Origin: a virus
Taxonomy: Duplodnaviria; Caudoviricetes
Length of the DNA stretch: 36,488 nt
Strand: one strand, 5' to 3'
Virus record (IMG/VR): IMGVR_UViG_3300044825_001479
Coordinates: 1-36,488 of that record
Shown: in pieces, positions 1-36,488 of the stretch
How positions within the stretch are numbered: the stretch's first letter is position 1
How the letters are laid out: the number at the start of each line of letters is the position of its first letter
Made by a program: the position numbers and the translations under genes
The notes under the pieces: generated by a model
What the model saw: only the letters and a program-made list of their open reading frames with translations
Databases searched by the model: none
Told to the model about the DNA's origin: nothing

Positions 1-396
1 GGTCAGCCTGGCGTCGTTGCCAAGGATCACGTTCGATGAGCCGGTACCAGTATCAGTGACAGCGGCGGTACCGAGTCCGAGGTTCGTGCGAGCGGTCGCC
101 TGGTTCGACACACCCGACAGGTCATCGACCAGACCCGCGGCGGTTCCCGCCGGATCCGCTCCGACGTCGCTGGCGTCGAGCACGACGACGCCGGTCTCAC
201 CGTTCACCGAGTCGACCGCGCCGCCTCCGCCGCCTGCTTCGGGCAGCTCGTCCCAGGTCGAGACGCCGTCCCCGATCTTGAAGATCGGAGCGCCTTCTCC
301 GTCCCAGGCCACACCGGGCTCGCCTTCGAGCAGGACCGTCGTGCCGTCCAGGTCGTCATCGGAATCACGCCGGAACTGGAAGCGATACGTGGTCAC
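1..396 (-). CDS. Partial (runs off window edge) virion fibre/decoration protein with Mtd_N/hyaluronidase-N-like domain
   Basis: Not in the ORF track. GTG at 396 overlaps the upstream stop (GTGA). Manual translation: MTTYRFQFRRDSDDDLDGTTVLLEGEPGVAWDGEGAPIFKIGDGVSTWDELP...VDSVNGETGVVVLDASDVGA...ARTNLGLG. LLEGE-G...KIGDG-T-W--LP, VxSVNGxTGxVxL and ARTNLGL are typical fibre motifs. Confidence 0.75.
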   Translation of the reverse strand, partial: MTTYRFQFRRDSDDDLDGTTVLLEGEPGVAWDGEGAPIFKIGDGVSTWDELPEAGGGGGAVDSVNGETGVVVLDASDVGADPAGTAAGLVDDLSGVSNQATARTNLGLGTAAVTDTGTGSSNVILGNDARLT

Positions 397-776
397 AGCT
401 CGCCTCCGTCCAGGATGACTTCCTCGACGTAGGGCGGCTGCGGGGTGGCGACCTCAGCAGCAAACGGACCCTCTAGGTAGACCAGATCATGATCCGGCCG
501 ATGCAGGTCCTTCTCGTGCTTGACGCCGATGACTCGCCAGGCCTCGGTCCCCAGGACCACCTTCGACGTGATCGGCAGGTTGTAGCCAGGGCGAACCCAC
601 AGGGTGGCGGCAGCCAGAGCATCGATGCCCTCGGCCGTGGTCAGCCTGGTCGTCTCGTTGACCAGGCGACCGGGCACGTCCTCGACCGGGGCGACATAAG
701 CGTCGACCGACTCGCCGGTAGTCCCGGCGTAGGCGTACAGCGTGACCCGGTCGGGCAGCTCAGCAGTGGGAATCAC
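393..776 (-). CDS. Head completion / head-to-tail stopper protein
   Basis: 127 aa, directly after the adaptor in the head operon, overlapping start/stop; called mainly on synteny. Confidence 0.6.
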   Translation of the reverse strand: MIPTAELPDRVTLYAYAGTTGESVDAYVAPVEDVPGRLVNETTRLTTAEGIDALAAATLWVRPGYNLPITSKVVLGTEAWRVIGVKHEKDLHRPDHDLVYLEGPFAAEVATPQPPYVEEVILDGGEL

Positions 777-1159
777 GGCAGTGTCTCCACGAGCGGGCCG
801 GAGTTCGGGCGCCGGAGCCCGGCATTGGCCAGGGCCTCGTGCGCTCGGGGCGCCAGGGGCGGGGTCCGGTAACCGGACCGTCCGCCGACAGACTGCTGGG
901 TGGAGGCCAGGCCGTCGATGTTGCTGGCCTCGCCCACCTCGACCCAGAACTCGATCTGAGCGCAGACGGCGTCGGCCAGAGCAGCCGCCACCTCGTCATC
1001 GGTGGCCAGGCCGGTGTCGGGGTCGACGGTGTAGGCGGAATGGGTGTGGTAGTCGATGTGCGAGGAGGCTCGGAGCAGGAGCCGACCGGAGTTGGGCGGG
1101 GCGCTGGTACCGAGGAATGCAGCGAGCTGTTCAGCTGTAGCGTGCGCCTGGTCTGTCAT
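773..1159 (-). CDS. Head-to-tail adaptor protein
   Basis: ATG at 1159 after a GGAGGAAGAGG RBS. Contains ATAEQL...LLLRASSHID...AVCAQIEFW...LAPRAHEALANAGL, typical of actinophage adaptors. Confidence 0.75.
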   Translation of the reverse strand: MTDQAHATAEQLAAFLGTSAPPNSGRLLLRASSHIDYHTHSAYTVDPDTGLATDDEVAAALADAVCAQIEFWVEVGEASNIDGLASTQQSVGGRSGYRTPPLAPRAHEALANAGLRRPNSGPLVETLP

Positions 1160-1295
1160 GGCCCTCTTCCTCCGTCCCCGTGGGGTCTTTCTTTTATTCC
1201 TGGATGCCCCGGCTGCCTCTGCCCGCCCTACACGAGAGGAGACAACCGGGGCGCTCCCTGGGGCGTCGGGTGGCTGGGTCACCCGACGCCTGGGA

Positions 1296-1601
1296 TCAGA
1301 CTGCGGCTCGTGCCGCCTCGATGACTTCGATGATCTCGGCCTTGGTGGTCACGCCAGCGAGGACGATGCCCTCCTCGGCAGCGAGCGCCCGCAGCTCCTT
1401 GACCTTGAGATCCCCGAGCGTGTCGACGGTCGGGTCCTCTTCGTGAACCTGCTCCTCAACGTCGGTCACCAGGTAACCGGCCTGCAGCAGGCTGGCGATG
1501 GCGACAGGATCGTCCGTCTCCGCCTTACCCGAGCGAAACACGACGCCGTGTCGGGTGCCTCGGAAATCGGGGTTAGGTGCCTGGATCTTTGCCATGTTCA
1601 T
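1296..1601 (-). CDS. Small virion-associated protein with C-terminal HeH/Rho-N-like motif
   Basis: C-terminal LKVKELRALAAEEGIVLAGVTTKAEIIEVI; position after the major capsid gene is typical. Confidence 0.65.
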   Translation of the reverse strand: MNMAKIQAPNPDFRGTRHGVVFRSGKAETDDPVAIASLLQAGYLVTDVEEQVHEEDPTVDTLGDLKVKELRALAAEEGIVLAGVTTKAEIIEVIEAARAAV

Positions 1602-1638
1602 TGCTCCTGTTGGGTGTGCGGGGTGCTTGCGTACGGGA

Positions 1639-1678
1639 GGTGAGGACAGGCCAGGGGCGATTCTGACCTGCCCTCACC
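1639..1678 (-). terminator. Stem-loop after major capsid gene (terminator or mRNA stabiliser)
   Basis: Minus strand GGTGAGGGCAGGTCAG...TGGCCTGTCCTCACC pairs with G-U wobble, about 20 nt after the capsid stop; no clear U-tract. Confidence 0.5.
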
Positions 1679-1699
1679 AAGGCCCCGCACAGGGCCGAC

Positions 1700-3004
1700 T
1701 CAGCGGACCTTGATGTTGCGGAAGACCGCAGCTGCCTTGGTCGCCTTGAGCGCCACGGCCACCGGACCCATCTCGACCTCACCGGTCTTGACGGCACCAG
1801 AGGTGGAGAAGTCGGGCAGCCACGACTGCACGATCTGTCCGCCGATGGTGCTCACACCGAGGAAACCGTCGAGGCCGATGCGGACGGCGTACAGGTCGGT
1901 CAAACCACCCGTGTTGCCCGTTTCGGCGAGAACGGTCGGCTCCAGGGCGGGCGTGTCGAGCAGCTCGTCCTCGGCCACCGACAGGAGCACGTCGGCTCCG
2001 GCCAGGGCGCCACCGAACGTCACGGTGTAGGAGACGCCAGCGGAGCCGCTGACGGTGACCCCACCCGAGGGCACGTTGGAGAGGCCCTCGATGGCGGTGT
2101 CGAGATTCGCCGCGGAGATGTCCCACGCCAGATCGGCCGTCTCTTCAGCATCGTTGTCCACGACGACCCGCAGGCGGAAGGTGCCGCCGTCGGTGCCCGC
2201 CGAGTGCGTGATCGTGTAGACCGCCGAGTCGGGGTCACGCATCGGGATGATGGGCTCGTTGGTCCCGGCCTTGTTGCCGAGATCCACGAACGTCAGGTTC
2301 CCGTACGTCTCCCGCATGACAGGGCGACCGCCCTGACCGAGGAGTCCCTCGACCGGATCCCGGGTGTACATCCCCGTGCGACGGACGATGGCCCGCACCT
2401 TGGCGATGGCGTACTGGTTGCCCATGAGGATGGACGGATCGCCATCCAGCAACATCAGGAACTCGTCCAGAGCGTCGAGCGCCGTGTGCTTCGTGGCGGC
2501 GTTGGTATCGAGGTCCGACCAGTCCGTGGTCACGGTCTTGCGGAACTCGGTGTCGCTGCCGGTCAGCGCCACGTTCAGCCCGTCGAAGGCGTTGGCGTCG
2601 GTACCGGTGTCGCCGTTGATCACCAGGTCCTGGAACTCGGTGACGGTGGCCTTGATCTTCTGCTGCATGTTCAGCGCCACGGCGCTGGATGCAGCGGGGC
2701 CGATCTTGGCAACCACACGGTCCACCTGGAACGAACCACCGAGGACCGCCAGATCGACGCTCTCCTTGGTGGTGGTCACGTTCTGCGGAACGTACTCGTT
2801 GTTGATGGCTCGGGTGGACGCCGTGGGCTGGGTGACCAGACGACGGTATCCGTAGGTCAGGGTGTCGCCACCGCCAGCGGGGTTCACTGCGTCGTCGAAC
2901 ACCAGGGCATCGATGAGGACGGACTCCTTTCGGAACTCGTCGATCACCATGACGTCCAGATCGTCCTGGGCGTTGTTCTTGCCTTCGGCCAGGGAAACGG
3001 CCAT
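1700..3004 (-). CDS. Major capsid protein (HK97 fold) with an inserted ~100 aa domain
   Basis: ATG at 3004 after AGGAGG. Motifs LGGSFQVDR, INGD...FDGL and GEVEMGPVAVALKATKAAAVFRNIKV; follows the scaffold gene. Confidence 0.9.
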   Translation of the reverse strand: MAVSLAEGKNNAQDDLDVMVIDEFRKESVLIDALVFDDAVNPAGGGDTLTYGYRRLVTQPTASTRAINNEYVPQNVTTTKESVDLAVLGGSFQVDRVVAKIGPAASSAVALNMQQKIKATVTEFQDLVINGDTGTDANAFDGLNVALTGSDTEFRKTVTTDWSDLDTNAATKHTALDALDEFLMLLDGDPSILMGNQYAIAKVRAIVRRTGMYTRDPVEGLLGQGGRPVMRETYGNLTFVDLGNKAGTNEPIIPMRDPDSAVYTITHSAGTDGGTFRLRVVVDNDAEETADLAWDISAANLDTAIEGLSNVPSGGVTVSGSAGVSYTVTFGGALAGADVLLSVAEDELLDTPALEPTVLAETGNTGGLTDLYAVRIGLDGFLGVSTIGGQIVQSWLPDFSTSGAVKTGEVEMGPVAVALKATKAAAVFRNIKVR

Positions 3005-3138
3005 GTCAGTCCTCCTAGGACTAGTCAACTACGGAAAAGAGATGCCGTGTTTCCAAGTCCTGGCGGGACTGCCGATTTTCAGGTCCGTCGACCTACCGTT
3101 TAGAGTCCGTCGACTTGGGCGCCAGTTGGCGCCCGAGA

Positions 3139-3894
3139 TCACTTCGAGATGCCGGTTGCGGTGGCAAGTCGTGCCGCCACCGCCTGTTCCATGTTGGCAG
3201 GCTTGCCTGGCGGAGGCTCGCCGCCGTTGTCGCCGCCGGAGCCCGATGCCCCGTTGGCGCCACCGCCCTTGCCGGGCTCGATCACGCCCTGGCCCTTGAA
3301 CTCGGGGTAGTCCTTGGCGATGGCCTCCATCACCTTGGCCATGGCCGCTGCGTCGACCACGCCGTCCTTGACCTCGACCTCGCCGTAGCCGGGAATGGTG
3401 GCGGCGATGGCGAGAGCGGCCGAGATGCGGTCGGGCTTGATGCCTGCGATGCCCGCCTGGATCGTGCCCTCGGCCCGTCGAAGCGTGGCGTCGGCCGTGG
3501 CGGTCGCTGATGCGGCCAACTCCTTGGCCTCGGCTGCCTCACGTTCGGCCTTCTGCTGGGCCGACTCGTTCTCGTGTTCGGCGTAGGCGCCGAGGTCCTT
3601 CTCCCAGCCCGCCCGAGCGGCGCCGATCCGCTTGTTGATCAGCGCATCGAACTCCGCCTGCGTCATGTTGACGGGCTTCTCGTCCTTGCCTCCCTCGGGA
3701 GCCGGAGCGCCGTCTGCGGGCGCTCCACCCGCCGGAGCCCCGCCAGCGGGCGCCGGGGCGCCTCCCGCCGGAGCGCCGTCCCCGGAGCCTCCACCAGCGG
3801 GACCTCCACCGCCGGATCCGGCGCCACCGTCGTTGTCGAACAACACCAGGTGAGCGAGGTTGGTCCATCGTGTGCGTAGGGTGTGCGTCATCAC
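3139..3894 (-). CDS. Capsid scaffolding protein
   Basis: Low-complexity GGAPA N-terminus, MTQAEFDALINKR motif, helical middle, YPEF near the end; lies between minor and major capsid genes. Confidence 0.8.
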   Translation of the reverse strand: MMTHTLRTRWTNLAHLVLFDNDGGAGSGGGGPAGGGSGDGAPAGGAPAPAGGAPAGGAPADGAPAPEGGKDEKPVNMTQAEFDALINKRIGAARAGWEKDLGAYAEHENESAQQKAEREAAEAKELAASATATADATLRRAEGTIQAGIAGIKPDRISAALAIAATIPGYGEVEVKDGVVDAAAMAKVMEAIAKDYPEFKGQGVIEPGKGGGANGASGSGGDNGGEPPPGKPANMEQAVAARLATATGISK

Positions 3895-3907
3895 AGGGCA
3901 CAGGATA
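3895..3907 (-). promoter_or_regulatory. Putative -10 (TATCCT) for a leaderless scaffold/capsid transcript
   Basis: TAnnnT hexamer 7 nt upstream of the GTG at 3894 with no SD; same geometry as at 7087 and 26247. Confidence 0.5.
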
Positions 3908-3915
3908 GCTCGACG

Positions 3916-5499
3916 CTAGGACAGCTCGGGAAGAACCCGCACATGAACAATCGTTCTGGACGTCAGTTCCTTGACGGCCGTCACTTCCATACGAGTCCCC
4001 CGAGCCAACAGGACTTCAGCTTCTTTGCCTGGGATCGACAGTCCTCGGACGCCGGGACCGGTATCGATCTGAAGAGTGACCAGGTTACTGAACTGGTTAG
4101 CTGCAGCCTTCGAGGTAGAAGTTGAGACAAACGCATCGTCTGTCAGCACTTGACCCACGGCGTCCTTGCCGAGGTCGAACAAGCGCTCACCTTCCGTCCC
4201 GCCCAGACCTCGATATAGCGTATCCGTCACCAGGTCAGCGTCCGCAATGGCCTGGTCCACGCCTGCCACCAGCGAATCCAACCGGTCTGCATAGTAGTCC
4301 TTGACGTGAGGCACAAGCTTGGACTCCTGCCCACGAAGGAGAGTGTTGATCGCCTCATAACCACTTTCCGACGTGTACTGGGTAACGGCATCAGATGGCG
4401 AGATAGCCTGAGGTGGAATCGACAGGTCGCCCCGTTCTGCCCGCTTGCGGAGCTTCGCCAGTTCGTTGGCTGACGGGTTCTTGCCGTGCATGGTTCGGTA
4501 CCGGTCCACCATGGTCTGGACTGCGTCATCGTTTGCGGCTCGCACCTTGGCCTGGACATGCTGTCGGACGGGCGAGTCACCGAATGGCTCTGTCGCTACG
4601 TCCTGGCGCTTGGCCTCCTGGACCTTGCGCTGAGCCTTGGTCTCAGCAGCACGCTGCTGCTCGCCTTCCAGCCCAGACTCAGACTTGAACCGCTTGGACA
4701 GGCCAGGGATAAAAGGCCGCAGGTCGTGAGTGCAGTTCGGGTGAAACAGTCCCTCTCTGGTGGCTTCCTTCACCGATGCCTTGGCCAGCTTCCGCTCTTC
4801 GGGTGTGAGCTGCGCCCCGTCGATGAACAGGATCTCGCCTTCCCACGGTCGGCACTTCTTGCACTCGTCGGGCGAGTCCGACACGATGACCAAGTGCCGT
4901 CCGTCGTCCAGGTACTGGTTGAGGCGACCGCCGACCATCGCCTGAGCAGTGGCGGTCCGGACAGCCATTTGAGCGTACGTACTCGCCTTCCACACTCGGC
5001 CCTTACTATCGATGAAGGCGCCGAGTCCCTGCCGAGCGAGCTTGAAGACGGTACGCTGCGCCGCCACTCTCGTAGTAGTGCTGCCAGCGGCGACTTGCGA
5101 TACGGTCGAGGCGACGACACGTCGGTATTGATCGTCGGTCGCCCTCAGGAGCTGGAAGTGCGTAGACCGAAGCTTAGTGATCGTCTGCTCGACCAAGACC
5201 TCGACCGCTCGTTGGTTGGTCTTGGACCCGAGGGTACCGGTTACCGATGGCGCAACCGCCTGCAAACTGTCTTTGGTCACTTTGGCGGCGGTGGCGTCCA
5301 GGCGGCCGATTCGAGCCTGGGCTTGCCGCCGGACTTCGCCAATCTCGGCCAGCTTGCCCTCTGCCCAGCCTGGGGTATCTACGCCTCTGGCCAGCCGCTT
5401 GGCCACCTGAGACTGGAGGTCCAACTCTGCAGCTTCGTAGACCGAGGCGACCCTACGGGCGATCCGGTAGGCCACCTCCGGATCGGCAACCGCCATCAT
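3916..5499 (-). CDS. MuF-type minor capsid protein fused to a C-terminal ADP-ribosyltransferase (VIP2/C3-like R-S-E) domain
   Basis: N-part has FIDSKGRVW, CKKCRPWEG, GLFHPNCTH. C-part has YT..GYEAINTLLR, LYRG, FVSTS, KEAEVLL. Confidence 0.88.
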   Translation of the reverse strand: MMAVADPEVAYRIARRVASVYEAAELDLQSQVAKRLARGVDTPGWAEGKLAEIGEVRRQAQARIGRLDATAAKVTKDSLQAVAPSVTGTLGSKTNQRAVEVLVEQTITKLRSTHFQLLRATDDQYRRVVASTVSQVAAGSTTTRVAAQRTVFKLARQGLGAFIDSKGRVWKASTYAQMAVRTATAQAMVGGRLNQYLDDGRHLVIVSDSPDECKKCRPWEGEILFIDGAQLTPEERKLAKASVKEATREGLFHPNCTHDLRPFIPGLSKRFKSESGLEGEQQRAAETKAQRKVQEAKRQDVATEPFGDSPVRQHVQAKVRAANDDAVQTMVDRYRTMHGKNPSANELAKLRKRAERGDLSIPPQAISPSDAVTQYTSESGYEAINTLLRGQESKLVPHVKDYYADRLDSLVAGVDQAIADADLVTDTLYRGLGGTEGERLFDLGKDAVGQVLTDDAFVSTSTSKAAANQFSNLVTLQIDTGPGVRGLSIPGKEAEVLLARGTRMEVTAVKELTSRTIVHVRVLPELS

Positions 5500-7079
5500 T
5501 CCTCGCTGTCTGAATCGCCCGTGCGGTCCGACTCCAAGTCGGCTTCAGGTGCGGCGACCGTCTGACCGTTGTCCTCTCGGATCCGGTCGACTTCTTGCCT
5601 GATCGCCATGTCGTCCCACTCGGGATTGGCCAACTGGACCTTGCGGTAGATGGAGATCGCACCGGCCAGGGCCAGCGTGTTGATGAGGTCGGCAGTCGTG
5701 GCCTGGTCGCCGTTGTCCACCTGCGGCCAACGAAGCTCAGGCGTCTTGGGCTCCGAGGCGATCCCGCCCAGCGCCTTGGCAATCCGCAGATGTTTGTTGG
5801 CCTGGGCGACCAGGGCGGGCGTGAAGTATCGACGCTTGGCGTTGGTGGTGTCCCTGGACAGCGAGTCCCGGCTCAGCACCTCGGTCGCCGTCATCGGACC
5901 GTCGCCCTGCGCCCAGGTCACCGACTCGGGGTTGTACCCGGCAGCCGTCGAGGTCCGAGCGAACCGATCCTCGACGGTGGTCTTGAAATCGGTGGCCCGG
6001 ATGTCGAAATCGATAGGGCGGATCGGGTCGTGCGACTCCAGCGGCGAGTCGCTCATCGCCACGAACACCTCCCTATCCGTGTCGAAGCTGGCGCCATCGC
6101 CACGGCCCGATCGCTCCAACATGCCCTCGTCGACCAGGATTCGGCGCTTGCCGACTCGGACGTCGGCCTCCCATCCTGAGTCGGCCGTGTCCAAGGCGTA
6201 GAGCTGATCCTCGATCCCGGCGGTGTCTGCGCCGCCGATGTTGCCATCGAGGGTGACCGGGTGCGGCAGGAGATTGGGTACGTAGTCAACCATCAGCTCG
6301 GTCGACTCCAGGCCGACTCTGGTCAGATCGAAGATGCCTTCCCTGTCGGCCTCGATCTGGGCGGTCACCCGATGATCGCCCAGCGACTTGCGATCACCGA
6401 GCTTGTCGAGCGTGCCTCGGTACAGGGCGTGCTGGACCCGGCCCGGGGTGTGGACCTCCAGGTGGCGCCACACGGTGCGGCCGTCGCTCTCCTTACCAAC
6501 GACGGTCCACACGGTGCACTCTACCAGCTTACCGCCGATGAACACCGGGATGCCTCGGTTGTGGTGCACGACCCGCATGGTAGGGGTTGTGCTGCCCTTG
6601 TACCAGGCGGGCAGCAAGTAGATCCCGCCTTCACCGGACGAGACGTACGCAGCCTGCCACAGCTTCGAGGTCCATGCGTCTTTGTCGATCATCGTCTGTA
6701 GCTCGCTCTGCAGGACCTGGGCCGCTTGCGCCTCGGGCGGGATGGCCTGGCCCTCCGCCACTTTCACCTCAGCCTCGGGATAGGCGAAGGTGAAGCCGTC
6801 GCTGAATAGGAGCGACGCCGAAGTCCTGGCCACCTGCCTGGGCAGCGGGACGTGTAGCCGGTCGCTGGGTGAGGTCGTGCTCTCGGCCTTGCCCTGGATG
6901 GCGTTTGCCAGACGCTGGCGCCATGCCTGGTGAACCTGCCGCTGTGAGGCTCCGTAGAACATCGACAGGGAGGTAACCGACCCGACGAGCCAGGCCCGGG
7001 CTTCATCGATCAGGTGCTGGTTGGGCTTCCACCAGAGCGGTGGCCACTCCGAGTTGGCGCTGTTTTCGGGCAAAGGCAT
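5496..7079 (-). CDS. Portal protein (SPP1 gp6/A118-like)
   Basis: 527 aa after the terminase; motifs RLHVPLP..ARTSASLLF, TATEV, NPEWDD..I.QEVDRI. Confidence 0.88.
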   Translation of the reverse strand: MPLPENSANSEWPPLWWKPNQHLIDEARAWLVGSVTSLSMFYGASQRQVHQAWRQRLANAIQGKAESTTSPSDRLHVPLPRQVARTSASLLFSDGFTFAYPEAEVKVAEGQAIPPEAQAAQVLQSELQTMIDKDAWTSKLWQAAYVSSGEGGIYLLPAWYKGSTTPTMRVVHHNRGIPVFIGGKLVECTVWTVVGKESDGRTVWRHLEVHTPGRVQHALYRGTLDKLGDRKSLGDHRVTAQIEADREGIFDLTRVGLESTELMVDYVPNLLPHPVTLDGNIGGADTAGIEDQLYALDTADSGWEADVRVGKRRILVDEGMLERSGRGDGASFDTDREVFVAMSDSPLESHDPIRPIDFDIRATDFKTTVEDRFARTSTAAGYNPESVTWAQGDGPMTATEVLSRDSLSRDTTNAKRRYFTPALVAQANKHLRIAKALGGIASEPKTPELRWPQVDNGDQATTADLINTLALAGAISIYRKVQLANPEWDDMAIRQEVDRIREDNGQTVAAPEADLESDRTGDSDSEE

Positions 7080-7092
7080 GGGTGATAGTGTA
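7080..7092 (-). promoter_or_regulatory. Putative -10 (TACACT) for a leaderless portal transcript
   Basis: TACACT 7 nt upstream of the ATG at 7079; no SD. Confidence 0.5.
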
Positions 7093-7277
7093 GCCGTACG
7101 GTAGGGCCGTCCGCACGTCTATGCTGTTGGCAGGACCGATCGGGTAGGACCGGACTCGGGCCTGGTCGAGCCACCGGTCTTCCCTGGCCCAGGCGGGCAT
7201 GTAGGCGAGGTGTCGGTCGCTGGCCTTCCGGCGAGCGTCGTGTTCGGTGCAGGCAGCGGCGCCCTGGACCGAGCGTC

Positions 7278-8570
7278 TCACTCGGTAGGCGCCTTCACCT
7301 TGGTTTTGAGCCAAGGCCACCACCACCGGCTCGTTCCCATGACGCCGTAGCGCATCGAGTCACACGAGTGGTCGTTCTGCTTTAGCGGCTTGTCCTCGCC
7401 GTTCTTCGCCGCCTTGGGGTCCCACACATAGCCGGGGATCTCCTTTAGCAACTCGACACACGATGTATGGACCTTGAGCCTCCCCATGCCGAACAACGTG
7501 GCCACGTACTGGAGCCCGTCCCGGACATCGTTACTCGCCTTAGCTACCGGGTATCGGTCGATGTCGTACTGGCGGATAAGCGACGTTGCGGCCGGGTCCA
7601 CGTGAATACGGCGTGCGTTCAGCGCCCCGTCAACCGCCAGATTGCCGTCGGTCCCCAGCTCCACCGACTTGAGCCAGGCGATCGTCTTTTCGACCTTCTG
7701 CTTGTCGGTCAGCTGCACCTGCTTCGCTTTGGCGTCCCACCTGAACTCCCGTACCACGTGAACTGCATCGTCTGTCAAACCCAGGAGCACAGCGTTGTAG
7801 ACCGAGGCCGTGGCGTCATCGATCGCCACCTCCAGACCCAAGTACCGGTCCGGGTCCTCGGAGTAGACATGCGCCTCCTCGTCGAACATCGGCCAGATAG
7901 CGCCCTCAGCCAGGACCCACAGGCCCAGAATATTGCGCTGGAACCAGACCCCCGTGTTCTCCCGCTTCACCGACTCTACGTATTCGTCCTCCAGGACTGG
8001 ATTGTCCTCCAGCAGGAAATGCCAGGTCCGGTACCCGAGTTCACCCGCCTGATCCAGCACGAGCTTCGCCCAGTGATTCGGCCCATCTGGGTTCGTGGTC
8101 ACAAACCCCCGGGCACCAGGCACACGCAGTCGGTTGAGTAGCTGCTGCCAATATCCATCGCCTGGCAGGAGCGTCCACTCGTCTACATAGAACCCGGCGC
8201 ACGTCATGCCCCGGATCCTGGACTCCGCCGATACGTCGTTGGCACCGAGGATCTCGATCTCCCGGCCGAACAACTTCGCCCGGTCCGTCCCCTTGGTGTA
8301 GCTGAACTCGCCGCTCCCCGGCGGGAGGATCTCCTCGATCACCGTCAGAACGTTGCGGTACAGCGTGTCCCTGGTCCTGCCGATCATAACCAGGCGCCCA
8401 CGTTTGGGGGCATGGTTGGCCACGTAGTCCAGCCAGGCGATGATCGAGGCAAACGTCTTACCCGACGATACCGATCCCTCCCAGATGTTGACTCGGCCGT
8501 CAGCGTTGAGAATCGATATAATCTGCTTCGGGCTAAGCCACGCCTGGCCCTCCAGGTTATCGAGCATCAA
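7278..8570 (-). CDS. terL: Terminase large subunit
   Basis: Walker A EGSVSSGKT, Walker B FYVDE, TTNP coupling motif, nuclease motifs VDPAA and NDHSCDSMRY. Confidence 0.95.
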   Translation of the reverse strand: MMLDNLEGQAWLSPKQIISILNADGRVNIWEGSVSSGKTFASIIAWLDYVANHAPKRGRLVMIGRTRDTLYRNVLTVIEEILPPGSGEFSYTKGTDRAKLFGREIEILGANDVSAESRIRGMTCAGFYVDEWTLLPGDGYWQQLLNRLRVPGARGFVTTNPDGPNHWAKLVLDQAGELGYRTWHFLLEDNPVLEDEYVESVKRENTGVWFQRNILGLWVLAEGAIWPMFDEEAHVYSEDPDRYLGLEVAIDDATASVYNAVLLGLTDDAVHVVREFRWDAKAKQVQLTDKQKVEKTIAWLKSVELGTDGNLAVDGALNARRIHVDPAATSLIRQYDIDRYPVAKASNDVRDGLQYVATLFGMGRLKVHTSCVELLKEIPGYVWDPKAAKNGEDKPLKQNDHSCDSMRYGVMGTSRWWWPWLKTKVKAPTE

Positions 8571-8769
8571 TCACCCGAGAGGTCGACCCTGACCGCCTGG
8601 ACGTTGCCTTTCTGGTCAGCTCCATCGCCGGATCGTCGCAATCGCCCTTTTCACACCTTGCTGGCACGGCCGCTCGGAAGTCGGCCCACGACTGGGCGAC
8701 GATGCGGTGTCCGCACAGGCACAGAACCTGAGCGTACTGGGTAGCCCGGTGCGTTCCGTCTCGACTCAC
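8557..8769 (-). CDS. Small Cys-rich hypothetical protein
   Basis: CLCGH and CEKGDC; overlaps both neighbours as in a coupled operon. Confidence 0.45.
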   Translation of the reverse strand: MSRDGTHRATQYAQVLCLCGHRIVAQSWADFRAAVPARCEKGDCDDPAMELTRKATSRRSGSTSRVIDAR

Positions 8770-9065
8770 GTCCCACTCCCGTCGTGCTCGGGGAAGCCCT
8801 CAATCGGGACGTCCACGTAGCTGCCCTCCGTGGCCTCCCCCGTCGCCCCGGGACCGCCACCCTCCTGCTGGGCCGCACGGGCGACCGAGTCCAAGGGAGA
8901 GCCTTGGAGGACCCCAACAAGGCGACCGAGTGTCATCACCCAGTCGATCGTCGCCTCGTTCATCGCCCGATGCGCCCGCTGGACGTCGACCAGCGCCTCC
9001 GTCAGCTTGTCGTCATCGATCCCCAGATCGAGCCGCAGCTCCACCTTGCCATCTGCCTTAGCCAT
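8766..9065 (-). CDS. Hypothetical protein
   Basis: 99 aa with an AGGAAGGA RBS; fits operon packing. Confidence 0.6.
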   Translation of the reverse strand: MAKADGKVELRLDLGIDDDKLTEALVDVQRAHRAMNEATIDWVMTLGRLVGVLQGSPLDSVARAAQQEGGGPGATGEATEGSYVDVPIEGFPEHDGSGT

Positions 9066-9573
9066 TCGGTCGTTCCTTCCGTAGGGTACTAACCAGATCC
9101 TCCAATAGACCCCGGCCCTGACCGTCCTTCGGAGCGTCTACCTTCTCCAGGATAGCGGCCTTGTCCGAGGCGATAGCGGCACCGGTCAGCAGGTTCTTCA
9201 TGTCGTCCGCCGGAACGGCGTCCACCTTCTTATCGATCACTCGACCCGAGCCCGTGCCCTTGATCAAGTGGTATTGCTGCCCAGGTTCAGGCAACGCCCG
9301 GCTGAGCGTCTCCTCCTCAGCACGACGCCACATGATAGCCAACCTGGCCCGCCTGGCCTTGGCGTCTTCCGCAGTTGCCGCCGTGGCTTTTTGAGTCAAT
9401 GCACGTCCCGACGGTACCTCCCCTGCTGCTCGAACGACGGATGAGACGGCGCTCTTTGACCGGCCCGTCTGCCTGCTCGTCTCGCTCACGTTGTCGCATC
9501 GTCGGAACACGTCGAGGATGTGCGCCCTTTCCTCTTCACCGATCGGCCCGCTGCGCTTCTGGAGGTTCGCCAC
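9058..9573 (-). CDS. HTH protein, probable terminase small subunit
   Basis: N-terminal HTH (NVSETSRQTGRSKSAVSSVV) plus helical body, just upstream of terL. Confidence 0.65.
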   Translation of the reverse strand: MANLQKRSGPIGEEERAHILDVFRRCDNVSETSRQTGRSKSAVSSVVRAAGEVPSGRALTQKATAATAEDAKARRARLAIMWRRAEEETLSRALPEPGQQYHLIKGTGSGRVIDKKVDAVPADDMKNLLTGAAIASDKAAILEKVDAPKDGQGRGLLEDLVSTLRKERPNG

Positions 9574-9578
9574 GTTGG

Positions 9579-9902
9579 TTACTCTACCTCGACCCTAGGG
9601 CACACGGTGCATTGGGGGTCGCCGCACCGGTACCACCAGGGCCACACTGCATCGGGCATCTTGCCTATCATACAGGCGTATTTGTCGGCCGAGTCCTCGG
9701 GGATCCCATCCCTTTGGTACCGGCGCACTGTACGTACGTCGATGCCGAGTCGCTCTGCGATCGCACCGTGTCCGATCGGGTGCCCGTCTGCCGATTTGAC
9801 CGACGGAGGCCCGACCACGATCCCCATCGCGGCAGCTAGCCTGCTGAGCGGGAATCGCTTAGGTCGGTGGACCTCAAAGTCCGGTACTTCCGAATCCGGC
9901 AT
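9579..9902 (-). CDS. HTH DNA-binding protein (start uncertain)
   Basis: AIAERLGIDVRTVRRY HTH; C-terminal CxxxxCxxC. Confidence 0.65.
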   Translation of the reverse strand: MPDSEVPDFEVHRPKRFPLSRLAAAMGIVVGPPSVKSADGHPIGHGAIAERLGIDVRTVRRYQRDGIPEDSADKYACMIGKMPDAVWPWWYRCGDPQCTVCPRVEVE

Positions 9903-10701
9903 CGCCTCTCTCCGATGTCGACAGATCCCGGTGCTCGACTCGTTCGATACCCATTCCTGCAGCGTACGTCGGGAACGGCACGAGCTGAGCTAGACGCTCG
10001 CCTGGTTCGATGTGCTGCACCTTGCTGCCCACGTTGCGGACGATGACGAACATGTCGCCTCGGTACCCGGCGTCGATGACACTGGGGTTGACCAGGAGCC
10101 CTCGGTTTTTGAACGAGGACGACCTCCCGATCAGCAGCGCCCACATGCCGTATGGCCATTCCAATGCCACACCACACGGCACGTCCACGACTTCCCAGGG
10201 CCGCACCTGCAGCGTCTCGGCCCCGGCGTAGGCGAGATCGAACCCGGCGTCGTCCTGGTGTACGCGCAGGACCTCCCCATGCCCCGCCACCTTTGCCGAA
10301 TACCCCGACACCTCTGCCGCCGGTTCCTGTTCCAGCCAATGTACGGCTGAGGCCACGTCGGGAAACACCGGTACGTCCAGGCCCATGAGCGTGTAGCTCG
10401 TGTGGTCGTGCACCACGGCGACCGGGATCCCGCAGTCCAAGGCTCGCTTGATCTCGATCGGGACTCCGATGCTCGCCGTTCCCCGGGGCAGTAACGCCAA
10501 CACGGCATCGCTACTCTCAAGGGCCACGACGTTCACCAGCTCCGGCCAGTTCGTGTACTCGCCCTGCATATTGAACGCCTGGCTCGGATCGAACACCGAG
10601 AACCCAGCGCACTGGAGCCGCTCCTTGGCCTCGGCTCTCCAGGCGGTGACGTTCGTGTCCGTCCGCCCCTGATCGATCGGGCTTGCCAGGTAGATATTCA
10701 T
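9874..10701 (-). CDS. Fusion of a nucleoside-2-deoxyribosyltransferase/DNPH1-like N-glycosidase domain and a trimeric dUTPase-fold domain
   Basis: N-domain IYLASP, VFDP, SDAVLA, SIGVPIEI..A..CGIPV. C-domain has all five dUTPase motifs: AGFDL, GRSS, VIDAGYRG, GERLAQL, RGDAGFGSTG. Confidence 0.88.
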   Translation of the reverse strand: MNIYLASPIDQGRTDTNVTAWRAEAKERLQCAGFSVFDPSQAFNMQGEYTNWPELVNVVALESSDAVLALLPRGTASIGVPIEIKRALDCGIPVAVVHDHTSYTLMGLDVPVFPDVASAVHWLEQEPAAEVSGYSAKVAGHGEVLRVHQDDAGFDLAYAGAETLQVRPWEVVDVPCGVALEWPYGMWALLIGRSSSFKNRGLLVNPSVIDAGYRGDMFVIVRNVGSKVQHIEPGERLAQLVPFPTYAAGMGIERVEHRDLSTSERGDAGFGSTGL

Positions 10702-11048
10702 GGCCACCTTCCCTCCTGCTTGATGTACTGCGCCATGGTCGAGTACACGCCCAGGTCATGCCACGTGTCCTCGCTTGGCTGGTGTCCCTTGTACAGCGAG
10801 TCCATCACTCGCTGCATCTTACCGTACGCATATAGCGCACAGCCGATCTCCAGCGCCTCGGCATCGTTATACGGCCCGACATCGCCTCGGGCTCGCATAA
10901 ACACCCGGCCCATCGCTGCCAGCGAGTTCGATCCGTACTCCTCCGCCTTGGCTTGGATCGTTGGTGCGGTCGAGTCCACCAAGGCGTGCCACCAGGCGGT
11001 AAATCCCGAGAACGGATCTACGCACGCAGGTTCCAGGTGCTCGCTCAC
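10698..11048 (-). CDS. Small all-helical MazG-like (DUF1599-type) nucleotide-modification protein
   Basis: KAEEYG...GKMQRV...EDTWHDLGVYSTM pattern; translationally coupled to purZ. Confidence 0.6.
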   Translation of the reverse strand: MSEHLEPACVDPFSGFTAWWHALVDSTAPTIQAKAEEYGSNSLAAMGRVFMRARGDVGPYNDAEALEIGCALYAYGKMQRVMDSLYKGHQPSEDTWHDLGVYSTMAQYIKQEGRWP

Positions 11049-12115
11049 TTGAGCCTCCAGGCGATGGAGTTGGCGCCGGTCGTGTAGCCGTCGACCGTGA
11101 CCCCGCAGTCCGCCTCGACTGCCTGCAGGAACTTCGCCGCCCGCTCGGTCAGCTTACCCTCCCCGTCGGCCATCGTCGGGTCGATGTAATCGAGGAACGT
11201 GACCACCAGGTGGGTATGGGCCGACGGTGCCCCGTTGGCGATCATGGCCTTCTTGACGAGCACCGAGTCCCACTGTCCGATTCGCCTGGGTTTCTGCGTC
11301 ACGGTCGTGAGTTCCGGTCCCTGGATGTATCCGTCCGTGTACTCCTGCATGTGGTTCCAATCGACCTCGCCCCGCAGCGGGCCGGAGTTGCCCGCCACTC
11401 TGATCGGGAAAGTCCGGGCCACTACCCACACGTCCAGGCCCAGGTCACGCCGCCACGGCGAGATCCCGGCCATGGCCAGGAAGTCGATAGCTCTGCAGTC
11501 GCTGGAGGTGCAGTACGGATAGAACCCGGCGTGCAACCCGAGCCCGTATCCCTGGGTGCCTTCCACGATGACGCACTCGTTGAGCGCCAGCCGCTCGTTC
11601 AATAGCGTCGCTGTGTCGTTGCCGCCGTCGAAGTCCCAGATCGCTGCCGACCGATCCAGCCTCGCCATCCTGGCCTGGCCGATGCCCTTGGCGGTCGAGC
11701 CGAATCGGTGGTTGTAGTCGCTTCCGGCTTCGGCCTGCTTGTGGCTCTCCTCCAGGACGGTGGCCTGACCGTCGATCACCAGGCGCTCACTGACCTCGTA
11801 GCCCGCCTGGTCAAGCAGGTCGACCTCGTATTCAAGGACGGACTCGTCGATTTCGGACCCGGCGCCCAGCACGAGCTGAATCGAGTTGTCCACGACAGCG
11901 GCGACCGGGATTTGGCGAAGTGCGTACTTCACGCCGTCGATATGGCCGACCGCCGAGTGGCCTGCGTTAGGACCGGCCACTCGCACTGCGGTGACCGGGT
12001 ACCCGCTGTTGATCCGCCTGGCAGCGATCTGAGCGGTCACGTGACCCTTGGCTTCGCTCCCGAACTGACCACCGACCACGACGTCCAGCTGGCCGATCGT
12101 TGTATTCTCGCTCAT
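11045..12115 (-). CDS. purZ: PurZ (2-amino-deoxyadenylosuccinate synthase), PurZ0-like
   Basis: Short PurA homolog. GGQFGSEAKG has Ser in place of the catalytic Asp of GDEGKG. Also GPNAGH, GSTAKGIG, EGTQG, RTFPIRVAGNSGPL, TTVTQKPRRIG and C-terminal TFLD. Confidence 0.93.
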   Translation of the reverse strand: MSENTTIGQLDVVVGGQFGSEAKGHVTAQIAARRINSGYPVTAVRVAGPNAGHSAVGHIDGVKYALRQIPVAAVVDNSIQLVLGAGSEIDESVLEYEVDLLDQAGYEVSERLVIDGQATVLEESHKQAEAGSDYNHRFGSTAKGIGQARMARLDRSAAIWDFDGGNDTATLLNERLALNECVIVEGTQGYGLGLHAGFYPYCTSSDCRAIDFLAMAGISPWRRDLGLDVWVVARTFPIRVAGNSGPLRGEVDWNHMQEYTDGYIQGPELTTVTQKPRRIGQWDSVLVKKAMIANGAPSAHTHLVVTFLDYIDPTMADGEGKLTERAAKFLQAVEADCGVTVDGYTTGANSIAWRLK

Positions 12116-12151
12116 TATTGTGCCCTCCCGGGCTGTGTAGGGGCCTGCATC

Positions 12152-12610
12152 TTAGCGGCCCGCGTGATCTACTCGCAACTGATGGTAAGCCAAGTGGTAC
12201 TCGGCGTCGAGTGAGTGTTGGGTGCCTCCTTCCTTCCACGTCCAACCAAGCTGGGGCGCCACGGTCGCAATCGGCTTCTTGATCGGCGGGAGCTGTTCCT
12301 TGATCGGCGTATCGTTCGCCTTGCATAGCCACTTGATCGTGCCGATGACCTCGGCCGTCGGGACAGGCGACCATGCCTGCTGCTCCAGGAGCCACGGGTA
12401 GAGTCGGTATCCCTCGAAAATGACCAGCTCCACCGGATTGGCGCCCTTCTGCGCTTGGCGCAGGTTATCGACCAGGAAATCGAACAACTGGTCTGGCGTG
12501 TACGTGTCGACCCAGGACGCTGACTTGGGCTTCTTCACCTTCCCAGTGTCGTGCGATACCGCCACTCCACAGTGGACCTCGCCGGGGTCGATGGCGACGA
12601 TATAGCTCAC
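12152..12610 (-). CDS. RuvC-like Holliday junction resolvase
   Basis: GTG at 12610; IVAIDPG..HCGVA, VIFEGY, HSLDA acidic motifs. Confidence 0.75.
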   Translation of the reverse strand: MSYIVAIDPGEVHCGVAVSHDTGKVKKPKSASWVDTYTPDQLFDFLVDNLRQAQKGANPVELVIFEGYRLYPWLLEQQAWSPVPTAEVIGTIKWLCKANDTPIKEQLPPIKKPIATVAPQLGWTWKEGGTQHSLDAEYHLAYHQLRVDHAGR

Positions 12611-12792
12611 CGGAGATTCTTCCTGTGAACCTGTACGGCCTCGGGCCGGATACCCGTGTCCTTGATCCGGACCAGGACACCACAGTCGGCGCAGGTTCCC
12701 CGTCGCAGGCCCTGGGCGTAGTCCACGTCCTCTGGCGGGTCCAGGTCCAGGATCGGGTGGGAGCACATCAGGCGCCCTGACATCTCACTCAT
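12607..12792 (-). CDS. Small putative Zn-binding protein
   Basis: CSH...CADCG; overlaps both neighbours. Confidence 0.55.
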   Translation of the reverse strand: MSEMSGRLMCSHPILDLDPPEDVDYAQGLRRGTCADCGVLVRIKDTGIRPEAVQVHRKNLR

Positions 12793-12952
12793 GATCTAGC
12801 CTCTTCTTTCCGGTCGGGAAGGCAACCACGCCTCTATAGTAGTCCTCAAATGTCTGGCTCAGGATCGAGCCGATGCAGTCGGCCTGCGTCTCGTCGTCGT
12901 CGCTGACCGCCACTCCACAGTGGGCTGCTCCTGGGTCGACGGCGACGATCAC
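12785..12952 (-). pseudogene. Chimeric remnant ORF: resolvase N-terminus fused to duplicated polymerase C-terminus
   Basis: VIVAVDPGAAHCGVAVS resembles the resolvase start YIVAIDPGEVHCGVAVS. ETQADCIGSILSQTFEDYYRGVVAFPTGKKRLD is identical to the polymerase end. Confidence 0.8.
12798..12894. repeat. 97-bp perfect direct repeat, copy 1
   Basis: Identical to 13689-13785 (agcctcttctttccggtcggg...ggcctgcgtctcgt). Confidence 0.95.
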
Positions 12953-13677
12953 CCGTACCCACCTTCGTGCTCCGCTGGAACCCACAACGAATCGTGTTGC
13001 AGCCCTTGCTCTTCTCGTCGAGTCACCCCGCTGTTCGGTGAGAGCGTGAGACGCTGGACCGAAGTCGTGATCGGCACCCAGTGAGGCGGAGCCGAGAACT
13101 CCGACACAAAGACGTGAGCTCCCCGTCCGACCCACTCGTCCATTACCAACCAGAAGGCCGGGTGGTCAAAGCCTTTGGAGTCCCGGAACCCGACTCCAAC
13201 GTCGGCGTAAGGCGGGTCCGCGTAGACAACGGTACCGGCCTGCGGTTGCCACCACTCATACGACCGGTGTGAGAAACGGAGGTCCAGGCCGAGAAGACGA
13301 GCACGAGTCTTAGCTAGGCTGCGAGCAGATGTCGCCACCAGCCTCTCTGTGTAACCGCCGAACCACTTTCCTCCGAAGCTTGCTCCGAACCCGGCGAAAG
13401 CTCGCAGTGCGCTCGGCTCGGCGGTCTTCAGGTAAACGTACTCCTCCCGACTCAGCGACACGGGAGGCTCCCAGCCTCGCATAAGGGCCTGGTAGAGCAG
13501 GACTAGATCTTCGTTCACGTCGGAGGCCCGAGTCAACCCGAAGTGCGGAGCCATCACTTCCAGCATCGACCCGCCGCCGACAAAAGGTTCAAGATAACGC
13601 GCCCTCTCGGTTGTCGCCGCCAGGATGGCGGGCTTGAAGTGCTTCCGCTGTCGGAACTTTCCACCTACGTACTGCAT
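12949..13677 (-). CDS. DNA N6-adenine methyltransferase (D12/Dam-like class)
   Basis: MQYVGGK, YLEPFVGGGS (SAM binding), SDVNEDL, VVYADPPY (catalytic), FVSE. Confidence 0.9.
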   Translation of the reverse strand: MQYVGGKFRQRKHFKPAILAATTERARYLEPFVGGGSMLEVMAPHFGLTRASDVNEDLVLLYQALMRGWEPPVSLSREEYVYLKTAEPSALRAFAGFGASFGGKWFGGYTERLVATSARSLAKTRARLLGLDLRFSHRSYEWWQPQAGTVVYADPPYADVGVGFRDSKGFDHPAFWLVMDEWVGRGAHVFVSEFSAPPHWVPITTSVQRLTLSPNSGVTRREEQGLQHDSLWVPAEHEGGYG

Positions 13678-13678
13678 T

Positions 13679-15553
13679 TCACTTGTCCAGCCTCTTCTTT
13701 CCGGTCGGGAAGGCAACCACGCCTCTATAGTAGTCCTCAAATGTCTGGCTCAGGATCGAGCCGATGCAGTCGGCCTGCGTCTCGTTATCCACCTCGACCC
13801 ATACTGAGTCGTGGATCTGTAATACCATGACCCCGGGCCACCCAGCCTCGATCTTGATCATGGCGTCCTTCATCAGTTCAGCGACGCTGCCCTGTACTAC
13901 CTGATTCCACGCTTTGCGTGTCTCCTCCCCTGGTGCGAACCATCGCTGTCGATTGCCGGCAAGTCGAACCCAGCTGCGCCGCCGGGCCAGGTTCTCGGAT
14001 CGGTGGCCCATCGCCAACATCTTCGGCATCCGCTGCCCGTATAGCTTCAGCCAGCGATCCACCTGATCGACGGTGACCTGGAGCCCGGTCCACTTGGCGA
14101 TCTCGGCCTGGATGGTGCGGGCACCAGCCCCATACAGAATACCGAACCCGAGTCGCTTCGAGACGGCTCGGTACTTCTCCCATTCCGGGCTGTCCTGTTC
14201 GATTTCGAACACCAGGCGGCACGTGGCGTCGTGGGCGTCATAACCAGCGGCGAACTCGGCCAGCATGCGCTCCTCCTTGGCGATCGCTGCGGCCACTCGA
14301 AACTCGGCCTGGCTGAGGTCCAGCTCCCATAGCTGTTTGTCCTTGGGCGCTGTGAACAGATCCCGTACGGGGCGCACGCCGTCCACGAACTGGTAATCGT
14401 GCGGGATCGCCTGGAGCTGGATGCGCTCAACGCTGAGCCTCCCCGAGATCGTGCCTCGCCCGTCTTCGTTCTTGGTCTGGTGGAACACGCACCGGAGACG
14501 GCCGTCCTCCCCGGCCAACCTGGTCCATCCCTCGTACCACTTCGACAGGGCGGACCCCACCTTGACGTACTCGGCGTAATCGGCTGCTCCTGGTACGTTC
14601 TGCTCCACCAGGATGCGTACGCTTTCTTCGTCGATGCTGGGTTGACCGGTCTTGTCGCTGACCTTCGAGGGCGGGTAACCCAGCTCATCGAAGAAGTATC
14701 GTTTGGCACCCTGGGCGGTCGGTGGTCTGAACGGCAGGTCACGCCCGAGCTGGCCGTGCTTTACTTGGAGCTTGGCAGCCTCGACTCGAGCCTGTTGTAC
14801 GTCGAACCCGATACCCCGCATCTCCATTTTGGTCAAGGTCCGCATAAGCCCGATTTCCCGGTGTACGACCTCCCACGGGATCTGGCCCTCCTCGACCAGC
14901 TCGTACTGCTCCTGCCCTAGGCGCAGCGCCAGCTCAGCGTCCTTGGCTGCATACGGGCCGAGGATCTCCCACGGGGCCAGGTCGTATCGCTTCCGGTCCC
15001 GCTTGCCCGACACGCCGATGCTCTTGTGTGCAGGCTGGTCGACCCAGGCTCGGAGTTTCTGCTCAAGGTCCGCTTCTTCGTCGCCCCACAACCGACCGGC
15101 TGTGGCTTTGAGGGCCACGCTACTAAAGGGCCACAGTAGCGGCGAGATCACCGACGTATCCCAAACCACCTGGTTCGTCAAATCCCGGCCCGGAGCCGCC
15201 ACCTCTCTAGACAGGGACAGGCAAGGCCGGAGTCCTCGCTTCAGGAACATCAGGTCGAATTTGATATTGTGGCCGAGGAGACTGCACTCGCTCAGCCGGT
15301 CCAGTAGCTGGTTCCAGTCGGATGGCCCGAGGTTTATGTCGTCCAGACTGAACAGATCGGGCTGCACTCCCTTGGGAAGGTCCATCTTGTCCAGGCACCC
15401 GTGGTCGAACGGCAGTACCGAGGTCCGTAGCTCGCCGTCCTCGTGCCAGGCCAGCGAAACCACGCTGAGCCATTCTCGGTTGTCCGGGTGAAGGCCGCTC
15501 GTCTCGGTGTCGACGGCCACGATCGTGCCAGGCGCTGGTAGGTCAGCCAACAT
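13679..15553 (-). CDS. Family A DNA polymerase with 3'-5' exonuclease (candidate DpoZ)
   Basis: Exo motifs DTETSG, HNIKFD, YAAKD. Pol motifs A (DLSQAEFR), B (RAVSKRLGFGILYG), C (QIHDS). No 5'-3' exonuclease domain. Confidence 0.92.
   Translation of the reverse strand: MLADLPAPGTIVAVDTETSGLHPDNREWLSVVSLAWHEDGELRTSVLPFDHGCLDKMDLPKGVQPDLFSLDDINLGPSDWNQLLDRLSECSLLGHNIKFDLMFLKRGLRPCLSLSREVAAPGRDLTNQVVWDTSVISPLLWPFSSVALKATAGRLWGDEEADLEQKLRAWVDQPAHKSIGVSGKRDRKRYDLAPWEILGPYAAKDAELALRLGQEQYELVEEGQIPWEVVHREIGLMRTLTKMEMRGIGFDVQQARVEAAKLQVKHGQLGRDLPFRPPTAQGAKRYFFDELGYPPSKVSDKTGQPSIDEESVRILVEQNVPGAADYAEYVKVGSALSKWYEGWTRLAGEDGRLRCVFHQTKNEDGRGTISGRLSVERIQLQAIPHDYQFVDGVRPVRDLFTAPKDKQLWELDLSQAEFRVAAAIAKEERMLAEFAAGYDAHDATCRLVFEIEQDSPEWEKYRAVSKRLGFGILYGAGARTIQAEIAKWTGLQVTVDQVDRWLKLYGQRMPKMLAMGHRSENLARRRSWVRLAGNRQRWFAPGEETRKAWNQVVQGSVAELMKDAMIKIEAGWPGVMVLQIHDSVWVEVDNETQADCIGSILSQTFEDYYRGVVAFPTGKKRLDK
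13689..13785. repeat. 97-bp perfect direct repeat, copy 2 (3' end of polymerase gene)
   Basis: Identical to 12798-12894. Confidence 0.95.
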
Positions 15554-15626
15554 AGCTACTCCCCGGGGTACGGGCTCCGAAGAAAGATACCCACACAATG
15601 GACAACAACGACCCGAAAACTCGCCT

Positions 15627-15672
15627 CATAAGATACTTATATATACCGTACCCTACGTACCCTACGTACCCT
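15627..15672. repeat. AT-rich patch plus ~3 tandem 9-mers (CGTACCCTA); candidate replication origin
   Basis: cataagatacttatatata followed by cgtacccta-cgtacccta-cgtaccct in the gap between primase-helicase and polymerase. Confidence 0.55.
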
Positions 15673-15774
15673 GGAGGTTCTTCGCCCCGTCCTTCCGGGA
15701 TCTGGCAGGGTGCGTTCTCGGGTGCGCAGGGTATGATCTGCTCGGATATGTCCCTACTCGCCGTGGTCATGCGC

Positions 15775-18297
15775 TCATTCCTCGTGATTATGTTGCTCGA
15801 AGGGCAACATGCTGTCGGTTTCAGATGGCTCCGGGGTAAGGCCCATATGCACCCAGCCGGAGGCCTCCATGATGGCGTTCGTCAGGTCCTCGGGGATCTC
15901 CAGGCAGCGTAGCTGGTACCGGCCGTCCTTGTTGTCGGCGGTTCCGTACGCTGCTTTCCTGGTGACTAGTTCCAGACCCAGGCTCTGCGCCTGGAAGCGC
16001 ATCGCCTGCTCGGACCCGAGCTGCAGCTCCCGCTCGTCCCTGGCTTCCCTGCTCCACCACCGAGCGAGCTGCGGCAGGTTGACGTACAGGCGCCCGTCTT
16101 TCTGGAACCCGGCCAACGACGGACTGGGCTCGTTCGGCAGGAACGCACCATGTGCCATGTACCAGGCAGGCAAGACCCGAGTGATCATGTAGTGTTCGAC
16201 CTTGCGTTCCTTGGCTCGGTCCATGCACCAGGCATCGACACGCTCTGCGTGGATGCTGGTATCGAGCATCGAGTCCAGAACACGAGCGGCCATGCGTAGG
16301 ATCGCCCACTTGTCAGAGTTTCGACCGGAGCCCAGCCGGTAGGCTCGGAAGTCGTTCGCCATCTCGGCCCTGGCCAGGATAGCCTGGACCAGGTGGCCAG
16401 CAACGACGCCCAGGCCGTCGGGGTACCGGTCCTGGATGAGCACGATATCGTCCCACTGCGGGTAGTCGCCGTGGATCGAGCGCCGCTGCGTTGGCGAGCC
16501 GACCGTCATTGAGATCACTCGGTCGGCCATGGCCCGCTCGTTGTCGATGACCTGGAATCCCTCGCCTGTGATCAACACGGGCGACACCAGGCGCACGGTC
16601 ACCGAGTCGACGAAGCCCTCGCCGCCTTTCTTGGTCACCTCACCCTCGACGGTCGCCTGTCGCAGGAACTCCAGTCGCTGAGGCCCCAGGTCGGTGATGT
16701 CGTCCATCCACACGATGCCGGATCGATTGAGGCTCATCAGGTCCCTGAGGCTGGCCGCAGTGTAGGCACCGTGTCGCATCTTGGCACCCGACAGACCGAC
16801 CATCATCGGGAAGAACCCGGTACTCTTACCGGACTCGGACGGCGCCGAGATCACGACCATCGGGAACTGCGATGTCTGGCGCAGGATCTGGCCCTTGAGT
16901 ACGCACGCCACCCACCAGGCGCCAAACACCGAGCACACTGTCTCCTCGTGGAACGTGAGAACCTCCCGCAGCACGGCGAGTGCCTCCGCCTGGCTACCGT
17001 CGAATCCGTACTCGTAGGGCCGATCGGCGGTACGCATCGCTACGCCGACCGACTCCAGCGTGTCGTGGCCCTTGGGTCGGATCACGTGGGTCGGGGTCAC
17101 AAAGCCGTCGACCTCATCGTTCCAGCCGAGCTGGTCGGCGTATTTGAGGACCGGCGCATCTTGTGAGGTTAGGTACTTGAACATGCGGTCGACCTTGGAC
17201 AGGGATCCTCCAGCGCCGCTAGTGTTGTAGATCGTCGCCTGGTTGCGGATGCACCATAGGTTCATCTTAGGCGGGTGCGCCAGCGTCCTGGCCTCCAAGG
17301 TGCATTCCCGCTCGGTGCCGTCGCTGCGGTGGATCATCAGACGCCAGAAATCGAGCTCGCCTTCGTCGTTGAACACCACACCCAGGACGTGCGGATCGAA
17401 GTCCGACCAAGGAGCCTCGGTGTCCTCTTCGCCCGCCTTGCGTCCCTTCCTGGTGATAAGTAGCTGCTGGCCGTCTCCCCGGAGCCAACCGGTACTGGCG
17501 TCCGCTACTGGGTTCCCGCCGTTCTTGGCTCGCTCGTTGGACCAGATCGAGGTCGTGATCTTGGTGACCTCGGCCTCCTCCAGCGGATCGACCATGCTCC
17601 GGTTAGCCGACCATACCTGGGCGAGCCAGGTATCTTCGTACTTCTCCCGCTTGGCCAGGTGACCGGCCACCGAGGTCAACCATACATTCCGGCCTCCGGC
17701 CTCCGGCGGGTTCGCCAGGAGATCCGCCAGCTGGCTTCCTCCCGGTGCCCTCTCCGTTGCCGTCCCTTGCGTTCTCGGTTGGTCGCTGCTACCTACACCG
17801 CCGCCCTGTCTCAGATAACCGAGGAGAGCCTCCGACGGGGAGGACAGCGTATCGGCGCTAAGAGGGCAGTTCGGCACCCTGGGAACTCCGGTCGGGTGCA
17901 GGGAACCCGGACCCATGACTCCGCCGCCCTCGCCCCGTACGTCGAAGCTCAACTCGTCCTGGTGGACGGACCAGGACGGTAGCACTTCATCCGTTCTGAG
18001 ATAGAAATGGCGGCCTCGGGGAGTCTCGACCTGAAACGTCTCGTCCAGCTCGGGCCAGTTGTCCAGCCACCAATCGGACGTGTGCTGGTTATCCGCATCG
18101 ATGACCACCAGGCGAGACACGGAGCCGCAAAGCACCCATCCCTGGTCGGTCATCCTCGCCCATGCCTGCATCTTGGTGAGGCTGGGCGGTTCAGTCTGGT
18201 ACGGACGCCACTGGATGGAGGGAAGCGAGCTGAGGTCGGATTCTCCCGGCAGAACCACGATGCCGAGTTCGAGTAGCGTTTGCGTGTACGGGTTCAC
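15775..18297 (-). CDS. Bifunctional primase-polymerase (AEP) fused to PriCT-like and P-loop helicase domains
   Basis: LVVIDAD, TPRGRHFY, DVRGEGG..GPGSLHPTG; GGRNVWLTSVAG; Walker A APSESGKST and Walker B VWMDD. GTG at 18297 after AGGAG. Confidence 0.88.
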   Translation of the reverse strand: MNPYTQTLLELGIVVLPGESDLSSLPSIQWRPYQTEPPSLTKMQAWARMTDQGWVLCGSVSRLVVIDADNQHTSDWWLDNWPELDETFQVETPRGRHFYLRTDEVLPSWSVHQDELSFDVRGEGGGVMGPGSLHPTGVPRVPNCPLSADTLSSPSEALLGYLRQGGGVGSSDQPRTQGTATERAPGGSQLADLLANPPEAGGRNVWLTSVAGHLAKREKYEDTWLAQVWSANRSMVDPLEEAEVTKITTSIWSNERAKNGGNPVADASTGWLRGDGQQLLITRKGRKAGEEDTEAPWSDFDPHVLGVVFNDEGELDFWRLMIHRSDGTERECTLEARTLAHPPKMNLWCIRNQATIYNTSGAGGSLSKVDRMFKYLTSQDAPVLKYADQLGWNDEVDGFVTPTHVIRPKGHDTLESVGVAMRTADRPYEYGFDGSQAEALAVLREVLTFHEETVCSVFGAWWVACVLKGQILRQTSQFPMVVISAPSESGKSTGFFPMMVGLSGAKMRHGAYTAASLRDLMSLNRSGIVWMDDITDLGPQRLEFLRQATVEGEVTKKGGEGFVDSVTVRLVSPVLITGEGFQVIDNERAMADRVISMTVGSPTQRRSIHGDYPQWDDIVLIQDRYPDGLGVVAGHLVQAILARAEMANDFRAYRLGSGRNSDKWAILRMAARVLDSMLDTSIHAERVDAWCMDRAKERKVEHYMITRVLPAWYMAHGAFLPNEPSPSLAGFQKDGRLYVNLPQLARWWSREARDERELQLGSEQAMRFQAQSLGLELVTRKAAYGTADNKDGRYQLRCLEIPEDLTNAIMEASGWVHMGLTPEPSETDSMLPFEQHNHEE

Positions 18298-18318
18298 GAC
18301 TCTCCTAGTCGAATACGG

Positions 18319-18361
18319 GCTGGCCGGGTGTGGACCTGGGAGGAACACACACCCGGCCAGC
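18319..18361 (-). other. 14-bp perfect stem-loop between SSB and primase genes
   Basis: gctggccgggtgtg (18319-18332) pairs with cacacccggccagc (18348-18361); 15-nt loop. Confidence 0.75.
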
Positions 18362-18382
18362 GCCGATCATGGGAAGGTGGAC

Positions 18383-18838
18383 TCAGATCTCCGGTGAGTC
18401 AAGGCACGTCCCGACGGCCTGGTAGTCCTTCTCCTCGTCGGTGAGAGCCTCGATGCGGTTCACCACGTTGACGAGCTTCCCGAGCATCTTGCCCCGCTGG
18501 GCCGTCTCCTGGCCGACGATGATGGCGACCTCACGGCCGATCAGCTCGTCGGTGTCGGTGTCCGCCGGGACCTCGAAGGCAGCGAACACGGCGCCGAGAC
18601 GCCACTGCGCTGCCTCGCTCAGGGACGTGTTGTCCCACAGCTTGCGGTCGAAGAAGTCACCTTCTTCGTTCACGGCGTACTGCCACGACCAGTACGGGGC
18701 CTTGTCGGGAGCTGACGCATCCTTGGCGTTGACCTCCAGCAGGCGGCAGATGTATCGGCCTTCGGGCATCGGCCCGGGTCCACCGTCCTCTGCGGCACCT
18801 TCCGCCGCCTTGGCGGTCTTCTGGTTGAGCTTGGGCAT
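18383..18838 (-). CDS. Single-stranded DNA-binding protein (DUF669-like)
   Basis: PMPEGRY, RKLWDNTSL, DTDELIGREV; adjacent to a Sak4-like ATPase. Confidence 0.75.
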   Translation of the reverse strand: MPKLNQKTAKAAEGAAEDGGPGPMPEGRYICRLLEVNAKDASAPDKAPYWSWQYAVNEEGDFFDRKLWDNTSLSEAAQWRLGAVFAAFEVPADTDTDELIGREVAIIVGQETAQRGKMLGKLVNVVNRIEALTDEEKDYQAVGTCLDSPEI

Positions 18839-18842
18839 TGTG

Positions 18843-19850
18843 TCAGTCCTCCTGGGACACGACGTCGGCCTCATCGTCCGTCGTCTGGTTGGTTGGTGTG
18901 CTTGCTGCCTGAGCCAGGGCGGCTCGGGCTTCGATCTGGACGGTATCATTGTCCAGGTCGATCTTGTCCTCGACGTAGCCGACTATGCGGTCGAACGTCG
19001 GGGTGACCATGTTGGCCGGCAGAGCGCCGTAGCGATCCTTGGCCTTGAACCTCCCAGTCGGAACGGTGACGCCCGTGTACAGCGTCGTCTCTCCCGCCTG
19101 GATGGCCCGCATGTTGATAACGATGTCAGAGAAGGCGAAGAGATCGCCCTGCAGAGCCGGGGTTACGTTCGGCCCGATCTCCACCATGCCGTCCTCGTCC
19201 TTGCCCTTGCGGACATGGGCGGTGATGGCCAGGTGAATGGGGAGATCCCGCATCATGCGGTACAGTTCCCGGACCTGGTTGGTCATATCGCCGTAGTCGT
19301 CCTGATAGGTCTTCCACGCTTCCCTGACCTGGCCGCTGCGCTCTGCCTTGCGGACCGCCGTCTTGACCAGGGCGTCGATGAAGATCGGCAGGGTGGCGGT
19401 CATGCTGTCCCACACGATGCCGACGATCTCCTCGCCCTTGGCAATCCGATCCTTCACGTCCCAAAGAAGCTGCAGCATCATCGAGTACTCGATGTCTCGC
19501 CACGGCTCGATGTTCTCGATCGGGATGCCCTGGCGCCGCAGGGCACCGGGCTTCATTCCGGCTTCGGAGTCGATGGCGATGACCTTGCCGAGTCTGGCCA
19601 TAGCCAGGGCGCTCGTCGTCTTGGTCTTGCCCGGGTCCCCGTAGTACAGGACCCGAACGGCCTCCTTTTCGTCTGCCAGTGTGAGCCTCGCCTGGGTGGG
19701 CTTGGGCTCCGGTGGAGGACCGTCGCTGGCGCCGGGATTGGCGTCCGCACTCGGGTCTGGTTCGGACGGGTCAGGCACGTCAGGCGTACCCGTTGTCGTA
19801 GCGGGCCGGGTCGCTGCCCGCTTTGCCGCTGTTGCTTTCCTCGGTGGCAC
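18843..19850 (-). CDS. AAA ATPase, Sak4-like recombinase
   Basis: LYYGDPGKTKT, IDSEAG, VWDS, ITAH, AKDRYG; lies in the exonuclease/SSB module. Start GTG at 19850 is inferred. Confidence 0.82.
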   Translation of the reverse strand: MPPRKATAAKRAATRPATTTGTPDVPDPSEPDPSADANPGASDGPPPEPKPTQARLTLADEKEAVRVLYYGDPGKTKTTSALAMARLGKVIAIDSEAGMKPGALRRQGIPIENIEPWRDIEYSMMLQLLWDVKDRIAKGEEIVGIVWDSMTATLPIFIDALVKTAVRKAERSGQVREAWKTYQDDYGDMTNQVRELYRMMRDLPIHLAITAHVRKGKDEDGMVEIGPNVTPALQGDLFAFSDIVINMRAIQAGETTLYTGVTVPTGRFKAKDRYGALPANMVTPTFDRIVGYVEDKIDLDNDTVQIEARAALAQAASTPTNQTTDDEADVVSQED

Positions 19851-20628
19851 GATTGGCCTCCTCAGTGAGTGCACCTCGTACGGCAACGGACGCTGCGAAC
19901 GTGATACCCGGTAGGGCAACACGACGGACGACGCTGGTGCTCACGTCGCCCTCGTTCCATTGCTGGCCGCAGTAGCCAGAGATCATCTGAATGAAACCAG
20001 ACGCCAGCAGGTGGCAAGCCCGGTCGGCCGTAGCCAGGCGGAACATCTGGGTGGCGTAGGCCAGGTCGATCGACCGTTGGTAGACCTGGGCGGGTGCCAT
20101 CAGGAACGACTCGAACCCAAACTCTCGGGCGATGCGTTCCTGCATCACTGCCAGTTTCTGTTCGTCCCCGTCCATCAGGTCGAGCTGATCCTGGGCCGTG
20201 CCCATCGGGCCGACGATGCCCCGAAATGGAATCCAGTGCTGCCAGCCAAGGAGTGCAGCGTCTCCGGTCAACATGCCCATGTACTGGGCCGACATCGCCA
20301 TCTGGATCAGACTCATATTGTCTACGACGTCGGCGCTCGTCATCCCCAGGTGCAGAACCTCAGGTACGGCCGCTACGTGGAGGTACTCCTCCAGGCTGGC
20401 CTTGACATCGTGGCGGGTCTTGCGCTCCCGTCGCCGGATCGACTCCAGGTCGACGTCATTTTGCGCTCGGACCAGGGCGTCCCTGATCTCGTCGCTGTAC
20501 TCGGTGATTCCACACGACGCCTGGGCAAGCCAAACTGCCTGCCAGATCTCCCGATGGATGATCACTCGCTGCTGATCCGACCATAGCTCGAGGATGGCGG
20601 GGTCAACGTACCTCGTCAGTTCTTGCAC
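19780..20628 (-). CDS. purB: Miniature adenylosuccinate lyase (PurB)-like protein lacking both catalytic loops and the C-terminal domain
   Basis: Has TRY..ELWS, RERKTRHDVKA, HLGMTSADVVDN, RGIVGPMGTAQDQLDL, QVYQRSID, QWNEGDVSTSVVRRVALP. No GRxH or SSxMPxKxN motif; 282 aa. Confidence 0.85.
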   Translation of the reverse strand: MQELTRYVDPAILELWSDQQRVIIHREIWQAVWLAQASCGITEYSDEIRDALVRAQNDVDLESIRRRERKTRHDVKASLEEYLHVAAVPEVLHLGMTSADVVDNMSLIQMAMSAQYMGMLTGDAALLGWQHWIPFRGIVGPMGTAQDQLDLMDGDEQKLAVMQERIAREFGFESFLMAPAQVYQRSIDLAYATQMFRLATADRACHLLASGFIQMISGYCGQQWNEGDVSTSVVRRVALPGITFAASVAVRGALTEEANRATEESNSGKAGSDPARYDNGYA

Positions 20629-20669
20629 TTCGGCTTTCTCCCAGGTCGTGGCCCCGTGGGGCCGGTAGT

Positions 20670-20681
20670 AGTGTACCAGGC
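20670..20681 (-). promoter_or_regulatory. Extended -10 promoter (GCCTGG-TACACT) upstream of the purB-like/replication operon
   Basis: Same GCCTGG-TAnnnT context as the promoters at 22792 and 26247. Confidence 0.55.
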
Positions 20682-20699
20682 GGGCAGGGGCGCCGCCAC

Positions 20700-20876
20700 C
20701 TACCCCCTACACGCCCACAGAATGACGCAGACAAACGCCAACACGAAGGCCAGGAAGGCGAGCCCGAAAGCGCAACCTCCGAGCACCCTGTTGTTCTCAG
20801 TGTCCTGCTGCATCCTGGCCCACTCGAACGCACCGACAAGCTGCGGTTCGTCGATTTCGGACTGGTCGTCGTTCAC
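20700..20876 (-). CDS. Small membrane protein
   Basis: GTG at 20876 after GGGAGG; C-terminal hydrophobic helix CAFGLAFLAFVLAFVCVILW. Confidence 0.55.
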   Translation of the reverse strand: MNDDQSEIDEPQLVGAFEWARMQQDTENNRVLGGCAFGLAFLAFVLAFVCVILWACRG

Positions 20877-20956
20877 TGGTCCTCCCTTAGGACGGTGGGT
20901 TGATCGGGTGCGGGCAGTCGGTACAGTCGGTTCCGTAGGCCGGTCAGGTCGATCAT
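20873..20956 (-). CDS. Putative 27-aa peptide (MIDLTGLRNRLYRLPAPDQPTVLREDQ)
   Basis: GGAGG RBS and GTGA overlap with the next gene; below the ORF-track cutoff. Confidence 0.4.
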   Translation of the reverse strand: MIDLTGLRNRLYRLPAPDQPTVLREDQ

Positions 20957-20970
20957 CGCTTCCTCCACGT

Positions 20971-21159
20971 CTACCTGGGTTCCGCACGTCGGACAGTGGG
21001 AACGATGACCCACACGACGACCGCCCCGACCACCTGGTCAGCGCACGACATCAAGCAGTTGATCGGACCGAGGACCAGATCGTCGTCCTGTTCTTCGGAG
21101 CCAATGACGCACAGCCACATTCGGTCGTCGTCATCTAGGATCACGGTGCCCTTTTCCAT
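20971..21159 (-). CDS. Hypothetical protein
   Basis: ATG at 21159 overlaps the nuclease stop (TAATG). Confidence 0.5.
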   Translation of the reverse strand: MEKGTVILDDDDRMWLCVIGSEEQDDDLVLGPINCLMSCADQVVGAVVVWVIVPTVRRAEPR

Positions 21160-22091
21160 TAGTGCCTCGTCAGGTCGACTCGGAATCCGTAGTCTTCCAT
21201 GAGTCGCCGCTCGTCCTGGCCCTTGCGACCAGCCAGGCACGTCTCGGTGTAGTCGCATCTCCACTTGCACGTGTCGGAGTTGGGGTGCCTCTCGGTCTGG
21301 CCCTTGTAGTACAGCGTGTGCATCGTCTCGAACGCCTCGTTAGCGACCGTGATCAGCTCCATGTCGGTGCGGTTCATCAGCGTCCGCTTGAAGCGGTCGG
21401 CCGGGGTCGAGCCCGCTGGCTGCTGTTTGCTGACCGATCCGTCCTTGTTGAGGCTCCTGCCCTGGTCGTCCACCGGTCGACTATCGGGCGCTGGCATCTT
21501 GGTGCGCACGGCGTTGTGGAGCGAACCGAAGATCGGTCGCCCGAGCTGGCGCATCGCCCACGAGTACAGGCCGAACTGATCATCCAAGGCGAGTTCCTTG
21601 TCGGTTGGCAATCGGGCGCATGTCTTGTGGTCGACTACCCACAGGCGCCCGTTCCATAGGACAATCAGGTCGATCTTGCCCTTGATGTGGATGCGGGACC
21701 GGCGCCCGTTTCCGTCCGCTGCCGGGTAGCGCAGCGGCACCTGGAACGGAAGCTCAATAGCAACGATCTTCCATCCGTTACGGGAGTCGTCGCCGTAGTG
21801 ATCGGCGTATCCCTCGAACATCCACCACAGGAGATCGTCCTCGGAGCCTCGGAAGCTCGGATCTCGGTGCTGGTTACAGAATTCGTAGATCTCCTGACGG
21901 CGGACGTCCTCGGGCTTGGTCCGGTCGTACCAGACCTCCATCATGGTGTGCCAGCTCGTGCCCCGGTTCAGCGCCGGGGAGCTGCTGTCTTTGCGCCAGC
22001 GCTCCTGGTAGCTCAGGACGTGCTTGTGCGGGCACTGCCTGGCCGTGTCGATTTCGGACCACGACACGATGTGCTCGGGTGCGGCGTTCAT
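21159..22091 (-). CDS. PD-(D/E)XK (RecB/Cas4-like) exonuclease
   Basis: SWS...CP, GTSWH, IELPF, GKIDLI, VVDHKT, QFGLY, C-terminal CKWRCDYTETC. Confidence 0.88.
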   Translation of the reverse strand: MNAAPEHIVSWSEIDTARQCPHKHVLSYQERWRKDSSSPALNRGTSWHTMMEVWYDRTKPEDVRRQEIYEFCNQHRDPSFRGSEDDLLWWMFEGYADHYGDDSRNGWKIVAIELPFQVPLRYPAADGNGRRSRIHIKGKIDLIVLWNGRLWVVDHKTCARLPTDKELALDDQFGLYSWAMRQLGRPIFGSLHNAVRTKMPAPDSRPVDDQGRSLNKDGSVSKQQPAGSTPADRFKRTLMNRTDMELITVANEAFETMHTLYYKGQTERHPNSDTCKWRCDYTETCLAGRKGQDERRLMEDYGFRVDLTRH

Positions 22092-22417
22092 GCCTTCCTC
22101 CATCCGTCGGCGCCCCAGGTCATCCGCTTGCGGCCCTTGGACTTGATCATGGTCGGGTGACTGGAGACGATGCGGTAGCACTCGCTCCACATCGTGTGCG
22201 GGTTGTTCCGCTGGTAGATGATGACTCGGGACTGGGCCAGGTCGTGCCAGTTGCGGATCAGTTCAGCCGCAGCGGCTAGCGCCTCGTCTATGTCGGCTGC
22301 GTAGCCAACCAGGGCATCCGGCGCCCGGTTCTCCGGGTCGGCCGTATCCTCGATCCTGATCATGTGAGTAGATCCGGCCGAAGGAGGAGCGTCCTCCATG
22401 AAATATCGGTGTGTCAT
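22088..22417 (-). CDS. Hypothetical protein
   Basis: ATG at 22417 after GGGAGG; ATGA overlap with the nuclease gene. Confidence 0.6.
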   Translation of the reverse strand: MTHRYFMEDAPPSAGSTHMIRIEDTADPENRAPDALVGYAADIDEALAAAAELIRNWHDLAQSRVIIYQRNNPHTMWSECYRIVSSHPTMIKSKGRKRMTWGADGWRKA

Positions 22418-22571
22418 CGGTTGTTTCCTCCCAGGCCCGGACCCGGGCCATTTCTCGGTGCATGTTGATTTCCCATCGCTTGTGGTCACGGTGAGCCATG
22501 GACAGCCAGAGAACGACCACGACGGTCGAACCTCCCCAGATCACAGCGGCGACAACCATTACGGTGCGCAT
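22263..22571 (-). CDS. Small membrane-anchored protein (3' half overlaps next gene; true extent uncertain)
   Basis: GGGAGG RBS and an N-terminal hydrophobic helix. Confidence 0.4.
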   Translation of the reverse strand: MRTVMVVAAVIWGGSTVVVVLWLSMAHRDHKRWEINMHREMARVRAWEETTDDTPIFHGGRSSFGRIYSHDQDRGYGRPGEPGAGCPGWLRSRHRRGASRCG

Positions 22572-22671
22572 TTGACGACCTCCCGGGTCGGTTGCGCTCG
22601 ACCCGGGCGCCGGGACTGGCGGATGTTAGGAGACTCCAAACCCCAGTCTACCGGTCGCCCGGGTCGGGCGT

Positions 22672-22749
22672 TCAGTCGCCCTGCGCCCGGAGCAGCGCCA
22701 ATTGAAGGCGGTACCAGGCCAGTACGATTCGAGCTTCCTTGTCGTCCAC
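22672..22749 (-). CDS. Putative 25-aa peptide (MDDKEARIVLAWYRLQLALLRAQGD)
   Basis: GTG behind the GACCTGGGAGGTC start motif; first ORF after the 22792 promoter. Confidence 0.5.
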   Translation of the reverse strand: MDDKEARIVLAWYRLQLALLRAQGD

Positions 22750-22791
22750 TTTCGACCTCCCAGGTCAGTAATGGTGAGTGGCGGTAGGGCC

Positions 22792-22821
22792 ATAGTACCA
22801 GGCCGTTGCGCCGGGCGCAAA
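22792..22821 (-). promoter_or_regulatory. SigA-like promoter TTGCGC-17-TACTAT overlapped by a palindromic operator
   Basis: Shares the 15-mer CGCAACGGCCTGGTA with the promoter at 26247-26276. Confidence 0.7.
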
Positions 22822-22822
22822 C

Positions 22823-23098
22823 CTAGCAGGGTGAACCCGGCTCGCCTGGCTTGTAGACCGTGGCGTCCCCAGCGACTACGCAGGTCGCTGGGCCAAGCTG
22901 ACCGGTGCAACCGGCGTACTCGGTACCGCCCTCCAGGGCGCCGTCGCACTGCGCCCAGGTCGTGCTCGTGGTGGCGTCCCGGTTATCCCGAGCGTCGCCC
23001 CGGGAGCACCCGGCCAGAATAAGCGGGAACAACCCCAGGGCGATCAGGAACCCGATCGCTGCCAGCTCCAGCAGGATACCGCGGACCGTGCGGTTCAT
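22823..23098 (-). CDS. Putative lipoprotein
   Basis: Basic N-terminus, hydrophobic stretch, lipobox LAGC, four further Cys. Confidence 0.6.
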   Translation of the reverse strand: MNRTVRGILLELAAIGFLIALGLFPLILAGCSRGDARDNRDATTSTTWAQCDGALEGGTEYAGCTGQLGPATCVVAGDATVYKPGEPGSPC

Positions 23099-23967
23099 GA
23101 TGCCACCTCGGCGTCGTGTGCCTCATAGTCGAACGTGCCGTCAACGATGGCCTTGGCGTTGTCCCCCGTGATGATCACCTGGGGATTGTCGTCCTTGCGG
23201 CTCCAGCGACCCAGGTCCCGAATGATCCGACCCGCTTCCTTCATCAGCTCCAGGCGGGCGATGTTCTCCCTGGCCCGAGCTTCGGCGTCCTCGGACTTGG
23301 CTGCTCGGACGACTCGGGGGTCGGCTTTGGGGCGTGCCGCCACCTCCTTAGCCTTGTCCAGGAACTTAAGCCAGCCCCGCTCCTCCAACTGAGCGTAGGC
23401 ATTCATCCCGAGACGATTCTCGTTCACGTCCTCGGACCCCTCGCCCTGAATGGCCAGCTTGACCAGGGCGGACTTGTGCTTGGCGTCGTGGCCGGGTAGG
23501 TAACGACCTCCACCGGTCGTGCCCTTGCAGCCACACTCGCAGTCACGACCCTGGGTCTGGCGGCGCTGCTCTTTCTTGGCCTGCGCCGTCTTGCGCTTCT
23601 TCACGATCTTTTCGATCGTCTTGGCGTCGGGCGTCTCGGCCTCGATCTTCTCCTGCTCGGTGAGGTACCGATCGACGGAAGCCAGAGCGGTAAGGTGGCT
23701 ACGCCGCATCGACCGGCGAACCCGGGTCTCATCTTGGGTCGATCCGTCGGCCAGGTCGGCAGACTGCTGAGCGAACTTACCCGTGGCGTAATAGTGGCTG
23801 GCTTCCTTCAGCGCCCAACCTCGCTGGTTGGCCACCGCAACTCGCAGCTCCGCCCAGGTGTCGTAAGCGTGGACCTCGCAGGTCGTCGCCGTGATGTTCT
23901 CCACTACGAAACCCTCGTTTACCAGGGCCGTGATCTGGTGGCTTGTCCTGCCTGTCAGCTTCATCAT
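23095..23967 (-). CDS. Hypothetical early protein with CxCGC...PGHDA motif
   Basis: Start placed at 23967 behind GACCTGGGAGGTC; contains CECGCKGTTGGGRYLPGHDAKHKSAL. Confidence 0.7.
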   Translation of the reverse strand: MMKLTGRTSHQITALVNEGFVVENITATTCEVHAYDTWAELRVAVANQRGWALKEASHYYATGKFAQQSADLADGSTQDETRVRRSMRRSHLTALASVDRYLTEQEKIEAETPDAKTIEKIVKKRKTAQAKKEQRRQTQGRDCECGCKGTTGGGRYLPGHDAKHKSALVKLAIQGEGSEDVNENRLGMNAYAQLEERGWLKFLDKAKEVAARPKADPRVVRAAKSEDAEARARENIARLELMKEAGRIIRDLGRWSRKDDNPQVIITGDNAKAIVDGTFDYEAHDAEVAS

Positions 23968-24015
23968 TTCGTGACCTCCCAGGTCGCTTGTTTGTTCTTC
24001 CCAGTTAATCATGTC

Positions 24016-24032
24016 GTTGCGTCGGGCGCAAC
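24016..24032. promoter_or_regulatory. Perfect 17-bp palindromic operator GTTGCG-N5-CGCAAC
   Basis: gttgcgtcgggcgcaac; variants at 22805-22821 and 26260-26276. Confidence 0.65.
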
Positions 24033-24089
24033 CCCCGGATTTCAGGCGAAGGCGACCTTCGCCACTCCCAGGATTGTAGCTCGCCGTTC

Positions 24090-24130
24090 TAAACAGCACG
24101 GAGCCCAGGTCCCCGAAGGAACCTGGGCTC
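24090..24130 (-). terminator. Intrinsic terminator-like hairpin
   Basis: GAGCCCAGGT...ACCTGGGCTC stem with a TTCG-containing loop, followed by CGTGCTGTTT on the minus strand, 23 nt after the upstream stop. Confidence 0.7.
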
Positions 24131-24153
24131 TGGCCTGTCGCCTGGGATAGCGA

Positions 24154-24594
24154 TCAGCGCAGCTTGTCGGCCTCGGCCTCGACCGTCTTGGGCTCGCCCT
24201 TGGCGGGCTGGTAGGTGACCCGGAAGCCATCGCCCTTCTTCGTCGCCTTCACGACCGGGCGCCACGAGCGGCCCACCTTGACCTCCGTGTACGGCAGCGT
24301 CGAGGTGGAGCGAACTCGCTTCGGCTTGGCGGTGAGGAATCGCTCTAAGCCGAACGACTTGGCCGCAGCCTCGGCGGTGGAGGTGGATCCATCAGGAAGC
24401 AGGAGCTTGAAGCCCAGGCGGAACGCCGTCTGCAGGGTGCCCTTGGTCCGGGCGTCCATGCCCGGGGAGAAGCGGGACTTCGGGCCGCAGGTGCGGCCGG
24501 AACGCTCGGTGATGACGAGCTTCCGGTCCTCGTCGATGAAAGCGACGGTGAGGTCCTGGGAGTAGGTCGGTGCGGTTTCGGTCTTGGTGGCCAT
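24154..24594 (-). CDS. Hypothetical basic protein (FxPGxDA motif), own transcription unit
   Basis: ATG at 24594 after AGGAG; Lys/Arg-rich; flanked by a TTGACA promoter and a terminator. Confidence 0.7.
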   Translation of the reverse strand: MATKTETAPTYSQDLTVAFIDEDRKLVITERSGRTCGPKSRFSPGMDARTKGTLQTAFRLGFKLLLPDGSTSTAEAAAKSFGLERFLTAKPKRVRSTSTLPYTEVKVGRSWRPVVKATKKGDGFRVTYQPAKGEPKTVEAEADKLR

Positions 24595-24643
24595 TGTGCG
24601 GGTGTGCTCCTGTTCGAGTTCGGGCTCTTTCCTGAACAACACC

Positions 24644-24694
24644 AGTAAACCACGACGGTAGGGTCGCTGTCAACCCCCAACGTCATGTGACGTT
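24644..24694 (-). promoter_or_regulatory. Promoter with consensus -35 TTGACA and an upstream palindrome AACGTCA-N2-TGACGTT
   Basis: TTGACA-18-TTTACT on the minus strand; perfect 7-bp-arm inverted repeat at 24679-24694. Confidence 0.6.
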
Positions 24695-24696
24695 CT

Positions 24697-25989
24697 TCAC
24701 ACTAAATCCAGGGCGCTGATGACGCCAGCCTCCTGCTCGCCCTTGGTGTTGAGCGTGGCCAGCAACTTCTCATCGACGGTACCCCGAGCCACGAGATCGA
24801 TGCGCCTGGTCGCCAGCTCCTGGCCGAACCGGCGGATGCGCCTCTGCGCCTGGTAGTTGAATAGCGCCCGGGGCGATCGCTCCACAAACACGGCCAGGTC
24901 AGCGGCCGTCAAGGTCACGCCTTCCGAGATCGTACTGAACGTGCCGACCAGGACGTCCAGCTCGAATGCCTGGAACCGATCGATGATGTCGGCCTTAGCG
25001 CCTGCAGACAGCGATCCGTCGATTACCGCCACCTGTTTGCCTTTCTGTCTGGCCAGCTCGGCCACGCATGCCGCTGAATCTCGGAAATGCGTGAAGCAGA
25101 CCATAGGCCGATTTTGCTCTTCCATGATGTCGCCTAGAGCGTCCATCTTGGCGCCGTGTGGCCGGTGTGTCTTGTCGACTGCGCCCAGCGAGGTGGCCAT
25201 CTGAGCGAGCTTCACGAACTGATCGCCGCTGGACCAGGAGACGACGAGCCCGTCGCCAATCTCAGCGACCAGGCTGTCTTTCATCTGGTTGTACGCCGTA
25301 CGCTGGGCGCCTCGGAGGTCCACCTCGATGGTCTGTTGTGAGAGTGGCGGCAGCTCGTCTAGCACCAGGTCCGTCTCCCGCCGGAGCCAATGCTCGCCCA
25401 GGTCGCAACCAGCAGCGAAGTCCGCCCAGGTCAGGTGCTCATGCAAACCGAGGATCTCGATGCCGGTGCGATACGGCGGCTTCCAGGTGCGGAACCACTC
25501 ATCGACCCAACGCCAGTACGAGCTGAATCTCCGATCTTTCGGGCCGTGGATGATTCGCAGCAGCGGCCAGATCGTCCAAGCCCAACCCGATAGTGGAGTG
25601 CCTGTCAACATGAACACGTTTGTGGCTGGGAGCTTGATTGCCGCTTGAGTCCAGTTTGCTGTGCGGCCTTTGAGGTAGTGCGCCTCGTCGAATACCACAG
25701 TGTCGTATTCTTTGAACTCGGCCCGAGGAGCAGGGAATGTCTTGCTTCCCTCCCGCCGACTGAGCCTCGAATACGAGATGACCTCGAACTCAACATCAGG
25801 CCGCCACTCCTCGCAAGAACGCCGCCAGTGGTGTTGCAAGGTCGCTGGACACACAATCAGGGTACGGCCGTCCACGGCCATCAGCGCCTGGTTGGTCTTG
25901 CCCAGGCCAGGCTCATCGGCCAGGATCGCTTTGCCAGCACGTCGCAGGAAGGCGCTACCTTCCGCCTGGTAACTCCGCTGCTCAGGCAT
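24697..25989 (-). CDS. SNF2-family helicase
   Basis: RSYQ, ILADEPGLGKT, VFDEAH, LTGTP, SEGVTLT, QAQRRIRRFGQ. Confidence 0.92.
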   Translation of the reverse strand: MPEQRSYQAEGSAFLRRAGKAILADEPGLGKTNQALMAVDGRTLIVCPATLQHHWRRSCEEWRPDVEFEVISYSRLSRREGSKTFPAPRAEFKEYDTVVFDEAHYLKGRTANWTQAAIKLPATNVFMLTGTPLSGWAWTIWPLLRIIHGPKDRRFSSYWRWVDEWFRTWKPPYRTGIEILGLHEHLTWADFAAGCDLGEHWLRRETDLVLDELPPLSQQTIEVDLRGAQRTAYNQMKDSLVAEIGDGLVVSWSSGDQFVKLAQMATSLGAVDKTHRPHGAKMDALGDIMEEQNRPMVCFTHFRDSAACVAELARQKGKQVAVIDGSLSAGAKADIIDRFQAFELDVLVGTFSTISEGVTLTAADLAVFVERSPRALFNYQAQRRIRRFGQELATRRIDLVARGTVDEKLLATLNTKGEQEAGVISALDLV

Positions 25990-26239
25990 CGTCGCCGAAG
26001 CAGTTCGTTCGGAGCCATTCGCCGGAGGCACCGGGGCCGTCGATCATGGCCGACAGCAGGCCCGCCTTGTCGTCCTCGTCTAGCTCGTAGACCTCCACGA
26101 GCTTGGCTACCAGCCGGAGCCCGGGCACCCGGTCGCCTCCCCTGATCCGGCTGACCGTGGTGTAGTCGCACCCGAGAACCTGGGCGATTTCCCGGCTCGA
26201 GGAGCGAGGTGGAGGAGGAGATGCGGCACCTGTCGTCAT
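25982..26239 (-). CDS. XRE-type HTH regulator
   Basis: SREIAQVLGCDYTTVSRIRGGDRVPG; leaderless ATG at 26239. Confidence 0.8.
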   Translation of the reverse strand: MTTGAASPPPPRSSSREIAQVLGCDYTTVSRIRGGDRVPGLRLVAKLVEVYELDEDDKAGLLSAMIDGPGASGEWLRTNCFGDDA

Positions 26240-26276
26240 GGACGGCAGAATACCAGGCCGTTGCGTCGCTAGCAAG
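26240..26276 (-). promoter_or_regulatory. SigA-like leaderless promoter TTGCTA-17-TATTCT
   Basis: -10 lies 7 nt before the ATG; a degenerate operator copy overlaps the -35. Confidence 0.72.
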
Positions 26277-26311
26277 CAGCGCCTCAACCCGGCTGCATCT
26301 CCTCCTCGGTA

Positions 26312-26353
26312 CCCTAGCTATTCCCAGCTAGTAGGAATACCACCGAGCTAGGG
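26312..26353 (-). terminator. Hairpin at the end of the late/lysis operon
   Basis: CCCTAGCT...AGCTAGGG outer arms with an inner ATTCC/GGAAT pair, 10 nt after the holin stop. Confidence 0.45.
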
Positions 26354-26363
26354 AGTGGTTTGG

Positions 26364-26627
26364 CTAGCCCTTCCCGTGGGCCGAGTCCCAGGCATTCTGC
26401 GCCGCAGACGCCAGGATCACGAACACGGCGGAGATTCCGCCGGTCCAGCCAACGATCGCCGGATCCAGGTCCGGAACGGCCTCGCCCAGGGCCAGGATCG
26501 CCGCAGGCACGGCGACCGCAACTCCGACAAGCGTTTGCAAGATCGACCGCAGAACTCGCTTCTTCGGCGTCGGGCCGGACGGTGCACCCTCGGCTCCGTC
26601 CTGCTCGGGCTTCTCTTCGTAGCTCAT
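26364..26627 (-). CDS. Holin
   Basis: 87 aa, two TM helices, RVLRSILQT motif, directly after the endolysin. Confidence 0.8.
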   Translation of the reverse strand: MSYEEKPEQDGAEGAPSGPTPKKRVLRSILQTLVGVAVAVPAAILALGEAVPDLDPAIVGWTGGISAVFVILASAAQNAWDSAHGKG

Positions 26628-26648
26628 TGCTTTCCTCCTGTGTTGAGA

Positions 26649-27497
26649 TCACGCCTTACCGTCAGCGATGGCCTTCACTGCCAGCGTAAGGACGAATCGG
26701 CTCGAGTCTTCGAACACGCCATCGTCGTTCCGGACCCCGGTGAACCGATCGAGGTCTCGAACGGCGTCCCTGGTAGCTGGTCCGAACTGGCCGTCTACCT
26801 TGAGTCCCCGACCGGACACGAGATTGATGGCGCTCTGCATGAGAGCGACGCCCATGGCGTGGCTCTTTGGCGACAGAAGCGACAACGTGGGCAGCGTCCC
26901 GAGCCCGGAGTTCATGTAGTCCTGGGCGAGCGCACGGCGTCGGCGGACGTACTCGGCCACGTCGACCGCCGGGCCAGGAGCAGGGCACTTACACTGCTGC
27001 GACGGAATGAGCGCCCGCATCTTCTGGTAGTCGGCCTCGGTCACCAGGTCCGTGTGATTCGAGCCCGGAACCAGCGAGTGGGGTAGCGGCCCGTTGATCT
27101 TGCGCCTCGGCCCGCCGATCGTGTAGCGATCGATCGGAATGCCGATCGCATTGTTGATCCCGGCCAGGATCCAGGCGCCCGCTCGGATCTGCCAGTCGGT
27201 GAGCGGGCCTTCATTCACGCCGTCGAACTCGACGCCGATGGCCCAGGTGTTGGCGCCCTTGGCGTGGGCGCACTTGGTCAGCATGTCGTAGAACTCGACC
27301 CACTGGCCTTCGTTCTTGCCGACCAGGAAGTGGAAGCCGATACCGACTCCTGCCCTGCCGTTCTTGCCGATGTTGTAAGCGCCCTTGTAGCCGTCCTTGG
27401 TCAATGAGCCGTAGGTACGGTGCAGCACCACGGCCGTGGGACGGAGGGCACCTTGGGGGTGCCTGCCCTGGTCAAACGGAACGCCTGCGAGCTTCAT
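26649..27497 (-). CDS. Endolysin: N-acetylmuramoyl-L-alanine amidase with peptidoglycan-binding domain
   Basis: VVLHRT, FHFLV, AHAKGAN..IGVEF, PH...HTD; C-terminal VDGQFGPATRDAV. Confidence 0.88.
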   Translation of the reverse strand: MKLAGVPFDQGRHPQGALRPTAVVLHRTYGSLTKDGYKGAYNIGKNGRAGVGIGFHFLVGKNEGQWVEFYDMLTKCAHAKGANTWAIGVEFDGVNEGPLTDWQIRAGAWILAGINNAIGIPIDRYTIGGPRRKINGPLPHSLVPGSNHTDLVTEADYQKMRALIPSQQCKCPAPGPAVDVAEYVRRRRALAQDYMNSGLGTLPTLSLLSPKSHAMGVALMQSAINLVSGRGLKVDGQFGPATRDAVRDLDRFTGVRNDDGVFEDSSRFVLTLAVKAIADGKA

Positions 27498-27840
27498 TGT
27501 TATCTTCCTCCAGCTGGGTGATTCGGGTGTGGTCTTGCTTCTGGCGGGACTCGATCCGGCCTAGCCGGGTCAGTACCTTGTTCATCTGTTCTTCGTTGCG
27601 AGCGGCCCGTTCGTCCTGGTGGGTCATCCTATCGAGCATCCGCTCCAGCAGGCCTAGCATCTGGGTGCCCTTGGTGTCTACGTCGAGGATTTTGGACTCG
27701 GTGGCCTCGAAGGTCGCCTTGGTTTCAATTACCCGCTTTCTGGTTCGTCGGCGGGAGATGATCAGCGGCAGGATGATCCCTAGTAGGGTGAATGTCCCAC
27801 CAATGACTGCTACATAGATCGCCGCCACTCCATCAGTCAC
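27472..27840 (-). CDS. Membrane protein with coiled coil (lysis cassette)
   Basis: One N-terminal TM helix, then heptad repeats; immediately before the endolysin. Confidence 0.65.
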   Translation of the reverse strand: MTDGVAAIYVAVIGGTFTLLGIILPLIISRRRTRKRVIETKATFEATESKILDVDTKGTQMLGLLERMLDRMTHQDERAARNEEQMNKVLTRLGRIESRQKQDHTRITQLEEDNNEARRRSV

Positions 27841-28376
27841 AGTGGAAGGACCACCAAGAATCGATTGCTGAACCCGATGGATGCAGCGAGCGGCTCGTCA
27901 CTGATCCTGGCGTATTTGCAGGTGAACGTCGTCAGCCCGGGGTTCAGACCGTCCATCATGCGGCCGTGGACGATCACAGTGTTGAGACTGGCCTCGGGCG
28001 TAGTGTTATCCCGCTGGATTCGAGTCTCAGAGTCGTGGCCCGGAGTGGTCCGTACCGGCGTGAATACGTTCGCTCCGGTCAAGGCGACGCTGAGGTACGC
28101 AATACCCAGGTTCACGCCGGATCCCGGAGGGAGGTAGATACTGGCCAGGGCAGACGCCAAGATGAATACACGGCCAGATGGTGGGACTTCCACTACGCAG
28201 CTTGGCCCCGGCGTCAGGAGATTGCCGTAGTCATCGCTGGCGCTGCTCTCCAGAGCAACGATGCTGCCGCCGTTGGCGCCTGACGGCACGATGCGGGAGG
28301 CTCGCTCCAGGGCAGACAGGCGACGCTCGATATCGTGCCACAGCTCGATATCAGCGGGCTTGGTCGGGTCCATCAC
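27837..28376 (-). CDS. Minor tail protein
   Basis: DIERRLSALER coiled N-terminus and beta-rich C-terminus; tail operon. Confidence 0.7.
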   Translation of the reverse strand: MMDPTKPADIELWHDIERRLSALERASRIVPSGANGGSIVALESSASDDYGNLLTPGPSCVVEVPPSGRVFILASALASIYLPPGSGVNLGIAYLSVALTGANVFTPVRTTPGHDSETRIQRDNTTPEASLNTVIVHGRMMDGLNPGLTTFTCKYARISDEPLAASIGFSNRFLVVLPL

Positions 28377-29440
28377 CGGAACGCCTCCACGGGGACAACG
28401 GATAGGTCAATGTGCTCGGACCCAGGGTCCACCGAAATGTCGATTTGCTGAATCAGGAACTCGTCATCGACCGTGAGGAGCCCGTACTCGCCTCGAACTC
28501 GAACCCGGTCGCCCGGCAGGTAGGATCCCAGCTGGGGGTCGGAATCAGCGCCAATCCGCAACTTCGGAATCCGGATCGGGTTGCGACCCAAGGCCAAGCG
28601 ACGCTGCGCCTTCTCTCGCAGAGTAGCCGATTCGATCACGTCGCTGTATGTCTCGACGGCTTCCCACAGGGGCGTAGAGGCGAGCATGTCCACGTCGATC
28701 GCCGCTTCAATCGGAGCCTCAATTCCCTGGCCCGACCCGATCGCCTCCACGCTGTTGGCCATGGAACCTCCATCGCCAGTTCGACTCAGAAGCTCGACAT
28801 TGCCGCCCATCTCTAACACGATGTTGGTTTCTCGACCTGTCGCCGGGTACGACGTAACGAACTCCGTAGTGTATCCGGTGTCGCCCCGAGCGCTCTGGTA
28901 CCGGAAATGGAAGCCGTCAATGACAGCGGACAGGTCATCGATGATCTTGCCGATGGGTCGCCGCTCGTAGTCGTAGTACGTCCGCTTGCGCTGCCTGCCC
29001 GAAGCTACGACGTTGCTGGTGCCGAACCTCAGCGCTCCGGACTTCGAGCTGGCGTAGTCGATCAGCCACTTGGCGATGAGTGTCTGGTCCTCGGTATCCC
29101 ACTCGATGGTCTGCTTCAAGAACAGGTTGCGGACGTAGTTGTGCCAACCCAGACAATCGAGCTGCAGGCCGTTCGCCTTTACGTCTGCATCCTGAGCCTC
29201 GATAATGCCGTCTCCGACTACCACGTCGTCACGAAGGAGGAAGATGGCGTTACGTCGTTCTTCGACGTCCGAGGCTGAAATGACCGGCTTGATCAGCTCC
29301 AGCGGTAGGGTAACCCCGACGGATCCCGGGGCGTTGAGAGCCCGGGTCGCCTTTGCTGCTGAGATGGGCAACTCAGCGACAATACGGCCCGAGGCCAGGT
29401 TCTGGAGTACGGCCGAGTAGCCGGATACGACTCCAGACAT
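28373..29440 (-). CDS. Minor tail protein (baseplate hub-like)
   Basis: AELP..RALNAPG, DLSAVIDGFHF, GSYLPGDRVRV; synteny. Confidence 0.78.
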   Translation of the reverse strand: MSGVVSGYSAVLQNLASGRIVAELPISAAKATRALNAPGSVGVTLPLELIKPVISASDVEERRNAIFLLRDDVVVGDGIIEAQDADVKANGLQLDCLGWHNYVRNLFLKQTIEWDTEDQTLIAKWLIDYASSKSGALRFGTSNVVASGRQRKRTYYDYERRPIGKIIDDLSAVIDGFHFRYQSARGDTGYTTEFVTSYPATGRETNIVLEMGGNVELLSRTGDGGSMANSVEAIGSGQGIEAPIEAAIDVDMLASTPLWEAVETYSDVIESATLREKAQRRLALGRNPIRIPKLRIGADSDPQLGSYLPGDRVRVRGEYGLLTVDDEFLIQQIDISVDPGSEHIDLSVVPVEAFR

Positions 29441-30333
29441 CAGACTGGACCAATATCCTCGACGACGATGTTCCCGGGGAAGGACAACGATGTGTTGATT
29501 GTGAGGGTTCCGCCAGAGGTGGAGACCCTTGCCTTGCGAGTCTGGGAGCCAGCGGGGATGTCGGACTCCAGAGTCATGAGGTAGAGGTGATCCTCTGCTG
29601 CGGTAGCAGCGAGCTTTACAGACGATCCTTTCGCATTGTTGCTGCTGTCTGCAACGGCCAGCGTGATGTAGCCCGGCGCTGATACCTGGGCAACCGCTCC
29701 AATGGCGACCGTCGTACGGTACCGACGTCCGGCTACCGCCGTGAACACCGCAGACATATCAGAGATGTCCACTGTTGTCGTGATGCCAGCCTGGCTGGAT
29801 GTCTTGGACGAGGACCCAACCACACCCCATGCGCTGTTCCACGGTCGTGCCAACGTCCGGGCCGACGTGATCTGGCTGTTTGTGATCACCGTGTCGGTGG
29901 CCGGGACGTCAACCGTGGCTAGGAGGTAACTGTTCGCCGGGATTGCGGGCGCAACGGGCGAACCTGCCGGAGTTCCGGTCACCACGTGGATGTCCCACGC
30001 AGTCGATCCGCTCGAATCGTACACGTTCTCCCGGACTCGGGCGACGATGATGTCCTTGCGGGCATTCGTTGCGTGCGCCGTCGCCAGCGGCTTGTTGACC
30101 GTGCCTCGGTTCTCAACGAAGTACGTGCCTTGGTACGTGGCGCTGGTCCCAAGGACGAAGACCCCGCCAGCGGCAACGTCGACGCTGAGGTTGGGAGTAC
30201 CGGACTTCTCGGTGACGGCCAGGTCACCAAGACGAGCGATACCCGGCCCCATCACTGCCTGCATGAAGCGACGGGCGTCCTCGGCTGGAGAGTTCGTCCC
30301 ATCCATGAAGATGGGCGGGTTCTTCTCGGACAT
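29440..30333 (-). CDS. Minor tail protein
   Basis: LSVDVAAG, ARKDIIVARV, GTPAGSPVAPAIP..LATVDVPA, typical of actinophage minor tails. Confidence 0.78.
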   Translation of the reverse strand: MSEKNPPIFMDGTNSPAEDARRFMQAVMGPGIARLGDLAVTEKSGTPNLSVDVAAGGVFVLGTSATYQGTYFVENRGTVNKPLATAHATNARKDIIVARVRENVYDSSGSTAWDIHVVTGTPAGSPVAPAIPANSYLLATVDVPATDTVITNSQITSARTLARPWNSAWGVVGSSSKTSSQAGITTTVDISDMSAVFTAVAGRRYRTTVAIGAVAQVSAPGYITLAVADSSNNAKGSSVKLAATAAEDHLYLMTLESDIPAGSQTRKARVSTSGGTLTINTSLSFPGNIVVEDIGPV

Positions 30334-30343
30334 GGTGATCCTT

Positions 30344-31213
30344 TCAGGAGGTCCAGGCGGACCGGCTAGTCACAGTGAGAGTGGCGGCAGTCGACGTGCT
30401 CGCCCGAAAGGCCAGCTCGGTGGCTCCAGGCTCGAAATCCCACCAACGAGATCCGGCCTGGATTGTGTAGTAGCGAGACTCGGAATCGTTCAACACTACC
30501 GTAGGCATCACGTGAGTGTCCAAGGTGAGCCACTCGCCCGACTCCAAGGTGATGTTGAACCCGACGAACTTACCAGCTGTCAGGTTACGGACAACGGGAT
30601 TGACGCACGGCCCATCGATGCGGGCTGTCCACGGGCTGGCGATGTCGCCGTCGTTGGGAACAAACAAGCTCCCGCTGTCGACCTGGGGCGACCAGGACGC
30701 TGGCCAGGTGGCGGGCCAGGTGAGACCGCCACCTCCCGACGGCAGATTGACGGTCTGGCTGAACATCGAATCGCTGTAGATCCGGGGGTCCGTGGCGTAG
30801 AACATCAGCCTGGAAGACACGATGCCAACGGCGTACGCCAGATCAACGGGGGTGACCTTGTTGCGGATGCGTGCGTTGATGCGGGCTTTGTTGCCGCCAG
30901 CGATGCCCGGAATCTGGAACACCAGGGGAGTCTCTTCGATGCCGGGGCCGCACACCCGGGACAGCGCCGCCGTGGCAGCCGCCGTATCGCCGTTGCTGGT
31001 GCCCTCCACTCGAAGGCCGACCTCGACGTACCTACCGCTCAGGAAGTCGTCGCCCGGGATTTGCCCGTGAGCCCGGAGGCGGTCCCTGTCGGCAGTGATC
31101 ACGGACGGCAAGTCACCGAGCCCGGACACGCCGTACACGCCGTACGGCTTCGGCCCGAGGAGTACATCCCGCCACTCCATCTGGTAATCCCCAGTGATCA
31201 GTTCGCCAGCCAT
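30344..31213 (-). CDS. Distal tail (Dit-like) protein
   Basis: First gene after the tape measure (TGATG overlap); ATDPRIY, NDGD...GPCVNP, SAW end. Confidence 0.8.
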   Translation of the reverse strand: MAGELITGDYQMEWRDVLLGPKPYGVYGVSGLGDLPSVITADRDRLRAHGQIPGDDFLSGRYVEVGLRVEGTSNGDTAAATAALSRVCGPGIEETPLVFQIPGIAGGNKARINARIRNKVTPVDLAYAVGIVSSRLMFYATDPRIYSDSMFSQTVNLPSGGGGLTWPATWPASWSPQVDSGSLFVPNDGDIASPWTARIDGPCVNPVVRNLTAGKFVGFNITLESGEWLTLDTHVMPTVVLNDSESRYYTIQAGSRWWDFEPGATELAFRASTSTAATLTVTSRSAWTS

Positions 31214-33744
31214 CACGCCGCTCCGCTCGTCTTGAGTCGCCACACAGTCTGGACAGCGATCTTATCGGGATCGGCGTCAGTGTGGTTGATTTGGTTCCCC
31301 GTCCACGTATTGCCGCCCTGGGCGCTCGCCTGCTGAGCTGCTGCCTGCTGGCTACTGCCTTCTCCGCCTGCAGCGGTCCCGAGCTGGAGTGCAGCGGCCC
31401 GACCCAGCGACAGAGCCCGCTGTAGACTGCGCTCCTGGTCATTGGTGCGGACCGTCTCTCCAACCTGGAGAAGACGAAGAACCTCGCTGCCTTCTCCTCC
31501 GATCGGCGTAACTACGCCGCCGGTGTGCATCTTGGGGAAAGTCCAGCCTCGACCGCCCAGTCCGGGGACCCAATCGGGGATGGTGAAAGATATGCCACCA
31601 ACCGTGTTGTTCCACAGATCCTTGACCCTGTTGAACGCCGTCGTAAACGGCGAGCTGATCGCACCAGCCAGACCGCCGATCGCCCCTGCGATGTTGCCGC
31701 CCAGGTCCCGGAAGAAGCCCACGATGTTACCCACGATGGTGCCGATCGTGGAGGCCACGGCAAACACCGTGGACGAAATCGAGGAGATGGCTGGAAGGAC
31801 CGTGCTGCGGATAAACCCGACAACGGCAGAGAACGCAGGCTGCAGGACGTTCGACCAGACAAGAGCCAGCGTCCTTACGATCGGACCAAACACGTCCCCA
31901 ATGAACTGACCTAGAACCTGGAACGCCGCCTTGACCGGCCCGGAGAGGAAGGCCCAAACGAGCTGTAGCGCCGGATACAGGACGTTGGACCAGATCCAGA
32001 CGAGCGTCTGGATGTGAGTCACGACGTACTTGCCGATGATGCCACCCAGAGTCTGCAGAATCGGCCACAGCGTACCGGAGATCCACGATCCTACCGACTG
32101 GAGCGCAGGCCACAGCGTGTTGGACCAGAGGTCGGCCACCCAACGAACTGCGGCGCCGATCACGTTGAACAGCATGACGCCAGTCTCTTTCAACACCGGC
32201 CACACTGTATCCTTGAGAAACGAAGCCACGGCGTCGACGGCGCCCCTGAACCAGTCCCAGTTTTGGTATGCGTAGATCAAGCCAGCGACCAGGAGCCCGA
32301 TCGCTGCTGCGATCGCCAGGACCGGCCAGGTCGCTGCGATCACACCAGCGGCGGCAGACCAGGCGGCGGTCGCCCATGCGATGAACGCAGGCACGACGAC
32401 CGAGCCAATGGCGATGGCCGCTGCGGTCAGGGCGCCGACTAGGACGGGTTTGTTGTCGACGAACCACTCGAAGGCCGGAATGACCTTCTCCTCGAAGAAC
32501 GACGCCAGCGCCTCGCCGCCCTTGCGTAGGTAATCAAAACCCTTCCGCTTGAGCGTTTCGATCTTGTTGGCCGTGTTCGAGCTGAGCGTCTCGCCCATGC
32601 GATCGGCGGCGCCCTCAACGTCCTTCATCCCTCTGCCCATATTCTTCAACTCGTTGAGGAATGCCGGGATCTCCTGGGCGTTGAGGTCCTCCAGCGGAGT
32701 ACCGAATAGGCCGATCGCTGCGTTGCTGCGCTTCACTGGATCCTGAATCCCGAGCAGGCCGTCGATGAGCTTACCCAGGGCATCACGGCCCTCGGCTCCG
32801 CCCTTGCTGAACTGCGCCGCCATTTGCTCGGCGTTGAGGCCCGCTGCTTTGTAGGCATCGACCGAAGCGGCCGACATGTCGGTCGAGCGGATCGTTAGCT
32901 CCTTGAGCGCATCGCCCGTCTTGTCGATGCCGTACATGCCCTTAGCGCTGGCCTTCACCAGGAGATCCATGGCCTCCGGCCCGGAGATCCCGAGAGTACC
33001 GAAGAACTGCGAGTACTCGTCTACGGCGTCCATCACGTCTTCCCGCAGAGCGACAGGCACCTTCTGAGCGGCCCTGGTCAGGAGGTCCATGGCCTCGGTG
33101 CCGTCCTTGGCCAGCCCGCTATTGATAAGCTGAGCGGCCGTACCGACTGCCCGGTTCACGTCGACCTCGAACACGCTGGCGAAGTTGAGCGCCTTCTTCG
33201 TCATGTCCTCCAGGAACGCCGGATCGTCATCGATCGAGGTGAGATTCGCTGCCAGCACGGCGGCGGTCGCCTTAGACACGTCCTCCATCGACTCGCCAAA
33301 GCCACTGGCGTACACCTTGCCTGCGACCTGGCCAGCGAGCTTGGCGCTCGACTCGTTCAGGCCGATGGACGCTGCCAGGCGATCCTGCTGCGTCTCGGCG
33401 TCCATAACCAACGAGGCCACGAAAGCGCCGCCCGCCGCAAGTCCGATGGCGCCAGCAGCACCGGCAATCGCCGGTCCGATCTTATCCATCAACCCGGACA
33501 GCTTATCGCCCAGGCCGTTGGCGCCCTTTTCGGTTTCGTCCTGAAATCCCTGTCCGCTCTTCTTGCCAACTGCTTCAGCCTTCGCCGTGGCGCCCTTGGC
33601 AGACTGGCCAAACGAGTCCGACATTGCCTGGCCAGTCTGCTTGCCGTCGGCCTCCGCCTGGTTACGCCATTGCTTCTGACCTGCCTTATACGGCGAGTCG
33701 TCTAGCCCGAGCGCCACCTGGAGTTCACCGACCTGCAATCCCAT
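31213..33744 (-). CDS. Tape measure protein
   Basis: 843 aa, Ala/Gly-rich, DEYSQFF..LG, DKTGDALKE, periodic Trp/Phe repeats in the C-half. Confidence 0.95.
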   Translation of the reverse strand: MGLQVGELQVALGLDDSPYKAGQKQWRNQAEADGKQTGQAMSDSFGQSAKGATAKAEAVGKKSGQGFQDETEKGANGLGDKLSGLMDKIGPAIAGAAGAIGLAAGGAFVASLVMDAETQQDRLAASIGLNESSAKLAGQVAGKVYASGFGESMEDVSKATAAVLAANLTSIDDDPAFLEDMTKKALNFASVFEVDVNRAVGTAAQLINSGLAKDGTEAMDLLTRAAQKVPVALREDVMDAVDEYSQFFGTLGISGPEAMDLLVKASAKGMYGIDKTGDALKELTIRSTDMSAASVDAYKAAGLNAEQMAAQFSKGGAEGRDALGKLIDGLLGIQDPVKRSNAAIGLFGTPLEDLNAQEIPAFLNELKNMGRGMKDVEGAADRMGETLSSNTANKIETLKRKGFDYLRKGGEALASFFEEKVIPAFEWFVDNKPVLVGALTAAAIAIGSVVVPAFIAWATAAWSAAAGVIAATWPVLAIAAAIGLLVAGLIYAYQNWDWFRGAVDAVASFLKDTVWPVLKETGVMLFNVIGAAVRWVADLWSNTLWPALQSVGSWISGTLWPILQTLGGIIGKYVVTHIQTLVWIWSNVLYPALQLVWAFLSGPVKAAFQVLGQFIGDVFGPIVRTLALVWSNVLQPAFSAVVGFIRSTVLPAISSISSTVFAVASTIGTIVGNIVGFFRDLGGNIAGAIGGLAGAISSPFTTAFNRVKDLWNNTVGGISFTIPDWVPGLGGRGWTFPKMHTGGVVTPIGGEGSEVLRLLQVGETVRTNDQERSLQRALSLGRAAALQLGTAAGGEGSSQQAAAQQASAQGGNTWTGNQINHTDADPDKIAVQTVWRLKTSGAA

Positions 33745-33746
33745 GA

Positions 33747-34369
33747 TTACTTTCCTCCCAGGCCGTAACCTGATGCTGCGTACGCCTGAGCCTCGGCCTG
33801 AGTGCTGAAACGAACTCGCTTCGCATCCTTGGCTGCGGCCATTGCGTATCTACTCCTTGGGCTAAGCCCGCTCAGTAGGTCCAGGAAGTAGGACCAGCTC
33901 ATCGTCTTTAGGTCACCGGGAAGGACGTAGGAGTACTCCCGTCGGAAGTCGGCTCGGATGAGGCTCCAGCGGGCGAATACGGTGGCGGTGTCGCCAGTCG
34001 CCTCGACTCCGCTTTTCCCTTTGCTGCCGTACCGGCGGCGATTGCTCGGGTCTGGTATTCGTCGATGACCTGTAGGACGATCTGCTCGATGGCCGGTGCG
34101 TTGGCCGGTTCCAGCAGATCGAAACCAGCGTGGTGCATCTTGCGAATCACGTCGTCCGGGATCAGGTCACCAAGGAGGGCGATGGCCTCCTGAGCGGAGA
34201 TCTCGGTCTTGCCCTGCTCGGACCAGCGAGCCACCCGGATGGTGGCCATGGCGTTCATGACGCCCGGGAGTTCGTACTCCCCGATGCCAGGCAAGACCAG
34301 TTCAATCGGTTCCCTGTTCTGGTCCTCCTCCTGTAGTGACGTGTCGATGACTAGCCGTGTGCGGGGCAT
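33747..34369 (-). CDS. Long (-1 frameshift) form of the tail assembly chaperone
   Basis: Slippery G-GGA-AAA at 34013-34019. The -1 frame stays open to TAA at 33747 and encodes WSLIRADFRREY...MSWSYFLDLLSGLSPRS. Confidence 0.85.
33908..34369 (-). CDS. Tail assembly chaperone (short form)
   Basis: Between major tail and tape measure genes; carries the slippery site. Confidence 0.85.
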   Translation of the reverse strand: MPRTRLVIDTSLQEEDQNREPIELVLPGIGEYELPGVMNAMATIRVARWSEQGKTEISAQEAIALLGDLIPDDVIRKMHHAGFDLLEPANAPAIEQIVLQVIDEYQTRAIAAGTAAKGKAESRRLATPPPYSPAGASSEPTSDGSTPTSFPVT

Positions 34370-34411
34370 TGGTGTCCTCCGTTTGTCCTAAGTAGCGATG
34401 GATGGAATGGA

Positions 34412-35128
34412 TCAGGTGACGGTGAACGTCGAGGACGCAGCAGAGAGGTCCGACCAACCGGCCTCGTTCTGCGCCCGGACCCGTGCCGTCAGGCCGGTGT
34501 CCGCTGCCAGCGTCACGTAGATGGGCTTGTTGTTCGAGATGACGGATGCGACGAGCGTGGATCCGTCGTAGATCCGGACCTCGAACAGCGTACCGACCTC
34601 GGCCCCATCGGTCCAGGTGACCGTGGCGAAGTCGTTACCGCCGGTCGCCACCACCGAGGTGGGGACGTCGGGGACGCCAGCAGCCAGCACCGTCTCGGGC
34701 GGACCCGACATCGTGATGGTGACCTCCCAGGCACTGGGATCGTCGTTACCGCCACCTCCTCTGGTGGTGTTGACAGAGCCATCGAACGTGTTGACGGTGC
34801 CGCCGGTCATGGTGTGCCGGAACTGGCCGATACCGTCGACGCCCATCTGGCGAGAGAGCGTCTCGCAGGCAGCCTGTCCGGGGTCACGCTGGCCGGTCGA
34901 GTCGTCCACCTGGACGAGCCCGGAGAGCGTGTGCTCCAGGCCACGACTGGCGGGCAGGTGCGACTGCCAACCGCCGTTGCTGAACTTCGTGGTGTCGGCG
35001 TCGTTCTTCGACGGCGACGGGGACCAGTTGTTCAGGCCACCGATGGGAGTCCACACCGGGACGTCGACGGTCCCCGTGTTGATGTCCCAGGCGCCATCGT
35101 CCCTGGCGAGGGTATCGGTCACGGTCAT
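34412..35128 (-). CDS. Major tail protein with C-terminal fibronectin type III domain
   Basis: ADTT.F..GWQSH, RDPGQ; C-terminal PDVPTSVVAT..ATVTW..RVRAQNEAGWS Fn3 pattern. Confidence 0.88.
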   Translation of the reverse strand: MTVTDTLARDDGAWDINTGTVDVPVWTPIGGLNNWSPSPSKNDADTTKFSNGGWQSHLPASRGLEHTLSGLVQVDDSTGQRDPGQAACETLSRQMGVDGIGQFRHTMTGGTVNTFDGSVNTTRGGGGNDDPSAWEVTITMSGPPETVLAAGVPDVPTSVVATGGNDFATVTWTDGAEVGTLFEVRIYDGSTLVASVISNNKPIYVTLAADTGLTARVRAQNEAGWSDLSAASSTFTVT

Positions 35129-35139
35129 AGCTTGCCCTC

Positions 35140-35583
35140 CTAGGCAGACACACCGGGACGGTGCGCCGTTGGGTTGTGGATTCTGGCTGTGAGGTTCAGC
35201 GAGTACTCGCTGCGCCCCTTGTCGTCCCGGCCCATGGGGACCGGAGCGTCTTGCTGCACTGTGACCCCGATGACGATCAGCTCGTCATCGGTGCCGGTTG
35301 CGAATGTGGTGTGGTCGAGGCAGTCGAGCTGGCCGGAGATGTATTCGGCCAGCTCGTAGGCCTCCCGCTCGGTGGCCCCCCGACAGATCAGTTGGACGGC
35401 TGCGTTGCGACCAGCAAGGTTGTCCAGGCTGGAGGCACCGGGCTGCGGCATCACGGCCACCGAGCGGTTTGGTGTATCCGGCTGCCACCCGACAAAGATC
35501 GTCCCGTTGGTCCCGTTGGGGGACCAAACGAGGCGAGCGTCGCCGAGTGAACCGAGGTAGTGGGCGAAGGCGACCGGGATCAT
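35140..35583 (-). CDS. Tail terminator / minor capsid-type protein
   Basis: IFVGWQPDTP, VQLICRG, MGRDDKGRSEYSLN; precedes the major tail gene. Confidence 0.78.
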   Translation of the reverse strand: MIPVAFAHYLGSLGDARLVWSPNGTNGTIFVGWQPDTPNRSVAVMPQPGASSLDNLAGRNAAVQLICRGATEREAYELAEYISGQLDCLDHTTFATGTDDELIVIGVTVQQDAPVPMGRDDKGRSEYSLNLTARIHNPTAHRPGVSA

Positions 35584-35915
35584 AGGGCCTGGCCTGCCTG
35601 CTTGGCAATGTACTGCAGCACCGACTGGCGCTGCTCGTTGAACGTGCGCTCCAGCCACTTGGCCCGGCGACCGTTGGCGTGGCGGAGCCTGGTGTCCTCG
35701 TGCTGACGGGCTGCGTACGGCGTGTCATAGCTGATCACGACCGTCCGGCTTGCCTTGTCGTAGGTCACCTTACCCGACCGCTGCAGAGTGCCGGTGTCGA
35801 TCGGGATGGTCTTGTTGGCCTCTTCGAGCAGGTTCTCCCCTGAGTCTGCCAGGGCACGCTCTGCACGGTCGAGGACCTTGTCCAGGGCGGACAGATCGAG
35901 AGTCAGGCCAGCCAT
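35580..35915 (-). CDS. Neck protein (HK97 gp10-like)
   Basis: PIDTGTLQRS, YDTPYAARQHE, AKWLE. Confidence 0.82.
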   Translation of the reverse strand: MAGLTLDLSALDKVLDRAERALADSGENLLEEANKTIPIDTGTLQRSGKVTYDKASRTVVISYDTPYAARQHEDTRLRHANGRRAKWLERTFNEQRQSVLQYIAKQAGQAL

Positions 35916-36055
35916 CAGTCGTCCTCGCTCAGCGGCAGGACCCAAGCGACCGCGGCGTCACCGATCGTGTCGAGTTGTGCCTTGATCGTGATGCTGGCCG
36001 CAGCCGCTGCCGCGTTGAGCGTGGCAGCGATCTTGGCGATGCGTGGGTCAGCCAT
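35915..36055 (-). CDS. Putative 46-aa protein (MADPRIAKIAATLN...PLSEDD)
   Basis: GGAGG RBS, TGATG coupling to the neck gene; fills the gap exactly. Confidence 0.55.
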   Translation of the reverse strand: MADPRIAKIAATLNAAAAAASITIKAQLDTIGDAAVAWVLPLSEDD

Positions 36056-36406
36056 CGGAGCCTCCGCCGACGGGATCGTAGGTCTGAGTGAAGATCTCAG
36101 GCTTGCATGGATAGAACTCCCCCTGGACCCCGCGGATGATGATGTCGTCGGGGTGGGCGAGCATGAAGCCTTCGGGGGTGGCGATGACGAGGCAGTTCGG
36201 GTGCATCCCCGCTTCGGGGAGATGAATCGGCCGTCCGTCGGGCAGGAGGTAGGCGCCGTGCGTGTAGCTCCATGCGAGGGCGTTCGTCTCCCAGAGAGGG
36301 CATCCCCAGAGGGCGAGGTCGTCGTGGTTGACGCCGGTCCAGCGGACCGCCTCGATCTCGACTGGCTTCTTGCAGTACCGGCCCAGGTCAGCCATCGGAG
36401 CCTCCG
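36046..36406. repeat. 21-bp direct repeats (GGTCAGCCATCGGAGCCTCCG) at 36046-36066 and 36386-36406
   Basis: Exact match; each copy contains the RBS, start codon and overlapping stop codon on the minus strand. Confidence 0.9.
36048..36395 (-). CDS. Conserved phage protein (KKPVxIEA...GEFYPCKP family)
   Basis: KKPVEIEAVRW, IATPEG, DIIIRGVQGEFYPCKPEIFTQTY. Confidence 0.8.
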   Translation of the reverse strand: MADLGRYCKKPVEIEAVRWTGVNHDDLALWGCPLWETNALAWSYTHGAYLLPDGRPIHLPEAGMHPNCLVIATPEGFMLAHPDDIIIRGVQGEFYPCKPEIFTQTYDPVGGGSDG

Positions 36407-36488
36407 AGAGCGTCGAGGAGGGCGTCGATCGTCTCCTGCTGCGCCTGCACCTGCGCCTGCAACACCTCGACAGGGTCGGGTTCGGGTT
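36388..36488 (-). CDS. Partial (5' end outside window) small coiled-coil protein
   Basis: Manual translation ...PEPDPVEVLQAQVQAQQETIDALLDALGGSDG*. Confidence 0.55.
   Translation of the reverse strand, partial: PEPDPVEVLQAQVQAQQETIDALLDALGGSDG

Follow-up and report, generated by a model that had tools for sequence, protein, structure and literature searches.

The locus raises the question of how a phage that encodes a 2-amino-deoxyadenylosuccinate synthetase, and whose only PurB homologue is devoid of the catalytic parts of that enzyme, may complete the route to 2-aminoadenine (Z) DNA. The window, that is the whole stretch of 36,488 nucleotides that was analysed, belongs to the Caudoviricetes record IMGVR_UViG_3300044825_001479, and all genes examined in its 9874-20628 region are carried by the minus strand (Table 1). 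The first-pass annotation had proposed that in this phage dATP removal and the lyase step are solved differently from the described pathways, or that a base other than plain Z is made. The PolA, adenine methyltransferase (MTase) and mini-PurB genes on which this proposal drew proved to be real, and in L010, a contig of a related species, the gene order of the replication block is identical. CheckV rated the record 76% complete; because head-tail genes are found at both of its ends and related contigs measure 34.6-35.3 kb, little of the genome is probably missing. No tRNA genes were found.

Table 1. Features of the purZ0 region, with positions in the window
Feature	Position	Strand	Basis
DmtZ-DutZ fusion (NDT-family dAMP hydrolase/transferase and trimeric dUTPase-like dATP/dGTP pyrophosphatase)	9874..10701	-	Pfam, residue match; ATG at 10701, end at 9874
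Conserved uncharacterised all-alpha protein directly after purZ0, 116 aa	10698..11048	-	homologue of Ghobes gp51 and Archimedes gp51
PurZ0-type 2-amino-deoxyadenylosuccinate synthetase	11045..12115	-	motif, NCBIfam, PDB match
RuvC/RuvX-like resolvase candidate	12152..12610	-	matches are PHROGs of unknown function; duplicated start fragment gives a weak RuvX match
Copy 2 of 100-nt direct repeat (duplicated polA 3' end), closing the MTase insert	12795..12894		99% identical to 13686-13785, spacing 891
Dam-like (D12 class) DNA methyltransferase, dispensable cassette	12949..13677	-	Pfam MethyltransfD12, 1.2e-9
Family A DNA polymerase, DpoZ-like	13679..15598	-	NCBIfam best family, PolA identity
Primase-polymerase/helicase, SSB-like gene and Sak4-like recombinase	15775..19922	-	replication block between polA and mini-purB
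Mini-PurB: domain 1 and half-length helical bundle	19780..20628	-	without C2 His hairpin, C3 Ser loop and domain 3

The synthetase scored 301.6 bits with NCBIfam NF038379, above the cut-off of 300, and its GGQFGSEAKG motif places a Ser at the position of the catalytic Asp13 of PurA. The best PDB match was 7VF6 (E 8e-76), compared with E 1e-29 for 6FKO, the phiVC8 enzyme, and 8e-19 for 7ODX. The protein is 46% identical to Archimedes gp50 and, judged by similarity rather than by a tree, is of the PurZ0 type, nearer to the PurZ0 of Archimedes and Ghobes than to the PurZ of phiVC8 and S-2L. The polymerase found its best NCBIfam family in phage_DpoZ_2 (264 bits, under the cut-off of 350) and is 34% identical to Archimedes PolA.

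No HD_3 match was present in the record (76% complete by the rating above), in agreement with the first-pass annotation, which saw no HD-domain DatZ in the window. Its absence is expected, because in PurZ0 phages dATP is removed by DmtZ and DutZ. In fact, DutZ converts dATP and dGTP to monophosphates and DmtZ cleaves dAMP, so that dATP is destroyed (Poubanne et al., 2026; PMC12884076); dutZ occurs in 98 of 98 PurZ0 genomes and the fusion in 77 of the 98 (PMC12884076). The supposition that dATP removal differs from the DatZ route was right, but this solution had already been published as DutZ/DmtZ. The fusion of the window was recognised by Pfam as dUTPase (3.8e-18) and, below the cut-off, as NDT (4.6e-5). 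Residues Y6, D12, P57, N77 and E103 of Ghobes DmtZ are all matched, being invariant in the six aligned proteins, and the lid Trp124 is replaced by Tyr. The DutZ domain shares IDAGYRG with Ghobes DutZ (39% identity) and falls within the purZ0 cluster. Full-length matches to the fusion occur in 110 phage records, with Arthrobacter phages in the top rows.

The first-pass annotation had also described purZ, a MazG-like gene and the fusion as translationally coupled. The successive 4-nt overlaps (GTGA, ATGA) that join purZ, the 116-aa ORF and the fusion fit such coupling, but the MazG-like label is weakly backed. No Pfam match of the 116-aa protein passed the cut-off, PDB sequence and Foldseek searches returned nothing, matches to viral structures were weak (E above 0.09, TM about 0.5-0.6), and 2P06 (AF_0060, a MazG-like protein) was tied (Z 6.2, rmsd 3.4, 84 aligned) with unrelated helical matches. 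A matching ESM Atlas cluster carries DUF1599 on 14% of its members (score 0.93), and a four-helix fold is common to this protein and the all-alpha Nmad1, DUF1599 and DUF6378 proteins. These weak links make it possible that the protein is a dGTP/dATP pyrophosphohydrolase of the Nmad1/DUF1599 kind. No profile similarity was detected by hhalign to the DUF5664 gene that occupies the same slot in phage DrRobert. The invariant residues of the family are K34, Y38, Y73, K77, R80, D94, D98 and Y102.

On the basis of its genes, the phage very probably follows the published PurZ0 route to ordinary Z DNA. DutZ, possibly together with the 116-aa protein, would turn dGTP and dATP into monophosphates and DmtZ would cleave dAMP, as their homologues do. 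PurZ0 would then convert dGMP and aspartate to dSMP, a reaction established for homologues, with the specificity for dGMP being predicted here. In a third step dSMP must lose fumarate, and finally the DpoZ-like polymerase would insert dZTP.

The MTase passes its Pfam cut-off with intact FxGxG and DPPY motifs, its best phage match is in the purZ0 phage Sucha (48%), and it circulates between two purZ0 species. These observations would favour the production of a modified Z, either N6-methyl-Z made by the MTase or succinyl-Z kept by means of a blocked lyase step. Against this stands the distribution of the gene. The 891 nt of the MTase insert are missing from one contig of run X3, and in the L010 species, 735 nt are found in place of 181 nt at the same site in two of four runs. 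The MTase is a swappable cassette, present or absent within both related species, and not a core part. In run X1, the contig holding the repeat had a depth of 14, below the expectation for two copies. Moreover, 123 records from phages of many different hosts contain a match to the MTase. Co-occurrence with purZ, by which the accessory genes were to be judged, holds for the 116-aa gene (37 of 45 purZ0-like loci vs. 0 of 35 other purZ loci) and for PurB (16 of 45 vs. 1 of 35), but not for the MTase (0 of 45 purZ0-like loci). In this reading the MTase is a passenger. As no hint of succinyl-Z comes from a kinase or polymerase, and no positive evidence was found for the earlier suggestion of a base other than plain Z, a modified Z is highly improbable.

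The remaining step is the loss of fumarate. The similarity of the mini-PurB to adenylosuccinate lyases falls into three distinct segments (PDB 4NLE, E 2.6e-39), and the alignment shows that both the C2 catalytic-His region and the C3 SSxMPxKxN catalytic-Ser loop are deleted. The active site of PurB is built by C1, C2 and C3 from three monomers, the catalytic His lying in C2 and the Ser in C3 (PMC13539675; PMC6301967), and substitutions of His159 and Ser289 abolish the activity (10.1101/2025.08.15.670494). The mini-PurB is predicted, with good probability, not to be a working lyase alone. As to a split purB, no C3 motif was found in the six frames of the window and of the contigs L001, L320 and L010, where the C2 pattern gave loose matches that were short and chance-like; likewise, the window and G001 contain elsewhere no C3 motif, no PurB-like C2 segment and no Lyase_1 match. 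The earlier idea that the lyase step is solved differently is plausible in that the PurB found here is without catalytic parts; a phage PurB as such was already known in PurZ0 phages.

The protein belongs to a family of 71 unnamed minis with a median length of 264 aa, compared to about 475 for full-length PurB. [RK]HD is kept in all 71, and the C2 and C3 motifs in none (0/71 each), an absence that is partly by construction, since the family was chosen by short length. The column comparison gave 53 columns conserved in both minis and actinobacterial-type PurB, among them H73/D74, T97/S98, Q181, S232 and R236. Another 102 conserved PurB columns, containing all of C2, C3 and domain 3, are deleted in the minis. 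A further 85, among them helix-1 ENVEQLQ, are retained in the minis but lose the conservation seen in full-length PurB. The domain 3 lid is gone, minis mostly ending 28-40 residues after WNEGD (median 160 in full-length PurB). As judged from these columns, the minis keep the nucleotide pocket of one subunit, and what was deleted are the parts donated by neighbouring subunits. With respect to L010, the mini-PurB shows dN 0.38 and dS 1.11, dN/dS being about 0.34 with dS near saturation, and the gene is under purifying selection. A pseudogene or artefact was rejected considering this ratio and the 71 diverse homologues with the same cut points.

The AlphaFold model of the mini-PurB is confident (pLDDT 89, pTM 0.87), and its best structural match is mycobacterial PurB (Z 26.8, rmsd 6.6, 275 aligned). 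A confident fold of the chain alone, with pocket residues conserved while many other columns vary, is what would be expected of a stand-alone nucleotide-binding protein, monomeric or homo-oligomeric, able to bind or sense dSMP, S-AMP or dAMP but devoid of catalytic activity; dSMP channelling or nucleotide shielding would be examples of its role. However, stoichiometric binding steers metabolic flux poorly, and such a role would leave unexplained why minis were derived from cellular-type PurB more than once, with identical cut points, which makes this function unlikely. The invariance of both mini histidines (His73 and His93) could point instead to a minimal lyase working on its own, or to a novel enzyme, that would process dSMP by way of the retained His73, His93, Lys76, Glu80 and Asp100. 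2,6-Diaminopurine may be a better leaving group than adenine, and the genomic role would be the same as that of the intact PurBs of other PurZ0 phages. Yet no new conserved polar residue substitutes the lost His or Ser, the mini-specific conserved residues being only M1 and L117, plus the change of R102 to Ala, and the connectors at the deletions are variable; we consider such an enzyme quite improbable.

In the phylogeny, the mini-PurB branches with actinobacterial-type cellular PurB, whereas P0245, which has the same three deletions, is nested in Planctomycetaceae-type PurB (100/99 support), and the AU test rejects a single origin of the minis (p-AU 3e-7). The same deletions arose at least twice, both origins being from cellular-type PurB, and P0151 is a candidate for a third origin. 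The Streptomyces protein P0152, whose deletions are partial, was dropped from the family.

The link of the minis to purZ rests on three contigs. The gene for purZ0 is present in all three that are long enough to tell (the window, L001 and L010), two of which are close relatives; the remaining mini-bearing loci end before the purZ region, including L002, an uninformative record without purZ that ends about 1.1 kb past the exonuclease. With so few informative contigs, and with a distance of 7.7 kb between purZ0 and the mini-PurB gene, which is surrounded by exonuclease and Sak4 genes, the protein might be unrelated to Z, a gene of the siphovirus lineage that shares genomes with purZ0 by chance. 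This is very unlikely, given the three out of three contigs, the enrichment of PurB near purZ0, and the rarity of the gene: in 50,697 phage records the window mini-PurB had 5 matches, all unannotated and none covering more than 80% of its length. No cultured phage with a mini was found among these records. Six plasmid records matched, three of them annotated purB; in 120 loci of genome contigs, from 11 of 64 parts, no mini was recognised, the matches being full-length or interrupted cellular PurB, and further viral scans yielded neither an additional mini nor the neighbourhood of P0245. Because none occurs in 81 purZ-selected IMG/VR loci or in 49 whole records, the mini-PurB is a minority variant. 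No paper on a truncated or inactive phage PurB was found in a literature search that left most subscription journals outside its reach.

Our main reading, to which we assign a probability of roughly 0.4, is that the mini-PurB would join host PurB as a putative pocket-only subunit and bias the host enzyme toward dZMP. In a mixed tetramer, the phage pocket together with the host His, Ser and lid would make complete sites, whereas sites with the host pocket would miss a donated part and be dead; as a result, host PurB would shift from AMP toward dZMP. The universal retention of [RK]HD, the loss of C2 and C3 and the recurrence of the deletions argue for it, and subunit complementation occurs between PurB mutants. 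Moreover, the intact PurB of other PurZ0 phages suggests that the lyase step is worth boosting. Against it, halving the helical bundle strips away much of the interface by which the tetramer is normally held, the 85 variable columns point the same way, the long branches of the minis (0.5-1.5) suggest something other than a close fit to a host partner, and mixing could just as well inactivate all four sites. The small number of contigs behind the purZ link and the rarity of the minis weigh on the same side. A rival reading is a dominant-negative inhibitor, which would enter host PurB tetramers and stop AMP synthesis, lowering dATP and sending IMP to the guanine branch needed for G and Z. Recurrent deletions of the donated catalytic parts, and a gene placed upstream of the replication genes and away from purZ0, would suit an inhibitor. 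But the phage needs lyase activity on dSMP and has no intact PurB of its own, PurB is also required for SAICAR, upstream of IMP, and a near-invariant pocket would be unneeded, so that inhibition appears distinctly unlikely. Returning to co-assembly, the wider proposal, that Z-phages have more than once trimmed a captured purB until only a pocket-bearing subunit was left, which enters the host tetramer, borrows its His, Ser loop and lid, turns an AMP-making enzyme into a dZMP-making one and silences the native sites, is more tentative, and we regard it as doubtful.

If the mini-PurB reprograms host PurB, a virus would here rewire metabolism by exchanging no more than that half of a shared active site which sets specificity, and engineered Z-DNA cells would gain a compact means of raising dZTP. 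Should it do no more than bind nucleotides, it would still be an unnamed, convergently evolved and catalysis-stripped member of the fumarase/lyase superfamily that is directly testable.

Compared to actinobacterial PurB (PDB 4NLE, 9OO0), the mini-PurB has in common domain 1, TSxD, RGxxGxxGT, Q..R, WNEGDVSxSVVRR and the fold (Z 26.8), but is without about 45 residues around C2, about 40 around C3, and domain 3. TSRD, found in 111 of 132 full-length PurBs, is TSAD in 62 of 72 minis, and the N-terminal RY is kept in 4 of 72. PurB-like adenylosuccinate lyases are annotated in the cultured PurZ0 phages Archimedes (gp38), Ghobes (gp36) and Hiyaa (gp76), where they are full-length, and in Galactica (gp75); like the window, these phages encode a PurB homologue in a PurZ0 genome. 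The proteins are however 365-461 aa long where seen, against about 260 aa for the mini. The motifs of the His and of the Ser loop, both absent from the mini, are retained by the relatives of these proteins in IMG/VR (14 of 14 complete ORFs). With respect to the pathway of Arthrobacter phage Wayne and Gordonia phage Ghobes, composed of PurZ0, DmtZ-DutZ, DUF5664-1 and DpoZ (PMC12884076), the window shares PurZ0, the DmtZ-DutZ fusion, in which the five DmtZ residues examined are all present, the absence of DatZ and a family A polymerase. Unlike that pathway, it is without DUF5664, the slot after purZ0 being taken, as by Ghobes gp51, by the uncharacterised 116-aa protein, and it adds the dispensable MTase and the mini-PurB. 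Most of the gene set is already published and the rest of the cluster is a fresh example of that pathway; the mini-PurB is its only new part.

The 36.5-kb window (GC 60-68%) is siphovirus-like; its recognisable genes, all on the minus strand, comprise head, tail, lysis and replication modules, and its best matches among public runs were freshwater metagenomes, of which two are possible sources of the DNA. Head-tail genes lie at both ends, related contigs measure 34.6-35.3 kb, and CheckV gives a completeness of 76%. Every gene listed in the first-pass annotation was found. purZ and the 116-aa ORF share 4 nt, as do the 116-aa ORF and the NDT/dUTPase fusion; PolA, a Dam-like MTase and the short PurB lie upstream. 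The annotation had also seen no HD-domain DatZ, and no HD_3 domain was found in this 76%-complete record.

Features of the window, with positions in nucleotides
Feature	Position	Strand	Remark
Gly/Ala/Pro linker of scaffold-like gene	3701-3815		imperfect short GC-rich repeats
Minor capsid protein (Phage_min_cap2)	3916-5499	-	ADP-ribosyltransferase domain fused C-terminally (Pfam 1.4e-11)
NDT/dUTPase fusion (DmtZ-DutZ)	9874-10701	-	
116-aa ORF	10698-11048	-	
purZ	11045-12115	-	overlaps 116-aa ORF by 4 nt
Chimeric ORF remnant	12785-12950	-	44 nt of a resolvase-like start (86% match to 12558-12601) fused with the duplicated polA end
MTase	12949-13677	-	
PolA	13679-15598	-	
mini-PurB	19780-20628	-	

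The window PurZ scores above the NCBIfam PurZ cut-off and carries a Ser where PurA has an Asp; its nearest PDB entry is 7VF6, in which the aligned sequence corresponds to that of Archimedes gp50. According to Poubanne et al. (2026; PMC12884076), DutZ hydrolyses dATP and dGTP, DmtZ cleaves dAMP and moves the deoxyribose phosphate onto 2-aminoadenine (Z), and PurZ0 genomes carry dutZ (98/98) and dmtZ (85/98), fused in 77/98. All five DmtZ residues reported there as tested are kept by the window fusion protein, as is the DutZ motif, and a 2025 preprint (10.1101/2025.10.22.683976) also names an NDT as a pathway component. Since this route is published and the window protein has the matching residues, the absence of datZ needs no new explanation: dATP removal would indeed be solved differently, as had been proposed, by DmtZ-DutZ instead of DatZ, but this solution is already described in PMC12884076. 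The window polymerase is DpoZ-like, with a score under the NCBIfam cut-off. Judged by sequence, the Z pathway of the window is the known PurZ0 system.

Co-occurrence with purZ, which the first-pass annotation had proposed as a check, was observed in IMG/VR loci split at 40% identity to the window PurZ, our proxy for "purZ0-like". The 116-aa gene was present in 37 of 45 purZ0-like and 0 of 35 other purZ loci, at most about 410 nt from the purZ match, and a PurB lay within 10 kb in 16 of 45 and 1 of 35, respectively. Matches to the 116-aa gene occur in 31 phage records, none of them from Arthrobacter phages, and all 30 matches listed are annotated as "hypothetical". In the one Arthrobacter phage checked, the slot is occupied instead by DUF5664, a demonstrated dATP/dGTP pyrophosphatase. 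The 116-aa family conserves K/Y/K/R/D/D/Y residues and has weak links to Nmad1, DUF1599 and DUF6378; no family test was passed (Pfam, PDB sequence and structure searches, hhalign against DUF5664). The slot, the conserved residues and the weak links suggest that this protein may do the same job as DUF5664.

The MTase, which had been counted as a member of the Z system, lies inside an 891-nt segment bordered on both sides by a 100-nt repeat of the polA end (99%). One contig in sequencing run X3 skips this segment exactly, and in two wastewater-type runs about 810-830 nt of it are matched by contigs that show 14 differences. In the species of metagenomic locus L010, which itself is without the MTase, the equivalent site holds 181 nt or a 735-nt alternative (the latter in two of four runs examined), and in a third run a loose contig end runs into the MTase start. 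The X3 skip and the variation at the L010-species site therefore indicate that neither of the two purZ0 species needs the cassette, which moves between them, and that the MTase travels as a passenger. Its best phage match is another purZ0 phage. The chimeric remnant marks the recombination junction of the insert.

The mini-PurB, a half-size adenylosuccinate lyase homologue, aligns to actinobacterial PurB as three pieces; its predicted model folds well, with mycobacterial PurB as top structural match. Choosing short proteins that matched in one stretch retained 23 of 29 from a first search and 49 from a second (72 in total), and removal of one Streptomyces protein with partial deletions (P0152) left 71 minis of 234-381 aa (median 264), a family that forms a nameless 78-member cluster in the ESM Atlas. 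With respect to full-length PurB, the TSxD-to-RGxxG spacing decreases from 85 to about 40, the QxxxR-to-WNEGD spacing from 85 to about 45 and the C-terminal tail from 160 residues to about 33. The cuts take out the C2 His hairpin, the C3 loop and domain 3 (the lid), while the pocket residues are retained. According to PMC13539675, PMC6301967 and 10.1101/2025.08.15.670494, the active-site regions C1, C2 and C3 are contributed by three monomers, and the His and Ser are catalytic. The Streptomyces protein that was left out, P0152, is a cellular PurB of 348 aa in which C2 and C3 are likewise lost through partial deletions.

A first tree placed 38 of 39 minis together, with weak support, beside actinobacterial-type PurB; a second contained a clade of 17 minis (support 96/98). 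P0245, encoded on a contig of 35.2 kb, shares all three deletions and nests within Planctomycetaceae-type PurB, to which it is about 50% identical. One origin for minis including P0245 was rejected, the second origin being a single sequence, with its gene neighbourhood unseen, whose composition departs from that of the alignment. P0245 thus appears to be an independent mini-PurB of Planctomycetaceae type.

The deletions remove the parts that a PurB subunit donates to its neighbours and leave those used by its own pocket; from motif order, C2, C3 and domain 3 would sit together at a single end of the helical bundle. A protein of this kind would most simply serve by joining host PurB in a mixed tetramer, where phage pockets would work with host catalytic parts and host pockets would be left incomplete. 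This reading agrees with cellular-type PurB having repeatedly been the source of minis and with the subunit complementation that occurs between PurB mutants. However, half of the helical bundle is missing and many non-pocket columns are variable among minis, and the protein may instead be a pure inhibitor, a stand-alone binding protein or a minimal lyase.

Of the 31 loci found by a metagenome scan, 15 contain a mini and one a partial mini; several appear to come from the same phages. The purZ region is covered only in the window, in L001 (also retrieved as L026, L035 and L190) and in L010. Each of these three carries purZ0 together with the 116-aa gene and DmtZ-DutZ, so that the link between mini-PurB and Z is consistent but thin. 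Most other mini loci have window-like exonuclease and/or Sak4 neighbours and end before that region. Intact PurB was absent from the window and from G001 (loci L001 and L320). G001 is a 93%-complete phage with purZ0 and mini-PurB; it gives no tblastn match to the window PolA and encodes a Toprim/AAA_25 primase-helicase, WhiB and a C5 cytosine methylase.

IMG/VR phage PurBs have the His and Ser-loop motifs in 14 of 14 complete ORFs aligned, two further ORFs being interrupted by contig ends, and a whole-record search (50 of 121 loci, 49 records) gave nine matches, all open frames of 391-553 aa. At L051, L072, L073, L080, L083 and L106, a short PurB of intact type (about 365 aa in complete copies, domain 3 nearly absent) directly adjoins a 116-aa family member. 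In the full-length actinobacterial-like phage PurBs of L003, L078, L159-L162 and L168, the Arg of TSRD is replaced (TSSD, TSHD, TSCD, TSAD), a replacement shared with the minis and possibly a change of substrate specificity. No description of a catalysis-stripped phage PurB was found in the mainly open-access literature covered, Z-pathway papers included. The lyase step had been proposed to differ, which is plausible with a mini-PurB devoid of C2, C3 and lid, but phage PurB as such is already known, with PurB-like lyases annotated in Archimedes, Ghobes, Hiyaa, Galactica and relatives. What is new here is the mini-PurB, an unreported, convergently evolved accessory of the known PurZ0 system.

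Follow-up and report, generated by a model that had tools for sequence, protein, structure and literature searches.

The window analysed here is the whole 36,488-nt virus record and belongs to a freshwater tailed phage whose genes lie on the minus strand. The gene order as read is polA, a DNA methyltransferase gene (MTase), a stub ORF, a 61-aa ORF, a RuvC-like gene, purZ, a 116-aa ORF and dmtZ-dutZ. polA (13679–15553, minus strand) encodes a DpoZ-like Family A DNA polymerase that scored 264 bits against NF038381 (cut-off 350) and whose best phage matches are PurZ0-lineage polymerases. purZ0 (11045–12115, minus strand), the gene for 2-aminoadenylosuccinate synthetase, scored 301.6 bits against NF038379 (cut-off 300); its product best matches PDB 7VF6 (E = 8e-76), which we take to be the PurZ0 of Archimedes, and a Ser replaces the catalytic Asp of PurA. 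The dmtZ-dutZ fusion (9874–10707, minus strand) combines NDT-like and dUTPase-like domains and corresponds to the dATP/dAMP-removing enzyme of PurZ0 phages. Neither purZ0 nor dmtZ-dutZ is disrupted, and both show catalytic-looking motifs that we matched by eye to PMC12884076. The MTase is separated from purZ by the stub ORF, the 61-aa ORF (12607–12792, minus strand), for which no family was found, and the intact resident copy of a RuvC-like resolvase gene (12152–12610, minus strand) that resembles the annotated resolvase of Microbacterium phage Sucha.

Directly after purZ0 lies a gene for a 116-aa all-helical protein (10698–11048, minus strand) with no Pfam family. Its homologs stand beside purZ0 in 79 of 80 PurZ0 loci, with Y38-G39, K77, R80, D94, D98 and Y102 invariant, which makes it a candidate for an undescribed member of the PurZ0 cluster. 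There was a weak DUF1599 lead in Atlas; a MazG-like enzyme was considered and set aside, the Foldseek matches being weak (E = 2.5) and VIA giving no clear match. Elsewhere in the window, 3916–5499 (minus strand) encodes a minor head protein fused to an ADP-ribosyltransferase domain, a fusion that the available text of PMC7302621 describes for cluster EJ phages, and a motif of ~ 30 nt (family D6) occurs three times in or near intergenic stretches (22791–22820, 24002–24031 and 26246–26275), possibly as a regulatory site.

The MTase gene (12949–13677, minus strand) is an uninterrupted frame of 242 codons. Judging from its ATG, 1 nt past the polA stop, it would be transcribed with the replication operon; we did not find a sigma-70-like promoter within 9500–16200. 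Two RNA-labelled runs contain 0.23–0.28 of the words, which is no evidence of expression. The product is an alpha-class DNA amino-methyltransferase of the Dam/D12 fold, with motif X at Y3-GGK7, motif I as EPFVGGG, motif II at D53, DPPY at 154–157 and motif VI as VSE193. The order of these elements, X, I and II followed by an inserted recognition domain and then motif IV, (D/N/S)PP(Y/F), is that of the alpha class. The protein matches Pfam PF02086 above its cut-off (E = 9.5e-10) and also PHROG 56, whereas the Dam model TIGR00571 gave 41.4 bits against a cut-off of 114.85 and so leaves it outside Dam. The initial annotation had read this gene as an intact DPPY N6-adenine methyltransferase between the polymerase and purZ. 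The ORF and its motifs bear out the intactness, the DPPY and the position; "N6-adenine" is the name of the family and not something observed. That annotation also lacked a direct repeat of 100 nt that surrounds the gene. The wider family comprises 2,462 clusters at E < 1e-30 and is frequent in ordinary phages (123 cultured records); the fusions found within it were two nuclease read-throughs and were uninformative.

The setting of the gene bears on what it could modify. Most D12-family enzymes make m6A, and the MTase could accordingly be an ordinary m6A methylase that modifies the adenine remaining in phage DNA after incomplete substitution, or host adenine at an early stage of infection; a polymerase below the DpoZ cut-off is in keeping with this. 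Against it, purZ0 and dmtZ-dutZ are intact, and DutZ and DmtZ remove dATP and dAMP, which would leave little adenine to protect. The available text of PMC12884076 reports that DmtZ-DutZ of phage Wayne destroys dATP and dAMP, that dutZ is present in 98 of 98 PurZ0 genomes and the dmtZ fusion in 77, and that substitution in Z-phages is complete; the word "methyl" is absent from its main text. From its genes, the Z set of our phage looks complete and the phage equipped for Z-DNA, and Z would replace all the A in its DNA, as it reportedly does in phages with this gene set. An m6A enzyme is thus the least probable of the readings considered here, and a quite doubtful one. The same apparent completeness leaves without support two earlier proposals, that Z substitution is partial and residual A is methylated, and that methylation is an alternative protection for when Z is not made. 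Fully substituted DNA would contain no adenine, which would leave cytosine or Z as the substrate.

We compared the AlphaFold model of the MTase (pLDDT 91) with solved enzymes. The top four VIA matches were alpha-class DNA amino-methyltransferases (Z 17.2–19.6; next match 11.8), namely M.CbeI (7M6B; Z 19.6, rmsd 2.4, 206 residues aligned), EcoDam (17.9, 2.9, 203), T4Dam (17.4) and DpnM (17.2); these four are the only alpha-class structures available as references, and three of them are m6A enzymes. Foldseek placed EcoDam first by E-value (1.9e-10, against 2.7e-9 for M.CbeI) and M.CbeI best by TM-score and rmsd. M.CbeI also came first with the A2 profile (58.8 vs 52.9 bits), with the A6 profile, which was built without the clade described below (69.6 vs 59.1 bits), with a clade-only profile (39.8 vs 38.6 bits for DpnM) and in phmmer, the profile margins being small overall (1–10 bits). 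The alignment with M.CbeI runs as one stretch across the recognition domain, whereas that with EcoDam falls into two pieces that skip it. The part of EcoDam left without alignment is presumably its GATC-reading hairpin, which appears to be absent from the MTase.

M.CbeI carries DPPY and is annotated as a D12 adenine methylase, yet its product is m4C in GGCC (PMC3425538), and the available parts of this source, of PMC8616854 and of bioRxiv 2023.12.13.571470 agree on an m4C enzyme. Because DPPY leaves the base open and the best solved match makes m4C, cytosine N4, which the initial annotation had named as an outcome that would refute its reading, leads, and our first choice, held tentatively and based on the protein's motifs and relatives, is that the MTase may be an anti-restriction cytosine-N4 methylase for Z-DNA. 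A short recognition domain of the M.CbeI type would favour cytosine as substrate, and "adenine" would be the weaker label for the target. The lead of M.CbeI is modest, given the first place of EcoDam in Foldseek, the small bit margins and an identity of 21%.

The best cultured match of the MTase is gp41 of phage Sucha (MK737942), annotated as a DNA methylase, for which we found no characterisation in the literature searched. In a quick tree of 107 rows, the window protein grouped with Sucha gp41 and the near relatives of both in a single branch of 19 rows (support 99) that contained zero loci of non-Z context. Built from 21 proteins of the clade and 34 of the outgroup, a bootstrap tree, taken as unrooted, gave the clade split an SH-aLRT of 98.7 and a UFBoot of 100; the values 88.9/86 on the re-rooted tree belong to the neighbouring branch. 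We then took an exactly equal length of the longest contig as a tie between a clade protein and any of 261 PurZ0 entries, counting contigs of at least 4 kb and leaving out the window and Sucha. Of the 30 proteins from the clade, 8 had such a tie, against none of the 48 from the outgroup (Fisher P = 2.5e-4, from an incomplete PurZ0 list and from related rows that are not independent); on contigs of at least 30 kb, 4 of the 5 other clade members were tied. The lengths 41628, 41951 and 37388 had been recorded ahead of the search that returned their PurZ0 partners. purZ and the MTase are seen on one piece of DNA only in the window, in Sucha and in contigs of two sequencing runs described below (X4 and X9), and most other ties are indirect, by equal lengths. 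In the tied pairs the methyltransferases are 98–100% identical and the four PurZ0 types 70–77%, and the exact window protein occurs on 38 contigs; near-identical copies with divergent PurZ0 types suggest recent spread.

Starting from the methyltransferase family as a whole, we found purZ in 0 of 49 IMG/VR contigs (49 of 81 loci). One of these (L005) is a Sucha-like 7-kb fragment with a clade member and neighbours that are 55–66% identical; its exonuclease matches 136 records, with a genus tally that agrees with the actinophage purZ tally. Clade members with any context are therefore, as far as sequence records go, tied to PurZ0 phages, and the puzzle of a methylase in a Z-phage, raised by the initial annotation for this DNA, holds up and extends beyond a single genome, because a whole clade is involved. 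PurZ0 phages are kin, and common descent and exchange by recombination, not function, may account for the confinement. The clade was undescribed in the listed literature on PurZ/PurZ0, 2-aminoadenine and cluster EJ, within the available text; a figure of 116 domains in bioRxiv 2025.10.22.683976 may include methylases.

Within the clade, S206, Q208, Q227 and D229 are invariant (18/18), and the Thr that follows DPPY in 85 of 101 outgroup rows is lost. These clade-specific residues would fit either a changed site or a changed base. If the base has changed, the clade may derive from an adenine methylase adapted to N6 of Z, making N6-methyl-2-aminoadenine at specific sites and so blocking enzymes that cut Z-containing sites. 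The Dam-family fold with DPPY is in keeping with this, and the regions with the clade's own residues and the lost Thr may face the flipped base. On the other side, M.CbeI, the best solved match, makes m4C, the same changes could alter the site read instead of the base, and we found no natural methyl-Z in the literature searched. We regard methylation of Z as possible though unlikely.

The MTase is not a core part of the Z cluster. Its family was absent within 10 kb at all 80 PurZ0 loci examined, and from the 42 whole contigs among them that are at least 15 kb, many of which are siblings or incomplete. For such enzymes in purZ phages, whose frequency the initial annotation had proposed to count, this gives 0 of 42 IMG/VR PurZ0 contigs; among Microbacterium purZ records the gene was present in 1 of 18. 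The gene is missing from Milani and Benry, close relatives of Sucha; Milani, with 86% identical DNA, has another small ORF there. The MTase is an accessory gene that phages acquire and lose.

Some clade members are probably damaged, P0256 in motif X and at D57, and also P0246 and P0247, and selection would be intermittent since some members are damaged or truncated. Seven proteins (P0022, P0407, P0410, P0412, P0415, P0418 and P0016) are called from just after motif I and lack the SAM-binding start; six of the N-terminally short proteins belong to one cluster, and short members could be due to frameshift, phase variation or gene-calling error. Among near-identical copies in the P0001 cluster, length changes (P0002, P0244, P0251 and P0252) gather in a short stretch after FGGY in the recognition domain (13340–13350 region, minus strand).

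The direct repeat around the MTase is the polA 3′ end, 100 nt long with 97 nt exact, and its copies lie 891 nt apart. One copy, at 13686–13785 (exact part 13689–13785), lies inside the working polA, at its 3′ end, and the other, at 12795–12894 (exact part 12798–12894), is a duplicated polA 3′ end. After the MTase stop, a second start of the RuvC-like gene, 86% like the resident copy, runs in frame with the duplicated polA tail. The two form a chimeric stub ORF of 55 aa (12785–12952, minus strand; family D11) whose start overlaps the MTase stop and whose end overlaps the start of the next gene. The likely imported segment is 12902–13711, in which the MTase stands between the final 33 nt of polA and the initial ~ 50 nt of a RuvC-like gene.

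We compared four sequencing runs (X1, X3, X4 and X9) against the region. The wastewater-type runs X4 and X9 each contain 12902–13711 with 14 differences in 810 nt (98%). Their MTase contigs also carry 80 nt of purZ, which match with 14 differences and 4 gaps and are separated from the MTase segment by 779 other letters, and the X9 contig has a polymerase piece that is ~ 80% identical to that of the window. From this placement the order in the X4/X9 phage is pol, MTase, about 780 nt and purZ, and we infer that the arrangement fits a donor with pol-MTase-RuvC-purZ. The GC3 of the MTase is 0.695 vs 0.78–0.85 for its neighbours, and the 810 nt contain 3 of the 24 avoided sites of the whole genome (P = 0.013, for sites picked after looking). 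The MTase is likely a recent insertion from another purZ phage; scans of IMG/VR, JGI and GTDB did not yield DNA of the donor phage. An assembly chimera is unlikely, as run X1 has 12865–13718 without differences at a depth of 11.5 (flanks 14.6 and 11.4); its contig holds both junctions by only 30 letters, one below our bridging rule, and X1 may be the source sample.

The 97-nt repeats would permit loss of the MTase through recombination, and one contig in run X3 omits the 891 nt. We did not accept it as a natural deletion form: the X3 join is ambiguous and possibly an artefact of the graph, given a 97-nt repeat that is longer than the 31-letter words and the incomplete coverage of the MTase in X3. 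This contig enters into the reading of the MTase as a near-neutral passenger that recombination carries between related PurZ0 phages, that finds hardly any substrate in Z-DNA, or none, and that is in the course of disappearing. The patchy distribution (Sucha with the gene, Milani without, none in the 42 IMG/VR contigs) and the damaged or N-terminally short proteins agree with such a passenger. Its catalytic motifs are invariant among members only 48–66% identical, however, and the 38 contigs with the exact protein, like the 98–100% copies beside four PurZ0 types, suggest recent spread. A passenger is, on balance, improbable.

The window itself is purged of several restriction sites. CGCG occurs 12 times vs 221 expected (about 20-fold depleted), GGGCCC 0 times vs 10.5 and GCCGGC twice vs 22, and GAGCTC, CTCGAG and AGGCCT are also low, which points to these being restriction sites of the host. 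Strong avoidance was seen in PurZ0 loci, many of them from sibling genomes, for CCGG (31/62), AGCT (16/62), GATC (15/62) and GGCC (8/62), and many such loci (L084–L162) are nearly without CCGG, AGCT, GATC, GGCC or CATG, A-containing sites included. Z cannot hide A-free sites from restriction, and these patterns suggest that some host enzymes cut Z-DNA. According to the available text of PMC8342488, in which the methylases treated are host ones only, Z-DNA withstands adenine-targeting enzymes, and in vitro the methylases of E. coli still work on sequences that contain Z, with an efficiency lower by 10-fold or more. Both this activity and the avoidance of A-containing sites, AGCT and GATC in PurZ0 phages and GAGCTC and CTCGAG in the window, add to the case for methylation of Z; a lineage re-tuned to Z-DNA that sweeps between Z-phages against enzymes cutting it is conceivable, although we would not expect it.

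The site of the MTase is probably not GGCC or another 4-base G/C palindrome, because non-Z loci that carry the family themselves avoid GGCC (20/71), CCGG (21/70) and CGCG (18/63). AGCT is avoided in 1 of 76 loci with the family vs 16 of 62 PurZ0 loci, which is only a hint of AGCT as the site and is confounded by host. We did not see a site in k-mer differences between Sucha and Milani. No restriction partner was found among 52 neighbours scanned in GTDB loci (a subset of 76 candidates), nor any methylome data on family members in the available text of PMC11322646, PMC10711547 and bioRxiv 2025.05.26.655371.

Other methylases accompany PurZ0. C5-cytosine methylases are present in 6 of 43 PurZ0 records and SPPY beta-class methylases in 3 of 43 contigs; an enrichment of SPPY in Z-phages was rejected, as a non-Z control gave the same picture (7/7 SPPY among the parsed matches). 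One PurZ0 phage (G019) has a different D12-type DPPY methylase right after dmtZ-dutZ (L167:1000–1713, minus strand) together with a C5 methylase. Four cultured PurZ0-lineage phages, Sucha (gp43; L294:27259–27870), Benry, IndiRoo and Milani, encode a small NPPY methyltransferase whose distant relatives are annotated as adenine methylases. The 228-codon "adenylosuccinate synthetase" of Ruegeria phage 45A6 (L308:4887–5573) matches a methyltransferase and is likely mislabelled.

Z substitution is commonly described as what shields the phage from restriction. Given the avoided sites and the other methylases in PurZ0 records, a further layer of protection is plausible, and a second modification layer on Z-DNA is likely because sites are still purged and a methylase clade travels among PurZ0 phages. 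The second mark would likely be on C rather than A, possibly on Z itself, as far as the protein's relatives indicate. In the preferred reading, the m4C enzyme would shield Z-containing phage DNA from host restriction enzymes that are unaffected by Z. If so, there are Z-plus-m4C genomes, and it becomes questionable whether the members of a large phage family should be called adenine methylases; if Z is methylated instead, the clade would supply a new natural, doubly modified base and an enzyme that marks Z-DNA. Sucha with gp41 and Milani and Benry without it provide a cultured test pair.

The locus resembles the PurZ0 cluster of Wayne (Arthrobacter), Ghobes and Archimedes (Gordonia) in its purZ0, fused dmtZ-dutZ and related polymerase (dpoZ), and differs from it in the inserted methylase and in that DUF5664 had no match among the ORFs scanned. 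Sucha gp41, encoded by a cultured PurZ0 phage, shares the clade of the MTase and is 48% identical to it, but sits after an exonuclease whereas the window MTase follows polA. With E. coli Dam, T4 Dam and M1.DpnII, alpha-class m6A enzymes for GATC, the MTase shares the fold, the motif order, GGK, EPFxGxG and DPPY; unlike EcoDam, it carries Glu and not Asn in motif VI, and the recognition domains do not align. M.CbeI of Caldicellulosiruptor bescii (7M6B) and its relative DmtB are alpha-class DPPY N4-cytosine methyltransferases for GGCC. The MTase is an orphan of a phage, only 21% identical to M.CbeI, with no restriction partner seen beside its relatives and GGCC unlikely as its site, and the Thr-Thr that follows DPPY in M.CbeI is common to the wider family and lost in the clade. 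It is like M.CbeI in its fold (Z 19.6), in DPPY, in the D12 annotation and in a short recognition domain, with which the SFGGKWFGGY segment of the family aligns.

Follow-up and report, generated by a model that had tools for sequence, protein, structure and literature searches.

The half-PurB gene in its phage genome

The window analysed here (36,488 nucleotides) is a whole 36.5-kb phage contig, in which terminase, capsid and a long tail gene were found and the main genes all lie on the minus strand. Its replication block runs in the order Cas4-like exonuclease, a shortened PurB (half-PurB, P0001), Sak4, SSB-like protein, primase, polymerase A, methyltransferase, purZ, a 116-aa ORF and an NDT-dUTPase fusion (Table 1). 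The PurZ passes its family cut-off, carries Ser in place of the PurA Asp and has its closest cultured matches among actinophage PurZ genes. The 116-aa ORF, which has what we take to be a MazG-like look, also directly follows purZ in L001, L010 and G003:C325, giving four of the five purZ genomes. The NDT-Dut pair is typical of PurZ0 phages according to the accessible text of PMC12884076.

Two further features of the window lie outside this pathway. A Dam-like N6-adenine methyltransferase gene (12949-13740, within 12795-13785) is flanked by 100-nt direct repeats, 99% alike, which duplicate the polA end; a 44-nt copy of the start of the next gene is also present. It is probably a recent insertion because the close relative L010 does not have it, and an adenine methyltransferase is an odd possession for a genome that may lack adenine. 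Three spaced, imperfect 30-nt repeats (at 22791, 24002 and 26246; window 22791-26275) are possibly regulatory sites.

Table 1. Features of the half-PurB gene and of the surrounding replication block.
Feature	Position	Strand	Basis
Half-PurB ORF P0001, 282 aa, GTG start	19780..20628	-	intact ORF
Half-PurB conserved core, residues 1-252	19873-20628	-	
RHD motif; H73 and D74 invariant (68/68)	20407..20415	-	
TSAD motif; T97, S98 and D100 invariant	20329..20340	-	
Variable linker in place of the 46-aa hairpin with the catalytic His	20233..20295	-	
Variable linker in place of the 42-aa hairpin with the SSxMPxKxN loop	20008..20052	-	
WNEGDVSxSVVRR motif; W224, E226, G227, D228, S232, R235 and R236 invariant	19921..19959	-	
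GGGAG ribosome-binding site, 9 nt before GTG	20638..20642	-	sequence
Extended -10-like TGGTACACT, promoter unproven	20670..20678	-	sequence
PurZ, GSEAKG motif	11045..12115	-	NF038379 301.6 bits, cut-off 300
NDT-dUTPase fusion, like DmtZ-DutZ of PurZ0 phages	9874..10707	-	Pfam; NDT part below Pfam cut-off
116-aa ORF after purZ	10698..11048	-	no Pfam or PHROG match
Family A polymerase	13679..15598	-	best model DpoZ_2, 264 bits, below 350 cut-off
Sak4-like annealing protein, usual downstream neighbour of half-PurB	18843..19850	-	
Cas4-like PD-(D/E)XK exonuclease, usual upstream neighbour of half-PurB	21159..22190	-	

The preliminary description had read the gene as an intact ORF for a PurB that lacks two internal segments of roughly 40 aa and the C-terminal domain, and all of this was borne out. 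P0001 matches mycobacterial PurB (4NLE, 9OO0) at E of about 1e-39 (best 2.6e-39) in three separate pieces (residues 5-116, 133-198/201 and 204/205-247/251), with the motifs RHD, TSxD, RGxxGxxGT, QVY and WNEGD in the PurB order. We sized the gaps by motif spacing against the Micromonospora PurB P0021. The distance from TS to RG is 41 aa in P0001 versus 87 in P0021, and that from QVY to WNEGD is 43 versus 85 aa, and therefore the deletions amount to 46 and 42 aa; the first removes GRSH, the His loop, and the second SSAMPHKMN, the Ser loop. Domain 3 (ADSL_C) is absent, no Pfam model matches, and TIGR00928 gives 101 bits against a cut-off of 326. By its sequence the half-PurB is not a strict PurB member, because three defining features fail: GRxH, SSxMPxKxN, and domain 3 together with the family cut-off.

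Despite these losses, the alignment-based AF2 model of P0001 is confident (pLDDT 89.4, pTM 0.87), and its best fold match is again 9OO0 (Z 26.1, r.m.s.d. 4.8, 268 aligned residues), so that the mycobacterial-type PurB (4NLE, 9OO0/9OP0; TIGR00928) is the closest known protein in both sequence and fold. The half differs from it in lacking both hairpins, domain 3 and usually RY, and in having TSAD in place of TSRD. The short 3-carboxy-cis,cis-muconate cycloisomerase PcaB (2FEL, 337-residue chain) is another shortened member of the superfamily, an Atlas neighbour with Z 21.9 to the half; unlike in the half, the C-terminal domain is presumably all that is lost and the loops are retained.

A promoter and a ribosome-binding site of its own had also been ascribed to the gene. 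The ribosome-binding site stands, whereas the promoter is unproven because a sigma-70 scan returned 0 promoters and left only the -10-like TGGTACACT. The last ~30 aa of P0001 form a non-conserved extension over the Sak4 start (GAGGAGG, then GTG at 19850), an overlap of 71 nt (19780-19850) that only P0003 has in common with it among the 29 A1 proteins. Contigs of run X3, whose sample may be the source of the window DNA, cross both deletion junctions and show no difference there.

A family of half-PurBs and its active-site residues

Of the best 120 matches in the first search, 28 were short homologues, not counting the query itself, and a motif-spacing test then classed 69 of 263 proteins as short-form. 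The 68 half-PurBs of the main type, 28-60% identical to P0001, were aligned (A6), and their gene usually lies between the exonuclease and Sak4. The same cuts are thus common to at least 68 divergent proteins. Among close pairs, dN/dS is 0.064 for L007/L024 (263 codons) and 0.076 for L009/L030 (168 codons), and distant pairs give about 0.16-0.52 where dS is estimable. The half-PurB is under purifying selection. Decay or an assembly artefact is ruled out by these shared cuts and by the two close-pair ratios, and the earlier view of a coherent truncation was upheld, the confident AF2 model (pLDDT 89) likewise speaking for it.

In cultured phages no half was found, only five weak matches, all in unannotated records, and four single-protein viral scans gave 0, 1, 0 and 0 loci. 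Halves also occur in Streptomyces genome records, among them the loop-less forms P0138, P0205 and P0151/P0288/P0289, with two copies in strain NBC_01017. Scans for context to the Streptomyces records gave no half-like match among 401 genomes of one genus and 301 of one phylum, a second match in one of the 401 (G571) being a contig-end piece. That no earlier description was known agrees with a literature search that found none, mostly outside subscription papers and with the original PurZ/PurZ0 reports, the mycobacterial PurB paper and supplements outside its scope.

P0250 (GATS type) and P0153 (P0155 type) are stand-alone halves of other PurB lineages. The placement of all halves in one clade was rejected (p-AU 6e-5), and therefore the same cut has at least two origins. 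A quick tree of 75 rows and 169 core columns also suggested several origins within the mycobacterial type, which we do not claim because a single clade was not rejected there (p-AU 0.6).

We compared the A6 proteins with 73 hand-picked full-length PurBs of the half's type (A5). In all 68 halves H73, D74, H93, T97, S98, D100, Q181 and R185 are retained, as are W224, E226, G227, D228, S232, R235 and R236, and the R of RHD is found in 52/68. The claim that substrate-binding residues are kept was correct for H73, D74, H93, T97, S98, Q181, S232 and R236, of which we take H73, T97, S98 and Q181 to line the succinyl side. The motifs that had been listed do occur in order, and P0001 itself has RY, but RY is not a family feature, being present in 6/68 halves compared with 73/73 A5 proteins. 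In the linkers of the halves (27-49 aa) neither a His nor a Ser is conserved that could replace the lost ones, every invariant polar residue is inherited from PurB, and L94, A99 and V102 are the only conserved changes specific to the family.

According to PMC6301967, three protomers contribute to each PurB site, where His159 is the acid, Ser289 the base and domain 3 a lid, and PMC13539675 assigns R-Y and the ribose-binding residues to different monomers. The halves thus lose the parts that a subunit donates and keep those that it uses itself, as the preliminary description had proposed for the missing motifs.

One retained motif carries a conspicuous substitution. The residue after TS is Ala in 66/68 halves and Arg in none, compared with Arg in 73/73 A5 PurBs, a set from which nine full-length proteins that also lack the TSRD Arg had been left out. 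Full-length phage PurBs of the half's type that stand beside PurZ and have no Arg were also found, namely in L064 (TSAD), L071 and L107 (both TSCD) and L290 (TSHD), and four related halves, P0126, P0146, P0151 and P0181, keep it as TGRD. In human ADSL, Arg329 lies at the SAICAR carbonyl (PMC6301967, accessible part), which corresponds to the edge next to purine C2, and the half's PurB type has Gly at the position of Arg329. We infer that the TSRD Arg may stand in for human Arg329 and would block a 2-amino group; the four TGRD halves and the nine full-length proteins left out of A5 speak against this.

Links to purZ, host PurB and rearranged enzymes

The need of Z synthesis for a lyase step, normally performed by host PurB, was asserted at the outset and agrees with the accessible part of bioRxiv 2025.10.22.683976, which assigns the step to host PurB; the accessible text of PMC12884076 on PurZ0 phages never mentions a lyase. 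The supposed co-occurrence with purZ was seen in all five genomes that reach its position (the window, L001, L010, L042 and L047); among 19 half-carrying loci, four reach it and 15 do not (L002, 61% complete, and 14 shorter or partial ones). Viral PurZ loci numbered 269, and of the best 80, many of them near-copies, 37 have a full-type PurB (two cut at contig ends), one has a half, 42 have no PurB within the 4-21 kb examined, and none has a half and a full PurB together. A Sak4-anchored control, aimed at relatives that lack purZ, gave 26 mostly distant and uninformative loci, with no PurB of any kind.

Two observations on individual loci may be added. L001:10001-17400 (G004, 93% complete) carries half-PurB, WhiB, purZ and NDT-dUTPase, and nowhere on that contig is there a match to the polymerase A or Sak4 of the window; it is possibly a PurZ phage without a family A polymerase. 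Several loci among L259-L282 have short, divergent PurBs (about 365-450 aa stop to stop) with WGEHD or FGEHD directly after purZ.

Cultured PurZ phages differ by host, in a comparison that covers few clades and includes duplicate records: PurB accompanies PurZ in 11/11 records from Gordonia (6/6) and Streptomyces (5/5), in contrast to 0/123 from Arthrobacter (0/105) and Microbacterium (0/18), four of these negatives being confirmed by profile. Host PurB types were read for four genera. The named Streptomyces, Nocardia and Tsukamurella records have a PurB of the half's type and one Arthrobacter record has an E. coli-type PurB. The pattern, in these few clades, fits the idea that host PurB of the half's type handles succinyl-dZMP badly. 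WhiB-like genes in L001 and L022 would point to actinobacterial hosts for these two. Two half-carrying contigs fell into bins of non-actinobacterial MAGs, labelled Botrimarina and Gemmatimonadales, and the PurB of these MAGs is of the GATS type; if these are the true hosts, a matched heteromer is doubtful, although the bin of a phage contig is a poor guide to its host.

The actinophages with PurZ0 that encode a 'PurB-like adenylosuccinate lyase' (Archimedes gp38, Ghobes, Sapo and Frizzle; Hiyaa, Galactica gp75, Keanu and Spocter) resemble the window in having a phage-encoded protein, probably for the same step, in a PurZ genome. However, Archimedes gp38 and Galactica gp75 keep GRTH and SSxMPHKxN, need no host subunit, and belong to a different PurB branch.

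The architecture of the half recurs in a natural rearrangement. P0228, a 603-aa protein from a 9-member cluster, aligns twice to one PurB with reciprocal gaps. Its residues 2-285 show the half's two internal deletions, with gaps at both hairpins, and residues 309-593 contain these hairpins, His before Ser, followed by domain 3, so that, unlike in the half, the missing pieces are fused behind. The protein looks like the product of a tandem duplication with reciprocal deletions; it arose from a GATS-type PurB, separately from the mycobacterial-type halves. P0306 and P0538, a second lineage, have the same order. In P0228 RY is retained and a 21-aa insert comes after it, which would be expected if RY has to extend to the donated side. 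Its single-sequence fold, with a pLDDT of 34, is too poor to be used. Rearranged PurBs (the P0228 cluster, P0306, P0538 and P0383) lie on contigs up to 273-379 kb.

Proposed function and its alternatives

We propose, with a probability of roughly 0.55, that the half joins host PurB as a specificity subunit, uses the loops of the host enzyme, cleaves succinyl-dZMP and disables some host sites. Co-assembly with full-length host subunits would create hybrid sites in which succinyl-dZMP, as made by PurZ, would be cleaved to the dZMP needed for Z-DNA. Judging from helix order and the known fold, all three cuts presumably shorten the helical bundle at the end remote from domain 1; the His loop, the Ser/Lys/Asn loop, RY and the domain 3 lid would then come from host subunits. 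With Ala instead of the TSRD Arg, the 2-amino group would have space, and those host sites that face the missing loops would be inactive, with the added benefit of less AMP/dATP synthesis. There is precedent for such sharing in B. subtilis PurB, argininosuccinate lyase and viral-host hybrid enzymes, in which inactive subunits complete each other's shared sites; the complementing subunits in B. subtilis PurB and argininosuccinate lyase are full-length point mutants, unlike a viral half-subunit. The literature search turned up no paper on such complementation. Three functional options had been left side by side, a specificity subunit, an inhibitor or sponge, and new chemistry. The first gains support from the P0228 fusion, the change of TSRD to TSAD and the host-type pattern, and the last is disfavoured because no conserved replacement residue was found.

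The half could instead be a dominant-negative inhibitor, or a sponge for AMP, SAMP or AICAR, that starves dATP synthesis with no gain in Z-lyase activity. Both catalytic loops are lost, a loop-less subunit would kill sites because these are shared between subunits, and Z phages encode dATP-removing enzymes (PMC12884076, accessible part). We nevertheless consider this unlikely: Z synthesis itself requires the lyase step (bioRxiv 2025.10.22.683976, accessible part), the lyases of related PurZ phages are full enzymes that have both loops, and T97, S98, Q181 and H73 would not have to stay 68/68 in a poison.

Less probable still is a non-catalytic binder of succinyl-dZMP that acts outside the tetramer and either relieves product inhibition of PurZ or hands the nucleotide over to host PurB. 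In its favour are the intact substrate half-site and the presence of purZ in 5/5 informative genomes, yet this half-site would be an open cleft without the partner's RY and domain 3. The distance of the gene from purZ is also about 5-10 kb or more, no fusion of the two was found, and the natural fusion P0228 joins a half to PurB loops, not to PurZ. An equally low standing is given to a self-sufficient homo-oligomer, working as a slow lyase or catalysing a different reaction through the invariant H73, H93 and E226. The confident lone fold and the several retained polar residues speak for it, but the invariant polar residues are PurB-inherited, only L94, A99 and V102 are conserved changes specific to the family, the linkers are unconserved, and beta-elimination requires the Ser-loop base according to the accessible text of PMC6301967.

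The least probable reading is a split enzyme whose missing half comes from an unrecognised phage or host gene: P0228 shows that the missing pieces, as a stand-alone set, are able to form one folding unit inside a single chain, but the half-carrying genomes (in L010, 20 of 34.8 kb covered) gave no match to the profile of any missing piece, where a very divergent form could escape, and stand-alone sets occurred neither among 120 short database matches nor among 119 viral Ser-loop ORFs. Among 120 longer matches (114 of canonical order, 6 unclassified) there was likewise no stand-alone or mycobacterial-type fused complement. With no phage complement found, host PurB is the only evident donor of the missing parts.

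The specificity-subunit reading can be extended, at somewhat less than even odds, to a general picture in which a viral half-subunit would take the place of the substrate-recognition half in an essential host homotetramer, use the host's catalytic loops in trans, reprogram the lyase into a 2-amino-deoxy-specific enzyme and at once cripple adenine synthesis, the crosswise cut of the fumarase-superfamily bundle would have evolved at least twice, and P0228 would be a half-tetramer enzyme.

Z synthesis may be limited by one widespread type of host PurB, as the half-PurB family suggests, and to this phages would have two solutions, a full enzyme or a ~250-aa half reliant on host subunits. Domain-based surveys of Z phages would miss the second because it has no Pfam match. 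The residue following TS is a testable position for 2-aminoadenine specificity that would be useful for making Z-DNA, and the family suggests that a lyase fold with shared sites can be split crosswise. If the proposed co-assembly is true, the half-PurB would represent a novel means by which viruses adjust the enzymes of their hosts.
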